From Thermoplasmatota archaeon (GTDB lineage: Archaea; Thermoplasmatota; E2; DHVEG-1): 40,638 nucleotides of DNA. A program made the position numbers and the translations under genes. The stretch covers positions 157,084 through 197,721 of the forward strand of contig JAOZSQ010000001.1 of assembly GCA_029939595.1 (NCBI GenBank). The letters are read 5' to 3'. Every line of letters begins with the position of its first letter. Position 1 is the stretch's first letter. Shown piece by piece: positions 1 to 40,638 of the stretch. The notes beneath the pieces were generated by a model that did not search any database, had not been told where the DNA came from, and saw only the letters and a list, made by a program, of their open reading frames with translations.

Positions 1-67
1 TTTTGGTTCAACTTTTGGTTCAACTTTTGGTTCAACTTTTGGTTCAACTTTTGGTTCAACTTTTGGT
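1..67. repeat. 12-bp tandem repeat ttttggttcaac, about 5.6 copies; read on the minus strand it encodes (VEPK)n
   Basis: Perfect copies start at 1, 13, 25, 37 and 49, with a degenerate copy at 61-67. The reverse-complement codons GTT GAA CCA AAA are in frame with the CDS that starts at 243. Confidence 0.9.
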
Positions 68-243
68 GTTGCCTTTGATTTTGCTGCTGTTTTTGTTTTC
101 TTTTTGATGAAATATTTTGGAAATGCTTTTGCTAGATTATCGTCATTAATTTCTTCACCATGTTCAAAAACCAATTCGCCACGAGCAGTAGACAAAAATA
201 ATTTGCCACCTGTTGGGGATTTAACAATGTATGTATCTGCCAT
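1..243 (-). CDS. hypothetical Lys/Pro-rich protein, partial (N-terminus at 243, continues past the window start); contains a (VEPK)n repeat
   Basis: Minus-strand ATG at 243-241 preceded by an AGGA-type SD. The frame is open to position 1: MADTYIVKSPTGGKLFLSTARGELVFEHGEEINDDNLAKAFPKYFIKKKTKTAAKSKATPKVEPKVEPK... It is absent from the ORF track because it runs off the edge. Confidence 0.5.
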   Translation of the reverse strand, partial: MADTYIVKSPTGGKLFLSTARGELVFEHGEEINDDNLAKAFPKYFIKKKTKTAAKSKATPKVEPKVEPKVEPKVEPKVEPK

Positions 244-261
244 ATTATTCCTATTATTGAG

Positions 262-285
262 GGGGTTGCCCCGAAGAACAACCCC
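262..285 (-). terminator. GC-rich hairpin (GGGGTTG-N10-CAACCCC) immediately 3' of gene 32
   Basis: A 7-bp GC-rich stem in an AT-rich genome, lying between the gene 32 stop (292) and the next start (243). No clean U-run follows, so it may be a stability or processing element rather than an intrinsic terminator. Confidence 0.35.
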
Positions 286-291
286 AAATTA

Positions 292-1209
292 TTATTTTAA
301 GTTATCAAAAAATGCTTCATCCTCGTCAACATCTCCATTTGTAGATGCGGTTGCGGTTGCCTTTGCTGCCACCTTTTCTTCTTCAAAGAATTGGTTTTCG
401 TATGAATCTACATTTTCTTTAGTTACTGAATTTTCTGATGGTTGTGGATCACCTAAAATATTTCTCAATTTTTTTATTGTTGCATCATATTTTGGATAAT
501 TATTTTCATCAACAAATTCGCCTAAACTGTAAGTTTGTTTTAAATATTTTTCAATTTTTTTATCATCTCCACCCTGAAACGGAGCCTGATCATCAAATTT
601 ACAATCGTCATAACTGGTCATCTTTTCACCGTCAACTTCAACAGTTTTTAAAATCAAGTTGAAGTTCGCTCCATCATATAAATTAAATGGAACAAAAATC
701 TTTTGTGGTATTCCAGCTTTCTTTTGTTCTTCATCTTCAATCATAACCGATTGAAGTTTTTCCATTATCTTAATACCATATTTAAACAAAAACACTTTTC
801 CTTCGTTCTCAGGATTTGCTAGGTCTTTCACAACACAAATGTTGCTTACATATTTTTTAATTCGTTTTCTACTTCTAGCTGTATCTTTATCAGACTCCAA
901 TCCAGTATCCCAAAGTTCTTTGTTTTTATCACAAATAGGACAATCTTTTTTGAGAGTTGTCAAACAGTAATCAACATACCATTTTTTGGATGCCTTACCA
1001 ACAAAATATGGAAAGAAATGTTGGAAATATTCAGAGAATACCTCACCTTTTATGGTAGGTATGAACCGAATCACTGCAATTCCTTTACCTGATTTTTTGT
1101 CTTTTTCAACTTCCCAAAATCTTTCATCTTTGAAAGATTGTTTCTTGTTTGTGTTCTTGATATCTTCAACTGCTTTATCATAGTTAAAGTTAAACTTTCC
1201 TGCTGCCAT
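292..1209 (-). CDS. 32: single-stranded DNA-binding protein, T4 gp32 family
   Basis: It carries AVIRFIP, the CPICDKNKE Zn-binding element and PENEGKVFLFKYG with an acidic C-terminal tail, matching the T4 gp32 motifs AVIRFLP, CPVC and PENEGKVF. The track start at 1218 is GTG. The ATG at 1209 sits 6 nt after the SD GAGGTG, so 1209 is the more likely start. Confidence 0.85.
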   Translation of the reverse strand: MAAGKFNFNYDKAVEDIKNTNKKQSFKDERFWEVEKDKKSGKGIAVIRFIPTIKGEVFSEYFQHFFPYFVGKASKKWYVDYCLTTLKKDCPICDKNKELWDTGLESDKDTARSRKRIKKYVSNICVVKDLANPENEGKVFLFKYGIKIMEKLQSVMIEDEEQKKAGIPQKIFVPFNLYDGANFNLILKTVEVDGEKMTSYDDCKFDDQAPFQGGDDKKIEKYLKQTYSLGEFVDENNYPKYDATIKKLRNILGDPQPSENSVTKENVDSYENQFFEEEKVAAKATATASTNGDVDEDEAFFDNLK

Positions 1210-1220
1210 ATTTATCACCT

Positions 1221-1258
1221 CTTCAATTTACTCAATTAAATCAATTAAGATCAATTTA
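1221..1258 (-). promoter_or_regulatory. four tandem 9-10 nt repeats (AATTGA on the mRNA) in the gene 32 5' UTR; candidate translational operator
   Basis: Forward TCAATT occurs at 1223, 1232, 1241 and 1251, directly upstream of the gene 32 SD. This resembles the unstructured A/U-rich repeated operator that T4 gp32 uses for autoregulation. Confidence 0.35.
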
Positions 1259-1306
1259 TCCAAAGAAAAAACCTTTGTTCATTCTTCAATTAATCTTTTT
1301 AGTCAT

Positions 1307-1318
1307 CTCCCGAAGGAG
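1307..1318 (-). promoter_or_regulatory. CUCC-UUCG-GGAG tetraloop hairpin in the intergenic leader upstream of gene 32
   Basis: Forward ctcc cgaa ggag gives a UUCG tetraloop hairpin on the minus-strand mRNA. It lies between the stop of the 158-aa ORF and the gene 32 operator repeats. Confidence 0.3.
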
Positions 1319-1352
1319 TTTAGTTTAGGGATTAACCCAATTGGATGTGACT

Positions 1353-1829
1353 TCATCCAACACTAAGGGCGGTTTGCCAAGCTTTGCCATTTAATAAAAA
1401 CTCAAGGCAACCATCAAATGCTTTTGCTCTCCAACCCGTTAGTTCTATAAACATTCCATCTGATTCAAGTTTAAAAGAAGATTTATCTTCTATTAAAGTA
1501 TGAGTTACACACGTTTCTGGTGGAACCCAATCATCTGTTAATGTCCTTCCTATTATATTTACCGGTCCATTTGTATTTAGTATTTCCATTGCATGTTCAG
1601 AATTTAAAGCGAATGTTTTCTTGGATTTGGCTTTTACAATATTAAATCCGGTTCCGCCTCCAACAACATACTCTTTAGAAAATGGTTTGAAATCAATTTT
1701 CAAATTACCATAATCAGCATTAAACCCAAACACCACAACCTTTGCTTCATTCTCTTCAAATGAACCCTTGTCAAAAAGTTTTGGATTAAAAATTACAAAC
1801 AAATCTAATATATTATATTGCTTTTTCAT
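1353..1829 (-). CDS. hypothetical protein
   Basis: A 158-aa ORF with an ATG start and an AAGGA SD. It sits where T4 has gene 59, but no similarity was recognised. Confidence 0.55.
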   Translation of the reverse strand: MKKQYNILDLFVIFNPKLFDKGSFEENEAKVVVFGFNADYGNLKIDFKPFSKEYVVGGGTGFNIVKAKSKKTFALNSEHAMEILNTNGPVNIIGRTLTDDWVPPETCVTHTLIEDKSSFKLESDGMFIELTGWRAKAFDGCLEFLLNGKAWQTALSVG

Positions 1830-1846
1830 TTGTTCCTTTACTTTAT

Positions 1847-2110
1847 TTATGTTATAGCATTAACAATTTCATGTAACTTTTCTTTTACTATTAATGAAAA
1901 CCCCTCGTTTTGACCAGTATCAAAAAAATCTTCCGCTTGTTCTTCTAATCTTGATTCAGCCTCATTTATGTAATCAGATAACGAATTTTTTAATTCTCTT
2001 TTAACTTCTAAAAGTTTTTCTTCATACATTTGACCCATCTTGTCTTCAAAAACTGAAAGTTTAAGACCAATCAAATCATCTAATTTTTCTTCCATTTCGT
2101 CTATTGTCAT
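1847..2110 (-). CDS. hypothetical acidic coiled-coil protein (position and size reminiscent of T4 gp33, unverified)
   Basis: An 87-aa ORF with an ATG start and an AAGGAG SD. It is highly acidic. Confidence 0.5.
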   Translation of the reverse strand: MTIDEMEEKLDDLIGLKLSVFEDKMGQMYEEKLLEVKRELKNSLSDYINEAESRLEEQAEDFFDTGQNEGFSLIVKEKLHEIVNAIT

Positions 2111-2118
2111 AATCTCCT

Positions 2119-2233
2119 TTATCCTAAAGGTACAGGTATTGGAAGGTTTTTTGTCATATTTTTACTAATAAATTCAGCAGACACTTTCTCCTTTATTACA
2201 GGATGTAAGACATCTACAAGATCATCAATATCC
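2119..2233 (-). CDS. small hypothetical protein; the frame is open upstream to about 2325 behind a strong SD but has no canonical start
   Basis: The in-frame reading is GRFIILTGINLQIEQLKRDTGLSYIEVIIELGETKGMDIDDLVDVLHPVIKEKVSAEFISKNMTKNLPIPVPLG. The SD AAGGGAGG (forward 2338-2345) is followed only by ATT codons. The first ATG is at 2233. Confidence 0.25.
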
Positions 2234-2399
2234 ATCCCTTTGGTCTCGCCCAATTCAATAATAACTTCAATATATGAAAGACCAGTATCTCGTTTTAGTT
2301 GTTCTATTTGTAGATTGATTCCAGTTAAAATAATAAACCTCCCTTAAAACTTTATCTTTTAATAGTAACACATTTAAATTGATTAAATCAACCCCCCAA

Positions 2400-2915
2400 C
2401 TATAATTTTAAGTTTAATGTTCCATATTTTTCAATTGTTGCATCAAGCCCATCTTTTCTGACTAATTCAAGAAATTCATTTGCAATTTTCTTTATTCTGT
2501 CTTTATCTTCTTTGTTTATGATACCATCACCGGTTAAATCTTGTTTAATAAGTATCCAATCAACCTTTCCATCATCATCACAATCCATACATGAAGCAAG
2601 TGTTTCACCTTTTTCATCCATAAAGGTTACAGCATCAATTGGCTGACCACCTTCTTCCATATCAATTGCCTTTTTAAGATAAATCTTAATTTCTGATTCT
2701 TTGTTAAGCATTGCTTCCGCTTTTTCTCTCATAACCTTTTCATCAACAGCATCAATTTTACCATCACCTGTAACATCTTGATTTGCTAAGACAACATCAA
2801 TTTTGCCATCGTCATTCGTATCAATACAAACAGCGATGACATTATTGTTTTTATCCATAAAGGTTACAACATCCTTATCTATATCACCAGAAACATCTGT
2901 CATTAGTGTTGTCAT
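2400..2915 (-). CDS. Ca-binding-like protein with a tandem internal duplication carrying four DxDxDG (EF-hand/dockerin-like) loops
   Basis: The loops are DTNDDGKID, DVTGDGKID, DCDDDGKVD and DLTGDGIIN. The two halves align as DVVTFMDKNNNVIAVCIDTNDDGKIDVVLANQDVTGDGKID with DAVTFMDEKGETLASCMDCDDDGKVDWILIKQDLTGDGIIN. It has an ATG start and an AAGGA SD. Confidence 0.6.
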   Translation of the reverse strand: MTTLMTDVSGDIDKDVVTFMDKNNNVIAVCIDTNDDGKIDVVLANQDVTGDGKIDAVDEKVMREKAEAMLNKESEIKIYLKKAIDMEEGGQPIDAVTFMDEKGETLASCMDCDDDGKVDWILIKQDLTGDGIINKEDKDRIKKIANEFLELVRKDGLDATIEKYGTLNLKL

Positions 2916-2934
2916 ATTATTCCTTATATTAAAA

Positions 2935-3319
2935 TTATACTGTCATAACGTATTTCCATTTATCATTCGGTTGTGTATCTTTACCTAAACCCATTTTTTC
3001 TGCAAAGCTTTCTATGTGGTCCCGCATATCATAACGAGCATAATTATCTTCTGGTAAAGAGACAACAAGATAAGATGCAAAATCATAAATCGCACCCATT
3101 ACCAATGATGAAAATTGGGATTTAATTTTTTTCTTTGCTTCTGGAATATCGTTATACAATGTCTCATTGTTTTTAAATACATCTATTAATTCAACGAATT
3201 CTCCTTTATTGGTTCCTTCATCTTGTTCCCATACATGTATTCGTTCTCCTCCAACTTTTTTTTTCTATTTCTATTCGTTCTTTTGCAGCCGGAGTAGTTA
3301 TTTCTAATTTTGGTTTCAT
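2935..3319 (-). CDS. hypothetical protein interrupted by a frameshift at a 9-nt homopolymer (forward T9 at 3256-3264)
   Basis: An ATG at 3319 with an AAGGA SD gives MKPKLEITTPAAKERIEIEKK and then reaches the A9 run. With one fewer A the frame continues ...VGGERIHVWEQDEGTNKGEFVELIDVFKNNETLYNDIPEAKKK... into track ORF 2935..3159, whose listed start is a TTG. Confidence 0.4.
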
Positions 3320-3480
3320 GTTATTTCCTTTTTAAAAATCGTTTTATAAAATCTCCTGATTGTTTGTAATTTAACAACCATTTATACAAAGCATTACCAC
3401 TCGGACTGTTCTTATCCAAGTAATAATACTTCATAATTTCTTTAATTTTTTCTTCCATAACCCCTTATAGAAAATAATGA

Positions 3481-3834
3481 TTAAATAGTTAGTCTCGCAA
3501 CCTTGAATCCACACATTTTTAACAAATTGAAAACTCCTTCTCTGGACACATTTACAATCCTTAATGAATCAACTGAATTTTCAACAATTTCTAAAGATTG
3601 AATAGCCACTTGATCAACCTGTATAATTTTAGTCATATCAATTTGAACATATTCAAGATATTGATCTTCTGTATTCGGAGGAGTTTTTATATTTAAACCC
3701 AATTCTGTTAACTCCTTCAAAAGTTCTGGCATTTCTCGTATTGAGAGAATAGGAACATTTGCAGTGATATTGAAATATTTCATATTTCCAGCATCATTTC
3801 TACTACAAGTAAAAGCACCTTCATCTTTTTTCAT
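3481..3834 (-). CDS. hypothetical protein
   Basis: A 117-aa ORF with an ATG start and a TAGGAGGT SD. Confidence 0.5.
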   Translation of the reverse strand: MKKDEGAFTCSRNDAGNMKYFNITANVPILSIREMPELLKELTELGLNIKTPPNTEDQYLEYVQIDMTKIIQVDQVAIQSLEIVENSVDSLRIVNVSREGVFNLLKMCGFKVARLTI

Positions 3835-3842
3835 ATAACCTC

Positions 3843-4958
3843 CTATAGTCCTAAAAATGTTTTACAATTTGTGTCTGACATTGCTTTGAATGTATCAACT
3901 CCGAACCAAGCTTCCATTACAGCCCTTTGATAATTATTATCTTGAATGGTTTCATCAAATGCAGTTGTCATATACCAATCAGAACCAAATAAAACTTTAT
4001 CTTTTATTTTAGGATCGGTTAATAAATGATCTCTAACAAAAATATTGCCTTTGTGATTAAAATCATAACTAGTATCACCAAGATTACAAGATACATCCGT
4101 ATAACAATTTGGGTATTGACGAAGCATATCAATCAAAATTTTTGCCCAACAATCATCTTCTGCATCACCATCATCAGTTCTTTTACCACCTAAATAATCA
4201 CAAAAATCTCCTGCTATATGAGCCAAGTCAATACGAAGATTTGGGAATTTTTCAAGTACAGGCTTGAAATTCTTGAGATACATGGTATAAACACAAGCAG
4301 TCATATCTGTCGTCCATGACCAGGACCACCAAGAAGGACAATCGCCTTGATAATGTTTTTTTAAATTGCTATGTTCAGGAGTTTCCCAACCAAATACACC
4401 AGCCTTTGAACCATGTGTAATAACTGGTTTATTGATGGATTGTAAATATTCATAAGCAGGGAATAATCTTTCGTCATTGGGAAAATAACCCAATTTGGGG
4501 TATATTTTGGCACCATAAAAACCATATTCTTCTATAGCCATTTTTAATTCACTTAAAAGGTTGGGGTTTCTAGGTTCTAAAAAAGCAAAGGGTAATGCTT
4601 CATTGGGATATTTATCTTTTATTTCTTTCAATTCTTGATATTGACCTTTCATATCTTGTGCTGGAGATCCACCTCCAACAAATCTAAAATCCATAGGCAA
4701 TAAAACAAATTTAGTACCATCAGGATAACATGATTTTAATTGTTCAAATATCGTTATTTGTTTTTCTTGATTTCCAGTTGTAACGAATGCTGCCACTTTA
4801 TCAAGTGAATCATTATCATTAAAAGGATTCATGTTGCGGAGCATCCATAATGCTGTATCCTTAAAATTTGGATCTTTAAACCAACTTGTGTTAAATCCAG
4901 GAATATAGTTTTCAGGAATAGCATTTAGTGTAAAACAATGTGAATGTATATTATACAT
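3843..4958 (-). CDS. metal-dependent TIM-barrel hydrolase, amidohydrolase-2 (PF04909)-like
   Basis: It has an N-terminal HSHC (HxH) motif, ITHGS, DLAHIAGD and a C-terminal LFGSDW, matching the amidohydrolase-2 metal-ligand pattern (HxH ... H ... H ... D). It is preceded by TATAAATA at 5017-5010. Confidence 0.6.
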   Translation of the reverse strand: MYNIHSHCFTLNAIPENYIPGFNTSWFKDPNFKDTALWMLRNMNPFNDNDSLDKVAAFVTTGNQEKQITIFEQLKSCYPDGTKFVLLPMDFRFVGGGSPAQDMKGQYQELKEIKDKYPNEALPFAFLEPRNPNLLSELKMAIEEYGFYGAKIYPKLGYFPNDERLFPAYEYLQSINKPVITHGSKAGVFGWETPEHSNLKKHYQGDCPSWWSWSWTTDMTACVYTMYLKNFKPVLEKFPNLRIDLAHIAGDFCDYLGGKRTDDGDAEDDCWAKILIDMLRQYPNCYTDVSCNLGDTSYDFNHKGNIFVRDHLLTDPKIKDKVLFGSDWYMTTAFDETIQDNNYQRAVMEAWFGVDTFKAMSDTNCKTFLGL

Positions 4959-5009
4959 AAAATCTTTTCTCCAAAAAGTTTATAAAAATTATTTTTTGTA
5001 ATTCTTGTA

Positions 5010-5017
5010 TATTTATA
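5010..5017 (-). promoter_or_regulatory. T4-type late promoter TATAAATA upstream of the amidohydrolase gene
   Basis: Forward tatttata gives TATAAATA on the minus strand, about 50 nt upstream of the ATG at 4958. The late sigma factor gp55 is encoded in this window. Confidence 0.4.
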
Positions 5018-5021
5018 TCAA

Positions 5022-7072
5022 TTAAACACCGAAACTTTTTAATTCGGTAGCAAGATCCTTCGCCCGTTGATCTAAACTATTAGCAGTTTCTAATATAGTA
5101 TCCATCCCCTCTGATACCTTTGTCATAGAAGACGCATTTTCCTCATTTCCTTGAGAAATATCATCGGTTGCTTGTTGAATTTCAGTTACTCCTATAGACT
5201 GCTCTTTCATTGATTTACTAACTTGAGATATGCCTTTGGTTATAATATCTACCATTTCAATTATCTGATGCATTGTCTCGCCAGTAGTTCTACTTATTTC
5301 GGTCCCTTGATAATATCATTAGAAGTTTCATCAATTAAACCTCTAATTTCTGTTACAGAAGTATTACTGCGTTCAGCTAAATTTCTTACTTCATCTGCCA
5401 CAACAGCAAATCCTTTACCAAAATCTCCTGCTTTGGCTGCTTCAATAGCTGCATTTAATGATAATAAATTGGTTTGATTGGCGATTTCAGTAATAACGCC
5501 AATAATCCCTTCAATTTTTTGGCTTCCTTCTCCAATCTTTTTCATTGCCTCTTCAGCGTTTATTTGATCTTCTTTACTAGAAGATGCTTTTTTATGAGCA
5601 TTTATTGCCGTTTTCTCAAGTTCTTCTGATTGTTTAGATGTATCGTTTATAGATTCAGCCATATTATCAACAGTCTTAGCAGTTTCTATAGAAGCAGCAG
5701 CACTACTTTCTATAGCTCCAGTAGCATGAGAAACAATTTCTTTTACTTCAGCTACTAATTCTTTCAATCTTCCAGAATATTCTTCCATTTTTGAAGCACT
5801 CAATCCAACCGATTCAGATAATCTTTGCAACATCTCTTTCACATTGTCTCTGGTATTAGCAAACCCCCTTGATATTTCACCTAATTCGCTACCCCAAGTT
5901 TTATAATGTTCTGGAACTCTTACATTGAAATCTTTCTTTCCTAATCCATCTATTGCTTGAGCGATTATTCTTATAGGTTTAGCAACTCTTCCACTTACAA
6001 AAAATATAGCGATTATACCGATTACAATTAATACAATTCCTGAAATTACTGCCATTCTTAAAACTGCATAGACATCTGCTAAAACTACTTCTTCGGATAC
6101 CATCATTCTAACCATCCAAGGATTAGGTTTACGAGATACATCAATAGAATCACCAAATTGTATAGGTACTACCACTTTTAAAAATCCATTTTCAAAAAAA
6201 GATATTGGTTTAGTTACTGCTTTAAATTTTTTAATATCTTCAACATCAGTTAATAATTTATTTACATTATCGGGTTTATCTTTATATCCCATTATAACAC
6301 CTTTATTACTCATAATAGTCATATGAGCATATCCTCTATAAGCATCTACATCATCAGCCATATGTTGAAGATAATCCAATTTTATATCTGTACCCGCCAA
6401 ACCATAAAACTTGTTTTTATAAATTATAGGTGCTATTGTACTTACTCCCACGATTTCTTTTCCTTGAACACTCCAAGGATAAGGTTCAGTTACAAATTGT
6501 CTTTTTGTTGTTCTTGGTGTTGTATACCAAGGCTTTGGGTTAGGATTATACTTCCAAGGTCTAATTCTATAACTACCCAATGTTCTAAATTTTATAGTAC
6601 CTTCTTCATTACGACTAAAATAAGGAACAAACCTACCTGTCTCATCCCACAAAGTATTTTTACATTTATTTGGTTTTCCATTTTTCAATGGACATTTATA
6701 CTTATTATCTTTTTTATCAAACGCATTTGGTTCCCAAGCAACAAAAAAACCTGTTAGAGTTTTCTCTTTTATCAAGACAGCTTTTATCATAGCCATTACT
6801 TTTTTCCTATCAAGTCCGACTTTATAATTGGTGCTAGGAATAACATACATTGTATCAGAAAATGCTTGTGATAAATCCAACGCCAAGTTTATTTCTTTTT
6901 TTACTTTTTCTGCTTCTGATGAAGCAAGTAATAACACTTTGCTTACAGCCAATTTTTTAGCTTCATCATACATTATATAACCAGAATATATGCTTAATAA
7001 AGCAACTGTTATTAATAAACATATTCCTGCTGAAAGTGCAATTTGAGTTTGTATTGATTTGAAAATATTCAT
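5022..7072 (-). CDS. methyl-accepting chemotaxis protein (TM, dCache_1-like sensor, TM, HAMP, MA signalling domain); reading frame broken near 5300
   Basis: The signalling-domain core [34 protein letters not shown] is present. The N-terminus has a TM helix followed by a double-Cache-like region and a second TM/HAMP segment. Track ORF 5294..7072 carries the sensor through the first half of the MA domain, and track ORF 5022..5273 carries the C-terminal MA half. The start at 7072 overlaps the upstream stop as ATGA. Confidence 0.8.
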
Positions 7073-7488
7073 GAGGTTCCTCTTTCTAGTTTTTTAATTT
7101 CTCTTGTCATCTGTTCTATTTCTTCTTTATAAAACTTTATTAGTATATCTCCTGTTTTTATATCCATCTGTTTCCAATCTTCCATGTTTAACATTGAAAC
7201 ATCTAATGAATACTCTTTTGACAGTTTTTCTTGTTTCTTTTTTAATTTTTTCTTCTCTTTTTCTAAATCTAAAGATTCCACTTCCCATTTTTTAGAAGAA
7301 ATGTTTTCATCTATCAAAACATTTGGGATATCTAAATTTTCAACACGAATTGATGCTACACCTTCATCTATTTTAAACCCAACGGTAAGGGTATCTCCTT
7401 TTTCTAAAATTATATATCTGTTCATTTCTCTCCGTATTTGTAAAAGTTCAGTCTCTAAAATACCATAGTTCTTTAGATATTTTATCAC
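7069..7488 (-). CDS. hypothetical protein translationally coupled to the MCP gene
   Basis: A 139-aa ORF. The track start is GTG. The first in-frame ATG is at about 7425 (M22), behind a GGAGAG SD. Its stop overlaps the MCP ATG. Confidence 0.5.
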
Positions 7489-7501
7489 TTTCTATTTTTT
7501 T

Positions 7502-7627
7502 TTAAAGATTTAATCTTCTTTCTCGTTCTTTCTTTTTTTTGAGTTCCAACTCTTTAAATCGCAACTCATCTTTCTCATTCCATTCTGGAACCATTTGCTC
7601 CCAAAAACCTGAACCTTTATCATACAT
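7502..7627 (-). CDS. small hypothetical basic protein (41 aa)
   Basis: An ATG lies 4 nt after the RNR stop, and the peptide is MYDKGSGFWEQMVPEWNEKDELRFKELELKKKKERERRLNL. It fills the RNR-to-7488 gap. Confidence 0.25.
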   Translation of the reverse strand: MYDKGSGFWEQMVPEWNEKDELRFKELELKKKKERERRLNL

Positions 7628-7631
7628 AATC

Positions 7632-10316
7632 TCAACATTTGCTATTGCCACAATCTTGACATAGAAAACATCCTTCACTTAAATGAATTTTACCCCCACA
7701 CTCAGGACATTTTATCTCGTCAAATTGGGTTCCATTTTTAATAAATTTCATTAGAAATTTTTTAAGGGTGAAAATAAAGGTTCCAACCGGCACTTCAAGT
7801 TGGTCCAAACATTGAACTATCTTACATAGTTTAACATTATGCCTTAACAATAACCCAACCGATCTGGCAATCTTATCAATGTTATTTTGACCTTTACATT
7901 TTTTAGCATTATCTTCAATATGTTTCTCAGATATGTTTCTTTCTCTGGCTAAACCTTCAAATGCTTCTATTGCCCCAAAAGTGGAAACATTCGGTTCTCT
8001 GGCATTTGTTTGAACAAATATAGCAAACGGTCTTTGTTGGGCTTTATCTTTAAACGCAACATTAAAATAAAATTTCTTACCTTCACTGCGAATTCTCCAT
8101 CCCTTCATGGGATACTCAAAAGGTAATGAAACATTTTCTGCAACTACATTACCGTTACTATGCTCATTCCAGGTATTATAAAAATTCTTTTGTTCTTTTT
8201 TTATTTCTTTGTTTTTAACTTGTTCTAAAATAGGTGTCATCGTACCTTCTCTATAAGTAGTAAATCCACGAACACCACTTCTCCAAGCATCTATAAACAT
8301 TCCACTAAATTCTTCTTTTGGATATTTGTTTGGCAAATTGATTGTTTTTGAACAAGAATTATCTATGTATTTTGAGAATATTTTAAAGGGTTTTAAATGT
8401 TCATCAACATTTAACTCCATTGCCGTTGCATATACAGAATCATTTTCTTTGACTTTATTGTTCTTCTTAGCCCACTTCCAACCATAGTCTTCACAAAGGG
8501 TTTTCTTTCTTAAAATACCCGCTTTAAAGAATCTATAATTACCACATTTAGATACTAGTATTTCTTCATCATTATATATTTCTTTTTTAAAATCTGGAGT
8601 TTCAAACCACTCGCCTTTGGTTACATCTGGATATTTCATTTTTTTCAATTCTGAATACATTTTATGTGTTACTTCTAACCATCTCCAGAATTCTCTATTA
8701 ATTCCAGGTTCTAAACCACCAGAAACAACACCTGCATAAACACCAGTATTACCAGTTGGACTAACAGTTAATAACTGGCTATTTCTTAAACCTTTTGTTT
8801 TGATTTGTTTTTTTGTATAATCAGTTAAACAACCATTTTTCAAATATCCATTTTCAAATATCTTATTTTTATCATACAAAAGAAAAGTTCCCTTCTCTTG
8901 AGCCAAATCAGCACTAACCCGATATGCAGTATTTACATACAATTCCATCAATTCTTCAGTGAATTTATTGGCTTCTAATGAACCATATTTTAAACCTTTC
9001 ATCATAAGTAAACTACCATAACCAAGAAAACCACAACCAATTTTTCTTCTCAATAACGCCGCATTTTTGATTTTTTCAAAAGGATAACCGGATATATCAA
9101 TAAGATTATCAAGAGATCGGACCAATAATTTGATATCATTTTCCATTAATTTCCAATCAAAATCGTTATCTTGGTGATATTGGGTTAAATTGATATAGCC
9201 CAAATTACAAATATCTCCAAGATGATCATATTTTTTGCCACCTATTGTTTCGGTTCCGCCATCACTTAACATTGTGATTTCACCACAGGGGTTAAGAGCA
9301 ACAATTCTCTGTTTATATAACAGGTTGTTATACTTATTAGCATTATCAATAAAAAACAATCCTGGTTCATTACGATTGTACATATTATCAATTATGAGTT
9401 CCCATATACTTTTGGCATTCATAACTTTATAGATTGTTCTTTTAGTTGGATATTTATCTTTCCATTTTTTAAAATCACCATCCCATTCGGTATCATACTC
9501 CTGACAATTAATATCTGGAAACCAAAATTCCCAATCATCATCATTTTCAACACATTCCATAAATTCGTCTGTAATGGATATTGTCATATTGAATTTAGTT
9601 AAATAATTAGGTATTTTCTTTGCTTCAATATAATTTATGATATCTGGATGATTGATGTTAAGAAGAGATATTTGAGCACCTTTTCTGGCTTTTTTCTTAA
9701 CATGATATTCATCTTCATGTTGAAAAATATCTTCGGTTGGGGTTGATGAAGTTATTATTTCAGATGATTTATCATACAACTCCATAAATTTAATCACTCC
9801 TGGAGTTGGAACACCTATCCCTTTAATAAAAGTTCCTCTTGGTCTTAAATGGCTAAAATCATAACCAATACCACCTTCAGTTTTTAATATATTGGCTCCA
9901 TTATAAAGGTCCGAATATATATTTTTTAAACTATCATATGGTTTTACACTTCGTTGAGCCGAATAACAATTAAACGAATTTACATTTTTAACATCAGTTC
10001 CAGTATTTGCTGTAACTCTTCCTCCCAGGACTATTCTTTTGTTGGTTAATGCCTCATAAAATTGTATTTTTAGTTGTTTACTTTCACTTTTATATATTGA
10101 TTCAACTAATCTTTTACATGTACCTTCAACTGTTTCACCATTAAATCTGTAATTTTCCTCCCATATTTCTTTTGAAAGATTATTTTCAAAAAACTTTATC
10201 TCACTTTTCTTTTCTTTTTTTTGTATTACAACTCTTCTTTTTTCACTTTTACTATTAAAAAACATAGCTGGAATGAACTTTCCTATTCCTGCTGTTGGCG
10301 CAACTTGACCATTCAT
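7632..10316 (-). CDS. ribonucleotide reductase catalytic subunit, probably class II (NrdJ-like) with a C-terminal Zn ribbon
   Basis: It carries GGIGYDFSHLRPRG...PGVIKFMELYD, the active-site LNPCGEI, and a C-terminal CPECGGKIHLSEGCFLCQDCGNSKC. No NrdB-like small subunit is in the window. It has an ATG start and an AAGGAG SD. Confidence 0.75.
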   Translation of the reverse strand: MNGQVAPTAGIGKFIPAMFFNSKSEKRRVVIQKKEKKSEIKFFENNLSKEIWEENYRFNGETVEGTCKRLVESIYKSESKQLKIQFYEALTNKRIVLGGRVTANTGTDVKNVNSFNCYSAQRSVKPYDSLKNIYSDLYNGANILKTEGGIGYDFSHLRPRGTFIKGIGVPTPGVIKFMELYDKSSEIITSSTPTEDIFQHEDEYHVKKKARKGAQISLLNINHPDIINYIEAKKIPNYLTKFNMTISITDEFMECVENDDDWEFWFPDINCQEYDTEWDGDFKKWKDKYPTKRTIYKVMNAKSIWELIIDNMYNRNEPGLFFIDNANKYNNLLYKQRIVALNPCGEITMLSDGGTETIGGKKYDHLGDICNLGYINLTQYHQDNDFDWKLMENDIKLLVRSLDNLIDISGYPFEKIKNAALLRRKIGCGFLGYGSLLMMKGLKYGSLEANKFTEELMELYVNTAYRVSADLAQEKGTFLLYDKNKIFENGYLKNGCLTDYTKKQIKTKGLRNSQLLTVSPTGNTGVYAGVVSGGLEPGINREFWRWLEVTHKMYSELKKMKYPDVTKGEWFETPDFKKEIYNDEEILVSKCGNYRFFKAGILRKKTLCEDYGWKWAKKNNKVKENDSVYATAMELNVDEHLKPFKIFSKYIDNSCSKTINLPNKYPKEEFSGMFIDAWRSGVRGFTTYREGTMTPILEQVKNKEIKKEQKNFYNTWNEHSNGNVVAENVSLPFEYPMKGWRIRSEGKKFYFNVAFKDKAQQRPFAIFVQTNAREPNVSTFGAIEAFEGLARERNISEKHIEDNAKKCKGQNNIDKIARSVGLLLRHNVKLCKIVQCLDQLEVPVGTFIFTLKKFLMKFIKNGTQFDEIKCPECGGKIHLSEGCFLCQDCGNSKC

Positions 10317-10345
10317 TTAAACTCCTTGGACAATTTTGTTGAAAA

Positions 10346-10876
10346 TTATTCTCCTCGTCTTCTTCCACCACTTGATTCGGGTATTGGTGATTTCTCTTTA
10401 GCTTCTTCCTTTTCTGCGTCCTGTGAGGTTGGAAATGTGAAATTGGTAATTGACATAACACCTGCCGATACATTTCCAGCTATAAATATGAGAATATCTC
10501 GCAAAGGAATATCACCTTCTCTAAATGCTACTATACAAACGATGAGGATTAAAAGTGCGTAATGAAATATTACTACTGTAAATCTTAAAAGTCTACTGGC
10601 ATGTATACCTCCTGGTTTTATTGCCATCCCTTTAACATATCTTCTTGGATCAAAAACTTCTTTTACTTTTTTTGTTATTGATTTATCCTCCGTAGGTTGA
10701 ATTGGTGGTTCAGAATGAATTGGTTCAGAATGAATTTCAGGCGTATTCTCGTCTTTTTGTTTTTCTTCCATTTTTTCTCTCCTTATTCTATCTTGTTTAC
10801 GTTCTTCCAGTTCTTTCAACCGTTGGGTTTGTTCTTTTTTAAGATCACGAACTGGTTGTATAATCTTTTCTGTCAT
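10346..10876 (-). CDS. hypothetical membrane protein
   Basis: Hydrophobic segments such as FTVVIFHYALLILIVCIVAF, preceded by a Lys/Glu-rich region with an EIHSEPIHSEP repeat. Confidence 0.5.
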   Translation of the reverse strand: MTEKIIQPVRDLKKEQTQRLKELEERKQDRIRREKMEEKQKDENTPEIHSEPIHSEPPIQPTEDKSITKKVKEVFDPRRYVKGMAIKPGGIHASRLLRFTVVIFHYALLILIVCIVAFREGDIPLRDILIFIAGNVSAGVMSITNFTFPTSQDAEKEEAKEKSPIPESSGGRRRGE

Positions 10877-11682
10877 TCTATATTATCAATAATATCGGAT
10901 ATATATTCAAATCGGGTTTTCATTTTTGATTTAATCATCTTGAATTCTTTATTCCATTTTGGCAATAACTTCGTATGCCCTTTGTTTAATTCATTAATAA
11001 TACTATTATTTTCGCTATCTAACATTCTATTTAAACTAGACCATGATACACTTGAAAATTTCTTTTCAGATGGTTTTATATTTGCAAATGCAAAAATTTC
11101 TTTACAAGGTCCAGGGTGTTCGGGATCACAGAAGGTATCTATCTCTCCTGGTTCATCTGAAAATAAAGAACCTTTTCTTCCTCCTTGTGCTCTAAATGTT
11201 AAAGCTCCTCCTGGATCTATTCGGTAAGCATTCTTTTTTTCATCAATTAAAATATTTGGGGCTTCCCAACCACCGGTTCCAGGCATATCCCAATTAGCCA
11301 TTAAAACGTCAACATAAAAACCTTCAGCTATATTAACATTATCTATTAATTGTTCATAACCCACATGATTACCTCTAACTTCTTTAGAAGCCAATCCTAA
11401 TCTTCTACCACCGGTTACTAATTCTGCATTTGGAACTCTTATTTTGAAATGTCTGTAAATTTTGTAGGCAAGGTATTCAACTAAGGTGTGAAGCTCGGAA
11501 TCATCAGGAACATCGTAACGATCTTTATCAGAAAACTTAACATAAAAAATATCTTTTCCATCTCTAAGTTTCATTTTTGTAACATCATGAGTGGAAATAG
11601 TAATCCGTTCTTTTGTGTCGGTCAAACTTCCAATAAATAATTCTTCAAGTCTTTGTTTGAAGTATTTCTTAAACTTAATCAT
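10873..11682 (-). CDS. hypothetical protein with a PI3K/PI4K-like catalytic-segment motif (possible atypical kinase or pseudokinase)
   Basis: GTGGWEAPNILIDEKKNAYRIDPGG aligns with the PI3K segment [25 protein letters not shown], keeping the same 8-residue spacing between NIL(I/M) and ID(P/F)G. The DRH residues are replaced by GWE. This rests on memory of the motif only. Confidence 0.45.
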   Translation of the reverse strand: MIKFKKYFKQRLEELFIGSLTDTKERITISTHDVTKMKLRDGKDIFYVKFSDKDRYDVPDDSELHTLVEYLAYKIYRHFKIRVPNAELVTGGRRLGLASKEVRGNHVGYEQLIDNVNIAEGFYVDVLMANWDMPGTGGWEAPNILIDEKKNAYRIDPGGALTFRAQGGRKGSLFSDEPGEIDTFCDPEHPGPCKEIFAFANIKPSEKKFSSVSWSSLNRMLDSENNSIINELNKGHTKLLPKWNKEFKMIKSKMKTRFEYISDIIDNIE

Positions 11683-11861
11683 ATTGTATCATAATTGTGT
11701 TTATATTCTAAATATTCTTCAATCATTATTTCAAATTGATCTTTAGTTACTTTAACTGTTCCGCCAAAATCATCCTTTATTGTCAAAATTCGGTCTTTAA
11801 TCTCAACCTTCGGGCAATTATGACTTGAAACACAACATTTGAATGCATATGTATCTTCCAT
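11679..11861 (-). CDS. small hypothetical protein
   Basis: A 60-aa ORF with an ATG start and an AAGGAG SD. Confidence 0.4.
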   Translation of the reverse strand: MEDTYAFKCCVSSHNCPKVEIKDRILTIKDDFGGTVKVTKDQFEIMIEEYLEYKHNYDTI

Positions 11862-11909
11862 CTCGTTCTCCTTTCTTTTTTAATTTATTCGTCATTTTGA
11901 ATAAATTAG

Positions 11910-12281
11910 TTATTCCACTTCTGCCATATATTTTTTCCATTCAGGATGTTCTTTTACTTTATATTCTATCAAATATTTAGCCCATCTGAATGTTTGAGCA
12001 ACATAACTTAAAGTCCATACAATTGCTCCGGCAGCGCATCCTAACAGAAAATTAAATATGCCATAATGAACCAATCCAAACATATAAAATGATATTGCAA
12101 AACCAATCCAAGACCCCATACACATTGGGCAAACAATAAAATCATACCAAAATATAGATTTTGATTTTATTTTTTGACGCAATCCCTCAAATATATCACC
12201 TATATTGATAATAAGAGTAACGCCAAAAACAAAACAAATGAAGTAAACAAGGGATGTTAATGATATGAACCAAGTTGTCAT
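11910..12281 (-). CDS. small polytopic membrane protein (DUF1360-like, CPMC...W motif)
   Basis: Three to four hydrophobic helices and the CPMCMGSW motif typical of DUF1360-type proteins. Confidence 0.5.
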   Translation of the reverse strand: MTTWFISLTSLVYFICFVFGVTLIINIGDIFEGLRQKIKSKSIFWYDFIVCPMCMGSWIGFAISFYMFGLVHYGIFNFLLGCAAGAIVWTLSYVAQTFRWAKYLIEYKVKEHPEWKKYMAEVE

Positions 12282-12451
12282 TTATTCCTCTTTTCTAACC
12301 ATTTTTCAACCAATACGTCCATTTGATCGGGAGTTAATTTTATTGTTGATTTAAAATCATCAATAATATAAACAGTTCCGTTTTCTGTATGCATACTCGG
12401 ACAACATCCAGCACGACATAAATTTTCTATTTTTTTCAAATCTCTTTCCAT
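12278..12451 (-). CDS. small Cys-rich hypothetical protein (57 aa)
   Basis: MERDLKKIENLCRAGCCPSMHTENGTVYIIDDF... Its stop overlaps the ATG of the next gene as ATGA. Confidence 0.3.
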   Translation of the reverse strand: MERDLKKIENLCRAGCCPSMHTENGTVYIIDDFKSTIKLTPDQMDVLVEKWLEKRNK

Positions 12452-12457
12452 TATTTA

Positions 12458-12745
12458 TCATCCAAGTCTATTTTCGCCCAATGCGGCATTCATTGCATTT
12501 TTAGGTGTATTATCATGTATTTTCCTATGTCCATCAATTATTTTGGTGGTTATATCGGCTGAATAATTATAATCATTAAATGACCAATGGCCAATACCCA
12601 TTTTAAAAAGTGGTCTTCCAACAGTCTGTTCCATCTTAATACCACACTTTGGGCAATTGAATTTTTTCTTTGAATATTCTTTAATTTTGAGAATTTCTTC
12701 TGTGACTACTTCACATTTTTTACATTGAAACTCATACAACGGCAT
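12458..12745 (-). CDS. Zn-ribbon small protein
   Basis: Paired CxxC motifs: CKKCEV ... CPKCG. Confidence 0.5.
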   Translation of the reverse strand: MPLYEFQCKKCEVVTEEILKIKEYSKKKFNCPKCGIKMEQTVGRPLFKMGIGHWSFNDYNYSADITTKIIDGHRKIHDNTPKNAMNAALGENRLG

Positions 12746-13173
12746 TATTTTCTCCTTTTAAGGTTTGGTAATTTCTTTACCCATTTATTTAGTTCTAAAT
12801 TTGATTCATAAATTATTTTTATTTTCTTTTTGAAAGAATAATCACTCCATTCATCTCTCATAAACCTTTCTATGGTACATTTAATAAAGGATTTTTTATA
12901 AGTATTTTCTTCCCATTTAAAATTCTTTGGTAGATTTTTTTTTAATTTGGGATAAAAAACATTAAACGCTATATAACATTGAAAAGATTTTTCATAAACA
13001 TGCCCCGAACAACAAGCCAAAGATTTATAACCTTTTTTCCACAATAAGATAATAGCATCAGCTATCAATTCATCAACCTGTATTAACTCACCAAAACAAG
13101 TAATATCAGGACAGGTATAACCATATAATAGTTCTTTATCTAATATTTTATAACAACTTTTACATACTAACAT
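12745..13173 (-). CDS. Cys-rich hypothetical protein
   Basis: A 142-aa ORF with multiple Cys pairs (CKSCY, CPDITC). Confidence 0.5.
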   Translation of the reverse strand: MLVCKSCYKILDKELLYGYTCPDITCFGELIQVDELIADAIILLWKKGYKSLACCSGHVYEKSFQCYIAFNVFYPKLKKNLPKNFKWEENTYKKSFIKCTIERFMRDEWSDYSFKKKIKIIYESNLELNKWVKKLPNLKRRK

Positions 13174-13378
13174 TATTTTCCATTATTTTATAATTGGTTG
13201 AATAAATCTCATCATTTGGACCGCCTTTTGGATCAAAATCATGCCAATATTCTATATATGAGCATTGTGGACAAGATACCAATGAATAACTAGATGGATA
13301 ATGAAATTTACATTCGCATTCGCATTTAATTACAAGCATATTTACCTTCTCAGTCCAATAAACTTCCAATAATATCAT
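13160..13378 (-). CDS. Zn-finger small protein
   Basis: CECECKF ... CPQC motifs. Confidence 0.45.
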   Translation of the reverse strand: MILLEVYWTEKVNMLVIKCECECKFHYPSSYSLVSCPQCSYIEYWHDFDPKGGPNDEIYSTNYKIMENNVSM

Positions 13379-13386
13379 TGATAAAT

Positions 13387-13902
13387 TTAAACTTCCAAAA
13401 GTTTATCAAAAATTTTTAAACTTAAATTTACTTTATGTAACGAATATTTATAAAATAATACTCTCTCATTTTCAAAAGCTTCTATCTCCCAAGGTCGTTT
13501 ATGATATTCTATTCTATCAAAATCTCCATAATATTTTCCATCCCATTTCATATTATAAAAACATTTTCCAATTTGCATTCTTTCCATAAGTTTACCCGAA
13601 GCATTTTGTGCAACATGAATAAACTCATGAGCCAATGTTTCTAGTTTTTCATCATCACTTAAAGACCGTCTTATTTTGATATGAAATTTCCGATGTGGTT
13701 TGAAGTAACCATAAACCTTATCTAAAACTTTAATTTCTCCCTCATCATCCTTTCCACTAAACTTTCGTTGGTTAATAAATTCAACTAATATATCTAATTT
13801 TTTTATAATTTTTTTGGGCAATAACTCTTTCACAAAAAAACAACAAGCCTTTTCAAAATCTTTTAAATCCGCATTGCCTCTTTGTTGGACTTTTAATTTC
13901 AT
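13387..13902 (-). CDS. SprT-like / HExxH zinc-metallopeptidase-like protein
   Basis: TLAHEFIHVAQ matches the HExxH motif. The size and arrangement resemble SprT-like proteins. Confidence 0.45.
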   Translation of the reverse strand: MKLKVQQRGNADLKDFEKACCFFVKELLPKKIIKKLDILVEFINQRKFSGKDDEGEIKVLDKVYGYFKPHRKFHIKIRRSLSDDEKLETLAHEFIHVAQNASGKLMERMQIGKCFYNMKWDGKYYGDFDRIEYHKRPWEIEAFENERVLFYKYSLHKVNLSLKIFDKLLEV

Positions 13903-13904
13903 AA

Positions 13905-14153
13905 CTAACCCTCATGGATACATTTTTCCCAACCACAAACAGGACACTTTATAGCTGTAAAATACTCTCCTGAACCAACTATAAACTCCTCAGAACCACA
14001 TTTTTTACATCTTAGTTTTTTAGCCGGTTCCTCATCATATTGTCCTATATGAAATGTATCATCATCTACTTCTTCAAAAAGAGTTTCTGAATATATTTCA
14101 TAATCTTCATCAGTAGTTTCATCAATCGTATCATCCCAATAATAATTTCTCAT
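13905..14153 (-). CDS. Zn-ribbon small acidic protein
   Basis: CKKCGSEEF ... CPVCGWE. Confidence 0.5.
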   Translation of the reverse strand: MRNYYWDDTIDETTDEDYEIYSETLFEEVDDDTFHIGQYDEEPAKKLRCKKCGSEEFIVGSGEYFTAIKCPVCGWEKCIHEG

Positions 14154-14529
14154 ATTTCATTAACACCACGTTTATAGTTATTTTGAAAATTTTAGCTAAT
14201 ACCAATCTGGTATTGCCACTTACACAATGATATTTTTTACCTTTTTTAAGAATTATAGGAGCCTCCATTTTGCCTTTAATAAAGCCTGATATTATACCCT
14301 CAATATTCCTATAACAATCATTGGCTCTAAACATTTCATAAACTCCTAAAATACTAACAATTGGATCGTTTACATTACAATTATATATTTTCTTACGATT
14401 TAGTTTTGTAATTTTTGCTTTATTATATATCAATCTTAATTGATTCAATGGGATAAAAAATTCGGCAGATACCCGCTCAAATTCACCATATTCTGTTTCA
14501 AATTTTGGTTTGATCCACTTTATTTCCAT
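14131..14529 (-). CDS. hypothetical protein, possible ParB-like nuclease domain
   Basis: YHCVSGNTRLVLAK resembles the ParB/Srx GxxR(L)xxAK arginine-finger motif. The match is weak. Confidence 0.4.
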   Translation of the reverse strand: MEIKWIKPKFETEYGEFERVSAEFFIPLNQLRLIYNKAKITKLNRKKIYNCNVNDPIVSILGVYEMFRANDCYRNIEGIISGFIKGKMEAPIILKKGKKYHCVSGNTRLVLAKIFKITINVVLMKYEKLLLG

Positions 14530-14756
14530 ATATTATCACACTCTCTTATTTCTTTTACAACGGATTCCATTGCCCCAATAGCTTCTTGAGTAGAATCATA
14601 AATTGGACCCGAACTAAGTATTAGCTTTTTATATTCATCACCAATAACCCTTGCAATCATTCCAGAATATTTCCCATTCTCTTGTTCGCCATGTCCACAT
14701 ATGATTTCGTCACCACATGATTTAATTTCAATCGCTGATATTAACGAAACTCCCAT
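14520..14756 (-). CDS. small hypothetical protein
   Basis: A 78-aa ORF, tightly packed between neighbouring genes. Confidence 0.4.
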   Translation of the reverse strand: MGVSLISAIEIKSCGDEIICGHGEQENGKYSGMIARVIGDEYKKLILSSGPIYDSTQEAIGAMESVVKEIRECDNIWK

Positions 14757-15731
14757 TTAAACCTCCCATTTTTGGCTCATATTTAGCCCTAGAATCGTTT
14801 TCGCCTCAAATCCATAGTAAGTGTTAGCCTCAATCGTTCTTTGCAATTTATCAAGCGTATAACACCCTTTAACTACCATTTCATTTGGATCATTATATTC
14901 TAAATCCTTCGGCCAGATTACCACTTTATGTCCCTCTTCAATGTTCTTTTTAATTTTGTTGAAAGTTTCTTTGTGCCGGTCATTATCATAAACAAAAATC
15001 GGATTTTTTATTTTTTCTAAAATTATTTGAGGAACATCACCACCAATCATAGCAATAGAATTTCTAACAAATACACTATCAATAATACTTTCAAAAATAT
15101 AAACCGGTTTACTACCATCTACATTGAAAATATTATATATTTTCAAATTTTCTTGAGACCATGTATGAAATTTTTTAATATTAATTTTTCGTCCCTGGAA
15201 CCCATATACCCGATCAAAATTATCATAATATGGGAAAATTAACATTTCATGGGTTGGTAATTTTGGATTGTTACAATAATATAACTTTTTTGTAACTTCA
15301 AAGGGGAGTTTTCTACTTCGGCAATATTTAAAAGACTCTTTATGATCTAATACAGATATGAAATTATTTTTGTTCAGTTCTACAAATCGGATGTTAATAC
15401 GAGTATCAAATATCTTTGGGGTTTTTGATTTGAAAGTTTGTTTTATATTTTCAAAATATTTTTTCTTTTCTTTCTTTCTATAACCCTCATAAACTCCTGT
15501 TTCATTCTCTTTTAAAAACCATTTAAAAGAATCTTTATAACCACAATTATGACAATAATATTCTAAATTATCATATTCTTCCCCATCTAAAATCCAACCC
15601 CTTTTTTTATATGGATTCTTTTTGCTGTCGCCACAAATAACACATCTAAACAACCAACCCTTACTTTTTCTTTCAATAAGAGGAAGATTTAATTGATGGA
15701 TGAATTCTTCTTCTTCGTATTTGTCTAACAT
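14757..15731 (-). CDS. 61: DNA primase (T4 gp61-like: N-terminal Zn ribbon plus TOPRIM)
   Basis: CVICGD...CHNCG forms the Zn ribbon. The TOPRIM domain has the acidic residue in IFESIID and the DxD in VYDND. Confidence 0.8.
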   Translation of the reverse strand: MLDKYEEEEFIHQLNLPLIERKSKGWLFRCVICGDSKKNPYKKRGWILDGEEYDNLEYYCHNCGYKDSFKWFLKENETGVYEGYRKKEKKKYFENIKQTFKSKTPKIFDTRINIRFVELNKNNFISVLDHKESFKYCRSRKLPFEVTKKLYYCNNPKLPTHEMLIFPYYDNFDRVYGFQGRKINIKKFHTWSQENLKIYNIFNVDGSKPVYIFESIIDSVFVRNSIAMIGGDVPQIILEKIKNPIFVYDNDRHKETFNKIKKNIEEGHKVVIWPKDLEYNDPNEMVVKGCYTLDKLQRTIEANTYYGFEAKTILGLNMSQKWEV

Positions 15732-15919
15732 GAAAATTCACATATATCCAGTTTATCTTGAGTTGTTATAACACATGGTTTAATTTTTGAATTTCGTTCT
15801 TTATATAAGATTATACAATCTTTTTTAAATTCACAATACATACAACAAACATTACTATCCTGTTTACAATATTCTGGTCTTATGTTTGCGTTGCAAAAGT
15901 ATAGTTTTTTCTGGATCAT
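15725..15919 (-). CDS. small Cys-rich protein
   Basis: A 64-aa ORF with eight Cys residues. Confidence 0.4.
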   Translation of the reverse strand: MIQKKLYFCNANIRPEYCKQDSNVCCMYCEFKKDCIILYKERNSKIKPCVITTQDKLDICEFSC

Positions 15920-16776
15920 ATTAAGCTAAATTCATAATTACGAAGATTATTAAGTTTTAATGCCACATCTATAAGCCTATATTTACTACAAAATTCTAAC
16001 AATTTCATTTGATTGAAATCTCCCTGCGGTTCATCAAATTTGCTAATTATTCCCTTTTCAATATTCATTGGAATACAGTCAAAATCAATCAATTTTTTAT
16101 TAAATTCAAACCGGTCTTTCGCTTCTGGATTGTCATAAAAATATACATCTAATTTTTCATATACCTTTTCTGCGGTCTTCGGTCCAATTCTTTTTCCTAT
16201 GGCTTTTATGCCATCTTGTTTGTCACCTTGTATAATAAGAAGAGTTAAATATTTTGTTGCCTCTTCTGGTGTCATTTTTATTTCTTTATATTTGATAGGA
16301 TCAAACATGATAACTTTGTCATTAAGAAGCTGTTTAAAATCTTTGTCCGATGAAATTATAACTACTCTTTCATTTTTTCTCTGAACAATAAGCTTGGCAA
16401 TTACCCCAATTACATCATCAGCTTCAGCCCCTTCCGATCTGATAACTCTAATGTCAGAATAATCTCTTAACACATCTTCAACATTTTTTAAAATTTCAAA
16501 TAATTTTTTCCAATCCAATTCGGGATCTTTCTTCCTGTTTCCCTTATAAGCAGAATATTGGTATTCACTAAACTCTTTTTTATTGTCCTCATACCACTGC
16601 TTTCTCCAGGAAGTATCATCAACAGCAACCACTACTTCATCACTACGATATTTGCTATTAACTGACAAAATATTATTAAGTAGTAAATGAGCAGCAAAAT
16701 TATAATCGGGGATTATCTTATTTTTGTTCGCAAGAATATTGCGAAAAAACATGTGGGAGAAATCTATTATTATCAT
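15916..16776 (-). CDS. rnh: RNase H / 5'-3' flap exonuclease (T4 rnh-like, FEN family)
   Basis: YKGNR, EADDVIG and SSDKDF match the FEN-family Mg-site motifs. Confidence 0.8.
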   Translation of the reverse strand: MIIIDFSHMFFRNILANKNKIIPDYNFAAHLLLNNILSVNSKYRSDEVVVAVDDTSWRKQWYEDNKKEFSEYQYSAYKGNRKKDPELDWKKLFEILKNVEDVLRDYSDIRVIRSEGAEADDVIGVIAKLIVQRKNERVVIISSDKDFKQLLNDKVIMFDPIKYKEIKMTPEEATKYLTLLIIQGDKQDGIKAIGKRIGPKTAEKVYEKLDVYFYDNPEAKDRFEFNKKLIDFDCIPMNIEKGIISKFDEPQGDFNQMKLLEFCSKYRLIDVALKLNNLRNYEFSLI

Positions 16777-16793
16777 TAGTTTGATTTGTTTAT

Positions 16794-16815
16794 GCCCAAG
16801 TTAAGCAACTTGGGC
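16794..16815 (-). promoter_or_regulatory. perfect 9-bp GC-rich hairpin (GCCCAAGTT-aagc-AACTTGGGC) in the rnh leader
   Basis: It lies 20 nt upstream of the rnh ATG and just after the 62-aa ORF. It could be a terminator, a processing site or a translational element. Confidence 0.35.
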
Positions 16816-16830
16816 GTGTTTATAAAACGA

Positions 16831-17019
16831 TTATTTTACTAATTGTTTTAACTTTTGAGAAGGTGAAAATTTCACTCTATTATGAGCGGGAATTACCTTC
16901 GGTCCTTTTGAAATGGGGGAGTTGATTGTTTTTTCTTTAGTAGGAGCAGTACGATATGTTCCAAATTTATGAATTTGAACAGCTATCCCTTCTACTAGAT
17001 TTTGTTTTATTTCATTCAC
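16831..17019 (-). CDS. small basic hypothetical protein
   Basis: A 62-aa ORF. Confidence 0.35.
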   Translation of the reverse strand: MNEIKQNLVEGIAVQIHKFGTYRTAPTKEKTINSPISKGPKVIPAHNRVKFSPSQKLKQLVK

Positions 17020-17257
17020 AAATGCTAATAAAATTTCTTTAACAGTTGTTTCTTTAAACCCCGTTTTTTGATTTAACTATCTTAATCAATTCACCCATAT
17101 TTACTTGATCTCTCATATTCCAATACCTTTTTTCAATGTTAACATTATAACGAATCTTTAATTATTTTTGTTTGTTTAATTTTATTCATTCGTTATTTTA
17201 TAATAATACACCATATATTTATGTAAAGTCAATACTTACAACCTTAAAAAATCATTA

Positions 17258-18652
17258 TTATGTAAATAATTCCTCATTTAAAGCTAATTCGGATTTTTGT
17301 TTGTCTGCCATTTCAATAGTAGTAACTAAGTTGTTTGGAAGTTTTTGTTCTTCCTTTTCTAAGTTTATTAATCTCATATGAGATTTATCTATACCAAAAG
17401 TATATAACTTTAAGTTGTTTTCATCAAACCTTGTTTTACCTACCTTACAGATCATTTTTCTTTGTTGAATGAGTTCATCTGTTTGAAATAACAATCCCTG
17501 CCAATCTGTAGTTTGAGGTATTCCCCAACTATCCGCTGTATCTTCTAAATCAGCATCTTTTGGTTTTTTCTCTGCGCCTTTTCTATTGAATTGAGTAGCA
17601 CTTATTTGACAAACATCTTCTTCAACACCAAGACCTCTAACTTCTTCCGCAACAGCCTTTATATATCCATATTTATCACCTACTTGTGCTGCTGGTAAAC
17701 GACTAGAAGCAAACAAGTTTAAATAATCATATATAATTATTTGAGGAACAAATTTCTTTTTTAATTTTAAATCATGAAGATATTTCTTTACATGTAAAAC
17801 ACTAGCCGAACCGGTTGGGAATTCCTTTATTTTTAATCTTCGTTCAGTTCCCAATTCATCAACAAGAGCCTTTGCTTTACTAAAAAACCTTTCTTTGTTT
17901 AATCGTTTGTTTAAATCATTGGCAATAATATCCAATAAATTTGCATCAATCCTCTTGGCTATTTGATATTCTGACATCTCAGCGGTTATATAAAGAACAT
18001 TGTATCCTCTTCTTAAAAAATCACTAGCCAAATGACATAATACTAATGTTTTTCCAATATTGGTCCGACCCTGGAACAAATATAAAGCCTTACTTTCAAA
18101 GGCTCCCCCAACGGCGACATTAAGTACATCAATATTACAATAAAATTTCTTTTCTTCTCGTACATAATTAGCAAAACGGCTTTTGGTATCAGCTAAGTAA
18201 TCATGACCTAAATTAGTATCAAAATTAACAGCCAATGCACCTTCAATTAACTCATGTATTTTCTCTTTGTTTCCTTTTTTTGCTTTTATTATTTCAACCG
18301 ATTCAACTATAGCCAACTTTAGTTCTTCGTCTTGTACCCATAATTCAGTTTGTTTTTTTAATAAATCATAATTAATTTCTCTGGTTGTTTCAAACAATTC
18401 GGTAATATAATCTTTGACCTCCTTTGTATCTTTTATTGATATTTTTGTATCCGCATCCAACATTATGAATATATCATTTGTGGATGGTCTTGCAGTATAT
18501 TCTGTATAGAATTCTATAACTTTGCAAATTAGTGCGCCCTCGGCAACACTTTCCTCAAAAAACACTGGTTTTAAATATGTAATTACACTTGAGAAATAAC
18601 CTTCATTCTCAAATAATCCATAAAACAGCGTGGGCGTGAAATCGTCTTCCAT
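17258..18652 (-). CDS. 41: replicative DNA helicase (T4 gp41 / DnaB-like)
   Basis: Walker A GRTNIGKT, a Walker B aspartate in a hydrophobic stretch (IIIYDYL), and a DnaB-like domain layout. Confidence 0.85.
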   Translation of the reverse strand: MEDDFTPTLFYGLFENEGYFSSVITYLKPVFFEESVAEGALICKVIEFYTEYTARPSTNDIFIMLDADTKISIKDTKEVKDYITELFETTREINYDLLKKQTELWVQDEELKLAIVESVEIIKAKKGNKEKIHELIEGALAVNFDTNLGHDYLADTKSRFANYVREEKKFYCNIDVLNVAVGGAFESKALYLFQGRTNIGKTLVLCHLASDFLRRGYNVLYITAEMSEYQIAKRIDANLLDIIANDLNKRLNKERFFSKAKALVDELGTERRLKIKEFPTGSASVLHVKKYLHDLKLKKKFVPQIIIYDYLNLFASSRLPAAQVGDKYGYIKAVAEEVRGLGVEEDVCQISATQFNRKGAEKKPKDADLEDTADSWGIPQTTDWQGLLFQTDELIQQRKMICKVGKTRFDENNLKLYTFGIDKSHMRLINLEKEEQKLPNNLVTTIEMADKQKSELALNEELFT

Positions 18653-18697
18653 TTAATATTTCCTTGGATTTAATATTCGGTGGGATTTATGAACCTT

Positions 18698-18949
18698 TTA
18701 ACACAAATTATATTCTGGTTCGTAGTGTGGAGCATAATGTTTATGGTAATACATCCATTCTTCTAATTGCTCCAACCTCTCTTTTCTTGATTTGCCTTTT
18801 CTCAATTTTTCTAACCATTCTTTTTTTTCTTTTTCTTCTTTGGTTTTTGCACAGTCTGAACAAGTATTATCATAATCATCCAATGAATGATACCATTCAA
18901 ACTTCTTTTTACAAACTTTACATGTTACATCGTAATCTATTACTGCCAT
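18698..18949 (-). CDS. Zn-ribbon small protein
   Basis: CKVCKK ... CSDCAK. Confidence 0.45.
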   Translation of the reverse strand: MAVIDYDVTCKVCKKKFEWYHSLDDYDNTCSDCAKTKEEKEKKEWLEKLRKGKSRKERLEQLEEWMYYHKHYAPHYEPEYNLC

Positions 18950-18977
18950 TTTACCTTGCGTATTTTTTTAATGATTT

Positions 18978-19006
18978 ATTAAATTTTTTTATCCATTTTT
19001 GATCAA
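18978..19006 (-). promoter_or_regulatory. sigma70-like early promoter candidate (TTGATC-17-TTTAAT) reading into the gene 41 cluster
   Basis: On the minus strand the -35 is TTGATC and a 17-nt spacer leads to TTTAAT. It lies about 29 nt upstream of the ATG at 18949, which has an AAGG SD. Confidence 0.3.
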
Positions 19007-19132
19007 TGAATTTTTTTGGAAATCCAACATGATAATCTAATTTTCTATAACTCCCCCTATATTCAATGTTACGTAAATCCAGTTGGTTAATGATATACCA
19101 ACATCTTTATTAGAAAAAACCGCATCAACTTT

Positions 19133-19480
19133 TCATAATCCTAATCTTTTGATGTTATTTGTAAACCAAGAACTGACTTTGTTAGCATTTATTCTTCCAC
19201 TTTCCATCCCCCTCTTGACAGTAAGAAGATGATTTTCTAATTTTAGATAACCACTATCATCAATATTGGCTTTTATGTGTTCTCTAATATCAGGATGAAT
19301 TCTTTCGTCCCGTTCAACCCACATTTCAAAATCAATATTAGATTCCAATTTGGCTATTTGTTTTGGAATATCTTTATTCCGATTAATTATTGTAATCACC
19401 ATACTTGGTGTTATAGTGAATTTTGGATCTGTTTTTTGTTTATACCAAATCTTATTATATCCTTTTGGTAAATCTTTCAT
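19133..19480 (-). CDS. hypothetical protein
   Basis: A 115-aa ORF. Confidence 0.45.
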   Translation of the reverse strand: MKDLPKGYNKIWYKQKTDPKFTITPSMVITIINRNKDIPKQIAKLESNIDFEMWVERDERIHPDIREHIKANIDDSGYLKLENHLLTVKRGMESGRINANKVSSWFTNNIKRLGL

Positions 19481-19722
19481 TTTAATCCTTGTAACATATC
19501 ATCTTCTCCATTTTCAATTAGTCTTTGTTGAGCCGCCATAAAGAAACTATTTCTATTTTTAAATTTGGTTTTATAATGCAAAGTGTTAATTAACAAAGCA
19601 AGTATTATTTCAGGACTCATTATTCCCACATGCAAAGGATTCATTATAAAATCTACTTCTTCATAACTTCTTTGTGATACCAATTTGCCTATTGTTAGAC
19701 ATATCTCATCTGAATTAGCCAT
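19477..19722 (-). CDS. hypothetical protein
   Basis: An 81-aa ORF whose start overlaps the upstream stop. Confidence 0.45.
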   Translation of the reverse strand: MANSDEICLTIGKLVSQRSYEEVDFIMNPLHVGIMSPEIILALLINTLHYKTKFKNRNSFFMAAQQRLIENGEDDMLQGLK

Positions 19723-19754
19723 TACAAATCTCCATTAAAAATTTAATTTTAATA

Positions 19755-20407
19755 TTATTCGTTCTGACTCCAAACAATTGGTTGTTTGCCACTTTTGGCC
19801 AGATAATCATTTGTTTTGGAGAAATGTTTATTTCCAAAAAATTGACCCGCTCGTGCAACCGGATGCGCTCCCTTTAAAACAAGATGTTTATCATCATCAA
19901 TTAATGGAGCCTTCTCTTTAGCATTTCCACCCCATAATATGAAAACAACTCGGTTTCGGCGGTCACTTATTTTCTGTATTATCTCATCAGTTAATTTACC
20001 CCATCCAATATCTTTGTGAGAATTTGATTCTCCCTGTTCCACTGTTAATGTTGTGTTTAATAGTAAAACTCCTTGTTGTGCCCAACCTTCCAAATTGCCA
20101 CCTGAAAATTCCATATTCAAATCTTCTTTTAATTCTTTTTTAATATTTCTAAGTGATCGGGGAATGTTGTTCTCATCTTTGGGAATTGAGAAGGCAAGTC
20201 CATGTGCATGGAAGGGGTTGGGAAAAGGATCTTGAGCAAGTATAACTACCTTTACTTTATCAAAAGGTGTCATTTTAAGAGCCTTAACAACTTCATTTGG
20301 TTTTGGAAGAATCGGTTTTCCTGCATTTATTTCAGCAACAAGAAACTGTTGTATTTCTTTGAATTTTTCACTTTAAAAAACTCAATTTCGTTAAGCCACG
20401 TTTCCAT
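19755..20407 (-). CDS. ung: uracil-DNA glycosylase (family 1 UNG); the N-terminal ~45 codons are in a different frame (frameshift at the A5 run, forward 20364-20368)
   Basis: Track ORF 19755..20273 carries VKVVILAQDPFPNPFHAHGLAFSIP and GAHPVARAGQFFGNKHF, which are the UNG signature motifs. Upstream, METWLNEIEFFKVK is in frame 2 and KFKEIQQFLVAEINAGKPILPKPNEVVKAL is in frame 1, both matching the UNG N-terminus. One extra A would join them. Confidence 0.75.
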
Positions 20408-20972
20408 AAAATTTCCATTTTTTTAGGTTTTTGATTGATTCTAACGGTTTTAAATTATCAAGGGACCAACATTTTTTAAATTCAAGATCATTAGTATTTG
20501 TAAAAATAAAAGAAGAAATAGGTTTAATATGATCTATTTGCCATGTTTTTTGATTTTTATCATAATTACCATGATTGCTCCAATTCATCCAAGGTTTAAA
20601 TTGAGCCTCAAGATGTTCCTTTAATTCCTGTAAAGTATAACCAACTATATCTTCCCAATGTCCTCCTTTTCCTCGTCCCAATGATTTATTAATTGAATTA
20701 GAAAATTTAGTTTTTATTTTAAAATTAGAATCTTCTTTATATTTTTTCTTTCCCCATTTTCGTTTATTTTCTTTCCATGATTCTGTTTTTCTATATTCTG
20801 CTTTTTGAACGAGAATTTTTTTTCGTCTTTTATTATAACTTTCTTTTGAACTTGTTATTCTACAAATTTTACAATTAGATGACAAACCATCTTTATGTAA
20901 TTTATGTTTATGAAAATCATTCAAAAATTTTAATTTTTTACATGTAGTACATATTTTTCTATCAGTTACCAT
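20391..20972 (-). CDS. HNH endonuclease (likely free-standing homing endonuclease) with an N-terminal Zn finger
   Basis: CTTCKK ... CKICR at the N-terminus. The C-terminus has WQIDHIKPIS ... NLKPLESIKNLKK, an HNH His-Asn-Asn arrangement. Confidence 0.6.
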   Translation of the reverse strand: MVTDRKICTTCKKLKFLNDFHKHKLHKDGLSSNCKICRITSSKESYNKRRKKILVQKAEYRKTESWKENKRKWGKKKYKEDSNFKIKTKFSNSINKSLGRGKGGHWEDIVGYTLQELKEHLEAQFKPWMNWSNHGNYDKNQKTWQIDHIKPISSFIFTNTNDLEFKKCWSLDNLKPLESIKNLKKWKFYGNVA

Positions 20973-21288
20973 TTAAAATACTATCCAATCCTATTTTTAT
21001 CCCAAATTGTTTATTAACTAGTTTAATTAAAACATCACCATGACAAGGTAACGGATTATTTTTCTTTTTACAATAGCACCCAAGAGTCTTTCCGTATAAT
21101 TCATTGAGAGAACCCATTAAATGTGGTTGAGTTAATACCCATTTTTGATAACATTCAATGGATTCTTCTCTGGTTGATACTTTCCATTTGGCTGAAGAGT
21201 TTTTGAGATGACTAAATGGATTGCCCCATTTAGAACCTCGGCCAATATAGACATCATAAGTATCTTCTTTACAATGAACTACTTGCAT
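20962..21288 (-). CDS. DUF4326-like small protein
   Basis: YDVYIGRGSKWGNPF ... GKTLGCYC ... CHGDVL fits the conserved DUF4326 pattern as remembered. Confidence 0.45.
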   Translation of the reverse strand: MQVVHCKEDTYDVYIGRGSKWGNPFSHLKNSSAKWKVSTREESIECYQKWVLTQPHLMGSLNELYGKTLGCYCKKKNNPLPCHGDVLIKLVNKQFGIKIGLDSILNGN

Positions 21289-21309
21289 ATCACTTCTTCA
21301 AAAGAGCTT

Positions 21310-22446
21310 TCATGATACTTTTTCTTTCACAGAAGATACCAATTCAATTTTCTCTTCAGCTTCATCGTAATCATCGTTTTCAGTTAGAAATGCCACTTCT
21401 TCAGCCAATTTACTAGAAATAAGATTTCTTCCATAACAATATGTTTTTCTTAACCACTCAGCTAAACCACCTTTTTCCATTACATCATCCCATATCTCAT
21501 CACCTTTTAACTCAATAGGAAGGTAATCTTTTCCTTTATAATGATAACCGTTCTTTTGTCCAATTTTACATTTTTTCATTATACCAGCTTTTAAAGCCAA
21601 TGCAGGTAAACCCGAATATTTTATCAAACCATGATCATAAGAAATATTAAACGTAACCTCTGCCCATTCTTTGGCTAGTCTGTTTTTGGTTGATTTGGCT
21701 GTTACTGTTACACCAATAATGGACCCATCTTTTGTTTTCTCTTTAGCCTTTATCAATTCAATTGTTGCAGTGGGCATAAATTCAACACCGGTTCCACCAG
21801 ATACACTTTTACTAGTAAACATTGACATGCTATTATATTGGTGATTAATCATTATCATTGGTATATCCAATTCACCTAAATCAACTGTGATGGTTCGGAA
21901 CAAAGCTTTAATACCTTGTGCTCTTGTCATATCTTTCTTTTGTTTATCTGGTTCTTTCAACATTTCATTACGTTCTTTATCTGTTGATAAATTTCCTAAA
22001 CTATCAACCAAAATAAGGAATTTTTCTTTTCTCTTTTTTTCTCTTATTATATTCACCATATTATTAATTCTTTGAGCCATATACTCAACTGTTGGGCATG
22101 GTACTATTTTCCATTTGGATCTATCAAAACATTGAATATTATCAATCGCCCATTCAGATTCAAAATTGATAACATGATATCCCATTTTTTGGGCATTATT
22201 AGCAATTGCACGTCCAATAAATGTTTTACCTGATGTTGATTTACCAACTAATTGAATGATTCTACCAGATGGAACCCCTTTATATGGGTCTCCTGAGATG
22301 AGGGCATTAAGTGATAATGATCCTGTTGAAATCCAATTTCTTACGTCATATGCGTCTAATTGGTCGGCTGTATAACCGATTTTATCTAATCCTAAAATTT
22401 CAAAGATTGATTGTTCTTTTGTTCCGTTTTTCTTTGTTGCTGCCAT
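21310..22446 (-). CDS. uvsX: UvsX RecA-like recombinase
   Basis: Walker A GKSTSGKT, DSLGNL and DMTRAQGIKALFR match T4 UvsX DSLGNL ... DMTRAKTMKSLFR. Confidence 0.85.
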   Translation of the reverse strand: MAATKKNGTKEQSIFEILGLDKIGYTADQLDAYDVRNWISTGSLSLNALISGDPYKGVPSGRIIQLVGKSTSGKTFIGRAIANNAQKMGYHVINFESEWAIDNIQCFDRSKWKIVPCPTVEYMAQRINNMVNIIREKKRKEKFLILVDSLGNLSTDKERNEMLKEPDKQKKDMTRAQGIKALFRTITVDLGELDIPMIMINHQYNSMSMFTSKSVSGGTGVEFMPTATIELIKAKEKTKDGSIIGVTVTAKSTKNRLAKEWAEVTFNISYDHGLIKYSGLPALALKAGIMKKCKIGQKNGYHYKGKDYLPIELKGDEIWDDVMEKGGLAEWLRKTYCYGRNLISSKLAEEVAFLTENDDYDEAEEKIELVSSVKEKVS

Positions 22447-22477
22447 TCTTTCTCCTTTATAATTTATTATGATGGAT

Positions 22478-22726
22478 TTACATACCTAAATCTTCATCAA
22501 TTATTTCATAAACCATATCAATATTTACAATGGTATGTATTGGTTTTTCTTCATATACTATCTCGCCACCAATTTGGTTTCCTTCTCGTTTTGGAATTTT
22601 TACTTTGCCTTTAATCTCAACACAACATAAAACAGTAGCTTGATCGGCTTTGTAATCTTTGACATATCCTGGTGAGGAGAAGTCTATTGCTTGTGCAATT
22701 CCATCAATTTTAATATATTTTGCCAT
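22478..22726 (-). CDS. hypothetical protein
   Basis: An 82-aa ORF. Confidence 0.4.
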   Translation of the reverse strand: MAKYIKIDGIAQAIDFSSPGYVKDYKADQATVLCCVEIKGKVKIPKREGNQIGGEIVYEEKPIHTIVNIDMVYEIIDEDLGM

Positions 22727-22992
22727 TATTCACCTCCAATTTTTTGGCATCTTGTTCCTTTAAATGTTTTCTTACTTTTTGCTTTGAGATATTCTGGTGT
22801 TGGTTCAAACCCATCCTTTTTTGAGCATCTAATAAAATCCCAAACCGGTTTTGGTTTACAACCTCTCATATACCTTCCTTCTTTAATTTTTTTTGTAAAC
22901 ATACTTCCACCATTCTTATAACACGTATCAAATACCTTGGGGGGTTTGAATGCGAGATTGGTTTTGGTGGGTGCTTCTTCTTTGAAAATCAT
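22726..22992 (-). CDS. hypothetical basic Cys-containing protein
   Basis: An 88-aa ORF. Confidence 0.4.
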   Translation of the reverse strand: MIFKEEAPTKTNLAFKPPKVFDTCYKNGGSMFTKKIKEGRYMRGCKPKPVWDFIRCSKKDGFEPTPEYLKAKSKKTFKGTRCQKIGGE

Positions 22993-23252
22993 ATTACCTC
23001 CCTTTCTAGTAACTTCTCAAACATCTCTTTTATGCTTTCGCTCGGACCGGCATCCGATCCAACATTACAACCATGATGTTTATTTAATTTTCTTTTTACA
23101 ATATTTGTGACAGTTCCAAAGAAAGCATTACTTTGTGTTTTCTCATCGTATGTCTTTCCTGCTGCTGCTTTAGCCTCATCCCAATATTTCTCAACTGTTT
23201 TTTCCGAGACTCCACATTGTTTTGCGAAAGATGTTATGGTTCCTGCTGGCAT
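22989..23252 (-). CDS. small protein with an N-terminal helix-turn-helix
   Basis: TITSFAKQCGVSEKTVEKYW is a canonical HTH pattern. It overlaps the upstream ORF by 62 nt. Confidence 0.45.
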   Translation of the reverse strand: MPAGTITSFAKQCGVSEKTVEKYWDEAKAAAGKTYDEKTQSNAFFGTVTNIVKRKLNKHHGCNVGSDAGPSESIKEMFEKLLEREVI

Positions 23253-23751
23253 CGTCCTTTCCTATAAGTATTTCTTCAAACATTCCTTTCATCGTTTTTG
23301 GCTTCGTTCTTAATCCGACATATTTTTCCAAATCTTTATTGATTTTAATCCTATTTACTTCATTATCCCTCATTACATGATAATAATAAATCAACTTTCC
23401 TAATTCTGGTTTTGGAATATCTTTTCTGTGACAAGCAACATAATGAATTAACAAAGAGTTTGTCATAACATCTGTAGCTTCTATTTTTTTCCCCACCTTT
23501 TTAAAAACATCTGTTATTATTTTATTTGTAAAATGATGATCTTTATTGTCACTTGTTATTTTTAAAAACTCGTCTTTTCCAGAACCTTCATGCCCCTGTC
23601 CTGTACATGTATGCCATCCACGATAAGAGTTTTTTGGTTTTGTTTTACTCCAAAGAAATTCCGCCATTTTAGTAAGTGCGTCTTTCTTTGGTATTGTACC
23701 TTTCCCTTTGGGTTCAATCATCATCAAATATTGAGGACCATCTAAATTCAT
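23191..23751 (-). CDS. hypothetical protein
   Basis: A 186-aa ORF. Its 3' end overlaps the next ORF around a T6/A6 run (23197-23202), so a frameshift is possible. Confidence 0.45.
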   Translation of the reverse strand: MNLDGPQYLMMIEPKGKGTIPKKDALTKMAEFLWSKTKPKNSYRGWHTCTGQGHEGSGKDEFLKITSDNKDHHFTNKIITDVFKKVGKKIEATDVMTNSLLIHYVACHRKDIPKPELGKLIYYYHVMRDNEVNRIKINKDLEKYVGLRTKPKTMKGMFEEILIGKDDASRNHNIFRKTMWSLGKNS

Positions 23752-23766
23752 ATTATCTCCTAATCT

Positions 23767-25470
23767 TTATAGTTCTAACTTATTTATCGTTGAGAACCCA
23801 TTTTCCATTTTAACCTGAAATGCCCGATCAATCATATCATTATCAACATCCATCGCATGGGAAACTGTTATTATTTCCTTTAATTCATTATTGGAGGCAT
23901 CTTTTAAAACTTCAAACAAAATATTTCTACCCTCGGCATCCAAACCGGAGTCAATTTCATCTAATATTAAAATATTTATGTCGGATTTTTGATTTCTTAA
24001 TTTGGAAAATGATAGGAAAGCAAAAACAACGGCGAGATCAATCAATTTCTTTTGTCCTTCTGAAAAACTAAAATAGGATGAAGATTCTTTGAATTTAGTT
24101 TCAACTACATCATTAAAATTCTCATCAAATTTGAAATAAATTGGTATTTCAAACTTTTGCAAAAACATCTTCAGTAAATTATTAAGCACCGGCAACCGCT
24201 TCCTGATTATGTATTTTTTGATGCCGGTATCTTGCAACAACTCCTGTATTATTTTTTGGTAGTTAAATTCATAATAATTCAATTTTAGCAGTGTGTCAAA
24301 ATGGTCAATCTTATTTTTAAAGTCATTGAACTTTGTTTCATCTATTTTGATGTCTTGTTTTAAGCTACTTATCTTGCTTTGTAATTGGGTTATTTTCTTT
24401 TTGCTTTGAGTTATTTCGTTTTTCATGGTCTTCGCTTTCAAAGCAATTACATCATATTTTTTTAACTTTTTTTCATGATCCTCAACTTTAATATTATATT
24501 CACCAATTATCTTTCTTACTTCTTCTATATCATATTCTTTGTTTTTTTCTAAATCAATATACTCATTTACCTTTGCACAACCAGGACAATTACTTTGAAA
24601 GAATTCTTTTTTGGCTTCATCGGACCGCTTCTCTATTAGTAATTTACGTTCCGAATCTTTTTGTTCTTTCAGATATTTTTTGAGTTCTTTTAATTCTTCT
24701 TTTAAAGTATCTTCTTTGGCACTTATCCGTTTAAATCTAACAATGCCTTCTTCGTTGAAAATTATTTGTGTTTCCAATTCGCCTATTTCTAAAAGATACT
24801 CTTTTTTCAATTCTTCATTTTTAGTAAGAAAATCTTTTTTTATCTTTTTCAGATTATCCAGATTTCTTTTTTCTTGTTTGAGTAAATTTTCATAAGCAAT
24901 CTTTTCTTCTTTTTTATTTTTAATTTCAAATTCAATATCACTAAATTTTTTAATACTTATTTCTCTCATCTTGGAAAAGACTTCAATACCAAACATATCC
25001 TCTACTAATTTTCTTTTTTCATCTTTTTTTAAAGTAAAAAATGATATACTTCTAGTGAGGGTTTTTACTACTATTTGGTTGAAAACTCTTTCATTTATTT
25101 TCAATATGCTTTCTTCTAAATAGCTCTGATAATCTAGTTTCCGAGCATCTTGATCAATGAGTTTATCGTTTTCATATATTTTAAAATATTTTGGTATTAA
25201 TCCTCTCTCTATTCTATATTCTTTACCATTTGAATTGAAAGTAATTTCAACTTCAAGTCGTCTTTTTGTGATCCAGTTAACCAGTTGTTCCAGTTTGATT
25301 TTCCTATATGGTTTTCCAAAAAAACCAAAATACAAAACATCAACAAGTGCAGATTTTCCTTCGCCAATAGGTGCAAATATTCTTGAAACTCCTTTTTGAA
25401 AATCATATTCAGTCTTCCGATTCCCATAACTAAGAAAGTTTCTCCAAACCATCTTCTTTAGTTCAATCAT
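23767..25470 (-). CDS. 46: SbcC/Rad50-like recombination ATPase (T4 gp46-like)
   Basis: Walker A GEGKSA, a CPGC zinc hook, the signature FSEGQKK and the D-loop LILDEIDSGLD. Confidence 0.85.
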   Translation of the reverse strand: MIELKKMVWRNFLSYGNRKTEYDFQKGVSRIFAPIGEGKSALVDVLYFGFFGKPYRKIKLEQLVNWITKRRLEVEITFNSNGKEYRIERGLIPKYFKIYENDKLIDQDARKLDYQSYLEESILKINERVFNQIVVKTLTRSISFFTLKKDEKRKLVEDMFGIEVFSKMREISIKKFSDIEFEIKNKKEEKIAYENLLKQEKRNLDNLKKIKKDFLTKNEELKKEYLLEIGELETQIIFNEEGIVRFKRISAKEDTLKEELKELKKYLKEQKDSERKLLIEKRSDEAKKEFFQSNCPGCAKVNEYIDLEKNKEYDIEEVRKIIGEYNIKVEDHEKKLKKYDVIALKAKTMKNEITQSKKKITQLQSKISSLKQDIKIDETKFNDFKNKIDHFDTLLKLNYYEFNYQKIIQELLQDTGIKKYIIRKRLPVLNNLLKMFLQKFEIPIYFKFDENFNDVVETKFKESSSYFSFSEGQKKLIDLAVVFAFLSFSKLRNQKSDINILILDEIDSGLDAEGRNILFEVLKDASNNELKEIITVSHAMDVDNDMIDRAFQVKMENGFSTINKLEL

Positions 25471-26588
25471 TCTTCTCTTATAGTATTAGCTTGTTCATGA
25501 ATGCCTACCATCATATTAAACAGTATTTGCTTGTCAATTGACGGATCAAATGTAGAGACATCAATAAAACTCTTCATAAAACCAGGAATATCTTTTTCAT
25601 CTAAGGATTCTGTTTCTAGGCTTTCAGTAGTAAAAATTGCATTTTCATCAATTGTCTCAATTTGATATCCATCTTTTGATTTAAGTGAAAGTAATCTATA
25701 ATTATCTTCAAGTATTTGTTGTTTTGATGTTGACTTAACTATAAGATTACAATAATTATTTGCTGCAATTTGAGATACATCACAACTTTTTATATATCGG
25801 TCTTTATATTTTTCTATTCCTTTAATTCTATATTGTACAACACCTCCTTCCTCATAATAACAAATTCGTATGAATTTTGGAGAAGTCTCATTTTCAACAA
25901 ATTCTATATTAAAGTCATCTTTAAGAATATAAAAACCTTTTTTTCTATTGAAATCACCCCAATCCATTTGGTAAGGAGCACCAACATACATAATATTTTC
26001 TCTTCTACATGTATTATGAAAATGACCTGACATAACAATTTTATATTCTTTAAAATAATCTAAAATTGTTTGTATACCGTCTTTGGTTTGGAATTGGTTA
26101 GGGTTTTCAAAAAGGAATTCTTTAATTTCAAAATGTCCAACAAGAACGTCAACATTCTTAGGTATGTTTCTAAATTCCCTTTTTTCAATTATCCAAGGCG
26201 AGAAGCCAATTTTATATTTCCCTATTGTAGTAGTAATTGGCTTGTTTATGATAGTAATGTAATTATATTCTCTAAAGTTGAAATCTAAAGAATTATATTC
26301 TCTACTATTTTTGAAATATGTATCATGGTTGCCCATTAACAAGTAAAGATTTATTTTTTCTCTTTCAAAAAAATCTGTGAACCGGCTTTTAACACTTTGT
26401 AAAATGAAATTATCCACCCATTTTCTATTATGCATTAAATCACCACAATGAATAACAGCTTCTATATTTTCTTTATGTTGAAGAATATATGGAAAAAACT
26501 GTTTTTCAAAAAACTGCATTTTGCGTTCAAATAAATCTTTGTTGTTTGCTTTGGCACCAAAATGTGTGTCACTTACAAATACAATCAA
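25467..26588 (-). CDS. 47: SbcD/Mre11-like nuclease (T4 gp47-like)
   Basis: Calcineurin-like phosphoesterase motifs DTHFG, GDLMH, GNHD, GH and GHFH. The start appears to be TTG at 26588, 7 nt after a GGAGG SD; there is no in-frame ATG before the catalytic motifs. Confidence 0.85.
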   Translation of the reverse strand: MIVFVSDTHFGAKANNKDLFERKMQFFEKQFFPYILQHKENIEAVIHCGDLMHNRKWVDNFILQSVKSRFTDFFEREKINLYLLMGNHDTYFKNSREYNSLDFNFREYNYITIINKPITTTIGKYKIGFSPWIIEKREFRNIPKNVDVLVGHFEIKEFLFENPNQFQTKDGIQTILDYFKEYKIVMSGHFHNTCRRENIMYVGAPYQMDWGDFNRKKGFYILKDDFNIEFVENETSPKFIRICYYEEGGVVQYRIKGIEKYKDRYIKSCDVSQIAANNYCNLIVKSTSKQQILEDNYRLLSLKSKDGYQIETIDENAIFTTESLETESLDEKDIPGFMKSFIDVSTFDPSIDKQILFNMMVGIHEQANTIREE

Positions 26589-26606
26589 TTAATTTCCTCC
26601 ATTAAT

Positions 26607-27053
26607 TCATCCGGCATCCGCCTCTCTATGAGTGATGGTATTATAGTCGTATTTTGATGAGTTGTTTAAAAGTTCTCCCGTTAGTTTGAATCGGAAGTTA
26701 GTGAAATGTTTTTCTTTCTTTAAATATTGTAAAAAACTATTATGTACGATGGTTGTAAAATAAGCAAAGGCGTTTTGTGATTTTAGAGGATTAAAATTAT
26801 GAGCATATTTAACACATGCTAATAATGCATCTCCTCTCATATCTTCAATATATGTGTATCCTGAAAAGTTTAATTTGTTTGAATATCTTGTTACAATTTT
26901 CAAAAAACAATCTGCAACAAAATGTGGTATCGTTTCGGACCCGTTTTTTATTAAATTTTCTTTCCATACTGATACTGCGCTTGTAAAATCGCTATTGTTA
27001 ATGTATAAATCATCCTGCTTAGTCAACCTCTTTCTTGGTTTGCGTTTTGTCAT
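26607..27053 (-). CDS. 55: late-transcription sigma factor (T4 gp55-like)
   Basis: NFSGYT and LYINNSDFTSAVSVWK match T4 gp55 RFNFSGYTQ and YVNNKELLQAIIDWK. Confidence 0.75.
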   Translation of the reverse strand: MTKRKPRKRLTKQDDLYINNSDFTSAVSVWKENLIKNGSETIPHFVADCFLKIVTRYSNKLNFSGYTYIEDMRGDALLACVKYAHNFNPLKSQNAFAYFTTIVHNSFLQYLKKEKHFTNFRFKLTGELLNNSSKYDYNTITHREADAG

Positions 27054-27237
27054 AACCGTTGGATTTCCTATTAGAATATAATTCTTCTATTTCTTTTAGT
27101 GCATTCATTCGTTTAACATGATCTGAATGTTTTTCCCATTCTTCATTTGTTTTGCCAAAACCATTAATTTTCCAGTTTTTGCACATCAAACATCCCGATC
27201 TTGCGTTTTTTGGCTTTAACCTTTTATGATGAGCCAT
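27019..27237 (-). CDS. small basic hypothetical protein
   Basis: A 72-aa ORF. It overlaps gene 55 by 35 nt, and a TATAAT lies 4 nt upstream of its ATG. Confidence 0.4.
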   Translation of the reverse strand: MAHHKRLKPKNARSGCLMCKNWKINGFGKTNEEWEKHSDHVKRMNALKEIEELYSNRKSNGYDKTQTKKEVD

Positions 27238-27430
27238 GTCAATTATACCAATTAAATTGTGATACTGATAAGATTTCTAATTAAAACGAATGCTTTTTTA
27301 GACAAATAATACCCCCTTATACTATATATCAACACAAACCAAATTTTCAATTTTTTTTTCAATTAAGTATTAACTCCAAGATACCACGCTAATTTCAGTT
27401 ATGTCAATACGACCAAATTAGTTTAATAAA

Positions 27431-27438
27431 TATAAATA
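27431..27438 (+). promoter_or_regulatory. T4-type late promoter TATAAATA
   Basis: An exact TATAAATA about 33 nt upstream of the ATG at 27472, in the divergent intergenic region. Confidence 0.45.
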
Positions 27439-27471
27439 AGAATATACATAAATCTATAACTTTTAAAGGGT

Positions 27472-27789
27472 ATGATTATGATTTCAAATAGAAGACAAGT
27501 GATTACTGAAAAATATTCCTCTATTACCACACCTTGTAAAATACAATGTAAAAGTAGCAAAGACAAACATTGTGTTTTAAAATGCCGAACAAAGAAAACA
27601 GGTAAAGTTGCAGCAGGAACTATAGCGGCTGGTGCGCTTGTTTATGGAGCACGTAAGTTAAACAAAGCTGTTGAAAAAGAAAGAGCAAAACAAATGAAAG
27701 GATCAAACACAAGAAGCGCAAAACTCTTTGTTGGTCCTATGAACAAAAAAGATGAACGTAAATTCAAATTCGCTAAACGGGTTAATTAG
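27472..27789 (+). CDS. small basic single-pass membrane protein with a glycine-zipper TM (GKVAAGTIAAGALVYGA)
   Basis: A 105-aa ORF behind a late promoter. It is a paralogue-like neighbour of 27923..28276. Confidence 0.5.
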   Translation: MIMISNRRQVITEKYSSITTPCKIQCKSSKDKHCVLKCRTKKTGKVAAGTIAAGALVYGARKLNKAVEKERAKQMKGSNTRSAKLFVGPMNKKDERKFKFAKRVN

Positions 27790-27892
27790 AGGTAAATATG
27801 ATTAGTTAAAAAAATAGATCAACAAACATATTGAACGAAAAAAAAAAGATTTTTGGAAAAAAAGAGAACCAGGAGACTTTCTATATCCAGCT

Positions 27893-27900
27893 TATAAATA
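27893..27900 (+). promoter_or_regulatory. T4-type late promoter TATAAATA
   Basis: An exact match 22 nt upstream of the TTG start at 27923. Confidence 0.45.
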
Positions 27901-27922
27901 TTGTGTTAAACAATATACCAAA

Positions 27923-28276
27923 TTGAAAAAAGCTGGTGAAGTAGAAAAAAAGAATAAAGATGCATTTATTAAAAAATGCTTTAAAAGAACAGTTGTAAGT
28001 GGTGGTGTTGCTGCTGGAGTTACGTTGGCTGCTACAGGAGTAGGTGCAGTAATTACAGCAAAAAAACAAGCACAAACGGATGCGGCATGGGCTGCTAATA
28101 ATGCTAGAATAGATCAAGAATTTGATGCAAAAAAAGCTAAAATGAGCAGCGATTTTAATGCCAAATCTGCTAGAATGGACAAAGAATTTAAAGATTTTAA
28201 AAAACAAAATAAAAAAGCTTTTGATGCATTTTCAAAAAAAGGCATGGACGTATTTGGAAAACATTCTCAATTCTAA
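27923..28276 (+). CDS. small basic single-pass membrane protein with a glycine-zipper TM (GGVAAGVTLAATGVGAVITA); apparent TTG start
   Basis: There is no in-frame ATG or GTG between the upstream stop (27803) and the TTG at 27923. The TM segment is followed by a Lys-rich amphipathic tail. Confidence 0.5.
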   Translation: MKKAGEVEKKNKDAFIKKCFKRTVVSGGVAAGVTLAATGVGAVITAKKQAQTDAAWAANNARIDQEFDAKKAKMSSDFNAKSARMDKEFKDFKKQNKKAFDAFSKKGMDVFGKHSQF

Positions 28277-28281
28277 ATTAA

Positions 28282-28992
28282 ATGAACTTTAAAAAATTTT
28301 TATTGGAAACAGGACAATATCGTTATATATATCCTAAACATAGAGGTGAACTTACATTTGATAAGGTTTTAAAAAGAATAAAAAGTACAAGTTCTTTATC
28401 TACCACATCAAATCTCTTTGGCGAAATCTCAGGTGTTGCTTGGAAAGAAATAAAGAAATTTTCATCACCTCAAGATTTTATGGAACATATATACTGGCAT
28501 GGAACAGGTGGTTGTGTAATTAAAGGATTAAAAGCAGGGTTTGCTGTTAGATATAAAGATGCTGGTGGAGGATATGGTGAAGACTATCATGTTATAAGTC
28601 TTTCTAAAAGTAAAAACAAAGCTAGTAACTTTACAGGTATGTCAAGTTCTGGTACAGTATATCCTGTGTTGCTTAGAAAAGGTGCAAAAGTAAAAGAAAT
28701 AACAACCATTCAAGATGCCAATGAAGTTGATGATATTTTAGTTGATTTGTGGTTGGATGATGTAGACGCAGTAAAATTGGGAGATTGGGCTAGATCATGT
28801 TCGGAAGAAGAAATCGCTATTTTAAATCCACGAGCAGTATTAAAATTTCGTGGTGAACACTATCCAGTATTTAATAAAAAGAAATTTGAAAATCCAAAAT
28901 TGGATATTTATAAAGCGATCTTTAATACAGTAAAAAATAACGAATGTCCAAAAAATGGGAAAAATTACACTATGTTACAAGTAGAATATTAG
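28282..28992 (+). CDS. hypothetical protein (YWHGTGGC ... DYHVISLSKS motifs; possible ADP-ribosyltransferase or Cys-His hydrolase, unresolved)
   Basis: A 236-aa ORF with an ATG start. It has no confident family assignment. Confidence 0.5.
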   Translation: MNFKKFLLETGQYRYIYPKHRGELTFDKVLKRIKSTSSLSTTSNLFGEISGVAWKEIKKFSSPQDFMEHIYWHGTGGCVIKGLKAGFAVRYKDAGGGYGEDYHVISLSKSKNKASNFTGMSSSGTVYPVLLRKGAKVKEITTIQDANEVDDILVDLWLDDVDAVKLGDWARSCSEEEIAILNPRAVLKFRGEHYPVFNKKKFENPKLDIYKAIFNTVKNNECPKNGKNYTMLQVEY

Positions 28993-28998
28993 GAGCAA

Positions 28999-29205
28999 TT
29001 GATGTTATCAAGAAAAGTCAAAAAACAGAAACTCAATGAAGAGTATTCAGAACACAATAAAGAGGCTGTAAACTCTTTTGATAGATGTATGGCAAAGGGA
29101 TTTTTACCCCCACAATGCGAAAGAAAAGCTTACCAAGAAAACGAACCAACAGAAACAGAAGGCGATGGACCTTTTGATAATATAATATTTGGAGATTTTA
29201 ACTAA
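28999..29205 (+). CDS. small hypothetical protein
   Basis: A 68-aa ORF whose stop overlaps the next start. Confidence 0.4.
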   Translation: MMLSRKVKKQKLNEEYSEHNKEAVNSFDRCMAKGFLPPQCERKAYQENEPTETEGDGPFDNIIFGDFN

Positions 29206-30155
29206 TGATAAATTTTAAACAATATTTAAAAGAAAGTACAGCACCGGTTATATTTAAACATTACACTAATTCAACCGGTTTATGGACAATGAATAGATCA
29301 CCAGTAACATGTGTTAGATGTGCAACAAAAACATGCCTAATGAACTGTTATACTGGTCTTGATTTTAGAACTGATGATACGCTCAAATTTGATAAAAGAG
29401 TAGAATCTTATTGGAAAAATGTAACAGCAGAACAATTTAAAATTGATATAGAAAAAAAAGCAAATAATGCAAGAATTAAAGAAAAAAAATTATTAGAAAG
29501 GTTTAGATTTTGTGAACGAGGAGAACCAATTGTAACTTCTAAAGACATCAAAAAAATTGAAAAAATTGCTGGTTCAATGAAAGAAACATTATTTTGGATT
29601 CCTACACGTTCATGGAATACAGGAAGAACCAAATCACAAGAATTTAATGATGTTGCTGATCAAATAATTGCCGACCCTAATATACATAAATCAACAAAAA
29701 ACCGATTAAATATAATGAAATCGGAATTAGAAACTGATTTAGAAACAAACAAAACAGATGATATAAGCGGAACAAGTGGAATGAAGGAAACTCATTGTCC
29801 ACTTTGTAATAATACATTAACCATAGAAAATCGTAATGTGTTAACTGAAGGTTTAGGTGGACTTACAAGTTTAATGAAAAAATCAAATATCCGATTACTT
29901 GCATCAATTGATAATGATCCCGTTTCTCAACAAAATTGGCCTTCTCTTGTTAAGGATGGTTGGTCTACTATTTACTTCAGTGCTGATGAACCTAAAAGTG
30001 CTCCAAATGGTGCCAAAATATATCCTTGTCCTAAAGCATTACATAAAGCACCACCAGGACATTGTAAAAACTGCAATAAAGGATGTTTTCACCCACGACC
30101 AATTCATATTTGGATGAAAGATCATGGACCTCAAACACGAAAAAATGAATCATAA
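29205..30155 (+). CDS. Cys-rich hypothetical protein
   Basis: A 316-aa ORF with CVRCATKTCLMNC, CPLCNN and CPKALHKAPPGHCKNCNKGC. It is not a canonical radical-SAM CxxxCxxC pattern. Confidence 0.5.
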   Translation: MINFKQYLKESTAPVIFKHYTNSTGLWTMNRSPVTCVRCATKTCLMNCYTGLDFRTDDTLKFDKRVESYWKNVTAEQFKIDIEKKANNARIKEKKLLERFRFCERGEPIVTSKDIKKIEKIAGSMKETLFWIPTRSWNTGRTKSQEFNDVADQIIADPNIHKSTKNRLNIMKSELETDLETNKTDDISGTSGMKETHCPLCNNTLTIENRNVLTEGLGGLTSLMKKSNIRLLASIDNDPVSQQNWPSLVKDGWSTIYFSADEPKSAPNGAKIYPCPKALHKAPPGHCKNCNKGCFHPRPIHIWMKDHGPQTRKNES

Positions 30156-31721
30156 ATTTTCAGCCATCTCTATATCATAAAATATAGATTTGGTTCTAAA
30201 TTCCCGTTCTTTATAATAAGAACTTCGTTTGAAAAATTGTCTCAACGTATAGTTTATCCATTGGGTTTTCATCTTCTCAATGGATATACTACCATCATCA
30301 TTTTCAATTTCAACATCATCCTCATATTCCCATTTTAAAGCATCTATCAAATCATATACTTTTATCCATTCCTTCCCTTCTTTGATTCTTCGTCCACGAC
30401 CAATTGATTGAAGCACAGGGATCTTTTTCTTGTAACTAGTAGCAAATATTATATAATGCAAATTCTTTATATTAATACCTTGTCGGAAGGTTCCATAACT
30501 TGCCACAATAACCACATTGTTTTTTCTTTCTGTAGTCGCCCGAATCATTTCCCTTTCCATTGTAGGAATATCTTTATCAACATAAAAAATTATTCTATCA
30601 TTTAAAATGGTTTGCAATTCCTCTTTAATCGCCTTCCCATGTTTGATTCTATTAAAAAGGATTATTACATTTTGATTTAAGTTTTTAACTATTTTGGCTA
30701 TAAATTCGGTTCGCTCACAACAATCTATTAAAGCATCTAATTCAGCAAAATAATTTGGTATCGGATTACCATCATCATCAAATTTAGTATCATGAACTAA
30801 ATCAAAAACTTTTTTTCTAAACCATTCTGGATATGTAAGAAATACCTTAACCAATGACAATTTGGCTATAATACCCCTTTGTTCTAAATCTTTATCTGTT
30901 GTATATTTTTTCAATGGTCCGAGACTTCCAACAATTGAATAATACTCAGCCAATTTTTTATCGGGATAGGTGCCGGATAACCCTATTTTATATTTTGCAT
31001 TGATACAGGCTTGAGAAATAGCTGTAAGTGACTTGGCTTTGGCTCCATGACTTTCATCTATAATTAAACCGCCAAAATTTTCAAAGATGGTTGGTTCTTT
31101 ATAAATGCTTTGCCAAGTTGAAATTATAATGGGTTTCTCAAAAAATTTAGATTGACCAGAATATATTTTGTGAACATTGTCAGCACAATTATATCCATAC
31201 TCCATGAAATCACCATATAATTGTTCAACTAAAGAAGTTGTAGGAACAACAATTAACATCCGTCCACCTTCATTAACAACCCAACGAGATATCATATAAA
31301 TTATTAATGATTTTCCACTTGATGTTACCGATTCAATACTCATTTTTTTAAATTTACAAGCATCATAAGTAGCTTCTAATTGGTAATCTCTTGGTGGATA
31401 AGTTAGATTTAAACTTCCAACAAACTCATGAAAAGTCAATTCATCAACATCTTCAATATCTTTATAATCATAAGTAATATCATATCCGGCTCTTTTAATA
31501 AATTTTTCTAATTTATATGTTAGACCGATTGGAAGTGAATTATCCCATTTTTTGAAAAATTTTATTTTACCATCCCATTGTCTCATACGATACGCAGGGG
31601 TCCATTTATAATTTTCTGGATATATAGCAAACAAATTTGTGAGTTCTTTCTCAATTGAGGGAGATCCACATTTTATAATAACGAAACTTTCATTTAATTT
31701 AATTACTTCTAAATCAGTCAT
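30150..31721 (-). CDS. uvsW: UvsW-like SF2 DNA helicase
   Basis: PRDYQ (Q motif), Walker A TSSGKS, DESH and QSIGRGRR (motif VI). Confidence 0.8.
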   Translation of the reverse strand: MTDLEVIKLNESFVIIKCGSPSIEKELTNLFAIYPENYKWTPAYRMRQWDGKIKFFKKWDNSLPIGLTYKLEKFIKRAGYDITYDYKDIEDVDELTFHEFVGSLNLTYPPRDYQLEATYDACKFKKMSIESVTSSGKSLIIYMISRWVVNEGGRMLIVVPTTSLVEQLYGDFMEYGYNCADNVHKIYSGQSKFFEKPIIISTWQSIYKEPTIFENFGGLIIDESHGAKAKSLTAISQACINAKYKIGLSGTYPDKKLAEYYSIVGSLGPLKKYTTDKDLEQRGIIAKLSLVKVFLTYPEWFRKKVFDLVHDTKFDDDGNPIPNYFAELDALIDCCERTEFIAKIVKNLNQNVIILFNRIKHGKAIKEELQTILNDRIIFYVDKDIPTMEREMIRATTERKNNVVIVASYGTFRQGINIKNLHYIIFATSYKKKIPVLQSIGRGRRIKEGKEWIKVYDLIDALKWEYEDDVEIENDDGSISIEKMKTQWINYTLRQFFKRSSYYKEREFRTKSIFYDIEMAENL

Positions 31722-31974
31722 TAGTATCCAATTTCTTTGTTACTTCTTCGTAAAAAGGTAATAAGTTATGATGTTCATTATAACAATGTTCTTTCCAAAA
31801 TTTGAAAAAATCTTTAATTACCTTTTTTAATAAATCAATTTCTGAGTTGTAAAAATGTATTAACTTTGTTTGTTCTTTAGGTGTAACATCTCTTTTCCTT
31901 TCCAATGATAATATATTATCAACCCAATTTTGTAGCAATTTACGTAAATATTCTTCAGCATCAGTGTTTTGCAT
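31714..31974 (-). CDS. small hypothetical protein (positionally UvsW.1-like)
   Basis: An 86-aa ORF overlapping the uvsW start. Confidence 0.45.
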   Translation of the reverse strand: MQNTDAEEYLRKLLQNWVDNILSLERKRDVTPKEQTKLIHFYNSEIDLLKKVIKDFFKFWKEHCYNEHHNLLPFYEEVTKKLDTND

Positions 31975-32470
31975 GGTCTGTTTGTGGGATAAAAGTATTA
32001 GTCATAATTGTTATAGTATTTTTTATTTCCCATTGTTTAGCTTCAGCCATTCTAACCATTTCTTCAAGAAATCTTATGATCTTATCACATTCAGTCAATC
32101 TAGCCAAATGCGGCACAACACGTTCATCTGTTGATAATACCAGATCCCATTCAGCTGTTGTTGTTGGTGGATGTTGAGCATAATTTTCATACCAGTTTTT
32201 TACTTTAAACCATTCATAATTTTTATAATAAACAAAAGAAAATTTCATTTTTTTATATACTTGTAAATAATCAAACCATTTGCCTCTCATAGAGAGTGTA
32301 TTATGGATATCGGTATGTTTGATATTTGCCAATGTGATTTTTGTAAAATCTTTTTTTTGTTCATCAACAAAACCTTTGTATTTTTCAGACAAACTTTCTT
32401 CGGTGATTCCTTCAATATCCTTGCGGATTAAGCGGGTATTTTTAAAGTTGTCATCATATGATTTGTTCAT
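31961..32470 (-). CDS. hypothetical protein
   Basis: A 169-aa ORF with a strong GGGAGG SD. Confidence 0.5.
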   Translation of the reverse strand: MNKSYDDNFKNTRLIRKDIEGITEESLSEKYKGFVDEQKKDFTKITLANIKHTDIHNTLSMRGKWFDYLQVYKKMKFSFVYYKNYEWFKVKNWYENYAQHPPTTTAEWDLVLSTDERVVPHLARLTECDKIIRFLEEMVRMAEAKQWEIKNTITIMTNTFIPQTDHAKH

Positions 32471-32816
32471 AATTCCTCCCTCTTGACTATGATTGTTAGT
32501 TTATGCTAAAATATCATCTTTATCTTTAAGTTTTCTTTAATTACAATAACTTTGACTTGTGTTCTTTTAGATTTTTTATTTGAATTCTTTAAAAATATAT
32601 TACAAAGAACATGAAAAACAGACTTAAAGAAACTGTCTATATGTATATTTATGTTGTATGAAACCAAGCTATTTTGTTAAAATGACTTATTGAATTCTCA
32701 ATTTTTTTCATTACAATATATTCTCAATACATAAACTATTCCCAATTCATTTAATTTCTAACTTTTCTCATAAAGTTAAAATTTTGAAGATTTTGAATTT
32801 GGGGATATTATGTCCT

Positions 32817-32845
32817 CTTGAATTAGGCCAATAAATCCGATATAT
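32817..32845 (+). promoter_or_regulatory. sigma-32-like heat-shock promoter candidate (CTTGAA-14-CCGATATAT) upstream of hsp20, flanked by ATTAGGCCA direct repeats
   Basis: CTTGAA at 32817-32822 is preceded by tgtcct. After a 14-nt spacer comes CCGATATAT, to compare with the consensus CCCCATNTA. ATTAGGCCA occurs at 32822-32830 and again at 32844-32852. Confidence 0.3.
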
Positions 32846-32977
32846 TAGGCCATTTAGACCTATTATATAATCTACAAGTATAAAACATTAGCAATTACTA
32901 GTGTTTTTTATTGTGGCACGTTTATAGCAGTTATAGAAGTATTATTTTTCAAATATAATTTAATTAAGGAGGTATTT

Positions 32978-33421
32978 ATGAAAGATATTATGTTAAAACC
33001 TTTTGGTTCGTTTTTTAGTAGAAGTTCGTTTGATAAAACTCTTGATGATTTTTTTAACATTCCTTTGTTTCTTGAAAAGGAGACTTTTGGTAAAAATATT
33101 AAAGCTGATATAACTGAGACAAACAAATTTTTTATTTTTAAACTTGATGCTCCAGGGGTAAAGAATGATGATGTTAATGTTACTATTGAAAATAGTATTT
33201 TGAATATTAATCTTGAACGAAAAGATGAACATGAAGAAAAAACTTCTAAACGGCATTGTAAAGATGTTTATTATGGTTCATATAACAGACGTTGGGAACT
33301 TCCCAATAATATCAATGTTAAAGATGTTAAAGCTAAACTTGAAGATGGAGTTCTTAATATAACTATTCCAAAAAAAGATGTTGATGATATTGACAATAAA
33401 AGAAAAATTAAAATAGAATAA
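32978..33421 (+). CDS. small heat-shock protein (Hsp20 / alpha-crystallin family)
   Basis: An alpha-crystallin domain runs from DITETNKFFIFKLDAPGVKNDDVNV to GVLNITIPK. It has an ATG start and an AAGGAGG SD. Confidence 0.8.
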   Translation: MKDIMLKPFGSFFSRSSFDKTLDDFFNIPLFLEKETFGKNIKADITETNKFFIFKLDAPGVKNDDVNVTIENSILNINLERKDEHEEKTSKRHCKDVYYGSYNRRWELPNNINVKDVKAKLEDGVLNITIPKKDVDDIDNKRKIKIE

Positions 33422-33442
33422 GAATAAAAGCTTTTGAAATTG

Positions 33443-33488
33443 CCCTCTATAACTTATATAAATAACATTAAATGTTAGTTATAGAGGG
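33443..33488 (+). repeat. perfect 12-bp inverted repeat (CCCTCTATAACT ... AGTTATAGAGGG) enclosing a TATAAATA
   Basis: The arms are at 33443-33454 and 33477-33488, with a 22-nt loop containing the late-promoter octamer at 33457-33464. It lies between the hsp20 stop and the ATG at 33494. Confidence 0.5.
33457..33464 (+). promoter_or_regulatory. T4-type late promoter TATAAATA
   Basis: An exact match 30 nt upstream of the ATG at 33494. Confidence 0.45.
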
Positions 33489-33493
33489 TAAAT

Positions 33494-34297
33494 ATGAATA
33501 TACAAAAACAATTATTATACGATGATTCATACGTTTTAATTGACGAATTATCAAAAGAAATTAAAGATGAGATACTTTTATCAAGACCAAAAACATTTAA
33601 AGAAATAAATTCGGATATACAAAATTTTTTAAAGGATTCAGGAACCGATTTAACATCTCTTGATGAAGAAGAAATAAAGAACATTATTAGTGATGGTAAT
33701 TTTTTATGGGTTTCCATGAAAGAAAATAGTTCAACGATTGTTGAATTAAATCCTTATGTTGATGGTTCGTTAAATTCGGGTTCCCTTAAAGAAAATGATC
33801 CTCGTTATCTATTTTATGATTTAAAAAAAACCGATCCTGATAATTATATTTTAATGGGGTTGTCTAATGACACTTCAGATGTTAATCTACTTAAAGTAAA
33901 AGATGCGGTTGATTGTATACCAAAATTTAAATCGCCAGATTTTTTATATTGCAATTTGCAGGAATCAAAAAATCAAAATATTGTTATTTCTGCTTCTAAT
34001 AAGGTTGATAAAAATGGACCTATTATAAACTCAAATACAGAAAATGTTGTCTTCTTTAAGATGATATTAGATGTTTCATTGAGATTTTCATTTAATGTGT
34101 ACTTTACTGAAATTATAGGAAAAAAAGTTTGCTATGATAATATTCTGAAAATTTTTGATATTATTAAAGAATTTTTAAGTAGTGAAACTATAAATAGAGT
34201 AAGAATACGCACAAGTGATATATCACAAGAAACAACTAATTTTTGGAAAGAAGTAAAAGAGAAGCAACTAATCAATTGTATTTGGGAAAATGATTAA
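33494..34297 (+). CDS. hypothetical protein
   Basis: A 267-aa ORF behind a late promoter. Confidence 0.55.
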   Translation: MNIQKQLLYDDSYVLIDELSKEIKDEILLSRPKTFKEINSDIQNFLKDSGTDLTSLDEEEIKNIISDGNFLWVSMKENSSTIVELNPYVDGSLNSGSLKENDPRYLFYDLKKTDPDNYILMGLSNDTSDVNLLKVKDAVDCIPKFKSPDFLYCNLQESKNQNIVISASNKVDKNGPIINSNTENVVFFKMILDVSLRFSFNVYFTEIIGKKVCYDNILKIFDIIKEFLSSETINRVRIRTSDISQETTNFWKEVKEKQLINCIWEND

Positions 34298-34605
34298 TGA
34301 TAGGCAAATTAAAGAGAAAATTATTAAATAAATATAAAGTTTTTAGAACAACCATATTACTAGAAGATGATCTTCGTTTAATAAGAAGAATAAACACTCA
34401 ATTAAATAAACATAAAAAAACGGGTAAAGTTAAATATTTTCAAGAAGTAGAAAACATTATTAGAATATTACATAATCTTTTACATTTTGATGATGAGTTA
34501 CTTGAATGTTTATTAGAGGTTGTCAGTCCTGAATATAAAACTGATATTAAAAAATTATATAACACAATTAGAGGTAAAATATGGCAAAGGAAGAATTTGA
34601 AATAA
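34297..34605 (+). CDS. hypothetical protein
   Basis: A 102-aa ORF whose start overlaps the upstream stop. Confidence 0.5.
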   Translation: MIGKLKRKLLNKYKVFRTTILLEDDLRLIRRINTQLNKHKKTGKVKYFQEVENIIRILHNLLHFDDELLECLLEVVSPEYKTDIKKLYNTIRGKIWQRKNLK

Positions 34606-34811
34606 CTAAAACACCGGATAAAATTGTTTTTGAATTAAAAAATCCAAGAGATTTTGATGCTTTAAATCATGGAATACGAACTGAGAACAATCGTTACTTT
34701 AAATCAACACCTACATTACAAAAAATGAGTGATGAATATGGTAGAAATCGTACAACTGCTTTTTTTGTAAAGTTTGGTAATAACCAAGTTCAAATGAATC
34801 AACGACTGTAG
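34581..34811 (+). CDS. hypothetical protein
   Basis: A 76-aa ORF. Confidence 0.45.
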   Translation: MAKEEFEITKTPDKIVFELKNPRDFDALNHGIRTENNRYFKSTPTLQKMSDEYGRNRTTAFFVKFGNNQVQMNQRL

Positions 34812-34818
34812 AGGAACA

Positions 34819-34980
34819 ATGGCAAAGACAAATAGAAAGCGAGTTTATGATAGGTTTGAACGTAGTAAAAACAAATCGTTTAGAAAATTTCTAAAAGAAA
34901 AAAAATATAAAAACAAAACGCATGATAAAGACGAAGCTGAAATTATTGAGAATTTGGATTTTATTGAGAATGAAGAATAA
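34819..34980 (+). CDS. small Lys/Arg-rich hypothetical protein (53 aa)
   Basis: The peptide is MAKTNRKRVYDRFERSKNKSFRKFLKEKKYKNKTHDKDEAEIIENLDFIENEE. It is below the track length cutoff. Confidence 0.3.
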   Translation: MAKTNRKRVYDRFERSKNKSFRKFLKEKKYKNKTHDKDEAEIIENLDFIENEE

Positions 34981-35287
34981 TTGGGAAATGGTATCATTAT
35001 CAGTTGGTGATACTATACTTGGTTTAATTAAAGGGCGAAACGGCCATTTAAACAATGACGAAACCAAATCTTTGTTAAATGATTTTTATTTAACAAACGG
35101 ACACAGAACTTTCAAAATAGGTCAAAAAGTAAAAATACCTATTATCCCACTTTTACAACTTAACAAAACGAATGAAACTAATAAAACCGAACATCAGTCA
35201 ATTGTTTTTGACATCAGACGAAAAGAAGTATCTACAGATACCGTATACCCCCATCAAGTCTCTATTGGCAGATTACGAGTGGACTGA
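34968..35287 (+). CDS. hypothetical protein; may be the 5' part of a frameshifted gene that continues in 35172..35663
   Basis: An ATG at 34968 gives MKNNWEMVSLSVGDTILGLIKGRNGHL... It overlaps the next ORF by 116 nt, and the overlap contains a C5 run at 35249-35253. Confidence 0.3.
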
Positions 35288-35663
35288 ACAAAAGAAAAAC
35301 TCATTAATAAATTTTTCTCGTAATGTTGGACCTTGGAACGTAGAATTGCATCCATCGGGAGTTAAAATTGAATTGGATATGGGCAACTCAACAAAATATA
35401 TAGAAGAATTTGAAAAACCAATAAGGGTTTTTATATCTGAACTATATGTTTTTATTTCCAACTTTTACTGTCCTCTTGACAAACTTCAGAACCTTCTGTA
35501 CTATAAGAATTTAGAATCTGTTTTTTATGAAGAAGTGGCTTCCTTCCTTCAAGAACGAGAAAAGGTAATCATTATGAATAATGGAAGAAAGATAGAAGAT
35601 GAATTTTGTTATAGGTTAGGAGTTTTTTATCCTGAAGAACCTTTTAATAAAATACAAGTATAA
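35172..35663 (+). CDS. hypothetical protein
   Basis: A 163-aa ORF. See the overlap note for 34968..35287. Confidence 0.45.
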   Translation: MKLIKPNISQLFLTSDEKKYLQIPYTPIKSLLADYEWTEQKKNSLINFSRNVGPWNVELHPSGVKIELDMGNSTKYIEEFEKPIRVFISELYVFISNFYCPLDKLQNLLYYKNLESVFYEEVASFLQEREKVIIMNNGRKIEDEFCYRLGVFYPEEPFNKIQV

Positions 35664-35741
35664 ACCATCCAGCAAGAGATGAAGTAGATTTTAATCAAAC
35701 TTGAACTTTGAGAGATGGGGAATAATAAATGAAACAAATGA

Positions 35742-36383
35742 ATGAAAAAAATAACTGTAAATTTGGTAGATTTATATGCACCAAAAGCTGTTCTCAATGC
35801 CGTTGCCAAACCTTATAAAAATGAAGAACCAACCATTGATCTTGTCAAAAAAATTGTTTTAGTAAAAAAACATAAAACAATATCAGAACATATTGTAATG
35901 ACATGGGAGATATTGGGGAGTTCCCGATTGGAACTTCAAGAACATATGCGACACCGCATGGCAAGTCCCACTGTTGAATCAACCCGATTCTCACTCAAAA
36001 AGATTATAAAATCTTTGGAAGAGAATACAGATCCTTCTCACTATTTCACACATCCTTTATTATCGCTTCCTGATTTTGATTATCTATCAGATAAAGATAA
36101 GCAATTATTTGAGGATATGTTTCAAAAACACATTCAATATAATGTGGATCTGATGAAAAGGTTACAAGATACTCCATTTAAGAATGATTTAATGAAGTAT
36201 TTCTTGCCTGAATGTCTTCGTACAAATCTCACCTGGACGATTAATTTAAGCAGTTTATATAATTTCTTTAATTTGAGATTGGATAAATATGCTCATTTTG
36301 AAATTCGTTTCATAGCAAATATGATGTTGGGTTTATTGCAAGATACGTGGGTTGAACCTTTATTACAGGATTATATGAAATGA
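35742..36383 (+). CDS. thyX: flavin-dependent thymidylate synthase ThyX
   Basis: RHRMASPTVESTRF is the ThyX signature RHRxxSxxxxSxR. Coordinates are taken from the ORF track. Confidence 0.8.
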   Translation: MKKITVNLVDLYAPKAVLNAVAKPYKNEEPTIDLVKKIVLVKKHKTISEHIVMTWEILGSSRLELQEHMRHRMASPTVESTRFSLKKIIKSLEENTDPSHYFTHPLLSLPDFDYLSDKDKQLFEDMFQKHIQYNVDLMKRLQDTPFKNDLMKYFLPECLRTNLTWTINLSSLYNFFNLRLDKYAHFEIRFIANMMLGLLQDTWVEPLLQDYMK

Positions 36384-36616
36384 AAAAATATGAAGCCGTT
36401 GCAATAGGTAGAGATAGTGATGTGTTTACAATAATTAATCAAAAAACTGAAGAAGTTATATTTAGTTGTAATGCGAAAAGGATATGTATAAAAGGAGATC
36501 TTGAAATAGATGGAAATCTTTTTATAAGTGGTGAAACAAGGATAATTAATACAACAGTTATTAATCGGGTTTTTGATGATGCGGAAAAAAATGAATATTT
36601 GGAACGAATTTTTTAA
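36380..36616 (+). CDS. hypothetical protein
   Basis: A 78-aa ORF whose start overlaps the thyX stop. Confidence 0.45.
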   Translation: MKKYEAVAIGRDSDVFTIINQKTEEVIFSCNAKRICIKGDLEIDGNLFISGETRIINTTVINRVFDDAEKNEYLERIF

Positions 36617-36625
36617 GGAGAACGA

Positions 36626-37330
36626 ATGGAAAATTATAAATTTGCATATACAGAAACAGAATTGACAATATTGGATAGTTTTCAAAAAGGAATAGCTAAA
36701 TCCATAATTCTTGAACCAGATAAGTTTCGGGTTATGAATGCAACAAAAAGTTGTGTAGCAATTTACAAATTTGAGAATCCATATGAGTATGAACCGGCTG
36801 CAATTTATGAATTGAAGGATTTTTTACAACTAATACATTCTTTTAAATGGGAAAACCACGAAATAGAAGATGTATGTGAAGAATATTTTTTAATTCACAA
36901 TAAAGAAGATAAATCCAAATTAAAATTTTTTAAAACTAAACCAGAGATGGTTGAAAAGGTATTGGATGTTAACCAAAAGTTTTCAAAAATTGAGCCTGAA
37001 TTAAAATTTTTATTAACAGGTGAGAAGTTGGCATCAATTGATAGAATTGGAAAAGTTTTAAGATCTGATTATATCTTTTTTGAAAACAATGATGGAAAGG
37101 TCCGAGCCACAATAGCAAATGATTTGATAAGTTCGGAAAATAACACATATGAAATACCTTTAAATGAGAAGGTAATTACAAATGATTTAAAAGATACATT
37201 AAAGATGTCATTAAAAGAGTTGGTACTTTATCCAGGGAATTATATGGTAGAAATGTCCACTATGAAAATAAGTCATTGGAAGTCCGAATTTTTAGATTTG
37301 GAGTATTATATTGGGTGTGCTAAAAATTAA
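36626..37330 (+). CDS. 45: sliding clamp (T4 gp45-like)
   Basis: At 234 aa it is close to T4 gp45 (228 aa). AIYELKDFLQLIHSF resembles gp45 AIYDLNGFLGILSL, and LVLYPGNYMVEMS resembles MQPGNYKLLLW. It has an AAGGAG SD and sits immediately upstream of gp44. Confidence 0.65.
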   Translation: MENYKFAYTETELTILDSFQKGIAKSIILEPDKFRVMNATKSCVAIYKFENPYEYEPAAIYELKDFLQLIHSFKWENHEIEDVCEEYFLIHNKEDKSKLKFFKTKPEMVEKVLDVNQKFSKIEPELKFLLTGEKLASIDRIGKVLRSDYIFFENNDGKVRATIANDLISSENNTYEIPLNEKVITNDLKDTLKMSLKELVLYPGNYMVEMSTMKISHWKSEFLDLEYYIGCAKN

Positions 37331-37339
37331 GGAGAAATT

Positions 37340-37705
37340 ATGAAAATGTTATTTTGTCCAGCTTGTAATGAACTATTTAATATTGACAAAAAGAATATTA
37401 AAAAATGTTCATGTGGAAAAACGGTTGGTAAATATGAAAAAAATGGTACTATAACATATTCTTATGGGATACCTATTGGATTCCGTCCACAATCATTTAA
37501 AGAAGCGATTGTAGGTCAACCAGAGGGGATATCAGGAGAAAGGGGAAAGGAATTTGTTGCTTTTGTTATTCCAAAAAAATGTGATAGTATGAATAAAGTA
37601 GTATTACCGGCACCAAAAACAAAATCACCGGCTCCTGCTGAAAAGAAGAAACCGAAACCAGTTAAAGAAGATATATTAGCTGATTTAGATACTTTAACCA
37701 TATAG
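37340..37705 (+). CDS. Zn-finger protein with a Pro/Lys-rich C-terminal tail, inserted between the clamp and clamp loader
   Basis: CPACN ... CSCG, then a C-terminal PAPKTKSPAPAEKKKPKPVKEDILADLDTLTI. Confidence 0.5.
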   Translation: MKMLFCPACNELFNIDKKNIKKCSCGKTVGKYEKNGTITYSYGIPIGFRPQSFKEAIVGQPEGISGERGKEFVAFVIPKKCDSMNKVVLPAPKTKSPAPAEKKKPKPVKEDILADLDTLTI

Positions 37706-37711
37706 GAAAAA

Positions 37712-38656
37712 ATGAAAGAAATTGGAAATTCAAGTTTATGGGAAGAAAAATTTAGACCACATAATATTGACGATGTAATCACAACCAAATTTGTTGGGAA
37801 TGCACTTAAAAAATATGTTAAAGAGCAAGAACTTCCTAATCTTCTTTTTGAAGGTGGTCCAGGAGTAGGCAAAACAACTATTGCTTTTGCATTGGCGCAC
37901 ACATTGGATCTTGACAAACTTTATATAAATGGAAGTTTAGAAAATTCTGTTGATGTAATTCGGTATAAGGTTGAGCATTTTGCTACTACTTATTCAATGA
38001 TGGGTGGTGAAAAGAAAAAATTAGTTATATTGGATGAATTTGATCGGATGACTGAGGCTCAGAAGGGTTTAAAGGCAGTAATTGAGCAAACTGAGTCAAA
38101 TTGCCGATATATTCTTTGTACGAATAATCTTGCAAAAGTATGGGAACCTATATTATCAAGGTGTCGTCATATACCCTTTAGATATAATTCGGCAGAAGCG
38201 AAAGAGATGATGTTGAAGTATTTTAAGAGGGCGCAATTTGTTCTTAATAATGAAGGTATTAAATATGATAAAGAGGCATTATCAAAATTCATAAAAAAAA
38301 TGTTTCCTGATTTCAGAAAAATATTGAATCGGTTGCAGCTTTTTTGTGATATGTATGAAGAGGTAACAGATAATTTGTTATCAATGGCTGATGAAAATTT
38401 ATTGGTAGATTTAATAGATCATTTGAAAACTGGAAATATGAAAGAAATTAGAAAAGGATGTTCTCTTATTGATTCCAATACCTTTTATACTGACATTTAT
38501 AATATGTTGGATACGGTTATTGAGTCAAAAAAGATACCAAAGGTAATTTTAGTATTGGGTCAATATGCTCATCAGCATGTCCTTACAGTTGATCCTGAGA
38601 TAAACATGGTGGCTTGTTGTGTTGATCTTATTAACAATGAGGTTTTTAAGAAATGA
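37712..38656 (+). CDS. 44: clamp loader large subunit (T4 gp44-like, AAA+ RFC family)
   Basis: Walker A GGPGVGKTT, Walker B ILDEFDR, SRC (SRCRHIPF) and FPDFRK, matching T4 gp44 SPSPGTGKTT, IDEFDR, SRC and FPDFRK. Confidence 0.85.
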   Translation: MKEIGNSSLWEEKFRPHNIDDVITTKFVGNALKKYVKEQELPNLLFEGGPGVGKTTIAFALAHTLDLDKLYINGSLENSVDVIRYKVEHFATTYSMMGGEKKKLVILDEFDRMTEAQKGLKAVIEQTESNCRYILCTNNLAKVWEPILSRCRHIPFRYNSAEAKEMMLKYFKRAQFVLNNEGIKYDKEALSKFIKKMFPDFRKILNRLQLFCDMYEEVTDNLLSMADENLLVDLIDHLKTGNMKEIRKGCSLIDSNTFYTDIYNMLDTVIESKKIPKVILVLGQYAHQHVLTVDPEINMVACCVDLINNEVFKK

Positions 38657-38901
38657 CAGAGAAAGAATATTTAGATTTTGAAAAAACTTTAAAAGCGGGA
38701 GATCGGGTTAAAATAAATAAGATTAATACTACTCCGATTGATCGTTTATCACCATATGAAAACCGTCCTAATATGTATTGGGCAGATGTAAATGATGAAG
38801 GAGAGATAATTGCTCCAAAAGGCGCAGAAGGCCGTTTGATGGTTAAAACCACAAATTATGTATTATATCTTCCATTAGTTAAAATTGAAAAGAAGTTATG
38901 A
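38653..38901 (+). CDS. small hypothetical protein between gp44 and gp62
   Basis: An 82-aa ORF overlapping both neighbours. Confidence 0.45.
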   Translation: MTEKEYLDFEKTLKAGDRVKINKINTTPIDRLSPYENRPNMYWADVNDEGEIIAPKGAEGRLMVKTTNYVLYLPLVKIEKKL

Positions 38902-39325
38902 CATGGAAAAATTAAAACTTTGGGATTTTACAAAATCTTTACAAAACAAGAAAAATTATCTTGGGAATCATGATTCGTTCAATTCAACATTTAGTGCTTT
39001 TATGACAAATCGTATGTTTTCAGGACATAAGAATATTGTTACTTTAGCCAATGTAATGAATTTAAACGGACCCCATTCTGGAAGTGCTTATACTCCTAAG
39101 ATGATATATGATTTTTATTTTCATGGAATGCCAAAAGTTAATGAATATATTGGATTCCCAAAGAAAGAAAAAACCACCAAAGATATTGAACAAATAATGA
39201 ATTGGTTTCAAGTAAATAAATTAAGAGCAATAAGTTATTCAAAAATTATTAAAAAAGATGAAATGGAGTATATTCGGTCTTTTTATAAGGAACAAGACAA
39301 AAACAAAAAACCAGTACGTAGATGA
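38885..39325 (+). CDS. 62: clamp loader small subunit (T4 gp62-like), tentative
   Basis: Its position after gp44 and its size suggest gp62. There is a weak resemblance to gp62, e.g. FHGMPKVNEYIGFPKK against AVPRGKRYGKWAKL. Confidence 0.5.
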   Translation: MKRSYDMEKLKLWDFTKSLQNKKNYLGNHDSFNSTFSAFMTNRMFSGHKNIVTLANVMNLNGPHSGSAYTPKMIYDFYFHGMPKVNEYIGFPKKEKTTKDIEQIMNWFQVNKLRAISYSKIIKKDEMEYIRSFYKEQDKNKKPVRR

Positions 39326-39358
39326 AAAATATACATACTGGATAAAAGGAGGAGGTTA

Positions 39359-39790
39359 ATGAGTTTATTTATTTTAATAGATAGGCATACAGACAGGTTA
39401 GTATCGGATGTATTTGTAAAACAAGAAACTGCTGATGAACGACAAAAGTTATTAACAGACAGTGAAAAATATGCTGCAAAGTGGAAAGAATTGGAAGTAG
39501 TTGAAAAGACTAAATTGTATGGTGTAGGTACAGAAGTTGGGGATTATTGTTATGTTTTATATGATCCCACATTTTGGAAATTTTATTATCACAAAATTTA
39601 TCTTGATGAAGAGACAGCGTTAAAAGATAAAGAAATATTAGAACAATCAATAGAGATAGAAACTGGAGTTGATGTTAATATTGAAATGTTAAAGAAAAAA
39701 GTAATAAAACCCGTAGTACAAACGCAAGAACAAACGCAAGAACAAACGCAAGAACAAACGCAAGAACAAACGCAAGAATCAGGCGGATAA
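39359..39790 (+). CDS. hypothetical protein with a C-terminal (TQEQ)5 repeat
   Basis: A 143-aa ORF behind an AAGGAGGAGG SD. Its tail is encoded by the 12-bp tandem repeat at 39721-39780. Confidence 0.5.
   Translation: MSLFILIDRHTDRLVSDVFVKQETADERQKLLTDSEKYAAKWKELEVVEKTKLYGVGTEVGDYCYVLYDPTFWKFYYHKIYLDEETALKDKEILEQSIEIETGVDVNIEMLKKKVIKPVVQTQEQTQEQTQEQTQEQTQESGG
39721..39780 (+). repeat. 12-bp tandem repeat caaacgcaagaa x5, encoding (TQEQ)5
   Basis: Five perfect contiguous copies at the 3' end of the CDS 39359..39790. Confidence 0.9.
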
Positions 39791-39827
39791 ATCAATATTA
39801 ACATAACTCTTTCCATATGGAGGTGTT

Positions 39828-39980
39828 ATGAAAAGTTGGTCTGATAAGGATATGAAAGAATGGGCACATTGGGTAAAAATATATAATCGTGCTCAAAAAC
39901 ATTTAGAACGATTGAAAAAACGATATGGTTGTGAAGATGACGAACCAGATTTTTTAAACAAAAAGAAAAAGAAAAAGTGA
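39828..39980 (+). CDS. small hypothetical protein (50 aa) with a poly-Lys C-terminus
   Basis: An ATG preceded by a GGAGGTG SD gives MKSWSDKDMKEWAHWVKIYNRAQKHLERLKKRYGCEDDEPDFLNKKKKKK. Confidence 0.35.
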   Translation: MKSWSDKDMKEWAHWVKIYNRAQKHLERLKKRYGCEDDEPDFLNKKKKKK

Positions 39981-39987
39981 GGTGCCT

Positions 39988-40317
39988 ATGCAAGAAGTTC
40001 AAAAAACATGGAAAGAATTTGTATATCAACTTAAAGAAGGAATTGGTGTTAGACGTTTAGGAAGTAATAGTAAAGGACAAGATAAACATCCATTGATTAT
40101 TCCAGAATATTTAAATATTGATAAACAAAGACAACGAATGAGTGTTGAACCTGGAAAACCGATTTATATACCTTGGGCATTATTGAAATATAAAAAGTTT
40201 ATAAAAAATTGTAGACCCAACGCTGATGGTTCACCTAGTCAACAAGATATATGTATGGATATCCTTAATCGTGCTGAAGATGCATGGGAACGAGGACAAT
40301 ATGATACGGATGATTGA
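39988..40317 (+). CDS. hypothetical protein
   Basis: An ATG at 39988 sits 5 nt after a GAGGTG SD. The track start at 39982 is a GTG. Confidence 0.5.
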   Translation: MQEVQKTWKEFVYQLKEGIGVRRLGSNSKGQDKHPLIIPEYLNIDKQRQRMSVEPGKPIYIPWALLKYKKFIKNCRPNADGSPSQQDICMDILNRAEDAWERGQYDTDD

Positions 40318-40522
40318 TATAGATAAAATATTGTCAGATTCGGTTAAAGAAGAATTACATGAATTATTAAGTTACATACAAAAATTACATAAAAAGTCAA
40401 CTTATGAAGATTTAATTTCTACATTTAAAGAAACAATGCCGAAGACGAAGAAAGAATCATTGGATTTATTAAAACAAATGATGAATTTATTGTATGAAAC
40501 AAACGAAATAACGGAGCAGTAA
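40301..40522 (+). CDS. hypothetical protein
   Basis: An ATG at 40301 (MIRMIDIDKIL...) overlaps the upstream stop. The track start at 40226 is a TTG further upstream. Confidence 0.4.
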   Translation: MIRMIDIDKILSDSVKEELHELLSYIQKLHKKSTYEDLISTFKETMPKTKKESLDLLKQMMNLLYETNEITEQ

Positions 40523-40638
40523 TGGAGCCTAATGATGTATCAGAAATAGTACGACATGCTTTAGTATTTTTAAATAGATGTCCATTAAAAGGTAATGAAG
40601 CATATCCCTATTTACAAGTAGTTGAATTTTTAAAAGAT
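40523..40638 (+). CDS. hypothetical protein, partial (continues past the window end)
   Basis: An ATG immediately after the upstream stop gives MEPNDVSEIVRHALVFLNRCPLKGNEAYPYLQVVEFLKD... Confidence 0.4.

Follow-up and report, generated by a model that had tools for sequence, protein, structure and literature searches.

Chemoreceptor genes carried by phages

Methyl-accepting chemotaxis proteins (MCPs) are already known from a few large phages, where they are uncharacterised. The cultured Escherichia jumbo phage A4 (Asteriusvirus, ON286972, >350 kb) contains an intact MCP gene, A4_379, among phage ORFs. Its product matches MCPsignal (E=4e-37), and its signalling bundle aligns without gaps to residues 274-517 of E. 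coli Tsr in a Tsr-like 36H register. This MCP is sporadic, being the sole record of that protein among GenBank phages. The Vibrio jumbo phages vB_VmeM-Yong XC31, XC32, and MS31 (290 kb), which are cultured and have a motile host, encode QAX96201, an intact ORF consisting of dCache_1, HAMP, and MCPsignal domains. QAX96201 is annotated as a hypothetical protein, which is an annotation gap, and its genomic context is not T4-like replication. MCPs have also been described as viral auxiliary genes on prophage scaffolds of Desulfovibrio vulgaris; two of them contain double-Cache sensors, and they were proposed to aid substrate sensing by the host (PMC9448743). At least 271 contigs in IMG/VR bear an MCP, and in one contig of 161 kb (L080) the MCP lies 5 kb from a tail-sheath gene. 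Two other candidates were set aside. The globin-coupled MCP of Microcystis phage MaAM05 adjoins rpmA, ruvA, ispD, and cheB and is not a clean precedent; the IMG/VR locus L009 resembles host or prophage-edge DNA. Chemotaxis is unmentioned in the jumbo-phage comparative studies PMC7824862, PMC9123017, and PMC7162821.

The MCP gene described here is located in a window of 40,638 nucleotides (the whole stretch of DNA analysed). It is a new representative of these known but unstudied phage-borne receptors, and its function is one that we infer. Like the A4 protein, it does not extend beyond the bundle and has no pentapeptide. The two share ~35% identity in the signalling domain; however, the A4 sensor is a multi-TM membrane module, whereas the window MCP has a dCache sensor. 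A4 also belongs to a different phage family, has a known host, and carries its MCP outside a replication module. QAX96201 has the same domain arrangement as the window MCP, with 27% identity. The Desulfovibrio prophages are temperate with a known host, and their MCPs are naturally understood as being of use to the lysogen; the window phage is T4-like and presumably strictly lytic. The preliminary description regarded a chemoreceptor as an undescribed function in T4-like phages. This holds in so far as no other MCP was found in a T4-like replication module, but not for phages at large, as A4, the vB_VmeM-Yong phages, and the Desulfovibrio prophages demonstrate.

The T4-like locus and the split reading frame

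The window contains gp32, a class-II-like ribonucleotide reductase (RNR), gp61 primase, gp41 helicase, RNase H, UvsX, UvsY, UvsW, gp46/47, a gp55-like sigma factor, gp45, gp44, and gp62. These core replication and recombination genes assign the locus to the T4-like (Straboviridae-type) phages; the genes for structural proteins lie beyond the window. They are found on both flanks of the MCP, in agreement with the replication module recognised in the preliminary description. The best match of gp41 is to cyanomyoviruses (37.7% identity).

All of the genes around the MCP described below are on the minus strand. The RNR large subunit (7632..10316; 894 aa; Pfam Ribonuc_red_lgC, 8.5e-95) is the phage gene directly upstream of a cluster formed by a 41-aa ORF, orf139, and the MCP. 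The RNR stop codon (TGA, 7634-7632) is followed after 4 nt (GATT) by the ATG of the 41-aa ORF at 7627 (7502..7627), so the short gap noted earlier is real. A further 13 nt separate the end of this ORF at 7502 from the GTG start of orf139 (7069..7488), a K/E-rich orphan of 139 aa. This protein has no Pfam or PHROG family and forms a singleton cluster, from the 427-kb contig. Its TGA overlaps the ATG of the MCP as ATGA, as had been reported, and AAAGAGGAA is located 5 nt upstream of that ATG as a good Shine-Dalgarno (SD) sequence. The preliminary description had given 5022-7488 as the MCP gene, an interval that also includes orf139. Directly downstream of the MCP is an Amidohydrolase_2-family gene (3843..4958; 371 aa; Pfam 7.4e-13), and the same-strand packing is unbroken from RNR through the amidohydrolase. 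Between the MCP stop codon and the start of the amidohydrolase are 63 nt of spacer, in which TATAAATA (5010..5017, minus strand), the T4 late-promoter consensus, is found. The MCP transcription unit may end at this motif, a reading that is only suggestive because the count of TATAAATA in the window equals the chance expectation. Sigma-70-like promoters and terminators in the window were at or below shuffle expectation, and the window contained no tRNAs and no match to Rfam.

The minus strand from 7072 to 5022 is the coding region of a transmembrane chemoreceptor, which had been described as a complete gene for a protein of roughly 680 aa. As assembled, it consists of two overlapping frames. 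The first (5294..7072) is a 592-aa ORF that ends in ...DIIKGPK* with a TAA at 5296-5294; it covers TM1, the dCache domain, TM2, HAMP, and the N-arm, the tip, and the first 40 C-arm residues of the signalling bundle. The second (5022..5315), in the -1 frame relative to the first, has 98 open codons ending in ELKSFGV* and contains the remainder of the signalling domain's C-terminal helix. An internal ATG at 5273 would yield 83 aa from this frame if used. The break occurs after residue 590, at a GGG run (5304..5306, minus strand) within atcaaGGGaccg, and the addition of one G gives a continuous MCP of 683 aa. The reported size is therefore correct once this G is added, but the assembled ORF has 592 aa and the gene is not complete; the joined translation silently crosses the frameshift. 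As assembled, no single uninterrupted frame covers the two arms of the antiparallel four-helix bundle. The 592-aa product is unable to form the bundle, because 93 of the ~133 residues of the C-terminal helix are missing.

The calculated chance of 98 codons without a stop in 30%-GC DNA is ~3e-4, and the MCPsignal match continues to position 170 of 172. On these grounds, the sequence indicates that the frameshift is recent or artefactual. The split would be due either to a homopolymer indel error or to a very recent inactivating mutation. No frameshift interrupts the recognisable core genes of the window, which amount to ~16 kb, so a random sequencing error at the GGG run should not be assumed by default. 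NCBI and Logan both have the identical 592-aa product, on the 426,929-bp contig. The exact 38-mer adjoining the frameshift had no match in the genome, viral, and JGI metagenome collections. The copy in the assembly may be a pseudogene. Stop-codon recoding was considered and rejected, as the break is a change of frame with no in-frame stop and the core genes are read normally in table 11.

Receptor topology, sensor, and signalling bundle

Pfam profiles and hydropathy analysis agree with the domain order proposed earlier (TM, double-Cache-like sensor, TM, HAMP, signalling domain). The receptor has a class I topology, in which two transmembrane segments flank a periplasmic domain and are followed by HAMP. 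TM1 (residues 7-35; 6968..7054, minus strand) and TM2 (residues 335-365; 5978..6070, minus strand) were located by hydropathy; AlphaFold2 (AF2) predicts a helix over residues 7-75, and long N-terminal and C-terminal helices on either side of the sensor. The HAMP domain (residues 358-412; 5837..6001, minus strand) scores 22 bits in Pfam (E=2e-4), just below the cutoff of 25, and can be aligned with the corresponding domain of the 3zx6 chimera. The signalling domain covers residues 488-641 of the joined protein (5151..5611, minus strand), with the frameshift inside it and the hairpin tip at ~5375-5464. It matches MCPsignal (PF00015) over profile positions 3-170 of 172 with 134.3 bits (cutoff 34.6, E=5e-39), and the conserved tip is present. 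The signalling core motif quoted in the preliminary description was found in the translation, and the profile search that it recommended gave significant matches of the joined protein to MCPsignal and to a PDC sensor profile.

The sensor is a periplasmic dCache_1-type (double PDC) ligand-binding domain (residues ~36-334; 6071..6967, minus strand), as identified by Pfam, AF2, Foldseek, and phmmer. The MCP-like_PDC_1 profile scores 46.6 bits (cutoff 27, E=5e-12); the dCache_1 profile scores 26.9 bits (E=4e-6), under its cutoff of 45. In the AF2 model (pLDDT 91.7, pTM 0.88), a double PDC fold is preceded by a long stalk helix at the N-terminus. Foldseek placed more than 40 dCache ligand-binding domains among its top matches. 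The best of them (E 1e-19 to 5e-25) are PctD (P. aeruginosa, 7PRQ), MkcA (D. solani, 9HEH), TlpQ (P. aeruginosa, 6FU4), PacA (P. atrosepticum, 7PSG), and McpU (P. putida, 6F9G); a histidine kinase of M. mazei (3lib) is also among the best matches. The phmmer search matched the sensor to these PDB chains with E down to 1e-24. These five amine dCache receptors have the same TM-dCache_1-TM-HAMP-MCP order as the phage MCP. Their sensors match that of the phage MCP in fold (target-normalised TM-score 0.81-0.83, E down to 5e-25), although the sequence identity is just 19-25% and the phage sensor has an extra Cys-containing loop. The amine receptors are encoded by bacteria, whereas the phage MCP is carried, frameshifted, by a lytic-type T4-like phage.

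In the AM_motif of the dCache_1AM family (Cerna-Vargas et al. 2023, PMC10589655), the PctD residues are R103, D133, W155, F188, Y206, M215, S217, and D235. Mapping through the phmmer alignment to 7PRQ showed that four of them are identical in the phage sensor (R103 as R89, D133 as D119, S217 as S, and D235 as D229). The three aromatic positions are occupied by other aromatic residues (W155 by Y, F188 by W, and Y206 by W), and M215 is replaced by G. Single mismatches in the motif abolished binding in published controls (PMC10589655). Judged from the model and the alignment, the sensor probably belongs to an amine-receptor-like dCache_1 subgroup. Among possible cues, an amine would be the most plausible (for instance choline, betaine, a polyamine, or a methylamine).

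Residues 451-667 of the joined protein align to residues 292-508 of E. coli Tsr without a gap over 217 residues, across the frameshift. The hairpin tip is nearly identical to that of Tsr (36H class; 1QU7, 6S1K). However, the phage MCP does not share the methylation sites of Tsr: at the five aligned positions it has E-S, I-E, D-N, T-K, and L-E, with none kept as a Glx pair, and there is one near-consensus candidate site at 644. Tsr also has a C-terminal linker and the NWETF pentapeptide, whereas the phage MCP has neither and its last residue aligns with Tsr 524. The 36H heptad class is defined in the Alexander & Zhulin scheme. In the phage MCP, ~19.7 heptads per arm were counted from the HAMP end and ~19 to the C-terminus; the arms of 138 and 133 residues fit ~38 heptads, a count that does not separate 36H from 38H. 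Alignment to the TM1143 chemoreceptor (2CH7), which we take to be of the 44H class, needs gaps, because 254 query residues face 263 target residues. The signalling bundle is probably of the 36H/38H type.

Origin and possible function of the phage receptor

The composition of the MCP is within the range of the core genes, with a GC3 of 0.162 (core genes 0.139-0.271) and a synonymous-codon log-likelihood of -0.836 (core genes -0.78 to -0.95). This bears out the earlier statement that the composition of the gene matches its surroundings. Searches of 5.8 billion and 1.8 billion proteins gave no closer homologue than 27-30% identity over the full length and 35-38% for the sensor. The nearest MCP homologues are from 'MAG: bacterium', Elusimicrobia, and Omnitrophota; the sensor family extends at <=33% identity to Chloroflexota, Desulfobacterota, Planctomycetota, Acidobacteriota, Bacteroidota, Vibrio, and Leptospirales. 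Relatives of the RNR (50-56% identity) were found on T4-like metagenomic contigs. In three related phage lineages (contigs L002-L007), no MCP was found within 10 kb of the RNR, and tblastn gave no match to the amidohydrolase. No match was obtained by megablast of 25 kb of the window against GenBank phages, or in IMG/VR scans with the MCP and the RNR as single proteins, and no MCP locus in IMG/VR shares T4-like genes with the window. The gene is host-type, non-core, patchy in relatives, and phage-like in composition, as is characteristic of an auxiliary (moron) gene. Because close homologues are lacking and the phages with the nearest RNR have no MCP beside it, the sequence data indicate that the MCP is an old, lineage-specific acquisition and not contamination.

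We consider it probable that this is a genuine, long-resident auxiliary ('moron'-type) class-I chemoreceptor gene of a ~427-kb T4-like jumbo phage that acts as follows. The intact MCP would be made early or in mid-infection with the replication genes and inserted into the host inner membrane. Through its conserved hairpin tip, it would join the CheA/CheW receptor arrays of the host. The swimming of the infected cell would then be tied to a periplasmic small-molecule cue, probably an amine. The receptor might signal without adapting, because the Tsr-type methylation sites and the pentapeptide that tethers CheR/CheB are lacking. The manipulation of host chemotaxis or motility put forward in the preliminary description is likewise something that we infer; profile and protein searches found no che gene in the window besides the MCP. 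A more far-reaching version is rather unlikely. In it, the T4-like jumbo phage is strictly lytic and makes its own ligand-sensing receptor early in infection, wired into the host array, so that the infected cell is steered towards or kept in amine-rich, host-dense sites before lysis; the frameshift would then be no more than an artefact of sequencing, a minority variant, or a phase-like variant.

Alternatively, the MCP might have been captured from a host long ago and now be a decaying, non-functional pseudogene, with a real frameshift; this is possible, with clearly less than even chances. It would account for the premature TAA past codon 590, for the truncated product in two sources (NCBI and Logan), and for the absence of the MCP from RNR-related phages. 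The intact state of the other core genes also makes the assembly look accurate, and the C-terminal fragment is slightly atypical in GC3 and codon score, though it has just 98 codons. However, the lesion is single, the downstream codons have stayed open in AT-rich DNA, and the profile match and the gapless match to Tsr persist beyond the break. Full amelioration and tight operon coupling also imply long selective maintenance before any loss. Under programmed -1 ribosomal frameshifting or transcriptional slippage, the full-length receptor would instead be made alongside a truncated one. Exactly a -1 shift would be needed, at a point no more than 20 nt from the stop, and tRNA-Gly could re-pair from GGA to GGG. 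However, the site lacks an X_XXY_YYZ slippery heptamer, polymerase slippage would require a run much longer than 3 nt, and no downstream stem-loop or pseudoknot was found (MFE -15.8 kcal/mol, z=0.53; 143 of 200 shuffles fold as well). To our knowledge, no MCP is known to be expressed by frameshifting. Programmed frameshifting was rejected on the missing heptamer and the fold no better than shuffles, and the mechanism as a whole has the smallest chance of all those considered.

The receptor might also act as a jammer of the array, in which the full-length or the tip-bearing 592-aa form locks the CheA output regardless of ligand. Motility would thereby be switched on or off, perhaps to spare energy or to keep cells from dispersing while they are infected. 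The highly conserved tip that contacts CheA/CheW, the unconserved methylation sites, the lack of an NWETF-type tail, and the similar end of the A4 protein are all compatible with such a role. A large, well-folded, conserved dCache sensor with most pocket residues kept would then be superfluous, and we regard this role as improbable. Bacterial DNA misjoined into the phage contig at 5.0-7.5 kb has to be considered as well, since MCPs are overwhelmingly bacterial and many 'phage' MCP matches in IMG/VR and GenBank are provirus edges or contaminated records. However, the GC, GC3, and codon usage cannot be told apart from those of the flanking T4-like genes, the gene overlaps an orphan phage ORF within the unbroken run from RNR to the amidohydrolase, and the bacterial homologues have <=38% identity. 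Flanking repeats and mobile-element genes are absent around the MCP. A chimera is therefore very unlikely, as the preliminary description had argued from composition. The long-resident auxiliary chemoreceptor is the reading that we prefer.

If this auxiliary receptor is functional, large lytic phages might reprogram not only the metabolism of infected cells but also where these cells swim. Such an effect would be relevant to phage dispersal, encounter rates, and ecology at the microscale. The value of the window locus itself is limited, as it is frameshifted and has no orthologues.

For phage A4, the bundle class of the phage MCP is also that of Tsr of its host E. coli (36H). This agreement between receptor class and host array class, in one case with a known host, suggests that the class might serve as a marker for host prediction.

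Gene structure and frameshift of the chemoreceptor

A methyl-accepting chemotaxis protein (MCP) is encoded on the minus strand, from 7072 to 5022. As assembled, it occupies two frames offset by -1: an ATG-initiated frame of 592 aa (7072..5294, minus strand) and a second frame (5315 to 5022, minus strand) of 98 open codons, ending ...ELKSFGV*. The shift is confined to about 20 nt around atcaaGGGaccgaaaTAA, including a GGG run (5304-5306, minus strand), and no other place is possible. One inserted G yields a single 683-aa MCP. Pfam analysis of this joined protein identified MCPsignal (E=5e-39, 134 bits; residues 488-641, profile positions 3-170 of 172) and MCP-like_PDC_1 (E=5e-12, over the cutoff); dCache_1 was under its cutoff (26.9 versus 45 bits), and HAMP slightly under (22 versus 25 bits). 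Hydropathy gave two transmembrane segments (residues 7-35 and 335-365). With these Pfam and hydropathy results, the architecture proposed in the preliminary description (TM, double Cache, TM, HAMP, MA) was correct. However, its statement that the gene is complete was wrong, as its "joined translation" concealed the frameshift.

The repaired cytoplasmic domain aligned with residues 292-508 of the E. coli chemoreceptor Tsr over 217 positions with zero gaps, spanning the frameshift, and the MCPsignal HMM match continues through it. The 98 downstream codons are stop-free in DNA of about 30% GC (estimated chance about 3e-4). The joined frame is the ancestral frame of the MCP. Because of the gapless Tsr fit, the HMM match across the shift and the stop-free codons, the lesion is either one recent event or an artefact. 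Sequencing error is not obviously the cause. All the core genes that could be recognised in the window, about 16 kb in total, are intact, and NCBI and Logan each record the same 592-aa product, on a contig of 426,929 bp. The exact 38-mer adjoining the frameshift had no match in the genome, viral and JGI metagenome contig collections.

Production of the full-length MCP by programmed frameshifting is hardly credible: no X_XXY_YYZ heptamer was found at the shift region, a 3-nt run could not support polymerase slippage, and shuffled sequences fold as well as the 131-nt region does (z=0.53). That the gene is a dead pseudogene is possible, if doubtful; for this particular copy, it overlaps with the auxiliary-chemoreceptor reading discussed below.

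Gene context in a T4-like module

The window is unmistakably a replication and recombination module of the T4-like type, including gp32, the ribonucleotide reductase (RNR) large subunit, gp61 primase, RNase H, gp41 helicase, UvsX, UvsY, UvsW, gp46/47, gp45, gp44, gp62, ThyX, a gp55-like late sigma factor (Sigma70_r2; 26607-27053, minus strand), a UDG-superfamily protein (19755-20273, minus strand), and a DUF4326 protein (20962-21288, minus strand). There is also an Hsp20 small heat-shock protein (32978-33421, plus strand; E=3.6e-22), which is typical of T4 relatives of the cyanomyovirus type. The best GenBank phage match of gp41 was to cyanomyoviruses (37.7% identity), and megablast of 25 kb of the window against GenBank phages found no match. 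The carrier is a highly novel jumbo phage of the T4-like type.

At about 27.3 kb, gene orientation changes and the GC/AT skew reverses its sign, and a minus-strand island with UvsW and UvsY lies at 30.1-32.7 kb; the switches at about 27300, 30150, and 32700 are module boundaries in the replication region. Only profile positions 35-187 were matched by ThyX (Thy1; 35742-36383, plus strand; E=1.7e-31). An unassigned 163-aa ORF (35172-35663, plus strand) lies 78 nt upstream in the same frame; thyX may be split or have a divergent N-terminus, or the ORF may be just an unrelated neighbour.

The gene order upstream of the MCP was as the preliminary description had it, with a 4-nt gap after RNR, a small intervening ORF, and ATGA coupling. 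The RNR stop TGA (7634-7632, minus strand) lies 4 nt before the ATG (7627) of a 41-aa ORF ending at 7502 (minus strand). The GTG start (7488, minus strand) of orf139, a 139-aa orphan, follows 13 nt beyond, and the MCP ATG, with AAAGAGGAA 5 nt upstream, overlaps the TGA of orf139. The 41-aa ORF contains an A8 run (ctcAAAAAAAAgaaag; 7527-7545, minus strand) and is very rich in K/E/R, as is orf139; no protein family was detectable for either. Directly downstream of the MCP is an Amidohydrolase_2-family gene (3843-4958, minus strand; 371 aa, E=7e-13), with TATAAATA (5010-5017) ahead of it. The gene belongs to no PHROG family and is absent from the contigs of RNR-related phages; it could be a second auxiliary gene, gained with or near the MCP.

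Signalling and sensor domains

In the alignment, the hairpin tip of the MCP is nearly identical to that of Tsr; coupling to CheA/CheW is therefore plausible. The arm lengths (138 residues from HAMP end to tip, 133 from tip to C-terminus), together with the gapless Tsr fit, indicate a predicted 36H/38H-type bundle. The 44H class was rejected, as alignment with TM1143 requires gaps. The 36H class is linked to F7-type flagellar systems. The gapless alignment shows no Glx pair at any of the five Tsr methylation sites, and the MCP ends at the equivalent of Tsr 524, without linker or pentapeptide; for these reasons, the receptor may be non-adapting. No further che genes were found within the window.

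For residues 1-345, AlphaFold2 with a 50-sequence alignment gave a model with a pLDDT of 91.7 and a pTM of 0.88. Foldseek against the PDB matched it to dCache_1 ligand-binding domains (E 1e-19 to 5e-25), with top matches to PctD (choline, acetylcholine), MkcA, TlpQ (histamine), PacA (betaine), the M. mazei HK 3LIB, and McpU (putrescine); phmmer recovered the same PDB chains from sequence. The amine-binding motif (PMC10589655) was transferred through the phmmer alignment to 7PRQ. R103, D133, S217, and D235 of PctD correspond to R89, D119, S, and D229 in the phage MCP, while W155, F188, Y206, and M215 are replaced by Y, W, W, and G, respectively. The predicted pocket mostly resembles the amine type, apart from a single mismatch, and the sensor is a candidate member of dCache_1AM. 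For the ligand, a small amine would be the likeliest guess. The gene of P0002, the closest full-length homologue, adjoins a SBP_bac_8/SBP_bac_6 solute-binding protein gene, which is uninformative on ligand type.

Origin, proposed role and precedents

The GC3 of the MCP (0.162) is within the core-gene range (0.139-0.271), as is its synonymous-codon likelihood (-0.836; range -0.78 to -0.95), and its flanks lack repeats, mobile-element genes and structured RNAs. These results argue against contamination or chimerism, which is very unlikely, as the preliminary description had held. Among 5.8 billion proteins, the sole full-length match above 30% identity was the MCP itself; the next were at 27% and 24% (BLASTP), or 30% and 27% (MAFFT alignment). 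The sensor alone has about 2,900 homologues in an exhaustive HMMER search (best 35-38% identity). The sensor family spans many phyla, at no more than 33% identity to the phage copy, and so points to no single donor or host. The nearest RNRs (50-56% identity) belong to phages that are T4-like too: one metagenomic contig (L002) encodes UvsW, and on another (L006) there are genes for a B-family DNA polymerase, a clamp-loader homologue, and a RegA-like protein (Translat_reg). These relatives do not carry an MCP within 10 kb of RNR. Thus, the MCP is a lineage-specific acquisition, with time for complete amelioration. The 1094-aa RNR orthologue of L006 (10001-13285) contains an HNH-endonuclease intein, and L002 has a TnpB/Cas12f1-like gene (4245-5459) beside a resolvase and N6/N4 methyltransferases.

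We consider it fairly probable that this is a genuine phage auxiliary chemoreceptor gene, whose intact product joins host arrays and ties motility to an amine-like cue. The product would be made alongside the early and middle replication genes, enter the host membrane, and become part of the receptor arrays there; how an infected cell moves would then depend on the cue. A ligand-independent array jammer is an unlikely alternative role for the same protein.

The preliminary description regarded such a function as not described in T4-like phages. No published description of an MCP in a T4-like replication module was found; however, phage-borne MCPs already appear in annotations and in two metagenomic notes. 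D. vulgaris prophage scaffolds are reported to carry three MCPs, two with double-Cache sensors, in a paper that counts a single earlier study on viral MCP auxiliary genes (PMC9448743). Nitrosospira phages are listed with CheR, CheY, and an MCP in a 2026 preprint. Chemotaxis is unmentioned in three major comparative papers on jumbo phages (PMC7824862, PMC9123017, PMC7162821), and no published work joining MCPs with jumbo phages was found.

The tblastn matches in GenBank phages were mostly contaminated or host-containing records. Microcystis phage MaAM05 ("complete phage genome"; MW495066.1 14641-25375) has a protoglobin-coupled MCP beside cheB, rpmA (L27), ruvA, ispD, and thiL; these neighbours point to bacterial DNA in the record, or else to a highly unusual phage, and it was not counted as a precedent. 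In IMG/VR, a profile scan identified at least 271 contigs with an MCP, many at provirus edges. Three cases were clean. On the 161-kb IMG/VR contig L080, a 4HB-MCP and a tail-sheath gene of 954 aa lie 5 kb apart. In Escherichia phage A4 (Asteriusvirus, 355 kb), an intact MCP of 470 aa is annotated amid phage ORFs (ON286972.1 51130-52542; L088:4185-5597), with a multi-TM N-terminus and MCPsignal (E=4e-37). Its bundle aligned with Tsr 274-517 without gaps, the same class as the host's own, and it is the sole record of that protein in GenBank phages. Three cultured jumbo phages of Vibrio, vB_VmeM-Yong XC31, XC32, and MS31 (290 kb), encode a 610-aa dCache_1+HAMP+MCPsignal protein (XC31: MK308674.1 207397-209229, L089:1687-3519; MCPsignal E=1.3e-39). 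Its label "hypothetical" is an annotation gap, and it offers a tractable model for phage-encoded chemoreceptors; it is 27% identical to the window MCP.
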